This document shows, one piece after another, positions 1 through 64,000 of a stretch of DNA of 64,000 nucleotides. How positions within the stretch are numbered: the first letter of the stretch is position 1; each line of letters begins with the position of its first letter. The stretch lies in NCBI GenBank assembly GCA_040218735.1, contig JAVJQW010000049.1, forward strand, positions 128,001 through 192,000, written 5' to 3'. The translations under genes and the position numbers were made by a program. Origin of the DNA: Deltaproteobacteria bacterium. Lineage in GTDB: Bacteria > Myxococcota > Kuafuiibacteriia > Kuafuiibacteriales > Kuafuiibacteriaceae. Below the pieces are notes generated by a model. It was not told the DNA's origin. It was given only the letters and a program-made list of their open reading frames with translations, and did no database searches.

Positions 1-57
1 TCGCGCTCCGTCGGCGCCGGGAAGACGACGACGTTCACCTGGAAGTGGCCGAACTAG
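1..57 (+). CDS. 3' end of a gene running in from the left edge (SRSVGAGKTTTFTWKWPN*), possibly a PEGA-type C-terminus
   Basis: Frame open from base 1 to TAG at 55-57 with GC-rich third positions; tail resembles the end of the kinase at 42448-44073 (KDGQTTTYKCP). Confidence 0.4.
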   Translation, partial: SRSVGAGKTTTFTWKWPN

Positions 58-131
58 GCCATAACGGTCCCTCGCTTCACGAGTGACCTTGGCACAGTCC
101 TCGGACCCGCCGCATTCGCGGCCTCGACCCG

Positions 132-548
132 CTACTCGGGGCGGGGGTTCATGACGATCTCGACGGTCTGACTCGTCGAGGCGTCGATCGGGCTGTCGGC
201 GCAGCCCGCCGCGATGCCCTCCTCGGGGAGGGTGTCGAGGGTCGGCAGCGCGTACACGCGGAACGTGAGGTCCGGGTACGAGTCGAGGTTCACCGGCGCC
301 GCGACGACGTCGTTGCGGTTCGGGTACTCGACCTTCGCTTCGGTCTGCAGGAGCATCGTCTGCGTCGTCGTGAACAGGTCGTCGCAGCCGCTGCCGTTTG
401 GCGGGACCTGACGCACGAAGATGTGCAGCCCGCGCGTCCGCAGCTCGATGTCGGCGTCCGCGAAGGAGACGTCGAGCTCGACCTGGCCGATGTTGCCGCA
501 AGCGAAGGAGGAGGAGAGCAGGAACAGTCCGAGGGTTCGCTTCAACAT
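132..548 (-). CDS. Putative lipoprotein
   Basis: MLKRTLGLFLLSSSFAC signal peptide with lipobox-like SFAC; alternative ATG at 578; the ORF-track N-terminal extension is shadow of the upstream gene. Confidence 0.7.
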   Translation of the reverse strand: MLKRTLGLFLLSSSFACGNIGQVELDVSFADADIELRTRGLHIFVRQVPPNGSGCDDLFTTTQTMLLQTEAKVEYPNRNDVVAAPVNLDSYPDLTFRVYALPTLDTLPEEGIAAGCADSPIDASTSQTVEIVMNPRPE

Positions 549-583
549 GCCCGCATCCGGCGTATCCCGAAGGCCCATGAGGG

Positions 584-2209
584 TCAACTTCGCTTGAACA
601 GCCGGGACAGGGCGCTGCCGCTCCCCGGGTCGTCGTCGTTGTTCTGGCGCCGCTTCAGCAGGCGATATTCGCGCTCCGCGTCCGTGTGTTTGCGGTCCGC
701 CCGCAGGGCCTCCCTGAAGTGGTGCAGCGCCTCGGCCGGTTTGTCCTGCTCCTTGAGGATCCGCCCCAAGTAGTAGTGGATGTTCGCGTCCTTGGGGCTC
801 GCCTTGAGCGCCTCGAGCATCAGCGGGTAGGCCTTCTTCATCGCCTCGTCCCGGTCGAACTTCGGATCGGCGAACATCGCCCACCCGAAGAAGGCCTTGT
901 ACGCACCGTTGCTATCGTCGGCCTCCATCGCGAAGCGGAAGAACTCGCGCGCCTTCTGATACTCGCGCTTCTTCAGCATCACGACGCCCATCTGCGACTT
1001 CACCTCGGCCTCCCGGATCAGCTCGGCCTTGCGGGCGTCGCCCTTGATGCGGTCGTCGGCGAGGAGCGCGACGTACTCGGCGCGTTTTTCGTCGTTGGTG
1101 AGGGTCTGGTACGCGTCGTTGAGCGCGGCGGTGATCTCGCGCGCCTTCTCCTTCGACGCGTCCGGCACGTCCATCGGGAACGCGTCGGGGTGGTACTTCT
1201 TTGCGAGGTTGGTGAACAGGCCGCGCAGGTCCGACGGGCTCGTTTTGTCCGTCGCGCCGAGCAACTCGAAGTGGTTCTTCTCCTTCAACGCTTTGTGCAG
1301 CGCGTCCACCTCCTTCACGATCGGGTGGTTCGGGTTCACGCGCGGCTTCGACGGCGAGCGCGGCGGCCGTGACGGCGAGCGGGGCAACGGCGTCGACGCG
1401 CGCTGCATCGGCTCGGCGTTCGTGACGCCCATCTGGCCCTTGAGGAGGGTCGCCTTCGGGATCGGGATGCCCTTCTTGGCGGGGAACAGATCCAGCGCGT
1501 TGAGCAGCTCGAGCCCACGCAGGAACCCACGCACGAACCGGCGGTTCTTCAACGCGCGCTCCAGCTGGTCCGGCTTGCGCGGCTTCGTGAGGTACGCGAG
1601 CACGCGCTTTTCGTCGCGGCTCGGCTCGTAGTCGGTGGGCAGGCGCTTCTGGTTCACCTGCACCGCCTGGCCGAGCAGATCGTTCGACAGCTTCCGAAGC
1701 TCGGCGTCCGCTGCGCTCGACTCGAGGGCGCCGAAGAACGCACCCCAGGGGTCGAGCTTCACACCGAGCTCGCGGATCCGCTGGTCCTCGCCGGGCGCCG
1801 CCTGGAATTTTGTGCCCTCCAGCCCCATGAGCCTTCGCATCCGCAGCTCGGTCTGCTTCTTCACGAGGCGACGCACGTCCTCGGTCGAGACCCCCGCGTT
1901 TGCGACGAGCAGCGTCCCGAGCAGCGCCGCGCCGGGGCCGAGGCGCTCTTGCTCGGCGAGCGCCGCGTCGATCGCCGACTGCGAGCAGCGACTCTCGGCC
2001 ATCAGGAGCTGACCGAGGAACTCTTCGCGAAACCCCGCGCCGCCCGCGTGCACGGGCGCGCCGTTCTTGAAGAAGAGCGTGCACAGGCCGGTCTCGGCGT
2101 GCACGAGGACGCCGCCCGAGAAGCGCGTGCGCACCGCGGAGAAGAACAGGTCCGAGAACCAGCTGCCTTCGCCGAACGTACCCTCCGTTGCGCTGCTCAG
2201 GTCGATCAC
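584..2209 (-). CDS. DnaJ (J-domain) and TPR-containing protein with N-terminal DUF4388/PATAN-like region
   Basis: J-domain NHFELLG...LAKKYHPD...NDAYQTLTNDEKRAEY followed by TPR-like helices (HYYLGRILKEQ...ALHHFREAL). Confidence 0.85.
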   Translation of the reverse strand: MIDLSSATEGTFGEGSWFSDLFFSAVRTRFSGGVLVHAETGLCTLFFKNGAPVHAGGAGFREEFLGQLLMAESRCSQSAIDAALAEQERLGPGAALLGTLLVANAGVSTEDVRRLVKKQTELRMRRLMGLEGTKFQAAPGEDQRIRELGVKLDPWGAFFGALESSAADAELRKLSNDLLGQAVQVNQKRLPTDYEPSRDEKRVLAYLTKPRKPDQLERALKNRRFVRGFLRGLELLNALDLFPAKKGIPIPKATLLKGQMGVTNAEPMQRASTPLPRSPSRPPRSPSKPRVNPNHPIVKEVDALHKALKEKNHFELLGATDKTSPSDLRGLFTNLAKKYHPDAFPMDVPDASKEKAREITAALNDAYQTLTNDEKRAEYVALLADDRIKGDARKAELIREAEVKSQMGVVMLKKREYQKAREFFRFAMEADDSNGAYKAFFGWAMFADPKFDRDEAMKKAYPLMLEALKASPKDANIHYYLGRILKEQDKPAEALHHFREALRADRKHTDAEREYRLLKRRQNNDDDPGSGSALSRLFKRS

Positions 2210-2225
2210 GGTGTTGCGGTCGCTC

Positions 2226-3020
2226 CTAGTTACTCGGCTCGTTTTTGCAGATGTGGACCTGCGCGCCCGACACCGAGTCTATCCCGGCGAAGGCCGGTTC
2301 GCAGATACCCCCCGCCAGACAATCACCGCCGCCCGGTCGACAGATCGCGTAGCAGGCCTCGGCGCCCGCCGGTTCCTGGGTGCCGCGCGAGCAGATCATC
2401 GCGCGCCCGAAGCCGTCCTCGGCAGAACAGAGATCCTCCACACCGCACTGCTCGTTGCGCGCACGCGCGCCGGGGACGATGCAGGCCGTGGTGCGTGACT
2501 GCCCGATGGGGTGGCAGACCTGGCCCCCCGCACAGGGCTCGTCGAGGGTTTTGTAGATCTCGCAGATCGTGAAGCAGATGCCCGCGCCGTTGAAGAACTC
2601 ACACTGCCGGCCCGGTCCGCAGGAGCCGGGCGTCGAGTCACACACCCCCTCCGAGCACACGCCGCCGCGCGGCGTCGACCAGCAGGTGTTGCCGTCCTGC
2701 GGGCACTGCTCGCTGATCCGCAGGCTCGACTCCGGGATGCCGTAGCTCTGCACGGTGCAGCGCGGTAGGCACCGAAATCCGAGCTCGTTGACGTTCTCGC
2801 AGATCGCCGCGCCCTGACAGAGCAGGTCCCCGCCGGGCGGATCCGTGTCCGTCGCGCAGGCCTTGAAGTCGTCGACGGACGCACGCGGGATGCACGAGCC
2901 GCTGCTGGTGCGGCACACGTGGTCCTCGTCGCACGGGCACGGGAGGTCACCGACGTCGTCGAAGTCGAGCGCGAGCGAGCACGACGTCGTCGCGAAGAGC
3001 AGGGCGATCCAGCGCTTCAA
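2226..3020 (-). CDS. Cysteine-rich secreted lipoprotein
   Basis: TTG start overlapping the upstream TGA; LKRWIALLFATTSC lipobox; many regularly spaced Cys. Confidence 0.75.
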   Translation of the reverse strand: MKRWIALLFATTSCSLALDFDDVGDLPCPCDEDHVCRTSSGSCIPRASVDDFKACATDTDPPGGDLLCQGAAICENVNELGFRCLPRCTVQSYGIPESSLRISEQCPQDGNTCWSTPRGGVCSEGVCDSTPGSCGPGRQCEFFNGAGICFTICEIYKTLDEPCAGGQVCHPIGQSRTTACIVPGARARNEQCGVEDLCSAEDGFGRAMICSRGTQEPAGAEACYAICRPGGGDCLAGGICEPAFAGIDSVSGAQVHICKNEPSN

Positions 3021-4630
3021 AACACACCTCCCACGGCCATCAGCGCGCCGCCGTCCACGGGCACGACGCCGACCCGCGGGCCCCCCGTCACCTCCGCCGG
3101 GCTCGGCGCGCGGTTGGCGTCGATCAATAGGATGGCGATTCCGCCCGCGGCGATCGCGCTGCCGGCGATCCAGGTGATGTCGGAGATCAGCGCGTTGGTC
3201 TTGCCGCGGCTCTGCAGGTCCTCGAGGTCCGGGCTGAGCTGCGACGTGTCGCGGAAGTCGCCGTGCACCGTGGTGGCGAGGATACCGAACACGACGCCGG
3301 TGATGATCGCCGCCGTCCCGACGCCGACCATCGTCCACCCCAGGTAGACCTCGCTCGAGGTGGGCCGCTCCGTCGCGAGCGCGTTCGGCGCTCCGTAGCC
3401 CGGCGCCTGACCGCCGCCGCCGCCGCCGCCGCTCGGGGACTGACCGCCGCCGCCGAGCCCGAACGCGCCGCCGCTCTTTTCGCCGCCGCCGCCCGACGTG
3501 GCCGTCGGGTCCGTGCCGGCCGGCGCGCCGGTGCGCACGGCGACGAGGAGGCGGTCGAGGAACGCGTCGAGGTCGGCGTCGAACGTCGAGCCCTCCACGG
3601 CGAGCACGGTGCGCTCCGTCGCGATGCGGGTCCCGGTCGCGCCGTCGAAGACACCGCCGGTGAAGGTGGCGTCGCGCCCCGACTGGGTGACGGTGACGAA
3701 GAGGAGGACGTCCGCGACCAGAGTGCGGGTGATCTGGCGGAGCGCGCCGCCCATGCCCTCGTTACGGACTTCCTCGGCCGCGCGCGCCGCGAGGTCGCGC
3801 AGCTCGGGGCCGCGCTTGATGCTGCGCAGGCGCGTCTGGCTCGTGATGCGCTGGTTCGGCGAGACGTCGAGCGGCGCGCCGTGCACCGTGTACCCGAGCT
3901 TCTCGATCCGCAGGTAGTGCGTGCCCGCGAGGAGACCGTCGAGCTCGAAGGGGGTCGTGCCCTCGAAGCGCCCGTCGATGAAGACGGCGGCGTAGGGGGG
4001 CGTCGAGTAGATCTCCACCGTGCCGGTCGGGTTGCCGTCGACCCGCGCGAGCGCGCGCTCGAAGACCTGCGACACCGTGGGCGGGAAGCCGTCCATCGCA
4101 AACGTCGGGTTCACGGTGAGCAGCTCGACGAACGTGCTCTCGCCTTCGTCCGCCGACCCGCGCAGGACGAGCGCCGCACCGAGGTAGAGCAGGGCGTTCT
4201 GGAGCTCTTCGAGGTCGCCGAGGAGCGGGCCGGTCTGCTGGTACAGGCTCACCGCCTGACCGAGGCGCGCGATGGCGTCGTCGAGCTTGAGCGCGTCGTA
4301 CGCGCGGCGACCGTCGGCGAGGGCGGCGCGGGCGCGTTCGAGGGTCTCCTCCTCCCGGGTGCGCGGGTCACCGGAGAGGACGCGCCCCGGATCGATCAGC
4401 CGCAGGTCGCGCTCGGCGGCGACGCGGGTGCGCAGCCGGGCGTTGGCGACGGCGGCCGCCTTCTGCCCCGACGGATCGCGCGCCACGGCGAACACCGCGG
4501 TGGCGCGGAGCTCACCGGAAGCCTCGGCGATCTCGGGGGTGAGGAGCGCCAGCAGCGCGAGCGCTGCGGCGGATCGTGGGGCGCGAAGGTGCGCGTCGTG
4601 CCCGTGGGGCCATCCTGGCGTGTGTTCCAT
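3017..4630 (-). CDS. PEGA domain protein with TPR-like region and C-terminal membrane segments
   Basis: PEGA motif STPPYAAVFIDGRFEGTTP...GTHYLRIEKLGY; signal peptide; Gly-rich linker; hydrophobic C-terminus; start uncertain. Confidence 0.8.
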   Translation of the reverse strand: MEHTPGWPHGHDAHLRAPRSAAALALLALLTPEIAEASGELRATAVFAVARDPSGQKAAAVANARLRTRVAAERDLRLIDPGRVLSGDPRTREEETLERARAALADGRRAYDALKLDDAIARLGQAVSLYQQTGPLLGDLEELQNALLYLGAALVLRGSADEGESTFVELLTVNPTFAMDGFPPTVSQVFERALARVDGNPTGTVEIYSTPPYAAVFIDGRFEGTTPFELDGLLAGTHYLRIEKLGYTVHGAPLDVSPNQRITSQTRLRSIKRGPELRDLAARAAEEVRNEGMGGALRQITRTLVADVLLFVTVTQSGRDATFTGGVFDGATGTRIATERTVLAVEGSTFDADLDAFLDRLLVAVRTGAPAGTDPTATSGGGGEKSGGAFGLGGGGQSPSGGGGGGGQAPGYGAPNALATERPTSSEVYLGWTMVGVGTAAIITGVVFGILATTVHGDFRDTSQLSPDLEDLQSRGKTNALISDITWIAGSAIAAGGIAILLIDANRAPSPAEVTGGPRVGVVPVDGGALMAVGGVF

Positions 4631-4691
4631 TGCGATTCAGCGGACTTGTCGAATCTACCACCCACACCCCCACACCGGCTACCATGGGGCG

Positions 4692-5474
4692 GTGCGCGTC
4701 CGCGTCGCGTGGCTGGCCTTCGGCCTGTTCCTCACCTCGAGCGCCGAAGCGCGCCCGCTCACGATGCGGGCCGCGGATCGTGCGATCGATCTCGCGTTCC
4801 ACGCGGAGATCGCGGGCGACGTCGCGGGCGGTCGGGCCGAGCTCGAACGTCTGGTGGCGAGCGCCACGGAGCCGGAGGACACCGCCGCGCGCCAGCGCAT
4901 CACGTCCTGGATCGAGCGATCGAAGGTCCGCCAGGCAGCGTTCGCCGAACACGGGAAGACCGCGCCAGGTTACGCCGCGGCGTTCGAGACGTTGGACGGC
5001 TTCGGCGCCGAGCGCGCGGAGCTGCTGTGGAGCCGCGCGGTGCGCGACGTCGCGGGGCTGAAGGGTGCGCGGCTCGCGCTCACGCTCGTCACGGATCGGC
5101 TCGCGGGCCTGAAGACCGAGAAAGATCTCGCGGCGCGCCTCGCGAAGCTCGTCGAGCGTCACGGCGTCCACGTCGAAGAGGACCAACCGATCGTCGCGCG
5201 CCTCGACTTCGACGCGACGGAGACGAAGAAGGTCGGCCGCCGGACGCGTGTGGTGTGCAAGAGCTCGTTCGTGATCCGCGACAAACGACTCGGGACGTCC
5301 CTCGTCGGCTCCAGCTCGCAGCGCCGCACCGAGACCCGCCGCAAGGTGGCGGACGCCCGGCGCTTCGCCGTCCGGCGCGCGCTCGACGACGCTGCGGAAG
5401 ACCTCGTCTTCTACGTGCGGCTCGCTGCGCTCCAGCGCAAAGCGACGGTACCCATCGGTCCCACCGAACTTTGA
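4692..5474 (+). CDS. Hypothetical secreted protein
   Basis: GTG start, signal peptide VRVRVAWLAFGLFLTSSAEA, GC3-rich codons; TACCAT 6 nt upstream. Confidence 0.65.
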   Translation: MRVRVAWLAFGLFLTSSAEARPLTMRAADRAIDLAFHAEIAGDVAGGRAELERLVASATEPEDTAARQRITSWIERSKVRQAAFAEHGKTAPGYAAAFETLDGFGAERAELLWSRAVRDVAGLKGARLALTLVTDRLAGLKTEKDLAARLAKLVERHGVHVEEDQPIVARLDFDATETKKVGRRTRVVCKSSFVIRDKRLGTSLVGSSSQRRTETRRKVADARRFAVRRALDDAAEDLVFYVRLAALQRKATVPIGPTEL

Positions 5475-5507
5475 CACCGGGTCCATAGTGCGGTCCAAAG
5501 TAAGGGC

Positions 5508-7589
<2,082 letters not shown>

Positions 7590-7662
7590 AGCCGAGCCAC
7601 CGTTCAGGTTGTCCAAGAACGTTTCAGGGAAGCGTTACGACGCCCGGTTCGATAACCGTAAC

Positions 7663-8247
7663 GTGAAGGCCTGGTTTCGCATCGGTGCCGCGCTCTCGAT
7701 CCTCGTCGCGTTACTCTCGACGGCGTCGTCGAAGGCCGAGGACGCCTCACGCCTCTCGTTCGTCGCATCGGTCGCGAAGCTGCGCGTCGAGATGGACGTC
7801 CCGTCGGGGTACATCGCGTCGCAGTCCAGAACCCGCGACCCTGGGACGCGACTCCCGGTGCAAGCCGACGCCTGCACGCTTCGGCCCAACAACTGTACGG
7901 TCCATCTCCGCCCGGCCGAGCTCCCGCGCGGGTGGCGGATCTCTGCGTTCGTGCAGGTTCGGAAGCGGACGAGCGCACGCTCGCAGGCACATCGTGGCGT
8001 CGAGCAGACCTGTGACGAGGGCGAGACGAGCTGCTGGACGACCCGCGTACGCGATGGCGTGGTGCTGAGCACTCCGGTGTGGAAGAAGCTGAGCTTCGTA
8101 CGCCGCGTCGTTGCACCCACGCCGGGGTACATCGTGCACGCGGAACTCAACGCTGAGGGGATGCCGCTGAACGGTCCCGAGACGGAGGAGCTCCGCAAGC
8201 GCTTCGAGGCTGCGTTCGCCTCGATCCACGTCGTTCCGGCGCCCTAG
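7663..8247 (+). CDS. Hypothetical secreted protein
   Basis: Signal-like VKAWFRIGAALSILVALLSTASSKA; fills the gap between kinase and convergent phosphatase; start uncertain. Confidence 0.55.
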   Translation: MKAWFRIGAALSILVALLSTASSKAEDASRLSFVASVAKLRVEMDVPSGYIASQSRTRDPGTRLPVQADACTLRPNNCTVHLRPAELPRGWRISAFVQVRKRTSARSQAHRGVEQTCDEGETSCWTTRVRDGVVLSTPVWKKLSFVRRVVAPTPGYIVHAELNAEGMPLNGPETEELRKRFEAAFASIHVVPAP

Positions 8248-9008
8248 TCTCCCATGAACTGAACCAACGCCACGGTGATGTTGTCGGTCCCGCCGGCTTC
8301 GTTCGCCGCGTTGATCATCTGCTCGCACGCCGTCTCCAGATCCGGCGCGGACAAACAGATCTCCCGGATCGTGTCGTCGGTGATCATCCCGGACAGGCCG
8401 TCCGAGCAGAGGAGGTAGTGGTCGCCTTCCTTCGGGTCGAGGCGGTTCACGTCGACCTGCACGGTGTCCTTCATCCCGAGCGCGCGGACGATGACGTTTT
8501 TGTGCGGGAAGTTCTCGATCTCCTCGGGCGTGAGTTTGTTCGCCTTGATGTAGTCGTTGAGGAGCGAGTGGTCGTCGGTGATCTGCTCGATCTTCCCGTC
8601 GCGGATTCGGTACCCGCGCGAGTCGCCGACGTGGCCGAGGTAGGCGCCGCCCTGCGTGAAGAACGCGGTGACGATCGTCGTGCCCATCCCCTTGAAGCGC
8701 GCCTCGCGCGCCGCGGCCTCGTAGATGCGCTGGTTCGAGAACTTGATGGCCGCGACGAGGCGGTTCTCGTCATAGCGGAGGTTCTTCTCCTCCTTGAACG
8801 GCCACGTCACGTCTTCGTCACGCGTCGTCATGCGGAAGAAGCTCATGATGGTCTCGACGGCCATCTGGCTCGCGACCTCCCCCGACGCGTGCCCACCCAT
8901 CCCGTCTGCCACGATGTACAGACTCTCCTCGGGGAGCAGCGCGAGGTGATCCTCGTTGTGCGTTCGCTTCATCCCCACGTGTGTGAGGCCAGCGTATCTG
9001 AGCTTCAT
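8244..9008 (-). CDS. PP2C-family (Stp1/PrpC-type) Ser/Thr phosphatase
   Basis: GMKRTHNED, VADGMGGH, GMGTT, HVGDSR, LLCSDGL, GGTDNIT. Confidence 0.95.
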   Translation of the reverse strand: MKLRYAGLTHVGMKRTHNEDHLALLPEESLYIVADGMGGHASGEVASQMAVETIMSFFRMTTRDEDVTWPFKEEKNLRYDENRLVAAIKFSNQRIYEAAAREARFKGMGTTIVTAFFTQGGAYLGHVGDSRGYRIRDGKIEQITDDHSLLNDYIKANKLTPEEIENFPHKNVIVRALGMKDTVQVDVNRLDPKEGDHYLLCSDGLSGMITDDTIREICLSAPDLETACEQMINAANEAGGTDNITVALVQFMGD

Positions 9009-9057
9009 GGCACCCAAGACTGGACCGCGCAGATGGTTTCTTTGCCCGGACCCGTAG

Positions 9058-10005
9058 TCAAGTCGCGGCCAGCGGGACACACCAACGGGACCCCTGAGAA
9101 CGCCCGCGTTCGGGGGTTGTGCTTCCGAGGATCGTCCGATCGACGAGCACCACGTCCTCGAACGTCTCCCCGCGCCGCACGGTCACGTTCTCGCCCAGCA
9201 CACACCCCTCGACCCGCGCGCCGGCCTCCACGCGGGCCCCGGACCACAACACCGAGCGCGACACCCGATCCGACTCGACCGACGCCCCCGGCGAGCAAAC
9301 CACGTCCGGCCCCAGGCCCTCGGCGTGCGCCTGCACGTGCAGGCCGTGGTAGCGCTCGAGCGTCGAAAACTCCCACCAGCGCCCCTCGTCGAGCCGGCAG
9401 GCGTGCACCCGACCGGCCTCCAGGAAGGGCGGGTACACGTCGCGGATCGTGTCCGAGAACTTGGGCTCCGTCGCCGCGAGGACCTCGGGGCTCACCACGT
9501 GCAGCCCCGTGAAGAGCAGGGGGCTCGGCCCTTCGGGGACACGCCCCTCGCCGTAACCCGTCACCACTCCATCACGCACGCGCACCTCCCGGAAGTGCTC
9601 CCGCTTCGGGTTCGCGCGCAGGCCCAGCGTCACGGCGGCACCGGTCGACACGTGGTGTTCGAGCAGCCGCCCGATCTCCACCTGCGTGAACAGCTTCCCG
9701 TTGGCGATCAGCGTCGGGACGTCACGCGACAGCAGCCCCGCGTCCCGCGCGTGGGCGAGCGCCCCCGCCGTGCCGAGGATCTCCACCTCGTGCGAGAACG
9801 CCACGTCGTGCCCCTCGAGCGCGGCCCGCACCGACTCCGGACGGTGGTGGGTGTTCACGACGATCCGATCCACGTGCGGTCGAAGCCAGTCGACCAGCCC
9901 CGCCACCAAAGGCCGCCCGAGGAACGGCACCGCCGGCTTCGCGCGGTCGGCGGTCAGCGGCCACAGGCGAGTACCGAGCCCCGCCGCCAGGACGATCGCC
10001 TGCAC
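9058..10005 (-). CDS. NDP-sugar pyrophosphorylase (mannose-1-phosphate guanylyltransferase-like)
   Basis: VLAAGLGTRLWPLT..AKPAVP, EILGTAGAL, C-terminal hexapeptide-like repeats. Confidence 0.9.
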   Translation of the reverse strand: MQAIVLAAGLGTRLWPLTADRAKPAVPFLGRPLVAGLVDWLRPHVDRIVVNTHHRPESVRAALEGHDVAFSHEVEILGTAGALAHARDAGLLSRDVPTLIANGKLFTQVEIGRLLEHHVSTGAAVTLGLRANPKREHFREVRVRDGVVTGYGEGRVPEGPSPLLFTGLHVVSPEVLAATEPKFSDTIRDVYPPFLEAGRVHACRLDEGRWWEFSTLERYHGLHVQAHAEGLGPDVVCSPGASVESDRVSRSVLWSGARVEAGARVEGCVLGENVTVRRGETFEDVVLVDRTILGSTTPERGRSQGSRWCVPLAAT

Positions 10006-10006
10006 G

Positions 10007-12430
10007 TCACTCCCCAGCCCGCAGGAGGACGCGCTCGCGGAACGCCTCCATCCGGCCCTCGGCGTCCAGCAGGGCGTCCGCGTTCGTCGCCTGCTTCTCC
10101 GACAGCACGTCCACGCGGCGCTGCGCCTCCGCGAGGTCGCCGACGAACACCGTGTTCGACTCCTCGACCTTCACGAGCTGTCGCCGCGCCCGCTCCAGCG
10201 CGCGATCGATCTGTCGGGTCTGGCGCTTCAGACGCGCGATCTGAGCGTCGAGCTTCTTCGCCTCCGCGCGCTCCTCCTTGGACAGCTTCATCCTGAGGAT
10301 CGGCAGCGGGGTCAGCTCGGCGACGATCGGCTCCGCGCCGAGCCGGTCCGCACGGAAGCGTTTCCGCCACCGCTTGAACCCGTGTTTGTTCATCGTGAGC
10401 GTGAAGCGCCCCGCTTTGGGGAGCAGCACGTCGTACGCGGGGGTCTCGCCGATGGCCTCGCCGTCGAGCTCCAGCGTCGCCCCCGGCGGCTCCGAGCTCA
10501 CGTCGAGGCGCTGCGCGGGCGGGAGCGTCACATCCACGACGGACGCCGTCTCGGTCGTCGAGGCGATCACCACCCGCGTCGGGAGGTGCTCGTCGAGCTC
10601 CAGGGTGATCGTCGCGGTCTCGCCGAGCGCGATCGGCGCGAGCGATACCGGCGTCGGCTCCGCGAGCCGTGTGCCGTTCACCGCGACCACCGCGTCCGGC
10701 GGCGACGACCGCACCTCGAAGACACGCCCCGGAGCGAGGTCGAAGACGGCCTTGGTGTGTTTCGTCCCGGCCGGGATGCGGACCTCGGCGAACTTGGGGC
10801 GAACGGCGTGGTTCGTCTTCTCCACCCGCACCCGCAGCGGGCGGTCGAGCGGCAGCCGCTCCACCGTGTACGGGGTGGGCTTCGGCATCTTGCGCTCGTC
10901 GATGTAGATCGTGGCGCCTGCCGGCTCGGACGTCACCAGGATCGATCCGTACACGACCTGCGCTGCCGGCTTCGGGGCCGACTCACCCCCGACCGTCGCG
11001 ATCACGCCGACCGCGACCAACACCACCAGGAAGGCCCCGACGCCGAGCCAGACCACGGTGGGGATCGGCTTTCGAGGTTTGGGCGGCGACACCGGCCGCC
11101 CCGGGAGCACGGGCTTCGCGCCGCTCTTCGGGGGCGACTCGGCCTCCGCGTCCGGGTCGAACAACCGCTCGATCTGCGGCACGGAGATCGGCGGGACGGC
11201 GCGCTTCTGCGCGTCCTCGGACGTCTGCGCGCCGAAGTACTGCATCGACTCCATCGTCGCGGAGTTCGGGACCAGCGCGATGTCCTCCTCGGCCGCTTCG
11301 GGCGGCGCCGACGGCCCGCCGGGGATCTTCAGCGACGGGACGTCCGAGCTGGGGAGCCGCAGCGCCGGCGCCGAGCGCCCCGAGTCGAGGAACTCACTGG
11401 GCCAGCCCTCTTGGTAGACGATGGCCGTCCCCGTCGCCGCCTCCTGCTGAATCCACGTCTTGTCGAAGGACTCGTCGCCGGTCGGCGGCGGTGGCGCATC
11501 GATCGTCTGCTGCCCGACGAACGCGTTGAAGACCTTGCGGAGGAACTCGTCGATCGGCTGTTCGGGCGGGAGCTGACGGCGAATCGTGGTGAGCTGCGCG
11601 AGGGTCTCCGCGGCCGATCCGGGCCGTGCGTCCGGCTCGAGCGCCACGAGCCGCTGCGCGAGCGCCGAGATCTCGGGCGGAGCGTCCTTTCGGTAGCCGC
11701 ACAGCTTGGCGACGCGGGGCTGGATCGCGAGCACGCCGCGGACGTCGCCGCCCTCCGAGAGGACGCGCCGGGCCGAGACCAGCTCGGCGAGCATCACGCC
11801 GACGGAGAAGAGGTCGGCGCGCGGATCGATCGCGCCCCCCATCGCCTGCTCCGGCGCCATGTATCCCGGCTTGCCCTTGGCGGTGTGGGCGACCGTGACC
11901 TGCAGGCGCGCCTCGTGCCGCGCGATGCCGAAGTCCGACAGCTTCACGGCGCCCGCGCGGGAAAGCAGGACGTTCTGCGGAGAGACGTCCCGGTGCACGA
12001 CGTTCATCGGGCGCCCCTCGAGGTCGGTCAGCCCGTGCGCGTAGTCGAGCGCCTTCACCAGACAGATGCACAGGTCGACGGCGGCGCCGAGCGAGAACCA
12101 ACGCCGCTTCTCCGCGAGGACCCGACAGAGCTTGGCGAGGCTCACACCGTCGACCAGCTCCATCGCCATGTACGGGGTGCCGTCGACCTCGCCGTAGTCG
12201 AACGTCTGGACCACGTTCGGGTGGTTCAGGAGCGCGCTGACGCGGGCCTCCTCCAGGAACATCCGCCGCAGGTTGGGGTCGCGGCTGAGCTCGGGCGCGA
12301 TGCGCTTGAGCACACACGGCTTCACGACCCCGTCGGGTCCGAGCTGCCGGGCGAGGTGTACGTGGGCCATGCCGCCCTCGCCGGCGAGGGTCAGGAGCTG
12401 ATAACGCCCGAAGATTTCCGGTTCGGTCAT
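10007..12430 (-). CDS. Membrane Ser/Thr protein kinase with about three extracytoplasmic PEGA domains and C-terminal coiled coil
   Basis: GEGGMA, HRDVSPQN, DFGIAR, GKPGYMAPEQ; TM helix; SEPAGA/SSPPDA/SEPPGA PEGA starts. Confidence 0.93.
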   Translation of the reverse strand: MTEPEIFGRYQLLTLAGEGGMAHVHLARQLGPDGVVKPCVLKRIAPELSRDPNLRRMFLEEARVSALLNHPNVVQTFDYGEVDGTPYMAMELVDGVSLAKLCRVLAEKRRWFSLGAAVDLCICLVKALDYAHGLTDLEGRPMNVVHRDVSPQNVLLSRAGAVKLSDFGIARHEARLQVTVAHTAKGKPGYMAPEQAMGGAIDPRADLFSVGVMLAELVSARRVLSEGGDVRGVLAIQPRVAKLCGYRKDAPPEISALAQRLVALEPDARPGSAAETLAQLTTIRRQLPPEQPIDEFLRKVFNAFVGQQTIDAPPPPTGDESFDKTWIQQEAATGTAIVYQEGWPSEFLDSGRSAPALRLPSSDVPSLKIPGGPSAPPEAAEEDIALVPNSATMESMQYFGAQTSEDAQKRAVPPISVPQIERLFDPDAEAESPPKSGAKPVLPGRPVSPPKPRKPIPTVVWLGVGAFLVVLVAVGVIATVGGESAPKPAAQVVYGSILVTSEPAGATIYIDERKMPKPTPYTVERLPLDRPLRVRVEKTNHAVRPKFAEVRIPAGTKHTKAVFDLAPGRVFEVRSSPPDAVVAVNGTRLAEPTPVSLAPIALGETATITLELDEHLPTRVVIASTTETASVVDVTLPPAQRLDVSSEPPGATLELDGEAIGETPAYDVLLPKAGRFTLTMNKHGFKRWRKRFRADRLGAEPIVAELTPLPILRMKLSKEERAEAKKLDAQIARLKRQTRQIDRALERARRQLVKVEESNTVFVGDLAEAQRRVDVLSEKQATNADALLDAEGRMEAFRERVLLRAGE

Positions 12431-12539
12431 GAAGGAATCGTGGGAACGTCCGATGGGACGGTAACGCGGAAGTGCACGCGGAAAAAGTCCAGGCTTGGCC
12501 CGGATACCCGGCATCGGCGTAGACTCCCCGAGGATCTCG

Positions 12540-13247
12540 ATGGGACGGTTCTTCGACAAACGCCGCTTCGCGGAGCGGCGACGCGCGAGCGCGCCACCGG
12601 ACGAGGTGGGGCAAGCGCTGTTGAAGCGGTGGCGGAGGGGCGATCCGAACGCATTCTCCGACATCTTCAAGACGTACCGGAGCCTCGTCTACGGTGTGCT
12701 CCATCACTTGCTGTCGAACGACCCGGAGCTCGAGGACGTCGTGCAGACCGCCTTCGTCGAGGTGTACCGGTCGCTGTCGAGCTTCGAGGGGCGCTCCAAG
12801 CTGTCGAGCTGGATCGCGCGCGTCGCGCTGCACACCGGGTATCACCACCTGCGTCGCCGCAAGAGCCGCAAGGCCGACTACGAGTCCGAGCACTGGGTGC
12901 CTGATCTCGTGGACACTTCGCCGCACGCGGATCCCGCGCGCCACGTCGAGCGTCAGGAGGCGATGCGGCGGGTCTACGAGATCCTCGACACACTCTCGGA
13001 GAAGAAACGCACCGTCTTCATCCTGAACGACCTGCAGGGGCTCCCGCAGGAGGAGGTCGCGGAGGTCGTGGGCGTCAGCATCGCCACCGTCCGGACGCGC
13101 CTGTTCTACGCGCGCAAGGAGTTCTGGAAGAAGGCGAACAAGGATCCGATCCTCGCCGACCTCACCGACGCAGGGGCGAACGACGCCGCCGAGTTGACGC
13201 GCGCCAAAAACCGTCCCATCGATCGCGGGGGCGGGGACTCGGGTTGA
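12540..13247 (+). CDS. ECF-family RNA polymerase sigma factor
   Basis: Region 2 ELEDVVQTAF...FEGRSKLSSWIARV; region 4 LSEKKRTVFIL...EVAEVVGVSIATVRTRLFYAR. Confidence 0.92.
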   Translation: MGRFFDKRRFAERRRASAPPDEVGQALLKRWRRGDPNAFSDIFKTYRSLVYGVLHHLLSNDPELEDVVQTAFVEVYRSLSSFEGRSKLSSWIARVALHTGYHHLRRRKSRKADYESEHWVPDLVDTSPHADPARHVERQEAMRRVYEILDTLSEKKRTVFILNDLQGLPQEEVAEVVGVSIATVRTRLFYARKEFWKKANKDPILADLTDAGANDAAELTRAKNRPIDRGGGDSG

Positions 13248-14329
13248 AGGTTGTCGCAGCGCTCCTCTCGGTTCTGTACTTCGGTGCGGTGATCACGCTC
13301 GTGGTGAAGTGGACGAGCTTCACCGACTACCTCGAACGTCCCGGTGAAACCTCCGACGCCGAAGCGATCGAGGTCGTCGTGGTCCCGGAAGGCACCACGG
13401 CCACCGACGTGCCCGGCCTGCTCGCGAAGGCCGGCCTGCTCGACGACCCGGAACCGTTTCAGCGCTACGTCGACGACTTCCACATCGCGCGTCCGATCAA
13501 ACCCGGCGAGTACGCGGTCACGCGCAGCATGACGCCGGTGCAGAAGCTCGGCCGTATCGAGAGCGGTCAGCTCGTCACGTACACGGTCGCGATTCGACCG
13601 GGGGCGACGGCGAACGACGTGCTCGGCGTGCTCGCGTCGCAGACGTTGGGTGACGAGGCCGAGCTCGCTCGACTCGTGCACGACGCGGAGTTCGCGAAGT
13701 CCCTCGGCGTGAACGGGACGTCGCTGGAAGGTTTTCTGTACCCCGACGCCTACGACCTGCCGCGCGGGCTCACGGCGAAGGCGCTCCTGTCGCAGCTCGT
13801 CGAACGACACCGGGTGGTCGCGGGCGCCGAGGTCGCGGTGGCGGTGCAGCGTCACGGGATGAGCCCGTACGAGATCGTCACGGTCGCCTCGCTGGTCGAG
13901 TCGGCCGAGGTGCCGAACGCGGAGCGTCGGCTCTACGCGCGGCTGATCCTGAATCGCTTGAAGCGAAGGATGCCGCTTCAGAGTCGGGCGGCGTACGAGT
14001 ACGGCGTGTCGCGCGTGGATCCGGCCAAGCTCGAGCCGGAGGCCGTGCGGCGGAAGCGTCGTCGTCGAAAGCGAATCCACCCGTGGGACACGTCAAAGAA
14101 CGCGGGGCTCCCGAAGACGCCGATCTGCAACCCGGACGTCGAATCGATCCGCGCGGTCGCGGCGGCGGCCGACAGCGAGGCGGTGTTCATGGTCCGGCGT
14201 GACGACGGGACCCACGTCTACTGCGCGGACTTCGAGTGTTACGAGGCGGCGCGGTATCAGGTGCGTGGGCTCGCGCCGCCGCCACCTCCGCCTCCGCCGC
14301 CCCCGACGGAGCCGGCGCCGACGCCGTGA
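13244..14329 (+). CDS. mltG: MltG/YceG-like endolytic transglycosylase (divergent active site)
   Basis: N-terminal TM, IKPGEY, SLEGFLYPDAY, ASLVE, NRLKRRMPLQS, GLPKTPICNP. Confidence 0.85.
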   Translation: MKVVAALLSVLYFGAVITLVVKWTSFTDYLERPGETSDAEAIEVVVVPEGTTATDVPGLLAKAGLLDDPEPFQRYVDDFHIARPIKPGEYAVTRSMTPVQKLGRIESGQLVTYTVAIRPGATANDVLGVLASQTLGDEAELARLVHDAEFAKSLGVNGTSLEGFLYPDAYDLPRGLTAKALLSQLVERHRVVAGAEVAVAVQRHGMSPYEIVTVASLVESAEVPNAERRLYARLILNRLKRRMPLQSRAAYEYGVSRVDPAKLEPEAVRRKRRRRKRIHPWDTSKNAGLPKTPICNPDVESIRAVAAAADSEAVFMVRRDDGTHVYCADFECYEAARYQVRGLAPPPPPPPPPPTEPAPTP

Positions 14330-15120
14330 GTGCGGTCGAAGTTCGCGGGCTGAAGAAGACGTTCCGTCTGCGCAGGAACAAGAAGGAGCTGCTGATGCCC
14401 TGGCGTCCGCGTCGGACGACGGAGGCGTTGGTCGGCGTGGATCTGAAGGTGGAGCGCGGTGAGCTCGTCGCGCTGATCGGGCCGAACGGCGCGGGCAAGA
14501 CGACGCTGCTCGACGTGTTGGCGACGTTGGTGTTGCCGACGTCGGGCACGGCGTACGTCGAGGGTTACGACGTGGCGCACGACGCGGTCGAGGTGCGGCG
14601 TCGCATCGGCTACGTGCTGACGGAGGAGCGCAGCTTCTTCTGGCGGCTGACGGTGCGCGACAACCTGATGTTCTTCGCGGCGCTGCAGGGGCTGTTCGGT
14701 GCGACGGCTCGGGAGCGGATCGAGTCGGTGGCCGAGAGCATCGGGTTGGTCGACCAGCTCGCACGTGAGTTCTCTGCGTTGTCGGCGGGGCAGAAGCAGC
14801 GGGTGGCGATCGCTCGGGGGTTGTTGCCGGACCCGCCGGTTTTGTTGTTCGACGAGGCGACGCGTTCGTTGGATCCGGGGCGTGCGGAGCGGGTGCGTCG
14901 GGTGGTGCGGCGGTTGGTGGACCGCGACGGCAAGGCGGTGGTTTTTGCGACGCACGACTTGGACGAGGCGCGAGATCTGTCGGACCGGATCGTGTGTATG
15001 GCGAAGGGTTCGATCGCGTGCGCGGGGCGCTTCGAGGACGTCGAGGCGGAGGCGATGGCGTTGTTCGTCGAGGAAGCGCAGTCGGAGGACGCGGAGCTGC
15101 ACGCGTTGTTGTCGTCGTGA
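14326..15120 (+). CDS. ABC transporter ATP-binding protein
   Basis: GPNGAGKTT, LSAGQKQR, LLFDEAT, ATHD; GTG overlaps the mltG stop. Confidence 0.95.
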   Translation: MSAVEVRGLKKTFRLRRNKKELLMPWRPRRTTEALVGVDLKVERGELVALIGPNGAGKTTLLDVLATLVLPTSGTAYVEGYDVAHDAVEVRRRIGYVLTEERSFFWRLTVRDNLMFFAALQGLFGATARERIESVAESIGLVDQLAREFSALSAGQKQRVAIARGLLPDPPVLLFDEATRSLDPGRAERVRRVVRRLVDRDGKAVVFATHDLDEARDLSDRIVCMAKGSIACAGRFEDVEAEAMALFVEEAQSEDAELHALLSS

Positions 15121-15935
15121 GGTTGCTTCGGCTGTTGTGGGCGTTCGTGGTGCGGGACGCGAAGATCGCGTTTTCGTATCGCCTGCAGTTCTTCTTTCAG
15201 TCGGCGAGTGTGCTGTCGCTGTCGATCACGTTCTTCTTCCTGTCGTTGATGATGAAGGGCGTCGAGGGGGGCATCGTCGCGCTGGACAGGTACGGCGGCG
15301 GGTACTTCGGGTTCGTCTTGGTGGGGATCGCGTTTTCGACCTACCTCGACGCGGCGCTGCGGACGTTCTCCGCGAGTGTGCGTCAGGCGCAGATCACCGG
15401 GACGTTGGAAGCGATGCTGACGACGTCGTCGCCGATCGGCGCGATGGTGTTCGGGTCGGCGCTGTACACGCTGCTCTTCACGACGGCGCGGGTCGGCCTG
15501 TTCTTGTTCCTGGGCGTCTTCATGTTCGGGCTGCGCCTGCACGGCGAGGCCTGGCTCGGCGCGGTGACGGTGGTCGCGCTGACGGTGACGGCGACGTTTG
15601 CGCTGGGGATCTTCGCGGCGGGTTTCATCGTGCTGTTCAAACAGGGTGACCCGGTCTCCGCGGCGGTGAACGGGTTGTCGTGGCTGCTGTCGGGCGTCCT
15701 GTACCCGAAGGAGATCCTGCCGGACTGGGTGCAGGACGTCGCGGACTTGCTCCCGATGACACACACGCTCGAGGCGGTGCGCTTGGCGATCCTGACCGGC
15801 GCGCCGCTCGCGGACCTGATGGGCGCGGTGACTTATCTGGGTGGGTTCTCGGCGGTGGGGATCCCGGTGTCGCTGGCTTGGTTTTCGTGGGCGGTGAAGC
15901 GGGCGAGGGTCGCGGGGTCGTTGGCGTCCTATTAG
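15117..15935 (+). CDS. ABC-2 type transporter permease
   Basis: About six TM segments, GTLEAML, SGVLYP, LPDWVQ, LPMTH; GTGA overlap with the ATPase. Confidence 0.9.
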   Translation: MRLLRLLWAFVVRDAKIAFSYRLQFFFQSASVLSLSITFFFLSLMMKGVEGGIVALDRYGGGYFGFVLVGIAFSTYLDAALRTFSASVRQAQITGTLEAMLTTSSPIGAMVFGSALYTLLFTTARVGLFLFLGVFMFGLRLHGEAWLGAVTVVALTVTATFALGIFAAGFIVLFKQGDPVSAAVNGLSWLLSGVLYPKEILPDWVQDVADLLPMTHTLEAVRLAILTGAPLADLMGAVTYLGGFSAVGIPVSLAWFSWAVKRARVAGSLASY

Positions 15936-15980
15936 CCCCAATGCGGTTCACTTGGCAGACGGCCTGCCACGAGCCCCAAT

Positions 15981-16127
15981 CAGGCGGCGAGGGGCGCCTC
16001 GCGTAGGGCAGCGCGCCGGCGCCGCGGAGCGACTCGTCCCTCGTGCGTCGTTTCGCCGGGCTGGTGAAGGAGGGGGTCCGCGGAGCGCAGTACTCCCAAG
16101 GACGCCCGCGCTCTCGAACACCGCCTG
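15981..16127. repeat. Multi-stem palindromic non-coding element downstream of the HNH gene
   Basis: CAGGCGG/CCGCCTG outer pair enclosing internal stems CGAGG..CCTCG, CCGCGGA..TCCGCGG, TTCGCC..GGTGAA. Confidence 0.45.
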
Positions 16128-16136
16128 GCATCGCTC

Positions 16137-17129
16137 TCACGAGCTGCCCTCCGCGCGTGCCGGTAGCGTCGGATGCGGTTCACGCCGAGGACGCTCGGGA
16201 CCCGCGCCTTGTCTGGGCTGGGTAGAGCGGCGCTCGTGAATCCTTCGAGCGATGAAGGCGTGACCCAACACCTCCCGCGCCGCGTGAAGGTTGTGCGCGC
16301 GACACAGTAATCGCAGCTCGCCGACCACGCTCTTGGCGCCCAACGCGCGGCCGCCCACGTGATCGAATTCGAGGTTCGACCGTTCGCTGCATCGCCGACC
16401 GTCCGGGCTCACGTACGTGCACTGCGCGCCGTCGCGTTCGACCACCGCGCGGCGCGTTGCCGCGGGGACGTACGCTGCGCCCGCCGGCGCATCCTCGGCG
16501 GGTTTCGATCGCGGACGACTCGTCTTTCCGTTCCTTCTTCGCTCCAACTTTTCCACGTACAGCGCAAGCGCCGCTTCGAAGATCTCCCCGATGTCCGTCC
16601 CAGGCGGGGTGAGCTCCTTGGCTCGATCCAACAGCGCCTTCGCTTCGGCGCTCCCGTCGAAACGAAAAGCGAACGTGTCGTGCGTTGCCGCCGTGACGCG
16701 ATCGTCAGAGCTCTTCGCGCCGGGGAATTCGGTAGCGATCAGCATCTCGACCTCGGCCTTGGACTTGTTCCGCGCCTGCTCGACGAGGCTGTGGGCGTTG
16801 TCGTCGTTCATGAACTTCGAGAGCTTCGCGACGCCGGTCATGTGCAGCTCACCGGTCGCGAGCAGCTCGAACACCTCGGGCACCCGCCGCGCCGCGCGCA
16901 CCACGGCGACGCGCCGGCACGCCTGGTCCTCGGTCAGCCCAAGCCCCTCGACGCAGAACCGAAACAGCGAGCTGAAGCCGCGTTCGACGTAGAGCTTGCG
17001 CCGCTCGATCTCCGCCATGAACCGGAGCGCCTGCACACCGCAATTCAGCTCCGCTCGAAGCGCCTCGTGAAGTCCGCTCAGGAGATCGTTCTGGGTCATG
17101 CAAGACAGGTTGCAAGCGTTCGGGCTCAT
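16137..17129 (-). CDS. HNH endonuclease domain protein with DUF222-like helical N-terminus
   Basis: RRAVVERDGAQCTYVSPDGRRC..LEFDH...LRLLCRAHN; N-terminal RGFSSLFRFCVEGLGL. Confidence 0.85.
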   Translation of the reverse strand: MSPNACNLSCMTQNDLLSGLHEALRAELNCGVQALRFMAEIERRKLYVERGFSSLFRFCVEGLGLTEDQACRRVAVVRAARRVPEVFELLATGELHMTGVAKLSKFMNDDNAHSLVEQARNKSKAEVEMLIATEFPGAKSSDDRVTAATHDTFAFRFDGSAEAKALLDRAKELTPPGTDIGEIFEAALALYVEKLERRRNGKTSRPRSKPAEDAPAGAAYVPAATRRAVVERDGAQCTYVSPDGRRCSERSNLEFDHVGGRALGAKSVVGELRLLCRAHNLHAAREVLGHAFIARRIHERRSTQPRQGAGPERPRREPHPTLPARAEGSS

Positions 17130-17470
17130 GCATCGAAGGTATCATCGAGCCCTCGAAACGCGATTTGGCGCGGCTCGAGGATGCCGGTCTGACACCTGCG
17201 AGGATGCACGCTATGGACCGTCAGCGCCCGGCGATGCGTCCAAGCTCGAAAACTTCGAAACGGACTGCGTTCGTCGAAGAGATGGTCCGGACAGGGCCTT
17301 TGATTCCGTCAACCCCCCAAAGAGAGAAAGAAGTTTCTTCCGCAACTCAACTTGCGCGACCGGCGATCCCCGTGACCAGCCGGCGAACCTCACACGTCCA
17401 TCGCAGCCCTCGACCGCCGCCGGCGCAATCATCCGACGCTGATTCCAGTGGTCTCGTTAAACGCGTCGAA

Positions 17471-17564
17471 GGCGGCACGGGTCACTCGCGAGCGAGGCCG
17501 CGAAGATTCATCTTCGTGGATGCCACGCCGCGAGCGCGACGTGGGGAGCATGGCGAGTGCCGCC
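17471..17564. repeat. Branched palindromic non-coding element upstream of the HNH gene
   Basis: GGCGGCAC/GTGCCGCC closing stem around three hairpins (CTCGC-GA-GCGAG; CCGCGAAGA-TTCA-TCTTCGTGG; CCACG..CGTGG). Confidence 0.45.
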
Positions 17565-17826
17565 GACCATCGGGCGGAGCCGACCGCCGTCCTCCTGTCT
17601 AAATGGAGCGCGGGCCGCACGGGCCGGCGGGGCACTTCAGTGTCGGGCGATGGCTCCAAGGTGCGTCGGGCGCGTCATCCCCCGCTACGGCGTTTCCAGG
17701 TGGCCAAATTCGCTAACCTAGCGTCATTGCTATTAGCCCCCGGCCGCGTCGGGCGGCCGCGGTACTCACTTGAGGTGGCGAGTCGTACTCAGCCAGGTGG
17801 CTGGTCTCGCCTTCGTGCGGGGGACG

Positions 17827-19350
17827 TCACCTCCCGACACCCTCCAGCTCCCTCGTCAGGGCGTCCACGCGCGCCGCGCTCACCTCGCGCGCTGCGCTCT
17901 CTCTAACGATCTGCGCGGTTACGCCCTCGATCCTCGCGCGGCGCCGACCGGTCGCGGCGTCGCGCATCTTCACCGCGCGTTGGTAGAGGTCGCGCAGGCG
18001 CGCCTTGGGGTCGAGCGTCGACGGAGGCTCGGCCGGCGGCTGAGTTTGGGGCTTGGCGCGCGACGTGCGGCGCCTCCGCACGGGTGTGGGTTCGTCGATC
18101 GGTGGCTCGCGCTCTCTAAAGAGTGGCTCCAGCGCTACGCGCTGCTCCACGCTCGGCGTCACGACCGTCTCCACCTCCACGATGCGCCCCTCGAACTCGA
18201 CCGGCAACGACGCCCACCAGGCGCCCGCGGCGATCACCAGGCTCACCACCGCCGCGGCGACGACCAGGCCTCCCCACCGCGACGGACGTGGATTCACCGG
18301 CTCCGCGGGCTGGCGCCGACGTCGGACTACCATCGTCCGCACCTGCTCCTGAGTTTGCGCCCGCGTTCGGGTGGGTTCCGGGGGCGGGGCCGTGTCTTCC
18401 AGCCCATCCGCGGTGAGGGCTTCGGTGAGCTCGTCGTGCTCCGCGGAGAAGTTGTTGCGCATCCACGCGCCGACGTCCGCCGCACTCATCGGCGCGTTCG
18501 TAGGTAGCGCCTCCATCAGTGCGCTCTTCAACGCCGCCGCGCTCTCGAACCGCTGCTCGGGGCGCTTCGCCAACGCCTTCGCCAGAATCGAGTCCACCGC
18601 GCGCGGGAGCGCGGTGTTCACGGTGCTCGCGGCGGGGGGTGGCTTGGAGATCACCGCCACCAACGCCTCGGCGTAGCCCACCTCGTCGACGAGGCGCCGC
18701 CCGGTCCACAGCTCGTAGAGCACCGACGCGAAGCTGTAGAGATCGCTGCGTGCGTCGACCGCGTCGCCGCCCGCCTGCTCCGGTGACATGTAACTCAAGG
18801 TACCCGCGATCGTTCCGGGTTGAGTCTTGAAACTCCCGACGTCGGCGCGCACCATCCCGAAGTCGATCAGTTTCGTACGCCCGTCGAACGCCACCATGAT
18901 GTTCTTCGGCGATACATCCCGGTGTACGACCGCGAGGTCCGAGCCATCGACGCCCTTCAGCGCGTGCGCGTAGTGCAGGGCGTCCAGCACGGCGTACGCT
19001 ACGGCCAGAGTGAGTTCGAAGGGCGGGGTGGGTTCCTTGGCGAGTACCCGCTCCAAGTCACACCCGGGGATGAGCTCCATCGCGAGGTACCAGCCGGCTT
19101 CGCTCCGGCCCTCGTCGATCCGGCCCGAGTCATGGAGGCGCGCGATGTTCGGGTGGTCGAGCAGCGTGCCGATCTGCGCCTCGCGCACGAACCGTTGCTC
19201 CGCGACCGGCTCGTCCGACCACGCTGCGTGCAGCACCTTGAGCACGCAGAACTCCGCCGAACGCTCCCGCTGCGCGAGCCACACCGACGCCATCGCGCCC
19301 GAGCCCAGACGCTCCACGAGCCGATAGTTCGGGACCTGCGGGGCGGACAT
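17827..19350 (-). CDS. Membrane Ser/Thr protein kinase
   Basis: LGSGAMA, VLK, HRDVSPKN, DFGMVR, GTLSYMSPEQ; TM helix; ATG overlaps the upstream stop. Confidence 0.93.
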   Translation of the reverse strand: MSAPQVPNYRLVERLGSGAMASVWLAQRERSAEFCVLKVLHAAWSDEPVAEQRFVREAQIGTLLDHPNIARLHDSGRIDEGRSEAGWYLAMELIPGCDLERVLAKEPTPPFELTLAVAYAVLDALHYAHALKGVDGSDLAVVHRDVSPKNIMVAFDGRTKLIDFGMVRADVGSFKTQPGTIAGTLSYMSPEQAGGDAVDARSDLYSFASVLYELWTGRRLVDEVGYAEALVAVISKPPPAASTVNTALPRAVDSILAKALAKRPEQRFESAAALKSALMEALPTNAPMSAADVGAWMRNNFSAEHDELTEALTADGLEDTAPPPEPTRTRAQTQEQVRTMVVRRRRQPAEPVNPRPSRWGGLVVAAAVVSLVIAAGAWWASLPVEFEGRIVEVETVVTPSVEQRVALEPLFREREPPIDEPTPVRRRRTSRAKPQTQPPAEPPSTLDPKARLRDLYQRAVKMRDAATGRRRARIEGVTAQIVRESAAREVSAARVDALTRELEGVGR

Positions 19351-20776
19351 CAGGCCCCCTCCGGGGGCGCCAGCCACTCCACTGCGACGCTGTCCCCGAC
19401 TGAGCTCACCACGACCAACGCGTCGCCGACCTCCACGACGAAGGCCGAAGCCTCCGCCTGCACCGAGACCCGAGGACAAACGGTCGAAGTGCCGTCCGTG
19501 ACACGGTGGTGCCACAGCGAACCACGTTCGACCGCCACGAAGCCCCCGACGATCGACTCCAGTGCCAACACCTCGGAGGACATCGACGACGCAATGGGCT
19601 CGGGCGCTGCACCGAGGCGGGTCGGGTGTACGGACAGGCCGCCGGAGGCGTCGCCGAGGATCAGCCCGAGCTCGGGTACAAACGCTATCTGCGTGACCGA
19701 CGAGGTCGCGGCGCGCTCCTGCAGCGCGTACGCGGTGTACGCGACGTTACGCTCCGGCGCGAACGGCCACAGCGCCGCGGTGTGTTCACGCGAAACGAAC
19801 GCCAGGTCGCTGTCGACGAAACGCACGGAGTTGTTCGGGGCGGGCGTGGTGAACGCGAGCGGTTCGTCGAGCGCGGGCGGCTCCCCTGCGAACGTATAGC
19901 GGCTCACGTGCCCGAGGAACTCCTTGCGCACGTCGTTGTACCGAGCGCTGAAGAGATCGAGGCGTTCGACGGGAGCGCGCCGCGGGCCGGTCAGCTCGAT
20001 CGCCGCGAAATCGAATGCCGAACGACGCACCTCGTGGACGCGCTCGAATGCGCGCGCCTCGAGGTCGAAGTCCGATCGGTACACCGCCCCCGGAGCGCGA
20101 TGGTCCGGGTGTTGGCGTACGTGAACCAGAGTGTTCGACCGAAGCCGCGAAAGATCGGTCCGATCCGACAGGGGCCGTTACAGACGTCGTCCCCGACGGG
20201 TTGGTCGATCGGTTGGATCGTCTCGGCGGTGACCGCGTACAGGGCGCCGCCGCGCAGCCCCACCAGGAGGGTGGTCTCCTCCCAGGTGCCTTCGGCGCCC
20301 AGAGCCACCGCGAAGAGCGGCGGTTCGGTTGATGCAATCGAACGCGTCGTCTCGACGCTCGACAAGCAGCCGCCGGGCGCCTCGATGCGAAGGTCGACGA
20401 TCGGCCCCGCCCACCGCTCGGAGAGCGGCGACCACGCGACGGGAGTCTTCTGCGTCTGTAAGCTGCGGGCCGGGGTCGGCAGGAGGCGCCCACCCTCCAA
20501 TGCGAGGTCCTGCAAGCCAGGTTGCAGCCCGAGCTCGGCCAACGAGCGTTGGTAGGCGTAGAAGAACACCTCGTTGGGCACGTTGTCGGGGGCGACCCGC
20601 ACCGGCGCGTCCACGAGGACACCGTCTTCGAAGCGCAACGCGTGCACCTGGTTACCCAGGACGAGGAGTCCGGCTTGGTGTTGCGGTTCGACGGGGAGGT
20701 CGAAGAAGGCGGCATCGGGCATCGAGCAGGCGGCGCAGGCGAGGGCCGCGAGGGCGCGGAGGTAGCGTGCGCTCAC
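19350..20776 (-). pseudogene. Putative lipoprotein (beta-rich) split by a frameshift near 20085-20110; may be a sequencing error
   Basis: VSARYLRALAALACAAC N-terminal half in one frame and VYRSDFDLEARAF...WLAPPEGA half in another; both outer ends overlap neighbouring genes. Confidence 0.55.
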
Positions 20777-21588
20777 CGGCACTCTCGCGCGTCCGCGGCG
20801 AAGCACAGCTCGACGGGGTCGTTGGGGCCCGAGAGGAGCAGCCCCGCGGTCACGCCTGCCGCGACGGCGACGACGACCGCGCCGGTGACGACCCAGAACG
20901 CAGGCTGTTCGACGAGGGAGACCTCTTCGTTCAGCGTGACCCGGGTCAGGGACTCCTGTCCGGCGACGATCCGCAACGTTGTCGTCGCGGGAGCGTGGCC
21001 TTCGGCGTGGGCCTGGAGCGTGTAGATTCCCGGTGGCCCACGGTAGAGGCGGGGCCCGACGGCGACCAGCTCCCCTGGCGTCACGATCTGAGCGCCCGGC
21101 GGGCTGACCGCGACGCGCGCGCGACCGCCTCGGACCGCGCCGTGGGCTGTGAGGAGCCCGACCGACGCCTCGGCGATCTTGCGCGCGAGCAGAGGTCCTT
21201 CCGTCGGATCGAGCGCCACGAGGCGATCGTCGGAGCGCATCGTGTCCGGATGGATGATCGTCAGCGCGACGCTCCACGGCTCGAGCTCGAAGTTCACCGC
21301 TGCGACGACGATGAGCTCGAGCGTGTGCTCCCGAAACACCCGCGCGACACACGCCGCGTCGGCCCCGCAGTCGCGCACCTGAGACGCGCTCATGGAGGGG
21401 CTCTGCACGAGGAGCTGGTTGTAGGAGAGCGGCTCGACGAGCAGCGGCTGGGCCTCGACGATCTCGACGAGCGCCGCGTAGATATCGGCGGACGTCGTCG
21501 GGGGCGCTTCACCCGCGACGATCGGGACGAACGCGACCTGGGGCAGGGTAGCGTAGAGCGTCGCGAGTAGGTGCACCATCGTCTGCAT
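20773..21588 (-). CDS. PEGA-like domain membrane protein
   Basis: VSPPGAQI...PPGIYTLQAHAEGH; C-terminal FWVVTGAVVVAVAAG TM. Confidence 0.7.
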   Translation of the reverse strand: MQTMVHLLATLYATLPQVAFVPIVAGEAPPTTSADIYAALVEIVEAQPLLVEPLSYNQLLVQSPSMSASQVRDCGADAACVARVFREHTLELIVVAAVNFELEPWSVALTIIHPDTMRSDDRLVALDPTEGPLLARKIAEASVGLLTAHGAVRGGRARVAVSPPGAQIVTPGELVAVGPRLYRGPPGIYTLQAHAEGHAPATTTLRIVAGQESLTRVTLNEEVSLVEQPAFWVVTGAVVVAVAAGVTAGLLLSGPNDPVELCFAADARECR

Positions 21589-21612
21589 CCTCGTACCGGT
21601 ATCGAGGCCTCG

Positions 21613-23730
21613 TCACCGCCAGCTGAAGCCCGAGAAGTGGCAGTCCGTGCAATCGATTCGCCCGAACGGGTGCGCGCCCGGGGCGACCGAACGCCCGCGC
21701 GCTGCGTCGAGCGCGTGGCAGTCGAAGCAGTCGGTCGGCAGCCCGACCCAGCGCTCGTTCGTGTGGCAGTCCATGCACGGCGTGACGAAGTGCCGTCCGC
21801 GCAGCGGCCACCCCGAGACGTCGTGGTCGAAGCGGACGAGGCTCCACCGATCGGCTTCGTGGCACCGTTGGCACTGGACGCCGAGCTGTCCGCTGTGCGG
21901 CTCGACGTGGCAGGTCCCGCACCGCTCCAACGGTGGCGCCACCTGACCGGCGGGGTGGCACTTCGCACACTTCAGCGCTGCGTGCCGGCGGACGAGATCG
22001 AACCCGGTGCCGCGGTGGTCGAAGGGATCGTCGAAGGCGCGCGACTCGTCGTGGCAGTCGCGACAGACCCCGAGCGCTTCGGAGTGGGTCGGCGCGTGGC
22101 AATTCACGCAGGCCTGCCGGTCCTTCGCCGCGTTCATCCGCGTGCTGTTCGTGCCTTCATGGCACTTCTCACATTTGGTCTCGGCGTGTTTCCCGGCGAG
22201 CTCGAACCCCGTGAGTTTGTGGTCGAACTTCGTGACCGGTGTGAAGCCATCGTTGGTGTGGCAGCTCGCGCAGTCCTCACCGAACTTACCTTGGTGGACG
22301 TCGACGTGGCAGCCGGCGCACTCGACCGGGAGGCCCGTCAGCTGCCCGCCGACGTGGCAGTCACTGCATTCGACCGACTTGTGTTTCCCCGCGAGCGGGA
22401 ACTTCGTCTCTTCGTGGCGCTCGACGGTGAAGAGGGCGGGGGGCGACCAGTCGGCCGTCGAGTGGCACGTCTCGCAGGCGGCCTTGGCCTGTCCGTCGTG
22501 CGCGTCCTCGTGGCAGTGCACGCATGCCTTCGTCCCCTTCGGGAAGTCCTTCGTCTTCTCCGCGTGGCAGTCTTGGCAACTCACCTCCACGTGTTGCCCG
22601 TCGATAGGGAAGCCGGTCGATTCGTGTTTGAACTTCGGTTGGTCGAAGCCCTTTTCGTTGTGGCACTGTTCGCACGCGCCGAAGTCACCGTGGGCCTTCA
22701 TGCCCTCGTCGCGGTGGCAGCCCGCGCAATCCTCCGGAGCCGCCTTGAACTGAGTTCGTCGACGCCGCTTCTGGAAGTGGCACCGGTCGCAGTCGACGGT
22801 CAGGTGGAGATCGACCAGCTCGAACCTCGACTTCTTGTTGTGATCGAACCGGTTGTTCTTCCACGACGTCGCCGAGTGACAGAGGCTGCACTCACCCAAG
22901 AACTCATGCGTCGACTCCTTCGCGTGACAGCCGCTGCAGAGGGTCGGGGTGTTCGTGAAGTCGAAGTCGACGTGGCAGCTCGTGCACGACGCCGTCCGGT
23001 GTTTCCCAGGGAACTTACACGTGCAGTAGGAGTGGTCGAACTTCGCGGGCTTCCAACCCGCGACCTGGTGGCAGTTGTCGCAGGGGGCGTTCGTCCCGTC
23101 GTGTCCGCGCTCGTGACACGTCGCGCACCGGACCTCCTTCGTCAGGCTGCGCCCGCCGAGGTGGCAGTCCGTGCACGTGCGCTCGGCGTGGCCGCCGTGC
23201 ATCGCGACCGCGTGGTCGCCGATCTTCTTGAGCCCCGTCTTCCAGCTCGTGTCGCCGTGGCACTTCTGGCACTGCGCGCCGAGCTCACCTTCGTGGACGT
23301 CGTCGTGGCACTTGGCGCACAGCGAACCCATCTCGCGGAGGGGTTTTGTGTGGCACTTCGCGCAGTCGATCCCGTCGTGTTTGCCGCGCAGCGCGAAGCG
23401 CGTGTCGTCGTGGGTGAATTTCTCGAGCGCGGCGGCCACGGTGAGGGACGCGCTCCGCCCACCGTGGTCGGCGTGACAATCGATGCACGGGGTCTTCGCG
23501 ACCTTCGCGTGGTACCCGACCGACTTGTCGATCCTGCGGTCGAGGTCCACGTGACAGTCGAGGCACTTCTCGTCGGGGACGCCCTTGAAGACGAGGTGGC
23601 AGCTGTCGCAGTTGGATTCGGTCTTCACGTGGTCGGTGCCGACGGGGCCCGGCGACAGGAGCGCCTGCCAGCCCGCGACCGCCGCGGCGGGCGCGAGCAC
23701 GATCGAGATTGCGATGACGAGACGTTTCAC
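21613..23730 (-). CDS. 30-heme c-type cytochrome built of ten triheme (c7-like) repeats
   Basis: Signal peptide VKRLVIAISIVLAPAAAVA; 30 CxxCH motifs counted; recurring FxH..T.F.L.GxH module before each triad. Confidence 0.95.
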   Translation of the reverse strand: MKRLVIAISIVLAPAAAVAGWQALLSPGPVGTDHVKTESNCDSCHLVFKGVPDEKCLDCHVDLDRRIDKSVGYHAKVAKTPCIDCHADHGGRSASLTVAAALEKFTHDDTRFALRGKHDGIDCAKCHTKPLREMGSLCAKCHDDVHEGELGAQCQKCHGDTSWKTGLKKIGDHAVAMHGGHAERTCTDCHLGGRSLTKEVRCATCHERGHDGTNAPCDNCHQVAGWKPAKFDHSYCTCKFPGKHRTASCTSCHVDFDFTNTPTLCSGCHAKESTHEFLGECSLCHSATSWKNNRFDHNKKSRFELVDLHLTVDCDRCHFQKRRRRTQFKAAPEDCAGCHRDEGMKAHGDFGACEQCHNEKGFDQPKFKHESTGFPIDGQHVEVSCQDCHAEKTKDFPKGTKACVHCHEDAHDGQAKAACETCHSTADWSPPALFTVERHEETKFPLAGKHKSVECSDCHVGGQLTGLPVECAGCHVDVHQGKFGEDCASCHTNDGFTPVTKFDHKLTGFELAGKHAETKCEKCHEGTNSTRMNAAKDRQACVNCHAPTHSEALGVCRDCHDESRAFDDPFDHRGTGFDLVRRHAALKCAKCHPAGQVAPPLERCGTCHVEPHSGQLGVQCQRCHEADRWSLVRFDHDVSGWPLRGRHFVTPCMDCHTNERWVGLPTDCFDCHALDAARGRSVAPGAHPFGRIDCTDCHFSGFSWR

Positions 23731-25103
23731 CACGTCGCACCCCACTGCGCACCGGCGTGTACGAAGAAGCGGATCTCCCCGCCGTTGAGGTTCTTCTCGA
23801 AGTCGCCGCCTCCGAAGAAGTACGCGTGTGCGTAGAAGATCCGCGCGAACAACACTTGCTGCGCCTGGAGCACGAACGGCGACAGGTCGTCCGGGTCGAC
23901 GGGTTGGCCGGGGGAGCGCGGATCGAAGGCGAGGCCCGAAACCGGTGCCGCGGAGCGTTCGAGGAAGCGGACGCCGGCCTGTGCGTCGACGTTGAATCGG
24001 CGGAACCCGAGCGCGCCCTTCCAGAGGATGCGGTCGAGGTCGGGACCGTCGGGGTCGTCGAATTCGATGTCGTCGTAGAAGATGCGCGCGAGGAGGTACG
24101 GACCCTTGATCCCCAGGCGGTTCGCTTCGATGGAGGCGCCGTAGCGGATCTCGCGCCGGTCCTCGCGGATGCGCAGGCGCGCCGAGGCGCGAACCCATCC
24201 GAGCTCCAGCGGCTGCACCGCGGCGTGGACGCGGTTGTCGAGGAAGTTCGGATCCTGGAGGACGTCGAGGTCGTCCGCGAGGCCTTCACGGAACACCGCG
24301 GCGCGTTGGAACTGGCCTTGGTAACCCACGCGAACCCAGTCGAAGGGCTGGTAGTCGGCGAACAGCACGACGCCGAGGAGGTTGAGCGCATTGGCCTGAA
24401 GCTGCGCCGACGACCACGACGGCCCGAGCACGTACGAGGCGCGTTCGGAGAACGAGACGTTGCCGCCGATCGTCAGCTCGTCGGTCGGGCGACCGACGCC
24501 GAAGAGCATCAGGTTGAACGCGTCGAAGTCTTCGGTGACCTGGGTGTCGTCGTCCTGTCTCAGCAGCTCGATGCGGTCGCGCGCGAACGCACCGACGAGC
24601 GAGGCTGAAAGTCGGGTGTCGCGCCAGGAGACGCCGCCGCCCACCGCGGGGAGGAAGTCGGAGAGGTCGACGTTGCGCCGTGACGTCGTGAGCGCGCGGC
24701 GGCCGCCGAACGCTTCGAAGCGGAGGCGGCCGTTGCGGTAGGCTGCCTTGACCGCGTCGACGGGGAGGAACGATGCGGAGCCCGCGACGAAGCGCCCGGC
24801 CGACAGCTCGAGGCCGTCGACGATCTCGTAGCCGACCTCCGCCTGGTAGAGGAGGCGGAGCGTGGTGTTCTGCACGGCGCCGCCGACCGGTTCGCGGCCG
24901 CGGTAGTCGACGGCGACCCGAAGTTTGTCGTCCAGCTCGCGAAGTCGCAGCCGGACGTGCATGCCGATCTCCTGCGCGGCGAACGACTCCGTGTCGGAGG
25001 ACGCCTCCGCCCGGAAGAAGTCGGTCGAGACGCTGCCGTCGACCTCGCCGGCGAACGCCGGGGACCCGAACAACACACAGAGGATGAACGCCAGGGCGCG
25101 CAT
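23727..25103 (-). CDS. Putative outer-membrane beta-barrel protein
   Basis: Signal peptide MRALAFILCVLFGSPAFA; alternating amphipathic strands; terminal Trp (FVHAGAQWGATW); no CxxCH; stop overlaps the cytochrome start. Confidence 0.7.
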   Translation of the reverse strand: MRALAFILCVLFGSPAFAGEVDGSVSTDFFRAEASSDTESFAAQEIGMHVRLRLRELDDKLRVAVDYRGREPVGGAVQNTTLRLLYQAEVGYEIVDGLELSAGRFVAGSASFLPVDAVKAAYRNGRLRFEAFGGRRALTTSRRNVDLSDFLPAVGGGVSWRDTRLSASLVGAFARDRIELLRQDDDTQVTEDFDAFNLMLFGVGRPTDELTIGGNVSFSERASYVLGPSWSSAQLQANALNLLGVVLFADYQPFDWVRVGYQGQFQRAAVFREGLADDLDVLQDPNFLDNRVHAAVQPLELGWVRASARLRIREDRREIRYGASIEANRLGIKGPYLLARIFYDDIEFDDPDGPDLDRILWKGALGFRRFNVDAQAGVRFLERSAAPVSGLAFDPRSPGQPVDPDDLSPFVLQAQQVLFARIFYAHAYFFGGGDFEKNLNGGEIRFFVHAGAQWGATW

Positions 25104-25861
25104 CACAGCCCGGGCGTGAACATGTACGAGAGGATGACGTGGACCGCCGCGAGCACGTACATCATCGCGGCGATCGGACGGTGCGCGATGATCCACCGCG
25201 AGAAGATCTTGTTGGCGGCCGCGTAGGCGATCATGCGCCGTTCGAGGATCAGACGCCGCTCCGCGAGCTCGCGAACCTGCGGCGCCAGCGACATCCCGCT
25301 CAATTGGCGGCGTGCTCGGCGGGCGTCGAGGTCGGCGCGCATCAGGCCGATGAGTCCGGAGGGCTTGGGGCCCTTTTGCGACAAGGCGAGAACCTCCGCG
25401 GGGAGGTCGCCGAGGGACGATAGCTCCGCATCGACGTCCTTCACCTCCATGCGCTCGCCATGAATGCTCCTCGGGAGCATCGAGTACATATAGCGGCCGA
25501 AGAGTCCGGAGAAGAACACGATGAGTACGAATACAAAACTCAGGAAGCCCGGGTTCAGCGGTGAGATGGGTGCCTCGCGGGTAAACAGGTGTGTCGAGTG
25601 GAATCCGACGAGGATCATGCCCTGAAATCCGAGGAAGATGTGCAGATGCAGCCACGCCGAGAGTCGCGCGACCTGCCGTAATCCTCGCGATCGTCGCGCG
25701 ATCGAGTAGACGAGCATGACGATCATCGCGATGAGTCCGCCCCAGCCTAGATAGATCGACAGTGGCGCGGATGAGTTGGGTGGGTCTTGGATGTAAACAA
25801 CGCTGAGATAGATCGTCTCGGCGATGATGATGACGAAATATAAGATTGGGATGAGTCGCAT
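25103..25861 (-). CDS. Integral membrane protein, ferric-reductase-like di-heme b candidate
   Basis: About five TM helices; two H-x13-H pairs (HIFLGFQGMILVGFH, HRPIAAMMYVLAAVH). Confidence 0.75.
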   Translation of the reverse strand: MRLIPILYFVIIIAETIYLSVVYIQDPPNSSAPLSIYLGWGGLIAMIVMLVYSIARRSRGLRQVARLSAWLHLHIFLGFQGMILVGFHSTHLFTREAPISPLNPGFLSFVFVLIVFFSGLFGRYMYSMLPRSIHGERMEVKDVDAELSSLGDLPAEVLALSQKGPKPSGLIGLMRADLDARRARRQLSGMSLAPQVRELAERRLILERRMIAYAAANKIFSRWIIAHRPIAAMMYVLAAVHVILSYMFTPGL

Positions 25862-25904
25862 TTATTATCGTCCTGGTCTCGCCGGGGTGGTAACTTCTCG
25901 GGCC

Positions 25905-27227
25905 GTGGAAGTCGTCGTCGGGTTCGGAGTGCTCATGCTTGGCCTCATCCTCCTCTGGGGCGTGCGGTCGCTGCGCGGCCAGCGCGAGCTGGAGTCGCAG
26001 TCGCGCGAGAACCTCTCGCACGCCGAACGGTCGGGCGCGCTCCCGCCGTCGCTCCACCCCAAGGTCAACCTCGACGTCTGCATCGGCACGGGCGCATGCG
26101 TGAAGGTCTGCCCGGAGGTCGACGTGCTCGGCCTGATCGACGGCAAGGCGCGGCTCGCGAACCCGACGAAGTGCATCGGTCACGGCGAGTGCCTGCGTGC
26201 GTGTCCCGTCGATGCGATCGAGCTGGTGATCGGCAACGAGCGCCGCGGCGTGGATATCCCGCTCGTCTCCTCGGAGTTCGAAACCAACGTGCCGAATCTC
26301 TACGTGGTGGGCGAGCTCGGGGGCATGGGCCTCATCTACAACGCGATGACGCAGGCGCTGCAGTGCATGCGCGCCGTGAAGCGCGCCGTACCGAAGAAGC
26401 AAGAGGGCGTGCATCAGCTGGTGATCGTCGGCGCCGGGCCGGCGGGGCTCGCGGCGTCGCTCGCGGCCATCGAGGCGAAGCTCGACTACGTGACGGTGGA
26501 TCAGGAGTCGATGGGCGGCACGGTGCTGCAGTACCCGCGACAGAAGATCGTGATGAGCCGCCCCGTGCAGCTCCCGATCTACGGCAAGCTCGCGATCACC
26601 ACGGTGTCGAAGGAGGACCTGCTCGCGCAGTGGGAGGACATCGTCACGAAGACCGGCGTCCGGGTTCGAAACCAAGTGCGCGTCGATGGCGTGAAGAAGG
26701 GCGACGACGGCATCTTCGAGGTCGCGACTTCGCAAGGTACCTTGCGCGCGAACGTCGTGCTCCTCGCGATGGGGCGACGCGGGACGCCGCGGAAGCTCGG
26801 CGTGCCGGGTGAGGACCTGCCAAAGGTCACCTACCGTTTGCTCGAACCGGAGAACTACGCGGGGAGCCGTTGCCTCGTGGTCGGCGGCGGCGACTCCGCA
26901 GTGGAGGCGGCGATCGCGCTGGGCGAGGCGGGTGCCACGGTCCACCTGTCGTACCGCGGGAGCGCGTTCGGTCGCATCAAGCCGAAGAACCAGGAGCGCC
27001 TCGACGCCGCGGTCGGTGCGGGCAAGGTCGCGCTGATGATGGAGACCAACACGAAGGCGATCACGAAGGACGCGGTGACGCTCGACGACGGCGGTCGTTC
27101 CATCGAGCTGCCCAACGACTACGTGCTCGTGTTCGCGGGCGGCGTGCTGCCGACGAAGTTCCTGCAGGCGGCGGGGGTCGAGGTGCAGACGTTCAAGGGC
27201 GAGGCCTTCGCGCCTGCGAATACCTGA
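25905..27227 (+). CDS. Membrane-anchored ferredoxin-domain FAD/NADPH oxidoreductase (TrxB/YpdA-like)
   Basis: N-terminal TM; CIGTGACVKVCP and CIGHGECLRACP; VIVGAGPAG; VVGGGDSAVEAA..SYRG; no redox CxxC; start uncertain. Confidence 0.9.
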   Translation: MEVVVGFGVLMLGLILLWGVRSLRGQRELESQSRENLSHAERSGALPPSLHPKVNLDVCIGTGACVKVCPEVDVLGLIDGKARLANPTKCIGHGECLRACPVDAIELVIGNERRGVDIPLVSSEFETNVPNLYVVGELGGMGLIYNAMTQALQCMRAVKRAVPKKQEGVHQLVIVGAGPAGLAASLAAIEAKLDYVTVDQESMGGTVLQYPRQKIVMSRPVQLPIYGKLAITTVSKEDLLAQWEDIVTKTGVRVRNQVRVDGVKKGDDGIFEVATSQGTLRANVVLLAMGRRGTPRKLGVPGEDLPKVTYRLLEPENYAGSRCLVVGGGDSAVEAAIALGEAGATVHLSYRGSAFGRIKPKNQERLDAAVGAGKVALMMETNTKAITKDAVTLDDGGRSIELPNDYVLVFAGGVLPTKFLQAAGVEVQTFKGEAFAPANT

Positions 27228-27259
27228 GCGTTCGACGACGAAGACGATCACGGCGCGGC

Positions 27260-28321
27260 TCAGTTGAAGTCGACCGTTCCGTCGACGTGGCGGTTCGGCG
27301 CGGTGATGGTGAGGTTCGGGCCGGCGACGGCGCCGTGGCAGTTGTTACAGGCGGACGAGCCGGGGTGCGGCGGCGGCGGAGGGTTCGCGTGGCAGGTGCC
27401 GCAGGCGGCCTGCGTGCCGTCGACATTCGTCCACACCGGCGTGGTGCTGCCGTGGCAGTGGGTGTTCGCGCACGTCGCGGCGTCGCGATCCCACGCGGGC
27501 GTGCGTCCACCGGTGGTGGGGACGGCTCCCCAGACGACCTCGGCGGGGGGCGCCGTGTCGGTGTGTCCGGGGTCGCCGACGGCCTGGATGTCGACGTGAC
27601 AAGCCGTGCACGTGACCGGCGCGAAGGGGCCGGCGGGGGCCAGGTGGATGCGGTGGGCGCCGACGCCGACGGTGGACGTGTCGGAGGCGCCGTTCAGATC
27701 GAGGGGCGGCGCGGGGTCGCTGTCGTCGCCGTGGCATCCGGTCGCACAGGAGCCGCCGCCTCCGTCGACGTCGAGCGTCCCGTCGAGGTGTCGCGACGGA
27801 TCCGCGAGCGTCTGGTTCGGTCCGGCGACGGGCGCGTGGCACGCCTCGCAGGTGTTCGAGGCGGGGTGGGGCGGCGGCGGCGGCATCGCGTGGCAGGCGC
27901 CGCACGCGGCTTCACTGCCGTCGAGGTCGGTCCATGCCGGCGCGCCCGCGCCGTGGCAGTAGGTGTTGTTGCAGGCGGCGGTCGCGCGGTCGTAGGTCGG
28001 GGCGGCGCCGGTGGAGGCGAGCGCGCCGAACTGGACCTCGGCGGGCCACGGGGTGTCGATGTGGCCGGGTGCATCGACGGTGCCCGGCACGAGGTGGCAC
28101 TCCCCGCACGCGACGGCGCGGCCGAGGCGCGCGCCGGTGAGGTGGGCCTGGTGCGCGCCGACCGCGGGGCCGTCGTCGATGCCGCCGAGCCCGGAGGGCG
28201 GCGCGGCGTTTGCGGCGCCGCCGTGGCAGTCCGCGCACCCGGCGACGGCGGGGACGTCCTGAGCGCGCTCGAAGCACGCCGTGGCGAGCAGGAGGAAGAG
28301 CAGGGGAGCGGGGGGGCGCAA
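27260..28321 (-). CDS. Lipoprotein multiheme cytochrome c with CxxxxCH/CxxCH domains (two tandem units)
   Basis: Lipobox LATAC; 7 CxxCH, 2 Cx4CH (CNNTYCH, CANTHCH), 1 Cx3CH (CATGCH). Confidence 0.9.
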   Translation of the reverse strand: MRPPAPLLFLLLATACFERAQDVPAVAGCADCHGGAANAAPPSGLGGIDDGPAVGAHQAHLTGARLGRAVACGECHLVPGTVDAPGHIDTPWPAEVQFGALASTGAAPTYDRATAACNNTYCHGAGAPAWTDLDGSEAACGACHAMPPPPPHPASNTCEACHAPVAGPNQTLADPSRHLDGTLDVDGGGGSCATGCHGDDSDPAPPLDLNGASDTSTVGVGAHRIHLAPAGPFAPVTCTACHVDIQAVGDPGHTDTAPPAEVVWGAVPTTGGRTPAWDRDAATCANTHCHGSTTPVWTNVDGTQAACGTCHANPPPPPHPGSSACNNCHGAVAGPNLTITAPNRHVDGTVDFN

Positions 28322-28495
28322 CGGGATCGAGTGTAGCGGCGCGGGGGCGCGAACCGAACGAAAGGTGGGGAGGGCCGGGCGGGCGCGGATCTGGCGATTC
28401 GATGCCGAATTCGGGCTGGAACGGGGAGGTATGAATCGTGGCTATGGCTACTATAGGCCACGCCTTGGACGCGCGACTGGCGCAATGCTCTGACA

Positions 28496-30145
28496 TCAAG
28501 GCAGCACGAGCTCGAACCCCGCCAGCCGAAAGCCCTTGGTGCCGACCGCACGCACGACTTCGATGTGCAGGCGCTTCACCTCCCCGATGGGTTGTGTAGC
28601 GAGCACGGTGCCGGGGTCGCCGAACTTCTTCGACGCGACGGCGAGGAGGCGCCCCTCTCCGTCGTAGACGCGCATCACCGACGGCTGCATCGATGCCTCG
28701 CCCGCGTCGCGGAGCACGACACTCTCGATCGTCGTCGGGTCGAGCTCCACGTCGAACGCGACGGTTCCGATGCTCCACTTCTGTTCGTACGTGAAGTGCA
28801 CGCCCTCCGACGCCATGGGGAACCGCGATGGCGGCGTCGCGGGTGACGTCGGCTTCGGGCCGGTCGCGCTCCGGAGCGCTCGACGCTCGAGCCGTGGTCG
28901 CCCCTCCAGGCGCTCGAACCGAACGGCGTTGTCCGGACCGTCCGTCACCAGCGCGGCGGGGGTGGTGAGGGGGATCTCGAAGTCGAGCACCTCGGTCAGC
29001 GCACGATCGATCGCGGCGGCGTCCCAGCCCTCGTTCTTCGCGAGGTGCCCAAAGAGCGCGGCCGCGATGACCTGGTTTCCGGACGGCATGAAGTGCCCCT
29101 GCGGAGCGCTTCGAGCCATCGTGTAGTACGCGTGCGCGTCCGCGAAGAAGGCGCGGTCGAGGGTGTCGACGCCCTGTTCTTCGAGGCACGCCACGAACGC
29201 GTCCCCGGCCGCGTCGGGCTGGTCCGCGTACAGCGGCACCACCAACACGGAGAGCTTGGCACCGTCGCGCTCGACGTCGCGCTCGAATGCGACGATCCGT
29301 TCACAGGAGAAGCGCGCCTTGTCCAGGTCGGTCCCGGGGTGGTCGACGTAGTTGTACACCGGACGATGCGCTCGAACGTGCACGAGGCCGAGATCTTCGG
29401 CGGCCGAAGCCACGAACGGGATCCTCAGCGCACCGTCGGTGAGGGTCCGATAGGCCAGAGAGCGGAAGTGGAGGCGTTCGTCGAGCGCCTGCCACGAGGA
29501 GAGGGAGACGTAGATCGCGGTCTTCTCGTACCCGACCCGGAACGCCTCGGTCGTCCCCTCCTCGAAGGGCTGTCCGATCCCGTAGCGCGTGCACGACGCG
29601 GGACCGTCGCGCTCTCGCCAGTTCTGCCACAGGTCGTTGCCGAGGTAGACCTGAAGCACGACATGGTCGGCCTGAAACGACCGCCCGATCGCGCCGTAGT
29701 AGAGCATCTGTCGGATGTTCGAGCTCCCCGAGATGCCCGTGTTCAGGACGTCGGCGCCGTCATCGACTTGGCGTAGCAGTGCGTCGAGATACGACGGATA
29801 GGCTTCGTCGTCGCGGACGCCATACCCGAAGGTGATCGAGTCCCCGAGGACCAGCACGCGAAGCCCGCGCTTCGTCTGCGCCATCGCGCGGGTCGAGCGA
29901 GCGCCGAGATCGTTGATGGTCGTCTCCACCCAGTGCTGGTCCTTGTCGTCGACGCGGGCATCGGCGGAGTGGAAGTCCGGCGTCAGAACCGTCCCGACCA
30001 CGGGGTGAAAGCTGTGGACGTACTGCGGCATCTTGCCGACGAGTTTCGTCGGAACGAAGAGGCGCAGGCACAGCTCGACGAAGGCGAGACCCACGACGCA
30101 GGTCACCAGGACAACGAGCAGGTTCGTCCCGATTCTGCGGCGCAT
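28496..30145 (-). CDS. SGNH/GDSL hydrolase family membrane-anchored protein
   Basis: N-terminal TM; VLVLGDSITFG, NTGISG, YLGND, GHFMPSGN. Confidence 0.85.
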   Translation of the reverse strand: MRRRIGTNLLVVLVTCVVGLAFVELCLRLFVPTKLVGKMPQYVHSFHPVVGTVLTPDFHSADARVDDKDQHWVETTINDLGARSTRAMAQTKRGLRVLVLGDSITFGYGVRDDEAYPSYLDALLRQVDDGADVLNTGISGSSNIRQMLYYGAIGRSFQADHVVLQVYLGNDLWQNWRERDGPASCTRYGIGQPFEEGTTEAFRVGYEKTAIYVSLSSWQALDERLHFRSLAYRTLTDGALRIPFVASAAEDLGLVHVRAHRPVYNYVDHPGTDLDKARFSCERIVAFERDVERDGAKLSVLVVPLYADQPDAAGDAFVACLEEQGVDTLDRAFFADAHAYYTMARSAPQGHFMPSGNQVIAAALFGHLAKNEGWDAAAIDRALTEVLDFEIPLTTPAALVTDGPDNAVRFERLEGRPRLERRALRSATGPKPTSPATPPSRFPMASEGVHFTYEQKWSIGTVAFDVELDPTTIESVVLRDAGEASMQPSVMRVYDGEGRLLAVASKKFGDPGTVLATQPIGEVKRLHIEVVRAVGTKGFRLAGFELVLP

Positions 30146-30264
30146 TCGACGACGGGTAGCGCCTCGCGTCGCTCGGGCGCAACGCGAATTCGTCGGGTTC
30201 TCGTGCGCGTCGCGGCGCGGAACGACCTCGAGGCGGAGCCTTCGCGGCAGAGTGGCTGGAAGTT

Positions 30265-30417
30265 GGGTCTCAGACCCGGTCTGGAGGTTCTTGGAGGCTC
30301 GGAGCTGGGTTTGAAACCCGATTTGGAGGTTCTAAGAGGGTCGGGATTGGGTTTGAAACCCGATTCGGAGGTTCTGAGAGGGTCGGGATTGGGTTTGAAA
30401 CCCGATTTGGACCCTCT
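30265..30417. repeat. Tandem array of about 3.5 copies of a 42-bp palindromic unit
   Basis: Units start at 30265, 30307, 30349, 30391; unit 2 is GGGTTTGAAACCCGATTTGGAGGTTCTAAGAGGGTCGGGATT. Confidence 0.9.
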
Positions 30418-30455
30418 CCGTAGCTCGTGCGTGGCTTCGAGCGTCGATCTCGGAC

Positions 30456-33400
30456 TCAGCCGAGGATCTCCACGAGCTCAGCGAGCACCCGCAGCTCGCC
30501 TGCGGCGACATCCTCGAACACCATCGCCTCGAATCGCGGGTCGGATGAGGCGGGCATGAGGGTCACGCGGTTGATGGCACCGTCCGCGCCGACGTCTGGT
30601 TGGTAGACCTTCACCGTGTAGCTCCCCAGGTCCGCATCACGCAGCTCGTCGTGCCGAACCAGGACGATCGTTCCGGCGGAAGGTGTGTCAATCGCGAGCG
30701 TCCAAAGGCACCAGGCCCCGTTGGGGATCCTTAGGTTCATCGACTCGCCGACGACCTGCGCCACGAACAGACGGGGGGCCGCCTTTGTCTTGCCCTTCAG
30801 TCCAGCCCACTCGAACTGCGACGGATTGGCGACCTCCTCGTGCTGGGGCACCTCCTCCACCGACTGCAGCGCCGAGAAGCGCCCCGCAGCGATCTTCAGG
30901 TCGTAAATGGGCACCGCGTTCACGAACGGACGCACGTCCTCCGCGGGTAGGTGCGCGAAGGGGAGCACGGTCGCTGCGGTCGGCTTGTCGCGGATCCGTT
31001 TGTAGACCTCCTGGAGCATCCGCTTGGAGAGGAACTCACGGAGGTGCGGGTCCTCGAAGAACAACGTCACGAAGTCGGCGTCGACCTCGAGGTGCTCTGC
31101 CATCGTGTTCGCGAGCGCGGGGTTGAACACGTGCGCGAAGTTGGCTTCGTCGTTCGCCTCGGCGCTGAGCCGGATGTCGTCGGCGTCGACGAGCGCGTCC
31201 GCGACGCCCCCGAGGAACTCGTTGACGTGGTCGGGGAGGTCGAGGCCGAAGCGCTGGTTGAGGGCTTCGATGATCGTCGACAGTTTCTCAGTCGGGCTCT
31301 GCGCCACGCCGGTGCCCGTGGCCGTCGGGCCCGGGAGCTCGCCGGCTTGCCCCTTCGTGAGGGGCATCTCACCCTCGGCGTCCTTCTTGAGCTTGAGGGA
31401 CGTCAGGATGACGTCGTCGTCGAGGTCGAGCGGTCCGCCCGTTTCGGGGCGCGGGAGCTTCCTGAGGAGCATCCGTCCGAACGCGTAGAGCTTTTCGAGG
31501 TGTCGGTCCTCGAACGGGATGACCTGAGCGAGGTAGGCGTACAGGTTCTTGAACGCCACGAGCTGCGCCCGGAACGTCTCCTGGAGGGCGACGCGCTCCT
31601 CGTCGTTGGCCCCGAGCGCCTTGAAACGATCCACCGCCGGGTCGAGCCACCCGTTGAGCTTCGCGTGGCTCGACGGGTTCACGTGTTCGGCGAGCTGATA
31701 GAAGACCGCGGCGAAGCCGTCGACCTCCGAGGACGTGTAGACGTGGGCGTCCGCGAGGTCGTGCTGCAGCTCGTAGAGTCGCTGGGGGTCGACGTCCTCC
31801 GCGATGGTGGTCGTCTCGTAGAAGTCTTGGAACGAGTCGAGGATGGTCTCGCGCTCGTTGACGAAGTCGAGGACGAACGTGACCTCCTTGCCGCGCGCGG
31901 TCCGGTTGAGGCGCGAGAGCGTCTGCACGGCCTGGATCCCCGATAGCCGCTTGTCGACGTACATCGCGCAGAGGAGCGGCTGGTCGAAGCCGGTCTGGTA
32001 CTTGTTGGCGACGAGGAGCACCTGATAGGCGCGCGACGCGAACCTCTCCGGTAGCTCGGTCTCGCTGATGCCCTCGTTCATCTGCGGCTCCGTGTACTCG
32101 ACGCCGGGCGCGTCCGGGTCCGTCACGGAGCCCGAGAAGGCGACGAGGCAGCGGATGTCGGCGTAGCCCTTCTTCGAGATGTAGCCGTCGAAGCTCAGCT
32201 TGTACTTTACGGCCTGTATGCGAGAGCCCGTCACGACCATCGCCTTGGCGCGGCCCTCGAGCTGGTGCGCCACCGTGATGCGGAAGTGCTCGATGATGAG
32301 CTCGGTCTTCTGCGCGATGTTGGTCGGGTGGAGGTTCACGAACCTCGCGAGCGCCGACGACGCCTTCTTCTTGTCGAGCTGCGGGTCGTCGGCGACGGCC
32401 TTCGCGAGCTTGAAGAACCGCTTGTAGGTCGTGTAGCCGCGGAGGACGTCGAGGATGAAGCCCTCCTCGATGGCCTGGCGCATCGAGTAGAGGTGGAACG
32501 GGGCCGGCTTGCCGTCCGGGCCCTCGTGGCCAAAGAGCTTCAGCGTCTTGTGCTTCGGCGTCGCCGTGAAGGCGAAGAAGCTCATGTTCTTCTGCGGTCC
32601 ACGGAGGAGCGCTTTCCGGAGCGCGAGCTGGTCCGGCGTAGAGAGCTCTTCTTCGATCTGCTCTTCGGTGAGTTTGTCGTCGAGCGTGCTGTCCGCGAGC
32701 ATCTCCTTGACGCTCAGGGCCATCTCGCCGCTCTGCGACGAGTGGGCCTCGTCGACGATGATCGCGTAGCGCCGGTCGGGGAGCTTCTCGATCTTGTCCT
32801 GGATGAACCCGAACTTGTGGATGGTCGAAATGATGATCGGCGTCCCGGTCTTCAGCGCGGTGGCGAGCTGCTGCGAGTGCTTGTCGATCTTCTCGACCAC
32901 GCCTTCCGCGTGGTCGAACTGGTAGATGGTGTGCTGGAGCTGTTGATCGAGCACGCGCCTGTCCGTGAGCACGACGACGGAGTGGTAGATCTTCTCGTCG
33001 TTCGCGTCGTGCAGCGAGGCCAGGCGGTGGGCGAGCCACGCGATGGAGTTCGACTTGCCGGACCCGGCCGAGTGCTGGACGAGGTAGTTGGTCCCGGCGC
33101 CGTGGTGTCGGCAGGCGGCTTCGAGCTTCCGCACGCAGTCGAGCTGGTGGAAGCGGGGGAAGATCATGGTCTCCTTCGACCATTTCTTGCCGGTGTCCGG
33201 ATCGACGCCCGTCTCGGTCTGCAGGTGCATGAAGCGGCCGATGATGTCGAGGAGGCTCCGTCGCGCCCAGACCTGCTCCCACAGGTAGGAGGTGCGGTGC
33301 TTCCCGGGCACGGCGGGGTTGCCGGCGCCGTGGTCGTGGCCGCGGTTGAAGGGGAGGAAGAAGGTCTGGTGCCGACTGAGGCGCGTGGTCATCCATGCCT

Positions 33401-33989
33401 CGTCGGTGTCGACGGCGAAGTGGACCAGCGCGCGTTTCTTGAACTGGAAGATCGGGGCCTTCGGGTCGCGGTCGGTCTTGTACTGCTTCCTCGCCTGCCA
33501 CGCCTGCTGCCCGGTCATGGCGTTCTTCAGCTCGCAGGTCACGATGGGGACGCCGTTGAGGCACAGCGTGAGGTCGAGCTCGTTGTCGTTGTTCGGGTCG
33601 TAGCGGAGCTGCCGCACGACGGAGAGCCGGTTGGCTTCGAACTTCGTCCACAGGTCGGGGTTCTTGTCGTGCCCGGGCTCGAAGTAGGCGAGGCTGAGCT
33701 TCTGACCGTAGAAGGGGAGGCCGTGGCGCAGCACCTCCAGAGACCCGCGCTTGTCCATGACCTTGACGACCTCCTGGATGAACAGCGGCTCGAGCTTGTC
33801 CTTCAGGATGCCTTCGAGCTTCGCCCACGGCTTCGGCTGGGTCGTCCGGACGAAGTCGATGAGGAGCTGCGGGAAGAGGGCGAGGGTGCGGTCGTAGGTG
33901 TTGGGGGAGAGGGGCTCGTAGCCATGCGCGAGGAGGTGGGCTTCGATCTCCGCCTCGAAGGTGTGTTCGGTGTGGATGCCGAGCGCCAT
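30456..33989 (-). CDS. hsdR: Type I restriction enzyme R subunit with C-terminal S24/LexA-like peptidase domain
   Basis: DLTLCLNGVPIVTCELKN nuclease; QHSAGSGKS, DEAH, FTATP, TGFD, QTLSRLNR; C-terminal IAAG, VVGESM, YTVK. Confidence 0.95.
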   Translation of the reverse strand: MALGIHTEHTFEAEIEAHLLAHGYEPLSPNTYDRTLALFPQLLIDFVRTTQPKPWAKLEGILKDKLEPLFIQEVVKVMDKRGSLEVLRHGLPFYGQKLSLAYFEPGHDKNPDLWTKFEANRLSVVRQLRYDPNNDNELDLTLCLNGVPIVTCELKNAMTGQQAWQARKQYKTDRDPKAPIFQFKKRALVHFAVDTDEAWMTTRLSRHQTFFLPFNRGHDHGAGNPAVPGKHRTSYLWEQVWARRSLLDIIGRFMHLQTETGVDPDTGKKWSKETMIFPRFHQLDCVRKLEAACRHHGAGTNYLVQHSAGSGKSNSIAWLAHRLASLHDANDEKIYHSVVVLTDRRVLDQQLQHTIYQFDHAEGVVEKIDKHSQQLATALKTGTPIIISTIHKFGFIQDKIEKLPDRRYAIIVDEAHSSQSGEMALSVKEMLADSTLDDKLTEEQIEEELSTPDQLALRKALLRGPQKNMSFFAFTATPKHKTLKLFGHEGPDGKPAPFHLYSMRQAIEEGFILDVLRGYTTYKRFFKLAKAVADDPQLDKKKASSALARFVNLHPTNIAQKTELIIEHFRITVAHQLEGRAKAMVVTGSRIQAVKYKLSFDGYISKKGYADIRCLVAFSGSVTDPDAPGVEYTEPQMNEGISETELPERFASRAYQVLLVANKYQTGFDQPLLCAMYVDKRLSGIQAVQTLSRLNRTARGKEVTFVLDFVNERETILDSFQDFYETTTIAEDVDPQRLYELQHDLADAHVYTSSEVDGFAAVFYQLAEHVNPSSHAKLNGWLDPAVDRFKALGANDEERVALQETFRAQLVAFKNLYAYLAQVIPFEDRHLEKLYAFGRMLLRKLPRPETGGPLDLDDDVILTSLKLKKDAEGEMPLTKGQAGELPGPTATGTGVAQSPTEKLSTIIEALNQRFGLDLPDHVNEFLGGVADALVDADDIRLSAEANDEANFAHVFNPALANTMAEHLEVDADFVTLFFEDPHLREFLSKRMLQEVYKRIRDKPTAATVLPFAHLPAEDVRPFVNAVPIYDLKIAAGRFSALQSVEEVPQHEEVANPSQFEWAGLKGKTKAAPRLFVAQVVGESMNLRIPNGAWCLWTLAIDTPSAGTIVLVRHDELRDADLGSYTVKVYQPDVGADGAINRVTLMPASSDPRFEAMVFEDVAAGELRVLAELVEILG

Positions 33990-34915
33990 CAGTTGTCCTC
34001 GAACGCGCGCACGAAGAGCGGCTTGGCCTTCTCGAGATCGGCCATGGTGCGGAGGAGGACTTCGAGCTCGCCGGTGCCGTAGTGGCCGATTTCGCGGACG
34101 TCGCGGGTGAAGCCGTCCTCGAGGTCGATGGAGTCGGGGTCGACCTTCGTCCAGATGACGAGGTGCGTGCTCGACGGGCGCATGCAGACGAAGTTCTTGA
34201 AGCGTCGGAAGGCGATGTAGATCTTCGTCTCCTTGATCGTGACCTCGTCGGTGTCGCCGAGGGCCAGCAGGAAGGTGCGGAGGGCGTGCCAGACGTCGCT
34301 CAGCGGCGGCTCCATCCGCTCGATGAGGTCCGCCACGCTGGCGGTCTGGGACCTGGGCTCTCTGACGCTGCTGGTTGTGCTTGTGGTGGTGACGGTGGGC
34401 GACTCCTTGGCCTCGGTGCGGTTGACGAGGTCGAGCATCAAGAGCTCGTCGCCGTAGTGGGCGTAGCGGATCAGCTCGATGTTCCGGTTGATCTGCGCGA
34501 CGGCGTGCTCGTCGTACTTGGTGAAGCTGCCGGCCACGCAGAGCAGCCGGGGTGACGACCAGTCGATGGCTGAGGCGACTTCGGCGTCGAACCTCTCCAT
34601 GACCATGAGCTTGAACTCGGCCTGGTGGTCGAGCAACCAGTCGAGGTAGTACAGGCCCTGGTTGATCACGTTCTCGTTGAGGCTGCGCTTGTACTCGATG
34701 ATGACGGGGCAGCCGTTCTCGTCGATCCCGAGGGTGTCGATTCGGCCGCCGTGCTTCCTGCCCGTGCTGTACTCACTGGCGAGGAAGAGGACGCCGAGGA
34801 GCGTGTCGAGGTGGCGCTCGATGAGGCTCTGGAGCGACTTCTCGAGCGTCACGGTCTCCGCCTTGAGCTGCGCGACGTGGGCACCGTTGATCTGGAAGAG
34901 CTTGATGTCGCTCAT
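33989..34915 (-). CDS. NucS-like PD-(D/E)XK nuclease fused to a DUF5655-like domain
   Basis: LEKSLQ..., GRIDTLGID...IIEYKR...QGLYY; C-terminal YIAFRRFKNF...RDVREIGHYGTG. Confidence 0.8.
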   Translation of the reverse strand: MSDIKLFQINGAHVAQLKAETVTLEKSLQSLIERHLDTLLGVLFLASEYSTGRKHGGRIDTLGIDENGCPVIIEYKRSLNENVINQGLYYLDWLLDHQAEFKLMVMERFDAEVASAIDWSSPRLLCVAGSFTKYDEHAVAQINRNIELIRYAHYGDELLMLDLVNRTEAKESPTVTTTSTTSSVREPRSQTASVADLIERMEPPLSDVWHALRTFLLALGDTDEVTIKETKIYIAFRRFKNFVCMRPSSTHLVIWTKVDPDSIDLEDGFTRDVREIGHYGTGELEVLLRTMADLEKAKPLFVRAFEDN

Positions 34916-36246
34916 GCGGCGGCCTCCTGGGTGACGTCGAGCTGACCGGTGACGGCGGCGGTGATGAGGGCCTGGCGGTATTCGTGCAGCGAGTCAATCT
35001 GGCGCTCGATCAGCCCCTGAGCGCTACGGGATTGAGCCAGCTCATTCCATGCCTCCGAGCCGATCATCTTCTGCTCCGCGATTGGCGGTAGCGCCATGTA
35101 GCAACTTCGCACGTGTTCGAGCCCGAGTCCCTGTTTAGTTCCGCCATATTGAGCCACCTTGAAGTGGGCCTGCCCGACGTCGGACGACAACGCGAGTGCG
35201 ATGAATTGTGAGTCTACCCCGTCTGGGGTCAGCCTAAGCAGGCATACGTGCTGATTGATGTACGCCTCGGGATCCGGCGCGGACCGAACGATTGCTACGG
35301 TTCCGGTGCGGGCGCCCGTAATGCAGACGAGAATATCTTGAGTGGCCACCAGAGTTCGCCTTCCTTCAGCGCCGCGCGGCGGCCGAACCCGCTGGATATT
35401 CGAAAGGTCGAGTTGAAGGTCGATCCCAAGATTGCCACTTTGAAGGAAGACGGGATCGCAGTTGTCGCCAGAGTAGTGGTCGGCCCACCCCCTTGAACCG
35501 GACGTTGCGAAGCTCGTAACGCTTCTGAGACGCGTCAACTCCCAGTGCGCCGGGATTTCGCCGATCCACGGGATGCCCGAGTCCTTCATGGGCGCGTCGG
35601 GGTTCAGGCCCTTGGTGACCGCGTGGTTGATGAGGGCGGCGCGCTTCTCGGCCAGCAGGTCCAGCAGCTTCTGCTTCTTGTCGATGAGGGCGTCAATGGC
35701 GGCCGTCTTGCGGTCGAGGAAGTCGGCGATGTCCAGCTGAGTGGAGATGGGCGGCAGGGGAATGAGGGCGTCCTTGATGCCCAACTGTCCGAGGCCGAAC
35801 CGTGTGACTCCATTGGCGGCAACCCAGAACTGCTCTCTGATCCCCTGAGCTTGGAGCGCTCGGAGGAGGTACCTCCCTTGCAGGCGATCCGGCCGCGGGC
35901 GAAGCAACGTCAAATGGTATCCGCAAACGACATTGTCCAGTTCCTCGCGCACGCACGCGGGGATGGCGATGTCATTCCATGTCTCCGAGTCCTTGGTGAT
36001 GGCGACGTCACCCGTTTGAAGACCGAAGCGTCGTATCTCCGATGTGGTAGCGGTCGCCGTCATCAAATCCATCTGGTTCGAGATGAAGTCGTTGTAGTAG
36101 ACGTCGGTGTAGTTGCACAAACGAACGGGGTGACCACCGTCCTCTGACTTCTTGTCGACGGACGAGTTCGAAACGGAGGCAACGTGACGCAATCGGAGCG
36201 CCCGCCATTTCGGTGGAAGGGAGTTGAGCCACGGCGGTGTGTTCAC
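34912..36246 (-). CDS. hsdS: Type I RM specificity subunit
   Basis: Two lower-GC TRDs separated by conserved LPP..Q..IADFLDRKTAAID and MKDSGIPWIGEIPAHW; C-terminal EYRQALITAAVTGQ. Confidence 0.95.
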   Translation of the reverse strand: MNTPPWLNSLPPKWRALRLRHVASVSNSSVDKKSEDGGHPVRLCNYTDVYYNDFISNQMDLMTATATTSEIRRFGLQTGDVAITKDSETWNDIAIPACVREELDNVVCGYHLTLLRPRPDRLQGRYLLRALQAQGIREQFWVAANGVTRFGLGQLGIKDALIPLPPISTQLDIADFLDRKTAAIDALIDKKQKLLDLLAEKRAALINHAVTKGLNPDAPMKDSGIPWIGEIPAHWELTRLRSVTSFATSGSRGWADHYSGDNCDPVFLQSGNLGIDLQLDLSNIQRVRPPRGAEGRRTLVATQDILVCITGARTGTVAIVRSAPDPEAYINQHVCLLRLTPDGVDSQFIALALSSDVGQAHFKVAQYGGTKQGLGLEHVRSCYMALPPIAEQKMIGSEAWNELAQSRSAQGLIERQIDSLHEYRQALITAAVTGQLDVTQEAAA

Positions 36247-38306
36247 GTGAGTGCCTCGCCGAGCATCCCCTGGATCTCCGCCTCCAGCGCCCGAATCTCC
36301 TCCTCGATCACCGCCAAGTCCCGCGGCGGCTCGTACACGTAGAAGTGCCGCGTGAACGGGATCTCATACCCCACCTTCGTCTTCGCCTCGTCGATCCACG
36401 CGTCCGGCACGTGCGGCAGCACCTCCCGCTCCATGTACGCCGCGATGTCCTCCTTCAGCGGCACGTTCTCGTAGTCACGCAGCTCCGGGTCCGGCTCGGG
36501 CGCGCCCTTCGATGTGCACACCTCCGCGGTTTCGTCGCGCTCGGACAGCGCGTTCAGCACCGCCTTGCGCACGGGCGCCGCGAGCTCGACGCCCGCCGAC
36601 TTCATCGCGGACTTCAGCGCCTTCACGAACTCCGGTCGCGACTTGTAGACCCGCTCGCCGTCCATCGACGCCAGCACTGCGCGCACGGCCTCCTGCTGCG
36701 CGCGGCCGGCTTCGATCGCCTGCTTCCCCGCCTCGCCCTTCTTCTTCGACTTCGCGAGGTTCTGCCACGCGCGCTCGTCCTCGAGACGGGCGATGCGCTC
36801 CGGCGACGTCGAGAAGTTCAGCTGGAGCGGGCGCTCGACGGTGATGCGATGAAAGCCGAAGTCGGCGTTGTCGAAGATCTTCACGTCCGGCCCGGGCTCG
36901 AACGCGATGTAGCGTCGCGCGAGCTCGTCGATGTGCTGCTCGCTCAGCTCCTTGCGCTTGTCGCCGAGGCTCTTTCTCATCTTCTGGAAGTACTTCACGC
37001 CGTTGATCAGCTGCACCTTGCCCCTGCGGTGCGCGGCCTTTCGGTTCGTGACCAGCCAGATGTAGGTCGAGATCCCGGTGTTGTAGAACATCTGATCCGG
37101 CAGCGCGACGATCGCCTCCAGCCAGTCGTTCTCCAGAATCCACCGGCGAATCTCCGACTCGCCCGAGCCCGCCGCTCCCGTGAACAGCGGCGACCCGTTG
37201 AACACGATCGCGAGGCGGCTGCCTCCGTCCTCCTTCGGCTTCATCTTGCTGAGCATGTGCAAGAGGAACAGGAGCGACCCGTCGTTCTTGCGCGGCAGCC
37301 CCGGCCCGAAGCGCCCCGCGTGCCCGCGCTGCTCGTGCTCGGTCCGCACGTCGGTCTCCGCCTTCGACCAGTCCACGCCGAACGGTGGGTTCGAGATCAG
37401 GTAGTCCGCGCGGAGGTCGGGGAGGTCGTCGTGCGAGAAGGAGTTACCGAACTTGATGTTGTCGGCCTGGTGGCCCTTGATGAGCATGTCGGCCTTGCAG
37501 ATGGCGTAGGACTCGCCGTTGATCTCCTGCCCGTAGACCTGCAAGCGCGCCTGCGGGTTGAGCTTCGAGATGTGCTCCTCGGCGACGGACAACATCCCGC
37601 CCGTCCCGCACGCCGGGTCGTACATCGTGCGGACGATCCCGGCGGTGTTGAGGGCCTCGTCGTCCTCCGAGAACAGGAGCGTCACCATGAACTTGATGAC
37701 TTCGCGCGGCGTGAAGTGTTCGCCGGCCGTTTCGTTCGACTGTTCGGAGAACTTCCGGATGAGCTCTTCGAAGATGTAGCCCATCTCCGTGTTGCTCACG
37801 TGACTCACCGGCTTGCCGTCGGGGCCAACGCAGGGGGAGCCATCCGGGTTGCGCTCGTATGGGTCGAGATCCACCGCGGTGAACTTCTTGAGGACGAGGA
37901 AGAGCAGGTTGGCGCCGTCCAGGCGCGCCACCTGCGTCTCGAACGCGAACTTCTCCATGATGTCCCGGACGTTCTTCGAGAAGCCGTGGACGTAGCCGGT
38001 CAGGTTGGCGGCGGCGTTGTTCGGGTCGTCGAGGAGCCCGGCGAAGTCGAGCTTCGAAGTGTTGTAGAACGTCTCGCCCGACGCCTTGAGCAGCATCTGC
38101 TCGCGCAGGGCCTCCGGCGTCTTGTCGGCCGGGTGCTTCGCGTGCGCGGCGAGCACCGCCTGGCGCGTGGCGGCCAAGACCTGGTCGAGGCGTCGCAGCA
38201 CCAAGAAGGGGAGGATGACTCGGCCATACTCGGACTGTTTGTAGTCGCCGCGCAGGAGGTCCGCGACCCCCCAGATGAAGCTGACCTTTTCGGAGAAGTT
38301 CTGCAT
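36243..38306 (-). CDS. hsdM: Type I RM N6-adenine methyltransferase subunit
   Basis: GEHFTPREVI, YDPACGTGGML, YGQEIN, SNPPFG. Confidence 0.97.
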   Translation of the reverse strand: MQNFSEKVSFIWGVADLLRGDYKQSEYGRVILPFLVLRRLDQVLAATRQAVLAAHAKHPADKTPEALREQMLLKASGETFYNTSKLDFAGLLDDPNNAAANLTGYVHGFSKNVRDIMEKFAFETQVARLDGANLLFLVLKKFTAVDLDPYERNPDGSPCVGPDGKPVSHVSNTEMGYIFEELIRKFSEQSNETAGEHFTPREVIKFMVTLLFSEDDEALNTAGIVRTMYDPACGTGGMLSVAEEHISKLNPQARLQVYGQEINGESYAICKADMLIKGHQADNIKFGNSFSHDDLPDLRADYLISNPPFGVDWSKAETDVRTEHEQRGHAGRFGPGLPRKNDGSLLFLLHMLSKMKPKEDGGSRLAIVFNGSPLFTGAAGSGESEIRRWILENDWLEAIVALPDQMFYNTGISTYIWLVTNRKAAHRRGKVQLINGVKYFQKMRKSLGDKRKELSEQHIDELARRYIAFEPGPDVKIFDNADFGFHRITVERPLQLNFSTSPERIARLEDERAWQNLAKSKKKGEAGKQAIEAGRAQQEAVRAVLASMDGERVYKSRPEFVKALKSAMKSAGVELAAPVRKAVLNALSERDETAEVCTSKGAPEPDPELRDYENVPLKEDIAAYMEREVLPHVPDAWIDEAKTKVGYEIPFTRHFYVYEPPRDLAVIEEEIRALEAEIQGMLGEALT

Positions 38307-38491
38307 GGGCTGATGCTCGTTGGCTCGCGTCCCGCGTTACCGCGTGACGAAGAGCGTCCGAGTGTCTAGCGGGTGATGGCGCCGCACGCCAGCCGCGTGC
38401 GTTGGGCATCCCATTGTCATTGGGAAGACGAACCAAGCTGGACCTTGGGCATCCCCGACGGCAGACTCCTTGTTCCGGGTGAGGTGACCTC

Positions 38492-39421
38492 ATGAGCGAG
38501 CAGCACAAGATCGTGATTCGCGGCTCGGCCGTGGGTGATGACCGTATTTCTGGCCACGTCTTCCGGGACCTCCTCGATGTCCTCGTCGAGGGCTCGGAGC
38601 GCGCCCTGCGTTTCTACATCGACGGGCGCAGCACTGCGCGCGGCACGCAGCCCGGTTGGATTCGCTCCGCGGCGGACTTCCAGCTGGTCCGGGGCGTCGA
38701 GGGCGACGCGGGAACGGCGATCGTGGAAGCGCGCCCCCTGATCGAAACGATGCCCGAGCGCTTCCAGCAGAGCGAGCTGTTCTCGGACGTCGATCCCGCG
38801 TTGTCGCCGATCGAGCTCTTCGAGAACGCACTCGAAGACGCGCTCGCGGGCAACGAGGACAGCGACCGCTTCGACCTTGCGCTTCTGAAGACCATCGAGA
38901 AGCTCGAGGGGCTCATCGCTCACGGCGTGGATCAGGTCGAGCTCGTGAACGGACGGACCATCAAGGTGGACCGCGCCGCGCTCGCACAGGCGCATCGTGT
39001 TTCTCAGAAGGCGTTTGCACCGCAGCGGGTCAAGGTCGCCGGTCGTCTGGAGGCGATTCGCTACAGCGGCTGCCGGTTTACGTTGGTGACCGCGGACGGA
39101 GTACAACTCAGCGGGGTCGCTGTGGACCTCGGACCCGAAGCGCTGTCGAACCACTTTGGCGAGGAGGTCGTGGTCACCGGGACGGCCGTGTTTCGCGCGT
39201 CGGGCTTCCCGCTTCGTATCGAGGCCGCGCGTATACAGCGCGCCTCTGCCGAGCAGATTTCCTTGTGGTCGGCGGTTCCGAAGCCTCTCCTCGCGCCGAA
39301 GTCACGCGCGGCCGCGTCGTCGGCACAGCGCGCCAAGGGTGGGCTCGCGGCCGTGTTCGGGAAGTGGCCGGGCGACGAGTCCGATGAAGAGATCGCAGCG
39401 GCGCTCGCGGCTCTGTCGTGA
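38492..39421 (+). CDS. Hypothetical 309-aa protein, putative large antitoxin partner of the PIN protein
   Basis: Stop overlaps the PIN start (GTGA); acidic tail GKWPGDESDEEIAAAL; beta-rich OB-like segment. Confidence 0.7.
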   Translation: MSEQHKIVIRGSAVGDDRISGHVFRDLLDVLVEGSERALRFYIDGRSTARGTQPGWIRSAADFQLVRGVEGDAGTAIVEARPLIETMPERFQQSELFSDVDPALSPIELFENALEDALAGNEDSDRFDLALLKTIEKLEGLIAHGVDQVELVNGRTIKVDRAALAQAHRVSQKAFAPQRVKVAGRLEAIRYSGCRFTLVTADGVQLSGVAVDLGPEALSNHFGEEVVVTGTAVFRASGFPLRIEAARIQRASAEQISLWSAVPKPLLAPKSRAAASSAQRAKGGLAAVFGKWPGDESDEEIAAALAALS

Positions 39422-39855
39422 CGTCCGGTGACCAGCAGTGGTTCGTCGACACCGGCGTCCTCGTACACGTACTTCGCGGTAGTGCCCTTGGCCGCTACGT
39501 CCTCGACGACCTCCAGCTCCGTGCGGTGGCCGAGGTGCCGTACGTCTCCGTCGTCACGGTCGGAGAGCTCCTCTCGCTCGCATCGCAGTTCGGGTGGGGC
39601 GCGAAGCGCCGCGCGCAGATGTACGAGGTTCTGGCGGAGCTGATCGTCGTCGACATCAACCAGGAGGCCACGCTCGAGCGGTACGCGGAGCTCGACGCCT
39701 GGTGCGTGAAGCGCGGGTGGTCGCTGGGGAAGAACGACCTCTGGATCGCGGCTTCAGCGGCGGTGACCGGCGCGATGATTCTGACCGTGGACAAGGACTT
39801 CGATGCACTGGAGGGCGTGGGCGGCGTTCGTCGGCTCTATCTCGACCCCGGATGA
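39418..39855 (+). CDS. vapC: PIN-domain ribonuclease toxin (VapC family)
   Basis: [28 protein letters not shown]: four acidic catalytic positions present. Confidence 0.92.
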
Positions 39856-39926
39856 CCTGGGTCGAGCCATCCGCCCCCTCGGTCCCTCTTGCCGACACGG
39901 GCCGGCACCCTCCCGGGCCGGGGTTT

Positions 39927-39944
39927 GCGGTTTCTCCAAACCGC
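39927..39944. promoter_or_regulatory. Palindrome GCGGTTT-CTCC-AAACCGC, possible operator upstream of prkA
   Basis: Perfect 7-bp inverted repeat directly before a TAGCGT -10-like hexamer. Confidence 0.3.
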
Positions 39945-39962
39945 GTTAGCGTCTCACCTCCC

Positions 39963-42011
<2,049 letters not shown>

Positions 42012-42014
42012 CCA

Positions 42015-42344
42015 AGAAGTCCGGCCGACAACGCCCGCCGCGCTCTTGGGTGAGGCCCGGCGCGAAGCGGCGGGTCCGAGCACTGTGCCAAGCGCTCCCG
42101 CGAAGCGGGAGGGCGTTATGGTCTCGTCGGCGCCCTTTCCGCGTGCTCGCCGCGCCGCCTCCGGCTCTTGGTCGAGGCCCGGCGCGAAGCGGCGGGTTCG
42201 AGACCTGTGCCAAGCGCTCCCGCGGAGCGGGAGGGCGTTATGGTCTCGTCGGTTGCGTACGCCCGGTATGCGCCCTCCTCACGCGACGACCACGCAAAAA
42301 GCTCGCTCGCCGAGAGCACGACGTGCGTTATCGGCCGGACTTCT
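42015..42344. mobile_element. 330-bp non-coding element with 20-bp terminal inverted repeats and two internal 89-bp direct repeats (MITE/REPIN-like)
   Basis: AGAAGTCCGGCCGACAACGC (42015-42034) matches the reverse complement of 42325-42344 at 19/20; direct repeats at 42042-42130 and 42164-42252. Confidence 0.7.
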
Positions 42345-42447
42345 GCGCCGAAGTGCGCTAATTTCCGCGCGCGTGAGCGGATCGGGCCCATCGGACGGTT
42401 CCCCGCCGGGCGGCGCCGCGCCGCCTCGGTCTCCGGGCTCGTCCACC

Positions 42448-44073
42448 ATGGATCCGCTGATCGGGCGGGTCCTCCTCGAACGGTACGAAGTCCTCCAGCG
42501 GATCGGCTCCGGGGGCATGGGCGCCGTCTACGTCGGCAAACAGACCGCCGTGGGGCGCAAGGTGGCGCTCAAGGTCTTGCGCTCCGACCTGATGGCGAAC
42601 GACCACGTCCGCCAGCGCTTCCGCCGCGAGGCGGAGATCATCGCGCGCCTATCGCACCCGCACACCATCCAGCTCATCGACTACGGCGAGACCCCGGAGG
42701 GGCTCGCGGTGATGGTGATGGAGCTGCTCCTCGGGGCGTCGCTCTCCGAGCGCCTCAAACAGAGCGGGCCGCTCCCGATGGAGCTCACGGTGCGGATCGG
42801 CAAGGAGGTCGCGGCGTCGCTCGCCGAGGCGCACCTGCACGGGCTCGTCCACCGCGACCTCAAACCCGCGAACATCTTCCTCGCGGACGTCGGCTCGGCG
42901 ACCCACGCGAAGGTCCTCGACTTCGGCATCGCCCGCCTCCTCGACGAGGAGGCCACGCGCCTCACCTCCACCGGGCAGGTCTTCGGGACGCCGCGGTACA
43001 TGTCGCCCGAGCAGGCGATGTCCACGGCCGACGTCGACGCCCGCAGCGACCTCTACTCACTCGGGCTGATCCTCTACGAGTGCATCGTCGGGCAGCCGCC
43101 GTTCGTCGCGCAGACCTCCATTCAATACCTCTCGGCGCACACCACGCAGGCGCCGCCGAAGCTGCGCGACCAGGCGCCGAGCGCGCCGGTCGCGCTCGAG
43201 GCGCTGATCGACGCGTGCCTCGCGAAGGAGCCCGACGATCGCCCGCAGACCGCCGAGGTCGTCGAGAAGGCGCTGGAGCGGATCCAACGCTCGCTGGAGT
43301 CCGGCGAGGAGCCGTTCGTGCCGCACTTCCCGGGGCGCGACGACGATCCCACGCGGCAGACGGTGGGGCCGGGGACTTCGCCGCCCGGACCGACGGATCG
43401 CTCACCGCCCGCGGACGCGGGGGGCTCGGGGGGCTCGAACCGGACGCCGCTGATCGCGATGGGCGTGCTGTTCCTCATCGCCGCGGTCGCGGTGGGGGCC
43501 TGGGCCGCGATGCGGGACACCAACGACATCGCGCCGATCCGCGACGCGTCGGTGGTCGCGATGGCGAACCAACGGGACGCCGGGCGGGCCGAGGTGGTCG
43601 AGCCGCCGCGGGACGCGGGGACGCGGGACGCCGGGGTGCGCGACGCGGGCGTGGAGCCGCCGCGGGACGCGGGGAAGAAGCGCAGGATCCGCCCGCACAA
43701 GAACAAGAACAAGAACAAGAACCGGCCGCCGCCGCCCCCTCCGCCTCCTCCGCCGGGCGGGACCGGATTCACCACGGGTCCGCGGACGATGACGATCGAC
43801 TTCCCCGTCGAGGACGACACCCCGAGCCTGGAGGACATCGCCAAGAAGTGCGGATCGTCCGTCTTCGGGGGGCTCGCGAAGCTCGACACCCAAGGCTGCG
43901 CGGCGGGCTGCAAGATCGTGATCGACGACCAGTGCGCGGGTGCGACCCCCGCCGAGGGCCGCGCGATCCCCAAGGGGCGCCGGAAGGTCACGGTGGTCTG
44001 CGACGGCAAGGCCAAGAAGACCCGACGTTTGCGCTTCAAAGACGGGCAGACGACCACGTACAAATGCCCGTGA
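42448..44073 (+). CDS. Membrane Ser/Thr protein kinase with low-complexity linker and Cys-containing PEGA-like C-terminus
   Basis: IGSGGMG, VALK, HRDLKPAN, DFGIAR, GTPRYMSPEQ; TM; RDAG repeats. Confidence 0.95.
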   Translation: MDPLIGRVLLERYEVLQRIGSGGMGAVYVGKQTAVGRKVALKVLRSDLMANDHVRQRFRREAEIIARLSHPHTIQLIDYGETPEGLAVMVMELLLGASLSERLKQSGPLPMELTVRIGKEVAASLAEAHLHGLVHRDLKPANIFLADVGSATHAKVLDFGIARLLDEEATRLTSTGQVFGTPRYMSPEQAMSTADVDARSDLYSLGLILYECIVGQPPFVAQTSIQYLSAHTTQAPPKLRDQAPSAPVALEALIDACLAKEPDDRPQTAEVVEKALERIQRSLESGEEPFVPHFPGRDDDPTRQTVGPGTSPPGPTDRSPPADAGGSGGSNRTPLIAMGVLFLIAAVAVGAWAAMRDTNDIAPIRDASVVAMANQRDAGRAEVVEPPRDAGTRDAGVRDAGVEPPRDAGKKRRIRPHKNKNKNKNRPPPPPPPPPPGGTGFTTGPRTMTIDFPVEDDTPSLEDIAKKCGSSVFGGLAKLDTQGCAAGCKIVIDDQCAGATPAEGRAIPKGRRKVTVVCDGKAKKTRRLRFKDGQTTTYKCP

Positions 44074-44206
44074 CGTCACGGTGAGGATTGACGCAACGCG
44101 TCCGCGGCGAATATCCCAATCCACGAGCGCACGTGGGAAGATCCCGTGGCACTCAAACGTACTCGGTGGTAGGCTCTTGTGGCCCATCTTCGAGGGGTAG
44201 ACGACA

Positions 44207-44554
44207 ATGGCAGGTGATTCCGTCACGACGAAAGGCCCCCGCGGCGTCCCGAACACGCTTCGTACGAACGACGTCGCGCCCGCGGACGACACCGCGGCGA
44301 AGGCCGCGAACCCCACCCCTCAGCTCGAGCGCCCGCCGACGACCCGCGTCGCCGTCGAGTCCTCGGGCTCCGTCCAGCAGACCCGCTCCACCGGCGGCGC
44401 CGCCGTCGAGGTCTTCGCCCAGCGGCGCGGACGTGTCCGGCAGCGCCGACTCCGGGTCGACGTGGTGAAGCCGAGCGCCGTCGCCGTGCGCGCGTTCCAG
44501 TCGCTCATGGGCGACGTCGGGCCGATGCTGACCGCCTACCGAGGCGCCGCGTGA
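44207..44554 (+). CDS. Hypothetical protein (may be the N-terminal half of a frameshifted gene)
   Basis: ATG preceded by GAGGGG; GC3-rich codons; GTGA overlap with the next ORF. Confidence 0.5.
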   Translation: MAGDSVTTKGPRGVPNTLRTNDVAPADDTAAKAANPTPQLERPPTTRVAVESSGSVQQTRSTGGAAVEVFAQRRGRVRQRRLRVDVVKPSAVAVRAFQSLMGDVGPMLTAYRGAA

Positions 44555-44919
44555 CGGCCAACTACGAGCAGCTCGTCGAGCAGGTCACCGCTCGCACGCA
44601 CCGCGCGATGAAAGAGGCGCGGGTGTCGAAGGCGGACAAGAAACACAGCGACCTGGTCGCGGCGAACCTGCACCGGCTGCTGGTGGACGTCCTCCTCGAG
44701 GGGCGCCTGAAGACGAGCGTGGCGCAGGACTACCTCGACAAGCTCCGCCAGATGCTCGTGGAGCGCACCGCGACGATCGACGTCGTGAAGAACGGTATCG
44801 TCGCGTTCGACGAGGTCACGCAGTACATCGCGGCGACCACGAACGCGATCGAGTACCCGACCGACAACAACCGCGCGCGCGACCTCCTGGTCACCTACGC
44901 GCGCGCGCTCCACCGCTGA
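44551..44919 (+). CDS. Hypothetical helical protein
   Basis: Strong coding-like codon usage and normal amino-acid composition. Confidence 0.6.
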   Translation: MTANYEQLVEQVTARTHRAMKEARVSKADKKHSDLVAANLHRLLVDVLLEGRLKTSVAQDYLDKLRQMLVERTATIDVVKNGIVAFDEVTQYIAATTNAIEYPTDNNRARDLLVTYARALHR

Positions 44920-44928
44920 CGACGACCC

Positions 44929-45144
44929 TCACCGTGGCCCGGGCTTGGGCTGTGACACCGGCAGGCGCGGGTGCCCCGTCGGCGGGTTCTCGCAACGCGG
45001 TTCGATCCCTTGCCGCAGACACTCGCACGACGATTCGGTCCCGCCGCACGACCCCTTCAGCCGCTTGCCCGCGACGACGACGCCGATCGCCATCCCCGCG
45101 ACCGCGGTGAGCAAGATGGCGAACGTGAGCAAGAAGATCGTCAT
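44929..45144 (-). CDS. nqrM: Na+-NQR maturation factor NqrM
   Basis: TM helix then MAIGV...LKGSCGG and further Cys; follows apbE. Confidence 0.85.
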   Translation of the reverse strand: MTIFLLTFAILLTAVAGMAIGVVVAGKRLKGSCGGTESSCECLRQGIEPRCENPPTGHPRLPVSQPKPGPR

Positions 45145-46217
45145 GGCGTCCTCTCCCGGTCACCCGGGTCGCCGGCGTCGGCGAGGAAGGCTTCGAAGGC
45201 CTCCGTCATCTTGGTCTCGACGCCTTCGTCTGTCACCACGAAGAACGCCGCGGCCAGGCGCTGATCTTCCGCGACGCTCGAACCTTCGACCTCGCCCAGG
45301 ACCATGAGCGCCGTGGCCCAGGCGTCCGCGAGGGCCGTGGACGTGTGGATGACACTCGCGCCGGCGAGGCGGTGCCGGACGGGCGCGTGGGTCCGCGGGT
45401 CGATCGTGTGGCCGTAGCGCCGCCCGCCGCGCTCCCAGAAGTTCTTGTCGTTGCCGGAGGTCGCGACGCCTTGGCGGTCGAGCTCGACCGCGATCGCGCC
45501 GTCGCCGGGGCGCTGGACCGCGACGCGCCACGCGGCGCCCCGTTCGTTGTGACCCCGCGCGCGGGCCTCGCCACCGACCTCCACGAAGTAGTCCTCGATC
45601 CCGTTTGCCTCGAGCGCCCCCGCGACGCGGTCTACCGCGTAGCCCTTCGCGATGCCCGAGAGGTCGACCTGCACCGCGTCGGACGCCTTGGTGACCGTGT
45701 TGCCGTCCAGCCGGAGTTTGTCCCAACCGACAGACGATGCGAGCTGCGCGAGGTCGGCCTCGCTCGGTTCGCGGTCGGTGCGTCCGGCCGCGCCGAAACC
45801 CCACGCGTCCACGAGCGGACGGACGGTGACGTCGAACGCACCGCCGCTCGCCTCGGCGACCGACGCCGCGTCGCGCAGGACGGCCATCGTGGCGGGAGAG
45901 ACTTCGAAGGCCTCCCCGGCCGGCGCGCGGGCGAGGCGCGAGACCTCGGAGTCGGGTTCGTAGGTCGACATCGCGGCGACCACCGCGTCGAGCTCGGCGC
46001 GAATGACGGCGCCCAGCGCTTCGGACTTCGTCGCGTCCAGGGGCTGCGCGAGCTTGACGGTGTACGTCGTCCCCATCGTGTCGCCGCGCCACGCCGCAGG
46101 GCTGGAGCGGGGCGACAGGTACAGCCAGCCGAAGCCGCCCACGAGGAGCGCGAGCAGCACGTACCACCGCGCGGCGCGCGGCGCGGCGGCCGCGGCGTGG
46201 CGATCAACCGAAGTCAT
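45141..46217 (-). CDS. apbE: FAD:protein FMN transferase
   Basis: [65 protein letters not shown]. Confidence 0.95.
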
Positions 46218-47427
46218 CGAAGGCGATCATCTCCGGTTCGACGCCGAGATCGTCGAGCATCGACATACACGCCTTCAACATCATCGGCGGACCGCACAGG
46301 TAGTATTCGACGTCCTCCGGCGCGGGGTGGTCCTTCAGGTAGCGGTCGAGCAACACCTGGTGGATGAACCCCGTGGGGCCGTCCCAGTCGTCGTCGGGGA
46401 GCGGGTCGGACAGCGCGAGGGTCCACTCGAAGTTGTCGTTCTCTCGCGCGATGCGCTCGAAGTCCTCGACGTAGAACGCCTCTTTCAACGACCGCGCGCC
46501 GTACCAGAACGTCACCTTGCGGTCGGTGTGCAGGCGCAGGAACTGATCGAAGATGTGCGAGCGCATCGGCGCCATCCCCGCGCCGCCGCCGATGAAACAC
46601 ATCTCGGCCTTCGTGGGTTTCGCGAAGAACTCACCGTAGGGCCCCGAGATGACGACCTCGTCGCCTTCCTTCAGGTTGAAGATGTACGAAGACATCTGCC
46701 CGGGCGGGAGCCCCTGCGTGCGCGGCGGGGGCGTCGCGATGCGCACGTTGAGCATGATGATCCCACGCTCCTCCGGGTAGTTCGCCATCGAGTACGCGCG
46801 TGTGACCGGCTCGGACACCACGCTCTCGAGCTTCCACAGATCGAACTTGTCCCAGTCGTCGCGGAACTTCTCTTGGATGTCGAAGTCACCGTACTTCAGG
46901 TGGTGCGGCGGGCACTCGATCTGGATGTACCCACCCGCCCGGAACGGGACCTCTTCTCCTTCGGGCAGCTCGAGGACCAGCTCCTTGATGAACGTGGCGA
47001 CGTTGCGGTTCGAGCGGACTTTGCAACTCCACTTGCGGATGCCGAAGATCTCCTCCGGCAAGCGGATCTCGACGTGGTCCTTCAGCTTGAGCTGACAGGA
47101 CAGCCTGCACCCCTCGCGCGCTTCGCCGCGGCTGATGTGACCGACCTCCGTCGGCAGCATCGCGCCGCCCCCGGACACGACGTCGACCTTGCAGACGCCG
47201 CAGGAGCCCTTGCCGCCGCAGGCGGAGGGGATGAAGATCTTGTGCTCGGCGAGGCTGCCGAGGAGCGTGCCGCCGCCGTTGGTGGTGATCGTCTTGTCGG
47301 GGTCGCCGTTGATGCCGATCTTCACGGCGCCGCTGGTGACGAGCTTCGCCTTCGCGAGCATCAACACCACGACCATCATCAGGACGAGGAAGACGAACAT
47401 GGCGACGCCGATGCCGATGGTCTGCAT
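46204..47427 (-). CDS. nqrF: Na+-translocating NADH:quinone reductase subunit F
   Basis: [52 protein letters not shown]. Confidence 0.98.
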
Positions 47428-47436
47428 GGGGTCCTC

Positions 47437-48051
47437 CTAGAGTTGGATTCCGGCGAACGCCATGAAGCAGATCGCCATCAGGCCCGTGACCATGAACGTG
47501 AGCCCGAGGCCACGAAGAGGTGGGGGGACGTTGCTGTACCGCAGCTTCTCGCGGACCGACGCGAGCGCGACCACCGCGAGGAACCAGCCCACGCCCGACC
47601 CGAGCCCGAACACCGCGCTCTCCCCGAGCGAGAGGTCCCGCTCGTTCATGAACAGCGACGCGCCGAGGATCGCGCAGTTGACCGCGATGAGCGGGAGGAA
47701 CACGCCGAGCGCCGCGTAGAGCTTGGGCGCGTAGCGATCGATGAACATCTCGACGATCTGCACCAACGCCGCGATCGTCCCGATGAACGTCAGGAACACG
47801 AGGAAGCTGAGGTCCACGTTGGCGAGCGAAGGCGAGACCCACGCGAGCGCGCCTTCGCGCAGCAGCCCGGTCAGCAGGAGGTTGTTCACGGGCACGGTGA
47901 TCGCGAGGACGAACGTCACCGCGGCGCCGAGCCCGATCGCCGTCGACACGCGCTTCGAGACCGCGAGGAACGAACACATGCCCAAGAAGAAGGCGAGGGC
48001 CATGTTCTCGACGAACACCGCCTTCACGAAGAGGTTCAGGTACGGCTGCAT
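47437..48051 (-). CDS. nqrE: Na+-NQR subunit E
   Basis: [31 protein letters not shown]. Confidence 0.97.
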
Positions 48052-48060
48052 GGCGGGCTC

Positions 48061-48738
48061 CTACGCTCCCTCGACGGCGCCGTCGGGCGCTTCGTGGGGG
48101 ACCTCGAACGTGAGCTCCTCCTCGACCTGCTCGGGCTTCCAGGCGCGAATCGCCCAGATGATCCCGCCGATCAGGAAAAACGCCGCGGGCGGCAGCACCA
48201 TGAGGCCGTTCGGCACGTACCATCCGCCGTCCGTGACGAGCGGGAGCACCTCGTAGCCGAAGAGCTTGCCGAACCCGAGGAGCTCACGCAGCGCCGCGAC
48301 GACGAGCAACACGATGCCGTACCCGGCGGCGTTACCGAGCGCGTCCCAGGCGCTGAGCCACGGGCCGTTCTGCATCGCGAAGGCCTCGGCGCGGCCCATG
48401 ATGATGCAGTTGGTGATGATCAGCCCGACGAACACGGAGAGCTGCTTCGACACCGAGAACGCGTACGCCTGCAGGAGTTGGTCGGTGACGATCACCAGCG
48501 ACGCGACGATCGTGAGCTGAACGATGATGCGCACGCTCGGCGGGATGTAGTTGCGGATCAGGCTGATCGCGACGTTCGAGCAGAGCAGCACGCCCATCAC
48601 CGCGAGGCACATCACGATCGACGGCGCGAGCATCGTCGTGACCGCGAGCGCCGAGCAGATGCCGAGCACCTGCTTCGCGATCGGGTTGTCGTCGAACATC
48701 GGGTCGAGCGCGGCCGACTTCTCTGCCTTGCCGATCAT
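48061..48738 (-). CDS. nqrD: Na+-NQR subunit D
   Basis: [42 protein letters not shown]. Confidence 0.97.
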
Positions 48739-49517
48739 GATTTGCTCCCCTTCGCGAGGTACGGCCCGTACCCGTCGGGTCCGAGCCAGAACTGAATCGT
48801 CGCGGTCACGCCGCGCGAGGTGATGGTGGCGCCGGAGATCCCGTCCACCTGGTGCGGGGCCTCGGACGCCGGCTTCGCGGCGCCCTTGATGACCTCCAGC
48901 GCGACCGCGCCCGCGTCGTCGTAGACCTCGCGGCCCTTCCACAGCGACTGCCAGCGCGGGTTCTCGATCTCACCGCCGAGCCCGGGGGTCTCGCCGTGTT
49001 CGTAGAACGTGATGCCCTCGACGGTGCGGCCGTCGCGGTCGAGCGCGAGGAAGCCGTACATCGTCGACCACAGCCCGTACCCGGAGATCGGCACGACGGT
49101 GGTCTTCACCTCGCCGCCCTCGAGCACCTGGTAGACGAGGCCGCGGTTCGGGACGCGCTGCACCCGCGCGGCGTTGTCGGGCGCCGGCTTCGACCGCTCG
49201 GGATCCTTCGCCGCTGCGCGCTGGTCGAAGGTCGCCGCGTCGACGTCGTCGACGTAGTCACCGGTCTCGAGGTCGACCACCCGCGCCACGACGTTCTCCT
49301 CGAAGCGCTCCAACACGGCGTTCGAAGCGAGCTTTTCGCCGGTCTTCGTCAAACCGGCGACCGCGAGGACCTTCGACTGGCGATCGACGACCTTGTTGAG
49401 GTCCTGTCGGTCCTTCAGGCCGACCGCCGCCGACGACACGAAGATCGCGCAGACGCCGCACAGGACGACCGTGAAGCCGACGATGTACTTCGGGGAGCCG
49501 AGATCAGGCGTTGGCAT
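48735..49517 (-). CDS. nqrC: Na+-NQR subunit C
   Basis: [27 protein letters not shown] site VDGISGAT. Confidence 0.97.
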
Positions 49518-50715
49518 AGCGTGCGCGCCTCCGCTTCTTGTTCGCCTCCACCACGAAGTGGTCGATCAGCGGCGCGAACATGTTCATGAACAGGATGGCG
49601 AGCATGACGCCCTCCGGGTAGGCCGGGTTCACACACCGGATGAGCACCGTGAGCACGCCGATGAAGAACCCGTAGACCCAGCGGCCGGTGTCCGTGAACG
49701 CCGACGAGACCGGGTCCGTCGCCATGAAGACGAGGCCGAACGCGAGCCCGCCGAGCACGATGTGCCAGTGGAACGGGACGTTCATCATCGGGTTCGTGTC
49801 GGAGCCGATCGTGTTGAGGAGCATCGCCGTCGCAAACGTCCCGCCGACCACCGCGACCATCGTCCGCCAGGATCCGATGCCGGTAACGATCAGGAGGAAC
49901 GCGCCGAACAGCGAAGCCGCGACCGACGTCTCGCCCATCGAGCCCGGGACGAAGCCCCAGAACGCGTCCCACCACGTCGCGTTCGCCAGCGGCGCGCCGG
50001 ACTCCGCGAGCGAGGCGAGCCACGTCGAGCTGCTCACGCCGTCGGCGGGGAGCGCGGCGATCCAGACGTCGCCGGAGATCGCGGCCGGGTAGGCGAAGAA
50101 CAGGAACGCCCGCGCGACGAGCGCGGGGTTGAGGAAGTTCATCCCGGTGCCGCCGAAGATCTCCTTGCCGATGATGACGCCGAACGCCGTCCCCATCGCG
50201 ACCTGCCACAGCGGGATCGTCGCGGGGAGCGTGAGCGGGATGAGGAGGCCGGTGACGAAGAAACCTTCGTTGACTTCGTGGCCGCGCAGGATGGCGGAGC
50301 CCACCTCGATGATCCCGCCGGTCGCGTACGTGACGGTCAGGATCGGGAGGAAGTAGATCGCGCCGTGCACCAAACAAGCGACCACGGAGCCCGAGCTCAG
50401 CGGGAGCCCCGTCATCGCGAACAGCGCGGACTGCCACGTGTCGAGCGCGGTACCGCCGCCTTCGATGAGCCGGTGCGCCTGAAGGCCGGTGTTGTACATC
50501 GCCATCAGCGTCGCCGGGACGAGCCCGATGACGACGATGACCATCATGCGCTTGAGGTCGAGCCCGTCGCGCACGTGCGCCGCGCGCTCGGCGGTCGACG
50601 CGGGGGTGAAGAGGAAGGTGTCCCCGGCTTCGTAGAGCGGGTACAGCGCGGTCTTTCGACCGTCTCGCTCGAAGCGCGCTCCGAGTCGGTCCAGTAGACG
50701 TCTGAGGCCGTTCAT
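49504..50715 (-). CDS. nqrB: Na+-NQR subunit B
   Basis: [59 protein letters not shown]. Confidence 0.97.
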
Positions 50716-50716
50716 C

Positions 50717-52072
50717 TCAGCCCTCCGCGTGGATTTGGTCGAGGACGTCGCGGAGGTACACCGCGAAGTCGGTTTTGCCAGGGTCGACGAACGTGCAGAG
50801 CGACAGGTCTTCTTCGTCGAGCTCGAGCACGCCGAGCTCCTCCGCCCATTCCAGGTCCTTGATGCACAGCGCTCGGAGCAGGTGCGTCGGCATGAGGTCC
50901 ATCGGGACCACCCGCTCGTAGGCGCCGATCGGCACCATCGCGCGGCGCGAGCCGTTGGTCGTCGTCGTGAACGCAAACGGCTTGCTGCCCATCAGCTTGG
51001 ACACGAACACGGGCAGCGCCGAGAACTTGTTCAGGCCCGGCCGGAGCCACCCGAGCAGCTCGCGTTCGCGCCCCTCAGCGAGGGCGGAGATCTGAAGGTG
51101 ATACGCGCCGAGGTAACCGTGCACCTCCCCGCGCGCCCGACGTCCGCTCAGCACGGAGCCGGAGATGACGCGGAGGTCGTCGCCCTCGAGCTCGCCCTCG
51201 ACGAGCTCGTCGATGCTGGCACCCACGCGTGTCTTCAGGAGGCGCGGTGTTTTCACGACCGGTCCGCCGAGCGCCACGACGCGGTCGACGTCGAGCACGC
51301 CCGTCGCAAAGGTGCGCCCGATCCGGACCACGTCGGCGTAGGTGAGGTGCCAGACCTCCTTGCCGCGGTACACCGGGTCGAGGACGTGGATGTGGTAGCC
51401 GACGGTGCCGCTCGGGTGCGGTCCGCGGAACTCCTCGACGGTCGCGCCGCTGTCCCCGGGCTCGATCGCCGAGCCCGCGCGGCGGCACAGGCGCACCGGT
51501 CCGTCCGTGAGCTTCTTCAGCACGGCGAGCCCGCGGACGAGGTCGTCTTCGCGACCCTCGAGGGCCACGGCCGGGTCGACGGCGAGCGGGTTGGTGTCCG
51601 TCGCGGTGACGAAGATGGAGCGCGGTTTTGCACCGGGGATCGGTACCCGCGAGTACGGTCGCGTCCGGAGCGTGGTCCAGAGCCCGGACTCGATGAGGAG
51701 GGCGCGCACGCTGTCGGCGTCGCGATCGGCGGCGCCGTTCGCGAACGTGTCGAACGTGCGCTTCGCGTCGTCTTCGTCCTCGTCGAGCTCGATGACCACC
51801 GACTGCAGCGCGCGCTTGGCGCCGCGGTGGACGGCGGCGACGCGGCCGCCGCCGGGCGCGACGAAGAGGACGCCGGGGTTCTTGGCGTCCTCGAAGATCA
51901 GTTCGCCCCGGCGGACGCGGTCCCCTTCTTGGACGCGGGGGCGCGGCTTCGCCCCGACGAAGTCGGCGCCGAGGAGCGCGACCCGCCGTACCGGCTTGTG
52001 CTCGGCTTGGCTCGGGTCGGGCACGCCCGCCACGGGGAGGTCGAGACCCTTCTTGCTGCGATGCACCACCAT
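50717..52072 (-). CDS. nqrA: Na+-NQR subunit A
   Basis: [56 protein letters not shown]. Confidence 0.97.
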
Positions 52073-52174
52073 GCCCGCCTCGCGTCTAGTGAATGGGCTC
52101 GCGGGCGTAAAGCGGAATCGGAACCGATCGGGTGGTCCCTACGCCTGCCGCTGGACGCGTGTTTCTGGCGGGCG

Positions 52175-52189
52175 TGCTACGCTCGTCGC
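52175..52189 (+). promoter_or_regulatory. Extended -10 promoter (TGcTACGCT), probably giving a leaderless yeaH mRNA
   Basis: TGn-TANNNT 6 nt before the GTG start; no Shine-Dalgarno. Confidence 0.45.
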
Positions 52190-53305
52190 GTGAGCCTTCG
52201 CATCGAGACGGACCATTCGCGCTTCAAGGCGATCGTCCGCGGCAAGATCAAGCAGAACCTCAAGAAGTACATCCAGAAGGGCGAGATGATCGGCAAACAG
52301 GGGAAGGACGTGGTGTCCATCCCGGTGCCGTCCATCGAGCTGCCGAAGTTCAAGTTCGGTCACAAGGACACCGGCGGAACGGGGCAGGGTGAAGGCGACG
52401 TGGGTGATGTCCTCCAGCCCGGGCAGGTCGAGCCCGGACAGGGCGAGGGCGCGGGGGAGAGCCCCGGCGAGCACATGCTCGAGGTCGACGTGACGATGGA
52501 CGAGCTCGCGGAGATGCTCGGCGAGGAGCTTGCGCTCCCGCGCATCGAGCCGAAGGGCAAAGAGCAGATCGAGGACGTCCGCTATCGCTACACGGGGATC
52601 AACACCGCGGGGCCCGAGTCACTGCGGCACTTCAAGCGCACGTTCAAGCAGGCCCTCAAACGTACGATCGCGCAGGGCGCGTACAACCCGGACCACCCCG
52701 TCGTGGTGCCGAACCGCCAGGACCGGCGCTACCGGACCTGGAAGGAGATCGTCGAGCCGGAAGCCAACGCGGTCATCATCTACATGATGGACGTCTCGGG
52801 TTCGATGGGTGACGAGCAGAAGGAGATCGTCCGCATCGAGTCCTTCTGGATCGATACGTGGCTGCGCTCCCAGTACAAGGGCATCGAGGCGCGTTACATC
52901 ATCCACGACGCGATGGCGAAGGAGGTCGACCGCGAGACGTTCTTCCACACGCGGGAGTCCGGCGGGACGATGATCTCCTCGGCGTACAAGCTCTGCTGGA
53001 AGATCATCGAAGACGACTACCCGCCGTCACAGTGGAACATCTACCCATTCCACTTCTCGGACGGCGACAACTGGTCGGCCGACGACACCAACCAGTGCAT
53101 CTCGCTCCTCCGCGAGAAGGTGCTGCCGGCGGTGAACATGTTCTGCTACGGGCAGGTCGAGTCACCGTACGGGAGCGGGCAGTTCATCAAGGACCTCAAG
53201 GAGTCGTTCCCGACGCCCGCGGACGACCTCGTGCTCACGAGTGAGATCAAGGACAAGGAGGCGATCTACGCCTCGATCCGCGACTTCCTCGGCGCCGGCT
53301 ACTGA
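52190..53305 (+). CDS. yeaH: YeaH/YhbH family (DUF444) vWA protein
   Basis: DHSRFK, Gly-rich GQGEG segment, [34 protein letters not shown]. Confidence 0.93.
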
Positions 53306-53371
53306 CCCGAATCGAAACACCGCCGGCCGCACCGATCGCGCGGCCTCGAATCGAGCCGATCTCTGGGACAC

Positions 53372-55105
53372 GTGACCGTGTCGAGATCATCCAGCCTGCT
53401 CGTGCTCCTGGCGATCGCGACGGGCTGCACCACCGAGGGCTACTACAGCCGCATGATCACGGCCCTCGAGCTGTACGACGCAGAGGCGCCCATGTTCGAG
53501 CCCGTCGAGCGGCGCGGCCACGACCTGCCCGAGGACATCGTCTACAAACAGACGAACCAGCACGACCCGTGTTGGTCCGGGATGCGTGTGTTCGAGATGG
53601 GCACCGACCTCGAGCGCGACCACATTCGTTACTACGCGTGCATCATCGACCACCGCGCGCGGATCGAGCTTCGGGACGAAGCCGGCGCCCCGGTTTCGTC
53701 GATCTCGATGAAGATGCGCGACCCCGCGCTTCGGCTCTACCCGGTCGTGGTCTTCCCACCCCCCGCCGCGGATGGCCGTGACCCGTATCCGCTGGAGGCG
53801 CGGCGCGAGTACCCGGCGCCGGTCGCGGTGGGCGACTTCGTACAGCTGAGGATCACCGCCGACGACGGTGTGTGGGACGACGAGGTCTACGACTACGAGG
53901 TCCCGCCGAGCATCACCGTCTCGCCGATCGAGGAGGGCGAGCGAATCCTCACGCTGAAGGTTCCGAAGTGGGCGCGGCGCGCGGTGTACGAGGTGGATCC
54001 CGTGGCCGTCGCCGTCGCCGTCGAGGGCTACCACCCGATCGAGCGCATCGCGCTGGCACCGTCCGAGCTGGACCTCGCCTACGGGGCGTCGGTCGAGGTG
54101 GAGGTGGTCGGCACGGACGACGTCGGTGCGGAGCGTCGCGTCGACGCGATCGTCACGAGCCGTGATGTCGAAGTCGCGACGCTCGTTTGCGACGGGGGAT
54201 CGTGCGCGGCGACCGGTCGCGGCGAGGGGACGACGAAACTCGTCGCCGAGTACCGCCGCGACGACGGGCGTGTCCTCGTGGCCGAGGCCTCCGTCGCCGG
54301 CCGCCGCCCGACGCTGGTCACCCTGGACGTGGTGCTCGACGCTCGAGCCGTACCGCTCGGCCGAGGGACCATCGCGCGCGCGATCGGGACGTACCAGGAC
54401 GGCAGCTTGGGCGACGTGACGAGCTCCGCGACCTGGTCATCGACCTCGGAGGCCACCGCGACGGTCTCCGCCGAAGGGGCGGTGGCGTCGGTCGCCGTGG
54501 GCACGACGCGGTTCATCGCGAGCTTCGAAGGCCGCACCGGCGAGAGCGCCGACTTCACCGTCGGGGAGCCGGTCGTGGACGTCATCGACATCGACCCGGC
54601 CGTCGTGCGGGTCCCGGTCGGGCGGACCCAGAGCTTCGACGTCGTCGCGCTCTACAGTGACGGCGCGAGCGTCGACCACTCCGACGACCTGTACGCGTTC
54701 TTTGTCGAGGACGCCGCGATCGCGCGCGTGACCGGCGACGGTGCGATCGAGGGGCTCGCGCAGGGCCAGACCGTGGTCACTGCGCGCTTCGACAGCGCGA
54801 CGGAGGCGAACGTGGTGGTCGTCCCGGTCGAGGTCGAGCCGGCTGCGTTGACGTCGATCGCGCTGTTGCCGTCCTCGTTGGTGCTCGCGGTCGGGCAGAC
54901 CTCGACGGTCGCCGCGGTGGGGACGTACTCTGACGGTTCGAGCTTCGACGTGACCGACCAGGTGAGCTGGGTCTCGACGGATCCGTTGGTCTGCGAGCCC
55001 AGCGAGGCCGGCCGCGTCCTCGGCGTCGGCGTCGGGAGCGCCGAGCTCACCGCCTCGATGGACGGCGTCGCCGCGACGATGGAAGTCACGGTCGACGTGC
55101 CGTAG
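53372..55105 (+). CDS. Lipoprotein with tandem bacterial Ig-like (Big_2) domains
   Basis: Lipobox IATGC; repeats GTYQDGS..DVTSSATWSST and GTYSDGS..DVTDQVSWVST. Confidence 0.85.
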   Translation: MTVSRSSSLLVLLAIATGCTTEGYYSRMITALELYDAEAPMFEPVERRGHDLPEDIVYKQTNQHDPCWSGMRVFEMGTDLERDHIRYYACIIDHRARIELRDEAGAPVSSISMKMRDPALRLYPVVVFPPPAADGRDPYPLEARREYPAPVAVGDFVQLRITADDGVWDDEVYDYEVPPSITVSPIEEGERILTLKVPKWARRAVYEVDPVAVAVAVEGYHPIERIALAPSELDLAYGASVEVEVVGTDDVGAERRVDAIVTSRDVEVATLVCDGGSCAATGRGEGTTKLVAEYRRDDGRVLVAEASVAGRRPTLVTLDVVLDARAVPLGRGTIARAIGTYQDGSLGDVTSSATWSSTSEATATVSAEGAVASVAVGTTRFIASFEGRTGESADFTVGEPVVDVIDIDPAVVRVPVGRTQSFDVVALYSDGASVDHSDDLYAFFVEDAAIARVTGDGAIEGLAQGQTVVTARFDSATEANVVVVPVEVEPAALTSIALLPSSLVLAVGQTSTVAAVGTYSDGSSFDVTDQVSWVSTDPLVCEPSEAGRVLGVGVGSAELTASMDGVAATMEVTVDVP

Positions 55106-55108
55106 CGC

Positions 55109-56200
55109 TCAGACGATCGCGGACCAGACGTCGGAGCCGGTCTGCACGCGGAGGAGGCGCTTCGTCTCCTTCGTCAGCACCAGCTCGCCCCCCTCGACGC
55201 GCGCCGCGCCGAGCACCGCGCGAAACTTGTACGGAGGCTTCGGGCTGCCGACCGAGATCAAACGTCGGTCGATGCGGTCGACGCGCTTGCGGCTCAGCAC
55301 CGCGGCTTCTTCGGCGTCGTCGATCGCGTTCGGGGAGACCGCGAAGCGGCGCGTCCCCTTCACGACGGTGATCTGATCCACCTCGGCTTCGAAGTGCGGA
55401 CCACCGTCGAAGGGATCGATGCGATCCGTGTAGGCGAAGCCGACCTTCTCGAGCATGCGTCGTACCGGTTTGGTGTCGTCGCCGACCTCGCCGATCAACG
55501 CGCGCACGTCGTCCGGGAGCAGCGACGCGTGGATGGTGTGCGGGAACAGGGAGATGATGAACTCCTTGTTCGTGTCGCTGAGTTTGTCGGCCTCCTGGTA
55601 GTCGAGGCCGGTGAAGCGACGACCGAGGTGCTCCCATAGGCGTGAGCGGCCATCGTCGAGGAGCGGGGGCATCAACTCGGAGATCACGCTGTCGCGGAAG
55701 TTGCGGCGGTACATCGCCATGAAGACGAACCGCACGAAGGACAACGGTTTGCCGAGCCCGTTCGCGCGTAGCTTCGGATCGAGGACCAAGGCGCCGATCT
55801 CCGAGGGGCCCTCGTAGTTGAAGCCGAGGCGCAGCGTGATGTGGCGGAAGTGTCGGTCGAGCGTCGTGGAGTAGCGCTCGTCCTCCATCACGTCGAAGAA
55901 GATGTGCGGCGCCTCGGGGTGCCCGTGCTGCGCGAAGATCATCGACGTCCCCGCGACGTGCCCCGATCCCGCGTCCTCCATGACGAACATGTAGTGGCGG
56001 CGGAAGGGATCCTCGATCTTGCCCGTGAAGCTCCGGCGCGCACCCGTGATGACGCGCTTGAGCACCTTCTTGTCGTGCGGGAAGTTGACCGAGTCGAGGT
56101 GTTTGGACAGCGCGTACAGCCCGTCGACGTCGCGCGGCTCGACCTCGCGGATGACGTACCGTCCCGCGGGTTTCTTCTTGCTGGCTCCCCTCTTGGCCAT
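55109..56200 (-). CDS. astA: Arginine N-succinyltransferase
   Basis: YMFVMED..GHVAGTS, GPSEIGALVLDP, LSFVRF, WEHLGRRFTGLDYQEAD, NKEFI, IDPFDGGP. Confidence 0.9.
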   Translation of the reverse strand: MAKRGASKKKPAGRYVIREVEPRDVDGLYALSKHLDSVNFPHDKKVLKRVITGARRSFTGKIEDPFRRHYMFVMEDAGSGHVAGTSMIFAQHGHPEAPHIFFDVMEDERYSTTLDRHFRHITLRLGFNYEGPSEIGALVLDPKLRANGLGKPLSFVRFVFMAMYRRNFRDSVISELMPPLLDDGRSRLWEHLGRRFTGLDYQEADKLSDTNKEFIISLFPHTIHASLLPDDVRALIGEVGDDTKPVRRMLEKVGFAYTDRIDPFDGGPHFEAEVDQITVVKGTRRFAVSPNAIDDAEEAAVLSRKRVDRIDRRLISVGSPKPPYKFRAVLGAARVEGGELVLTKETKRLLRVQTGSDVWSAIV

Positions 56201-56231
56201 CGGGCGGGGGGAACGTATCACTGATTCAGCG

Positions 56232-58985
56232 ATGGCCGACGCGGTTTTGGAGTCCGTACGCATCAGCGACGAAGCGCTCGACGCACTGCGTGCTCAGCAG
56301 GGCGAGGCCCGTCGCCTGCTGTCGAGGCTCGCGGACGACCAGGCGCCTCAGCTCGGCGCCTTCCTGGCCGCGCAGACGACCGCCTGCACCGACGAGCTCG
56401 TGCTGGGTGTCGTCGACGCGGCGCGCACGGTGCTGGACGACGAGACCGCCGCCGCGGGCGCGCGGGTCGCGCTGGTCGCGCTCGGGAGCTACGGCCGGCG
56501 CGAGCTATGTCCGTACTCCGACGTCGATCTGTTGTTCCTCGTCCCGGCGCAGGCCGACGAACGCATCCGCACCTTCGTCAACACGGTGCTGTACGGCCTG
56601 TGGGATCTCAACCTGGAGGTCGGCCACGCCGTGCGCACCGTCCTCGAGACGGTGAAGGCCGCGCGCAACGATCAATCGACGACGTCCGGGCTGCTCGACG
56701 CACGCCTCCTCGATGGCCCCGAGGAAGGCACGGCCGAGCGCGAGGAGGCCTACCAATCCCTCGTCGGCGCGATGCAGACCACACTCTCCGGCGAGCGCGC
56801 CGCGGAGTTCATCGAAGAGAAGCTCGACGAGGCGAAGCGTCGGCGAAAGCGCTACGGAAACACGGTCTTCCTGCTCGAGCCCAACGTGAAGGAGAGCGAC
56901 GGGGGGCTTCGGGAGCTGCACACCGCGATGTGGGTCGCGCGTGCGCGGTGGCGGACGCCGCGCGTGGAGGACTTGCTTCGGCTCGGTGTGTTGTCGACCC
57001 GCGAGGGGCGCTCGCTGCTGCGGTCGTACGGTTTCATGCTCCGCGTGCGCGCCGAGCTGCACCTCGCCGCGCAGCGCCGGCAAGACAACTTGCAGTTCGC
57101 GCACCAGGAGACGGTGGCGACGCGCTTGGGGTACGTGGATCCGGCGGAGCTCGACCTCGACCGCCGGACCCACGGCGTCGAGCGCTTCATGCGCGCGTAT
57201 TACTTCAACGCGAAGCAGCTCGCGTTGCTGTCGAAGCTGATCGTCGAGCGCGCGACGTCCCACCGGACGCGCCGCCAGCTCCACGCGCGCTCCGCGCCGG
57301 GGGACTTCAAGCTGTGGAACCAGATGCTCACGGTGAAGGAGCGCACGCAGTTCGAGCGCGACCCCGCCGCGCTGATGCGCATCTTCCGCGTCGCGCAGGA
57401 GGAGTCGCTCGAGATCTACAGCTACACGAAGGATCTCATCGTCGAATCGCGGGCGCTGTTCGACCGTCGGCTTCGGCGTGACCGGGACGTCGTCCGTGAC
57501 TTCCTCGCGGTGCTCGAAGACCCCCGCAACGACGCGACGACGGTGCGCACGATGCACGATCTCGGCGTCCTGAGGCGCATGATCCCGGAGTGGGCGCGCA
57601 TCACGGCGCGGTGGCAGCACTCGCTGTACCACGTGTACACCGTCGACGAGCACAGCATCGTCGTCTTCGACAACCTCAAGCAGCTCAAGCTCGGCGGCTA
57701 CGAGGAGGGCGCGCGGCACTTCGCGAAGGTGCTGTCGGATCTCCCGCGGCCGGCGGTCGTGTACCTCGCCGGGCTGCTCCACGACGTGGGCAAGGGGTGG
57801 CCGCGTGGCGACCACTCGATCCGGGGCGCGAAGGTGGCGCGTGTCGCGGGGCGACGATTGGAGGCCGCTGCGCTCGACGCGTGGACCGAGGAGGAGACCG
57901 AAGACCTCGCGTGGCTGGTCGAGAAGCACCTGCTCATGTCGGACATCTCGCAGCGTCGCGACATGTCGGACCCGAACCTGATCTCGGCGTTCGCAGAGGA
58001 CGTGCGATCGGTCGAGCGGCTCTCGATGCTCTACGTGCTGACCTACGCGGACATGAAGGGCACGTCGCCCAAGGTCTGGACGGAGTGGAAGGGTGCGCTG
58101 CTGCGCGAGCTGTACGAGCAGGCGTGCGCCGTGGTGCGGAAGGGCTCGTCGACCGCGGCGGCGCACTTCGCCGCGCGTCGTCGTCAGGCGCTCGCGTATC
58201 TCCTCGAGGCACGCGAGGAGCGGAACCTCGACGAGGTCACGGTGCGCGCGTTCGCGGAGCTCATGCCGGAGCGCTATATGCTGAGCTATCCGGCGCGCCG
58301 CATGTTGAGGCACGTCGAGATGTGGCGCGACGTGAGCCGGCGCGGCGGCCTCGCGGTGCACGTCCAGCACCTGCGGCGGGAGGGGAGCACGCGGCTGTCG
58401 GTGGTCTGCCCGGACCGCCCCGGGTTGCTCGCGCTGCTCGCGGGGGTGTTGGCGGCGCATCGGCTCCAGGTGATGTCGGCGCAGATCTTCTCGATTGATC
58501 TGCGCAACGCCGAGGTCGGCGACGGGCGCGCGGCGCTCGACGTGTTGTTCGTGCAGGACGAGCGCGGGCGCATCTGCGACGACAAGGAGCGGTGGGCCGC
58601 CGTGCGCGCGGATCTCGAGCGGGCGCTCGACGGTGCGATCGACGTCCCCGCGATCCTCGAACACCACCGGACGGGATCCTCGCTCGACCCCCGCACGCGC
58701 CCGAACGTGAAGACGGAGATCGAGGTCCACGGCGACGAGAGCGAGGCGGAGACGGTGATCGACGTCTTCTGTCAGGACCACCTCGGCGTGCTGCACACGA
58801 TCACCAAGGCGCTCGCGGACCAGGGCCTGTCGATCAGCCTCGCGAAGATCTCCACCCAGGGGGACCGCGTCGCGGACGGCTTCTACGTCACGGACGCGAA
58901 GACCGGAGCCAAGGTCACGGACGCGGCGCGGCTCGCGAAGATCACGGCGTTCTTGGAGTCTCGAATCGCGGCGGCGAGCGCCTGA
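56232..58985 (+). CDS. glnD: [Protein-PII] uridylyltransferase/uridylyl-removing enzyme
   Basis: GSYGRRELCPYSDVDL, EPNVKESDGGLR, YHVYTVDEH, LLHDVGKG, two ACT domains (DRPGLL, DHLGVL..AKIST.G). Confidence 0.97.
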   Translation: MADAVLESVRISDEALDALRAQQGEARRLLSRLADDQAPQLGAFLAAQTTACTDELVLGVVDAARTVLDDETAAAGARVALVALGSYGRRELCPYSDVDLLFLVPAQADERIRTFVNTVLYGLWDLNLEVGHAVRTVLETVKAARNDQSTTSGLLDARLLDGPEEGTAEREEAYQSLVGAMQTTLSGERAAEFIEEKLDEAKRRRKRYGNTVFLLEPNVKESDGGLRELHTAMWVARARWRTPRVEDLLRLGVLSTREGRSLLRSYGFMLRVRAELHLAAQRRQDNLQFAHQETVATRLGYVDPAELDLDRRTHGVERFMRAYYFNAKQLALLSKLIVERATSHRTRRQLHARSAPGDFKLWNQMLTVKERTQFERDPAALMRIFRVAQEESLEIYSYTKDLIVESRALFDRRLRRDRDVVRDFLAVLEDPRNDATTVRTMHDLGVLRRMIPEWARITARWQHSLYHVYTVDEHSIVVFDNLKQLKLGGYEEGARHFAKVLSDLPRPAVVYLAGLLHDVGKGWPRGDHSIRGAKVARVAGRRLEAAALDAWTEEETEDLAWLVEKHLLMSDISQRRDMSDPNLISAFAEDVRSVERLSMLYVLTYADMKGTSPKVWTEWKGALLRELYEQACAVVRKGSSTAAAHFAARRRQALAYLLEAREERNLDEVTVRAFAELMPERYMLSYPARRMLRHVEMWRDVSRRGGLAVHVQHLRREGSTRLSVVCPDRPGLLALLAGVLAAHRLQVMSAQIFSIDLRNAEVGDGRAALDVLFVQDERGRICDDKERWAAVRADLERALDGAIDVPAILEHHRTGSSLDPRTRPNVKTEIEVHGDESEAETVIDVFCQDHLGVLHTITKALADQGLSISLAKISTQGDRVADGFYVTDAKTGAKVTDAARLAKITAFLESRIAAASA

Positions 58986-58991
58986 CGGAGG

Positions 58992-60119
58992 TCAGCGTCG
59001 ACGTCGGGCGCGGCGACGTTTGTTGCGCCGCTTCTTCTCGATCTTGGGGTCGGGCTTGCCGTCGAGGTGGAGCACCGACAGGAACCCGATCGTCCCCTTC
59101 GCCGACTGCGCGAGGACGAAGCCGTCCTTCGCCGGGAAGTCCGGGTAGATCGTGACAGCCGCACCCTTACGGAGGCGCGCGGAGTGTTTGCCGGGCGCGG
59201 GGCGCGAGAACAGCCGCGTGCGGCGGGGGAGGGTGCGCTCGATGCTCGCGCCGATGTTCACGCGGCCGAGGTCTTCTTCCTTGGGCGCCGTCGTCGGGGC
59301 GGCGCGCGTCGGGCGCGGCGCGATGAGCGGGATCTCCTCCGGCGCGGGCGTCGGGGCCGGAGCGGCCGCGGCTGCGGCGACGGGGGCTTCGACGGGGGCC
59401 GGGGGGGTGACGCGGTTCGCCGGCGCCGCTTGCGGCTCCGAGCTGCGCACCTGCAGGAGCACCAGCACGAGGACGGCGGCGAGCGCGTACGGCGCAGCGA
59501 CGAACACGAGCTGCTTCTTGCGCGGCATCGCCTCGAACTTGCGGAGCGCGGCGACGGAGTGTTCGCCGATCGTGGAGGCAAAACGCACGCCGCGTTCGGC
59601 GGCGACGGTCGAGGCGCGGCGCGCGTACTCGCGCGCGCGGAAGAGGGCGTCGTTCTTCACCACCATCGCGTCGGCGATCACGGACTCTTCGCGGCGGAGG
59701 TGGACGTCGGGCTCACCGAACTCCGTGGGCGGCGGCAAGGGGAACTGTTTCAGGCTCCCCCCGACGGTCGCGTCGCCCTTGGGGCGGCGTCCGAAGGAGG
59801 ACACGTGGGAGGCGGGGCGCGTGAGGCGCGGCGCCGTGCGTCGACGGACCGGCCGCGGCGGAGGGACGGCGCCGCTCGCGTCCTCGAAGGGCCACTGGGC
59901 GCGCTCTTCGCCCGAGCCGTCGGGCGAGGGCACGAGCTCGAGGTGCCGATTCGAACGTTGGCTCGGGAGCGGCGGCGGCTCCGGGATGGCGAGCGTGTCC
60001 TCTTCGAGGTGGTGGTGCCCGCGCTCGGTCGCATCCTCGGGCGCGAGTGACCCCCGGGTGGTGCCTTCTTCACGCTCCGCCGGCATGCTCGCTTCAGAGT
60101 TCACGACGGATAGGCTCAT
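58992..60119 (-). CDS. Hypothetical single-TM protein with Pro/Ala linker and SH3-like C-terminal domain
   Basis: TM LVFVAAPYALAAVLVLVLL; RLFSRP...LRKGAAVTI...GTIGFL; Arg-rich tail. Confidence 0.6.
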   Translation of the reverse strand: MSLSVVNSEASMPAEREEGTTRGSLAPEDATERGHHHLEEDTLAIPEPPPLPSQRSNRHLELVPSPDGSGEERAQWPFEDASGAVPPPRPVRRRTAPRLTRPASHVSSFGRRPKGDATVGGSLKQFPLPPPTEFGEPDVHLRREESVIADAMVVKNDALFRAREYARRASTVAAERGVRFASTIGEHSVAALRKFEAMPRKKQLVFVAAPYALAAVLVLVLLQVRSSEPQAAPANRVTPPAPVEAPVAAAAAAPAPTPAPEEIPLIAPRPTRAAPTTAPKEEDLGRVNIGASIERTLPRRTRLFSRPAPGKHSARLRKGAAVTIYPDFPAKDGFVLAQSAKGTIGFLSVLHLDGKPDPKIEKKRRNKRRRARRRR

Positions 60120-60170
60120 CAGCAATCCGCGAACCGACCGAGGTTGTTCGGGGATCGGGTGTCCCTGGGG

Positions 60171-60191
60171 CCCGACCGACCGTCGGTCGGG
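60171..60191. terminator. GC hairpin downstream of hemG
   Basis: CCCGACCGA-CCG-TCGGTCGGG perfect 9-bp stem; no U-tract. Confidence 0.3.
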
Positions 60192-60238
60192 GAGGACTGT
60201 CGTCACCAGCGGGGGCCGCGGCCCACGATCGGGTCGGC

Positions 60239-60811
60239 TTACGCGGCGGTGCGGCGCTCCGAGAACCACCCGTCGATGAAGCGGTCGAGCGCCGCCCAGT
60301 CCGTCAGCTCGAAGTCGCGGGTGACGTCGGTCGGGGCGCCCTGTTTGGCCGCGATACGGCCCATCAGGTGCCGCACGAGCCAGCCGTACTTCGTGTAGCG
60401 CAGCGCGCCGGCGATGGGGGCGGCGAGCGTCGGGCGCCACGTGGTCGCGGCGTAGAACGCCTCGAGCATGTGCACGATCTCGCGCTTCGCCTCCTCGCGG
60501 CGCTCCGCGGGCTGCGTCTCGTCCTCGACCGTCGCCTCCGTGAGGCAGACCGAGAGGAACGCGGTGGGGACGGCGTCGAGCGCCTCCCGGTGGCTCCGGA
60601 CGAATTCGACCATCTCCTTTTCGTGGCGTCCGAGGTGCACCGACGCGACGAGGATCGCCGCGTCGTACGCCCGCGGATCGAGGGCCGGCTCGACGCGAGC
60701 TGCGTCGCGAAGGTCCACCGTCGCCCCGTCGTCCTGCAGACGCCGGGTGACGTGCTCCGCGACTCGCTTCGCTTGGCCTTCGCGTGTGGCGTAGACAATC
60801 AGGGTTCGCAT
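60239..60811 (-). CDS. hemG: Menaquinone-dependent protoporphyrinogen IX dehydrogenase (flavodoxin fold)
   Basis: LIVYATREGQAKRVA, ASVHLGRH, AFLSVCL, AGALRYTKYG, ELTDWAAL. Confidence 0.88.
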   Translation of the reverse strand: MRTLIVYATREGQAKRVAEHVTRRLQDDGATVDLRDAARVEPALDPRAYDAAILVASVHLGRHEKEMVEFVRSHREALDAVPTAFLSVCLTEATVEDETQPAERREEAKREIVHMLEAFYAATTWRPTLAAPIAGALRYTKYGWLVRHLMGRIAAKQGAPTDVTRDFELTDWAALDRFIDGWFSERRTAA

Positions 60812-60824
60812 CGTTCGACTCCTT

Positions 60825-61727
60825 TCATCCCAAGAGCGTCCCCGCGGCCGCGCCCAGCGCGAACAAGAGGAACGCGATCAGCGTCCAGGCCTGCGCCGGG
60901 ACGATCTCAGCGGTGGTCTTCGCGTGTCGTAGGCGCCACGCCGCGCGCGCGGCGGGCACGAACCCGACGAGCCCGAGGCCGACCCACGGCGACAGGCCCC
61001 ACGCGGGGGCGAGCACGGTCAGCACGAACGCCGTCGCAACCAACGTTGCGAAGAGCGTCGCGCCGCGGCGCTTGCCGAGCCGGACCACGAGCGTTCGTTT
61101 GCCGACGGAGGCGTCCGCGTCGTGATCCGGGAGCTCGTTGACCAGCAGGAACGCGGCGATAAGGAGCCCGAGCGGGAGCGCGAGCCACAGGTGGCGCGAC
61201 GCGATCGTTTGGCGCTGCACGAGGTACGTCCCGGCCGCGATCAGCGGGCCGTAGGCGAGGGCGACGGCGGCTTCACCCAGGCCGCGGTACGACAGCTTCA
61301 GCGGAGGGGCGTGATAGAAGAACGCGAGCGCGGCGCCCACGACGCCGAAGAGCAGCACTTCGGGGGCGCGTCCCCACACGATCAGCAGGCCGACGGCCGC
61401 GCCGAGCGCGTAGAAGGTCGCGGCGACGAGCGCGGTCTGACGACGCGTCATCAGGCCGTCGATCAGGACACGCTTGCCGCCGGAGAAGGGGCTTCGGTCG
61501 GCGTCGGTGACCGCCGCGTCCGTGCCGGAGTCGAAGTCGAAGATCTCCCCCGACGCGTTCTTGGCGGCTTCGAAGAAGAAGATCCCCACGACCGTGAGGA
61601 CGAGCCACCCGATCGACAGGGGCCCGTCCGCCGCCGCGCTCGCCGCGCCGATCACCATCGACGCCACCGACGCGAGCGTGATCTTAGGATCCGCGACGCG
61701 CCAGATTCCTTCGGTCAGCCCGCTCAT
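60825..61727 (-). CDS. menA: 1,4-dihydroxy-2-naphthoate polyprenyltransferase-like UbiA prenyltransferase
   Basis: EIFDFDSGTD, PFSGG, YHAPPLKLSYRGLGE, NELPDHDADASVGKRTLVVRLG. Confidence 0.82.
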   Translation of the reverse strand: MSGLTEGIWRVADPKITLASVASMVIGAASAAADGPLSIGWLVLTVVGIFFFEAAKNASGEIFDFDSGTDAAVTDADRSPFSGGKRVLIDGLMTRRQTALVAATFYALGAAVGLLIVWGRAPEVLLFGVVGAALAFFYHAPPLKLSYRGLGEAAVALAYGPLIAAGTYLVQRQTIASRHLWLALPLGLLIAAFLLVNELPDHDADASVGKRTLVVRLGKRRGATLFATLVATAFVLTVLAPAWGLSPWVGLGLVGFVPAARAAWRLRHAKTTAEIVPAQAWTLIAFLLFALGAAAGTLLG

Positions 61728-62617
61728 GGCGCCCCCGCTCGGTACGCGGGACGGAAGACCTCCCGCGCAAACATCTCGATCGTCGTCTCGGTCCGCAGCG
61801 GTGGTGTCGGCGGAGCGCCGCCGAGCACGCCGGCGTCGAGCGCTTCGTACAGCTCGACGACGCGCGCCGCCGCGTCGGCCGACATCCCGAGGTTCGCCAT
61901 CGCCTCCCGCGCGGCGGTCGGAGGCACCGTGACGTGCTGCACCGGCGCGCCGATCGCTTGGGCGATCGCTCGGGCGTCTTCGTCGAAGGTGACCCGCCGC
62001 GGCCCCTCCAGCTCCAGCGTCCGCTGGTCGGTGAAGCTCGGGTCGAGGAGCGCGTTCGCGGCGACTTCGGCGACGTCGCGCGTCGCGATGCGCGGGATGC
62101 GGCAGGCCCCCCGCACCGGGAAGAAGAACGCGCCCTGCTCGCGGACGGAGGCGACCGACCACAGGTCGTTGTCCATGAAGTAGGCGGGGCGGAGGTGCAG
62201 CACGTCGGCGGACGTGGCGTCGAGCGCCCGCTCCACGGCGCGGTTCCCGCGGATGGGACCGGTCGCTGCATCGAGGTGCGCGCCGAACGACGAGAGGTGG
62301 ACGACGCGAGGGACGCCGCAGCGCTGGATCGCCTGCGCGGCGCGCTCGCCGAACTGGGTGTAGCGCGCGACGACGTCGTCCGCGTCGTAGCTGGGCGGGG
62401 TCAGCCAGAACACCGCGTCGACGCCGTCGAACGCGCGCGCGAGGACCTCGGGATCGTCGAGGCTCCCCGCGACGACCCCGGCGCCGCGCCCGCGCGCCGC
62501 AGAGACCATCGCGTTGTCGGGGGACCGCGCGATGACCCGCAGGTCCGCGCCGGCTTCGAGGAGCCGCGCGAGGACGGCGTGCCCGACCTGCCCGGTCGGC
62601 GTGGTTACGGCGTACAT
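61724..62617 (-). CDS. NmrA-family NAD(P)-binding protein
   Basis: TPTGQVG, AFDGVDAVF, VVHLSS, LRPAYFMDN, IATRDVA. Confidence 0.88.
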   Translation of the reverse strand: MYAVTTPTGQVGHAVLARLLEAGADLRVIARSPDNAMVSAARGRGAGVVAGSLDDPEVLARAFDGVDAVFWLTPPSYDADDVVARYTQFGERAAQAIQRCGVPRVVHLSSFGAHLDAATGPIRGNRAVERALDATSADVLHLRPAYFMDNDLWSVASVREQGAFFFPVRGACRIPRIATRDVAEVAANALLDPSFTDQRTLELEGPRRVTFDEDARAIAQAIGAPVQHVTVPPTAAREAMANLGMSADAAARVVELYEALDAGVLGGAPPTPPLRTETTIEMFAREVFRPAYRAGAP

Positions 62618-62676
62618 GCCGTGAGGAGGAGCAACGTCTGCGCCATGCGCAGCCCGTCGTGATGTGCCGCGCGCCG

Positions 62677-62690
62677 TTACGGATTCGTAA
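62677..62690. promoter_or_regulatory. Palindrome TTACG-GATT-CGTAA, candidate operator for the nmrA-menA-hemG unit
   Basis: AT-rich dyad about 60 bp upstream of the NmrA start; contains a T-N11-A pattern. Confidence 0.35.
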
Positions 62691-62748
62691 GCCTACCGGC
62701 GCCCGCGGTGTCCTATGCAGGTTCGATCACCGGGAGCTGCCTGCACTG

Positions 62749-64000
62749 TCACCGCTGATCGTGGCGGCGCTGCAGCGCGGCCGCGACCCGCACCGCCGGG
62801 GAGAAGCCCGGCTTCGCGGGGACCTCGGGGCGCACCGCCGTGCGCCCGCTGCTCGCGCGTTTCTTGGTCATCGCGATGAATGCGGCCTGCGCGCTGAGCG
62901 GCTCTTCGCCGTCGGCGGGGTGCACGTGTTGGTAGTCGCCGTTGGTGTCGAGCGTCCACGCGAACGTGTTGTCGGCCAGCTCGATCGGGAGGAGGTCCTC
63001 GGTGATCTTGCGCCGGATGTTCTCGTCGAGGACCGGGAAGCCGACCTCGATGCGCCGGTTGAGGTTGCGCGGCATCCAGTCTGCGCTCGACAGGTACACC
63101 TCGTCGTCGCCGCCGTTCTTCCACCAGAAGATCCGCGAGTGCTCCAGGAAGCGCCCGAGGATCGAACGCACGCGGATGTTCTCGCTGACCCCCGGCACGC
63201 CGGGGCGCAGGCAGCAGATCCCGCGGATGATGAGATCGACGGACACACCGGCGCGGCTCGCCTCGTACAGCTTCGCGATCACCTCGCCGTCCACGAGGGA
63301 GTTCATCTTCGCGACGATCCCCGCGGGGCGCCCGGCGCGTTTGTGCTCGATCTCGCGTTCGATCATCGCGAGCGTGCGCCGCCGAAGCGTGAACGGGGCG
63401 ACCACGAGGTGCGCCATCTTCGGGAGCTCGGCGTAGCCGGTGAGCACGTTGAACAGGAGCATCGCGTCGCGCGTGATCTCCTCCTGCGCGGTGAAGAGCC
63501 CGAGGTCCGTGTACAGGCGCGCCGTCGACGGGTTGTAGTTGCCGGTCGACAGGTGGAGGTAGCGCTTCAGCTTGTCACCCTCGCGGCGCGTGACGAGCAG
63601 CAGCTTGCAGTGGGTCTTCAGACCGATGAGCCCGTACACCACGTGCACGCCGCTCTCCTCGAGCTCCATCGCCCACGCGATGTTGTTCGCCTCGTCGAAG
63701 CGCGCCTTCAGCTCGACGAGCGCGGTGACCTGTTTGCCCTTCTCGGCGGCGCGCATCAGCGCGCGGACGATCGGCGAGTCACCGCTCGTGCGGTACAGCG
63801 TCTGTTTGATCGCGACGACGTCCGGGTCCGACGCCGCCTGATCGATGAAGTCCACGACATGCCGGAACGAGTGGTACGGGTGCTGGAGCAGGATGTCGCG
63901 CTCGGCGATCGACCGGAAGATCGTGGGCGCGTAGCTCAGGCGCTGCATCTGCGCGGGCGTGAACGGGTCGTCGCGCAGGTGCGGGGCTTTCACGCCGCCG
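62749..64000 (-). CDS. ppk1: Polyphosphate kinase 1 (5' part outside the window)
   Basis: LLQHPYHSF, IKQTLYRT, ELKARFDE, KTHCK, STGNYN, RGICCLRPG, GRFLEHSRI, SADWMPRN. Confidence 0.97.
   Translation of the reverse strand, partial: GGVKAPHLRDDPFTPAQMQRLSYAPTIFRSIAERDILLQHPYHSFRHVVDFIDQAASDPDVVAIKQTLYRTSGDSPIVRALMRAAEKGKQVTALVELKARFDEANNIAWAMELEESGVHVVYGLIGLKTHCKLLLVTRREGDKLKRYLHLSTGNYNPSTARLYTDLGLFTAQEEITRDAMLLFNVLTGYAELPKMAHLVVAPFTLRRRTLAMIEREIEHKRAGRPAGIVAKMNSLVDGEVIAKLYEASRAGVSVDLIIRGICCLRPGVPGVSENIRVRSILGRFLEHSRIFWWKNGGDDEVYLSSADWMPRNLNRRIEVGFPVLDENIRRKITEDLLPIELADNTFAWTLDTNGDYQHVHPADGEEPLSAQAAFIAMTKKRASSGRTAVRPEVPAKPGFSPAVRVAAALQRRHDQR

Follow-up and report, generated by a model that had tools for sequence, protein, structure and literature searches.

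The last ~170 residues of the 1177-aa HsdR encoded in the window, i.e., the whole 64,000-nucleotide stretch of DNA analysed here, form an S24 domain of the LexA/CI/UmuD type, hinting at a hitherto undescribed switch that would tie a DNA-damage signal to restriction. The gene belongs to a minus-strand operon of hsdM, hsdS, an extra 308-aa gene and hsdR (Table 1), in which neighbouring genes overlap by 1 to 4 nt (4 nt between hsdM and hsdS) and the stop of the 308-aa gene overlaps the start of hsdR; thus, the hsdM/hsdS context of HsdR is present. In HsdR, Pfam recognized HSDR_N (56 bits), SWI2_SNF2 (89 bits), ResIII (49 bits) and T1R_D3-like (38 bits), each exceeding its cut-off, and the NCBIfam model TIGR00348 scored 183 bits, below its cut-off of 284.55. 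The nuclease, Walker A and DEAH motifs were read from the sequence. HsdR is a complete type I restriction subunit and apparently a functional one. The product of the 308-aa gene was matched by Pfam DUF5655 with 29.6 bits and by NucS_C with 19.8 bits, the latter below its cut-off.

Table 1. Features of the hsdR-S24 locus, with positions in the window.
Feature	Position	Strand	Basis or detail
hsdM, type I methyltransferase subunit, 687 aa	36243..38306	(-)	Pfam N6_Mtase 198 bits and HsdM_N 89 bits; PADLOC MTase_I E 4e-287
hsdS, specificity subunit, 444 aa	34912..36246	(-)	Pfam Methylase_S, two stretches; PADLOC Specificity_I E 3.3e-111
Extra 308-aa gene within the operon	33989..34915	(-)	DUF5655 and NucS_C-like N-terminal part; PADLOC candidate family PDC-S18 E 1.6e-137
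hsdR-S24 fusion gene, 1177 codons and stop (1177 aa)	30456..33989	(-)	Pfam HSDR_N, SWI2_SNF2, ResIII, T1R_D3-like; PADLOC REase_I
Canonical HsdR body, residues 1-1003	30981..33989	(-)	Nuclease D139...E153-L-K155; Walker A GSGKS 309-313; DEAH 413-416
Linker and conserved pre-cleavage segment, residues 1004-1035 (VLPF...VRPFVNAVPIYDLKIAA)	30885..30980	(-)	Column conservation in 227 tails
Predicted scissile Ala1035-Gly1036 (KIAA/G, 1032-1036)	30882..30887	(-)	A in 224/227, G in 217/227
S24 catalytic core, residues 1036-1177	30459..30884	(-)	Pfam, AF2 model, Foldseek, hhalign to own LexA
Ser1083, predicted nucleophile (GESM)	30741..30743	(-)	Aligned with GDSM of own LexA
Lys1127, predicted general base (YTVKVY)	30609..30611	(-)	Aligned with TVKRY of own LexA
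42-nt tandem repeat, 3.5 copies	30263..30411	.	TRF; 45 nt beyond the hsdR stop

An earlier note on this DNA had read the tail as a LexA/S24-like domain and had named a search with the Peptidase_S24 HMM as a check. This search (PF00717) gave a borderline match, with 19.4 bits in the whole HsdR and 23.4 bits (E 5.1e-5) with the tail alone against a cut-off of 23.3; among 105 scanned relatives of the tail, the same model matched 86 at E<=1e-3, some of them with up to 59 bits. When the tail profile was aligned with the genome's own LexA by hhalign, a probability of 84% and an E-value of 7.5e-6 were obtained. Searching PDB sequences with the tail profile matched LexA only weakly (E from 0.021 to 1, best 0.021), so that a fold search was needed for the tail; an NK receptor returned by phmmer from the PDB sequences was rejected as a chance-level match (E 0.52). 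The AF2 model of the tail reached a pLDDT of 87.8 and a pTM of 0.80, and all 30 of its 30 Foldseek matches in the PDB at E<=1e-3 were LexA or lambda cI chains (best 3k2z_A, E 4.5e-6), with UmuD chains starting at E 1.3e-3. Neither NCBIfam nor PADLOC contains a model of the tail.

The strings VPIYDLKIAAG, LFVAQVVGESM and YTVK, on which the first reading had been built, were all found in HsdR, and when codons were counted from the gene's start (33989), Ala1035-Gly1036, Ser1083 and Lys1127 fell exactly where that reading had placed them (Table 1). The own LexA of the genome carries RVAAG, GDSM and TVK, AAG being common to LexA and the HsdR tail. Alignment of 227 tails showed that the column of Ser1083 is Ser in 218 (Ala in 7) and that of Lys1127 is Lys in 218 (Arg in 9), and that Ala/Cys-Gly, Ser and Lys are all kept together in 216. 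The columns ahead of the site are likewise conserved (P1027 in 224, L1031 in 208, A1034 in 220 and A1035 in 224 of the 227), and the window's tail carries the consensus residue at 26 of the 26 columns conserved in >=90%. Taken together, the motifs, the AF2/Foldseek results and the conservation across the 227 tails mark a genuine LexA-type S24 module with a cleavage site and a Ser/Lys dyad, as the earlier note had supposed. In common with LexA, lambda CI and UmuD (MEROPS S24, PF00717), the tail has the fold, the G-x-S-M serine, the T-V-K lysine, an Ala-Gly site ~48 residues ahead of the serine and an equivalent of Phe111, the residue that takes RecA loop L2. It differs from them in its N-terminal partner, which is a 1000-residue restriction motor-nuclease instead of a DNA-binding or Pol V-accessory domain, in two family-specific insertions (8 and ~10 residues), and in an extra conserved N-terminal segment before the site (LPFRRV...V.PF.N); furthermore, its sequence similarity to LexA is low.

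The tail was present in 48 of the 120 closest relatives of the HsdR body and absent in 72; the fusion, whose counting the earlier note had suggested, is therefore recurrent and not a lost stop codon. Relatives without a tail, which reach 77% identity, stop just past the ...EVYKRIR... helix, which corresponds to residue ~1000-1005 here and agrees with the earlier placing of the tail past the normal HsdR C-terminus. A tree of the bodies (121 rows) required at least 11 gains or losses of the tail, of which 8 are imposed by starred branches. Judged from these comparisons, the S24 module is an add-on that an already complete enzyme can have or lack. The module is, by its own tree, also portable between enzymes: 10 architectures were distributed with 22 changes where 9 would be the least possible, and HsdR, Res, HATPase, SNF2 and DruE-like proteins stood intermixed in several starred clades. 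In all, the tail is carried by 427 proteins of 647-2060 aa, including a second HsdR family with T1RH-like_C, type III Res, type ISP/IIG, DruE-like and Nhi/AbiO-like DUF2075 proteins, as well as SNF2, HATPase_c_3, DUF3427, PLD and HNH proteins. These other defence enzymes have the tail in common with HsdR (40-57% identity, nearly always at the extreme C-terminus) and differ in their effector bodies; one of them, a type ISP enzyme, is the second S24-tailed enzyme of this genome. The nearest non-defence relatives of the tail were HTH_3/HTH_31-S24 repressors (8 of 105 scanned). XRE-family HTH-S24 repressors (CI-like, such as P0170, P0239 and P0253) are 35-45% identical to the tail over the pre-cleavage segment and the core, and differ in having an HTH domain where the tailed proteins have an effector enzyme. 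At E<=1e-8, a single one of 72,556 plasmid records (a Halomonas replicon of 1.8 Mb) and none of 50,697 phage records contained the tail, and the idea that it mainly aids the establishment of plasmid-borne restriction-modification (R-M) systems was dropped on these counts.

Downstream of hsdR lies a 42-nt tandem repeat (Table 1), whose sole other copy in the 11.6-Mb genome is situated ~610 nt beyond the stop of the other S24-tailed gene. The repeat region had an RNA fold z of -4.16; Rfam gave no family at or near its gathering score, and neither a terminator nor a promoter consensus was apparent at the repeat.

The N-terminal fragment of LexA ends in VAA. Cutting HsdR at the predicted site would leave a C-terminus reading ...DLKIAA, and L-K-[I/V/A]-A-A precedes the site in 136 of the 227 tails (LKIAA in 55, LKVAA in 49 and LKAAA in 32). 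In the consulted part of a screen in E. coli, the dominant ClpXP degron consisted of a terminal Ala-Ala with an upstream Leu, the consensus being [L/F/Y/W]-[L/A/R]-L-A-A (PMC10862746), and LexA cleavage is described, in an excerpt citing Neher 2003, as exposing latent ClpX signals (PMC10584840). The predicted neo-C-terminus thus looks like an ssrA/LexA-like ClpXP degron, a likeness to the E. coli consensus that may not transfer to this host, since the organism's own tmRNA tag ends in ...AAAVA, not LAA. Moreover, Ala-Ala before the Gly is also found in LexA and related repressors, so that its conservation may reflect protease specificity and not a degron.

Based on these features, we propose that HsdR with its S24 tail might be a built-in form of SOS-coupled restriction alleviation acting through self-cleavage and subsequent removal by ClpXP, a reading that we consider quite possible, if short of probable. 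DNA damage would give rise to RecA-ssDNA filaments, or to another co-protease signal, that engage the S24 core, and the Ala1035-Gly1036 bond would then be cut by Ser1083 and Lys1127 in the fashion of LexA. The HsdR body would keep a 32-residue extension ending in ...D-L-K-I-A-A-COOH as an ssrA/LexA-like C-terminal degron and would be removed by ClpXP, while the methyltransferase M2S remains; unmethylated chromosomal DNA arising from repair or recombination would be spared as an outcome. Since the cut would yield what amounts to a naturally tail-less HsdR extended by 32 residues, it should not by itself abolish activity, and the proposal therefore depends wholly on the degron step. The proposed outcome resembles what the consulted portions of two papers describe for EcoKI, whose HsdR is removed by ClpXP during restriction alleviation (PMC4231737, PMC12707154), namely that HsdR is selectively removed when the chromosome is at risk. 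The EcoKI route differs in that, in the portion of PMC4231737 consulted, no terminal degron was found and translocating complexes were the ClpXP target; self-cleavage plays no part there, whereas here a hypothetical latent degron would be unmasked by the S24 cut. The same cleave-and-destroy cassette would have been transferred to at least 10 other architectures of DNA-targeting defence enzymes. In this wider form, to which we give slightly less credence, a portable S24 module with a latent Ala-Ala degron may hard-wire RecA*/SOS to protein level in at least 10 unrelated DNA-cutting immune architectures, covering types I, III, ISP and IIG restriction, Druantia-like, Nhi-like and other systems.

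The earlier note had set inactivation and activation of HsdR side by side as alternatives. We infer that inactivation is favoured, because a classical R-M enzyme must act before RecA* exists and because the neo-C-terminus is degron-like. An activating switch, which we regard as unlikely, would mean that the uncleaved tail keeps the enzyme inactive or unassembled until RecA* from phage replication or recombination intermediates induces cleavage and yields an active nuclease-translocase, so that infection itself would set off restriction or an abortive response. What the cut would release is, in essence, a canonical HsdR without a tail, presumably active, and latency would make sense for the tailed nucleases that lack a Pfam methyltransferase domain in the same protein (PLDc_2, HNH_4, DUF2075 and HATPase_c_3). 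In EcoR124I, the C-terminal region of HsdR contacts the methyltransferase, and a bulky tail at this end could block assembly. On the other side, a methylation-dependent R-M enzyme awaiting RecA* would be expected to miss incoming DNA, and the conserved ...AA neo-terminus suits destruction more than release. Moreover, the known logic of HTH-S24 repressors is to cleave in order to inactivate, and it is their N-terminal part that these repressors, like LexA, inactivate by the cut.

Both directions presuppose a signal, and how far the tail resembles LexA in its RecA contacts bears on which signal it might be. The consulted part of PMC9926225 lists as LexA determinants for RecA* binding a hydrophobic pocket of F111, L113 and V153, which receives Phe203 of RecA L2, and an acidic patch, D150-D151-E152, directly ahead of the Lys strand. 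Of the pocket residues, only the equivalent of Phe111 is kept in the tail: F1075 is Phe in 227 of 227, A1077 stands at the position of L113 (Ala in 202 of 227), and Y1124 at that of V153 (Tyr in 156, Phe in 54). The acidic patch is not in place, the positions aligned with D150-E152 being a Gly and a variable residue plus the 8-residue insertion; close by, this insertion carries the conserved D1118 (221 of 227) and D/E1120 (217 of 227). The partial conservation of the contact residues, together with the two insertions, the extra N-terminal segment and the rarity of the tail (a match in 19 of 401 sampled genomes of the phylum), would fit a self-cleavage that is real and set off by something other than host RecA*, such as a phage protein (an anti-repressor, an SSB or a recombinase, for example), a DNA structure that the motor encounters while translocating, or maturation that proceeds slowly and constitutively. 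We consider this still less likely than the activating switch, because the F111-equivalent Phe is invariant, the genome encodes two RecA (along with two ClpX and one LexA), and LexA, UmuD and lambda CI share one RecA groove despite widely divergent sequences, as stated in the consulted part of PMC9926225.

It is similarly doubtful that the tail is mainly non-catalytic, serving as a docking or oligomerisation domain that, for example, pairs two motor subunits or tethers HsdR to RecA filaments, with cleavage incidental or absent. LexA, UmuD' and CI dimerise through their S24 domains, which makes such a role conceivable. Eleven of the 227 tails, 5 of them on SNF2/Helicase_C proteins, have jointly lost Ser, Lys and Ala-Gly with the fold-defining residues kept, and the type ISP tail of this genome has IAAT in place of AAG, with Thr at the P1' Gly; the persistence of these tails implies that the domain has some use without cleavage. 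Against a mainly non-catalytic role, the site and both catalytic residues stay together in the other 216 tails, and their coordinated loss in the remainder is as expected if catalysis is what selection maintains in most tails. Finally, an artefact in which a lost stop codon or mis-assembly fused hsdR to a neighbouring repressor fragment has a negligible chance of being true, as nothing was found in its favour, the same junction occurs in the 48 tailed relatives from independent sources, the tail is spread over 427 proteins, an identical protein cluster was found for the fusion (P0002), and the GC content of the tail matches that of the gene body.

In the literature covered, S24 tails on restriction or defence enzymes were not found described. 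The terms S24, LexA, peptidase and protease have 0 mentions in PMC12458937 on YprA helicases, and S24 and LexA have 0 mentions in the R-M review PMC12707154. Matches to "S24" in 10.1101/2022.05.11.491447 and PMC8569181 were table and figure labels, and that in PMC4405046 was taken as a strain name.

How restriction and other DNA-targeting defences protect the host chromosome during DNA repair is understood for only a few E. coli enzymes, and for EcoKI HsdR the ClpXP degron was never located. If the proposed inactivation is true, an effector carrying its own self-contained LexA-type module would offer a simple and transferable solution and a direct link between SOS and immunity, and the portable cassette, if true, would represent a general, undescribed form of post-translational restriction alleviation and autoimmunity control. 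Activation, if that direction were true, would be a new mode of infection sensing. In either direction of the switch, the module flags hundreds of uncharacterised defence proteins.

The window carries a type I restriction-modification (R-M) operon of four minus-strand genes, each junction of which overlaps by 1-4 bases. The 308-aa gene, whose stop and start codons overlap its neighbours, matches the PADLOC candidate family PDC-S18 (E 1.6e-137). In the HsdR body (residues 1-1003), the nuclease motif D139...E153-L-K155, the Walker A motif GSGKS (309-313) and the DEAH box (413-416) were read from the sequence, and the operon is to all appearances intact. Its GC content (0.615-0.66) lies slightly below that of the flanks (0.67-0.73) and of the genome (0.688). 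The hsdR frame runs about 170 residues past the usual HsdR end, since tail-less relatives (at most 77% identical) stop after ...EVY.RIR at residue ~1000-1005. The earlier note had claimed this extension, here called the tail, together with its predicted cleavage site and catalytic dyad, and the positions of all three residues or pairs were confirmed.

Coordinates of the tailed operon, its tail and other features (window positions; L017 is the locus of the second tailed gene, on contig C64 of the source genome, G000)
Feature	Position	Strand	Remarks
hsdM	36243..38306	-	type I methyltransferase subunit (Pfam, PADLOC)
hsdS	34912..36246	-	type I specificity subunit (Pfam, PADLOC)
308-aa gene between hsdS and hsdR	33989..34915	-	DUF5655 and a weak NucS_C-like N-terminal part
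hsdR	30456..33989	-	type I restriction subunit, 1177 codons (Pfam, PADLOC)
Tail	30459-31031	-	S24-like
Ala1035-Gly1036	30882-30887	-	predicted cut
Ser1083	30741-30743	-	predicted dyad
Lys1127	30609-30611	-	predicted dyad
42-nt tandem repeat	30263-30411		3.5 copies, begins 45 nt past the hsdR stop
Second 42-nt repeat	G000:C64:189520-189629 (L017:5513-5630)		2.8 copies, ~87% identical
Type ISP enzyme gene	L017:6239-11707	-	1822 aa, S24-tailed, on G000:C64
Response-regulator receiver domain fused to Mrr_cat restriction-nuclease domain	L017:1638-2564	-	308 aa, within a few kb of the type ISP gene, on G000:C64; adjoins a 791-aa histidine kinase gene
PrkA-type serine kinase/AAA protein gene	39594-42011	+	805 aa, upstream of the R-M operon; ordinary
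Tandem duplication	27256-27747 and 27757-28238		~490 bp each, adjacent, 69% identical
1174-aa ORF	23727-27251	-	

Direct sequence evidence alone left the assignment of the tail to the S24 peptidases borderline. Pfam Peptidase_S24 scored 19.4 bits in the entire HsdR against a cut-off of 23.3, and 23.4 bits (E 5.1e-5) on the last 191 residues alone; a phmmer search of the tail against PDB sequences gave no meaningful match, and a 54-sequence tail profile retrieved LexA chains exclusively, though weakly (best E 0.021). The assignment of fold and motifs is nevertheless sound on profile and model evidence, because hhalign aligned the tail profile with the genome's own LexA (probability 84%, E 7.5e-6), pairing GESM with GDSM and TVK with TVK, Peptidase_S24 was found at E<=1e-3 in 86 of the 105 scanned tail relatives (some reaching 59 bits), and an AlphaFold2 model built on the tail alignment (pLDDT 87.8, pTM 0.80) resembled known S24 structures. 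All 30 Foldseek PDB matches of this model at E<=1e-3 were LexA or lambda cI chains, headed by Thermotoga maritima LexA (3k2z_A, E 4.5e-6), and UmuD chains followed from E 1.3e-3. The LexA-like domain proposed on HsdR was thus borne out. The genome's LexA is canonical (...LLGRVAAG..., GDSM, TVK), and LexA shares the AAG site and the GDSM/TVK-type dyad motifs with the window tail.

The fusion recurs well beyond this assembly. The tail search returned 427 matches at E<=1e-3 among proteins of 647-2060 aa and, in a set of 1.84 billion cluster representatives with no length limit, 677 (233 at E<=1e-10), where the match lay almost without exception at the extreme C-terminus. The best 120 relatives of the HsdR body comprised 48 tailed (~1156-1357 aa) and 72 tail-less proteins (mostly 993-1033 aa); an assembly artefact, such as a lost stop codon or mis-join, is excluded by these counts. 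On a FastTree phylogeny of 121 bodies with tails trimmed, which left out P0002 (identical to the window protein) and four rows below 990 aa, and whose pool over-represents tailed forms as a result of merging two tail searches with the body search, tail presence changed at least 11 times (8 forced by starred branches; shuffled mean 39.2). The tree therefore indicates that the tail is an optional accessory, repeatedly gained or lost on a complete enzyme.

The tail also occurs on other enzymes. The 120 matches listed among the 427 were hand-labelled from precomputed Pfam strings as HsdR of the window's family (41), DUF2075/SLFN-g3 helicases (34), a second HsdR family with T1RH-like_C (21), Type III Res (7), DUF1998/MZB giant helicases, DruE-like by PADLOC (5), Res with RE_endonuc (4), HATPase_c_3 (3), SNF2 (3), Type IIG (1) and PF27151 (1). 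The 105 representatives of at least 200 aa added Type_ISP_C (10), DUF3427 (3), MmeI-like (2), PLDc_2 (1), HNH_4 (1) and GIY-YIG-DUF2075, and eight of them were HTH_3/HTH_31-S24 repressors. On the tree of the 120 tails, a quick IQ-TREE search with mostly unsupported deep branches, the ten labels changed 22 times (minimum 9, shuffled mean 66.9). Starred clades mixed HATPase with the second HsdR family, SNF2 with Res, and DruE-like proteins with the window's HsdR family, and the second HsdR family was nested within DUF2075. As far as these comparisons indicate, the S24 tail is a portable module. Searches of the full text of mostly open-access articles turned up no account of restriction or defence enzymes with an S24 tail, and neither a YprA-helicase preprint (PMC12458937) nor a 2025 R-M review (PMC12707154) mentioned one.

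Within the phylum sample, 19 of 401 genomes, the source genome included, had a tail match at E<=1e-10; in the organism's own family the match appeared in one of 19 other genomes, and the sole same-genus genome sampled (75% complete) had none at that threshold. One of 72,556 plasmid records and none of 50,697 phage records carried the tail. The 11.6-Mb source assembly encodes two RecA (468 and 447 bits), two ClpX (641 and 599 bits) and one further S24-tailed protein, a type ISP enzyme with Mrr_cat_2, helicase, ISP_coupler, N6_Mtase, Type_ISP_C and Peptidase_S24 (33.1 bits) domains. Its tail, 42% identical to the window tail, keeps the Ser (GRSM) and the Lys (TIK), and IAAT replaces the AAG cleavage motif. 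The 42-nt repeat beyond hsdR occurs at only one other place in the genome, ~610 nt past the stop of this gene, and no other DNA-level likeness was found between the two loci. As RNA the repeat folds well (z -4.16); no Rfam family matched it, and its core motif was absent from the 1.5-kb flanks of 11 tail-gene loci in other genomes. Elsewhere in the window, Pfam matched none of the long ORFs around the tandem duplication, and for the 1174-aa ORF no family reached E<=0.01; a genome of 69% GC commonly contains long ORFs that are spurious.

In LexA, CI and related HTH-S24 repressors, the S24 module cuts off and inactivates the N-terminal part. LexA cleavage exposes latent ClpX signals that lead to destruction of the fragments (PMC10584840, citing Neher 2003). 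The predicted post-cleavage C-terminus is L-K-[I/V/A]-A-A in 136 of 227 tails; by far the strongest ClpXP degron in an E. coli C-terminal tag screen was terminal Ala-Ala with an upstream Leu (consensus [L/F/Y/W]-[L/A/R]-L-A-A; PMC10862746). A similar outcome is known for EcoKI: restriction alleviation there involves the removal of HsdR by ClpXP, and the degron responsible was never found (PMC4231737, PMC12707154). On these grounds, we tentatively favour an OFF switch that cleaves and destroys HsdR. The cut alone should not inactivate the enzyme, because cleaved HsdR equals a natural-length HsdR plus 32 residues. The Ala-Ala conservation may simply reflect protease specificity; the pair also precedes the cut in LexA and related repressors, and the organism's own tmRNA (ssrA) tag, ANDDFVAAAVA, ends in AVA, which counts against the degron reading. 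By our reasoning, the activity of a classical R-M enzyme is needed before any RecA-ssDNA filament (RecA*) forms, which favours inactivation and makes it unlikely that the tail is instead autoinhibitory and released upon infection.

Chances are slimmer still that self-cleavage answers to a trigger other than host RecA*. The RecA*-contacting residues of LexA described in PMC9926225 (F111, L113, V153 and the D150-E152 patch) are only partly kept, which speaks for such a trigger and against the favoured reading: L113 is replaced by Ala and V153 by Tyr/Phe, while in place of the patch stands an insertion of 8 residues, in which D1118 and D/E1120 are conserved. The F111-equivalent Phe, however, is invariant (227/227).

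The alignment of 227 tails comprised the window's and 226 of 269 matched proteins spanning the entire domain, drawn from the matches listed by the two tail searches. Conservation was high at A1034 (220), A1035 (224), G1036 (217), S1083 (218; Ala in 7), M1084 (222), K1127 (218; Arg in 9), F1075 (227) and W1061 (225), and at every one of the 26 columns with >=90% conservation the window tail agrees with the consensus. By sequence comparison it has diverged faster than its own HsdR body: where the HsdR bodies share ~80% identity with the window's, the tails share ~60%, and in the tail tree its terminal branch measures 0.67 (median 0.23). The catalytic set was lost jointly (Ser to Ala, Lys to Arg, no Ala-Gly site) in 11 tails, which look like catalytically dead pseudo-peptidases; five sit on SNF2/Helicase_C proteins (P0132, P0144, P0158, P0202 and P0217), further cases are P0142, P0164, P0169 and P0244, and wherever Pfam identifies a partner it is an SNF2-type helicase. 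Since these tails persist, the domain must be useful also without cleavage, and a mainly structural role gains some ground from them. Such a role is nonetheless improbable for the tail at large, given that Ala/Cys-Gly, Ser and Lys are jointly kept in 216 tails and that the coordination of the losses argues for genuine catalysis in the remaining 95%. Under the favoured OFF switch, the S24 core would cut Ala1035-Gly1036, as in LexA, and the HsdR fragment with its new ...L-K-I-A-A C-terminus would be destroyed via ClpXP, so that the net effect would be a built-in, damage-coupled restriction alleviation.
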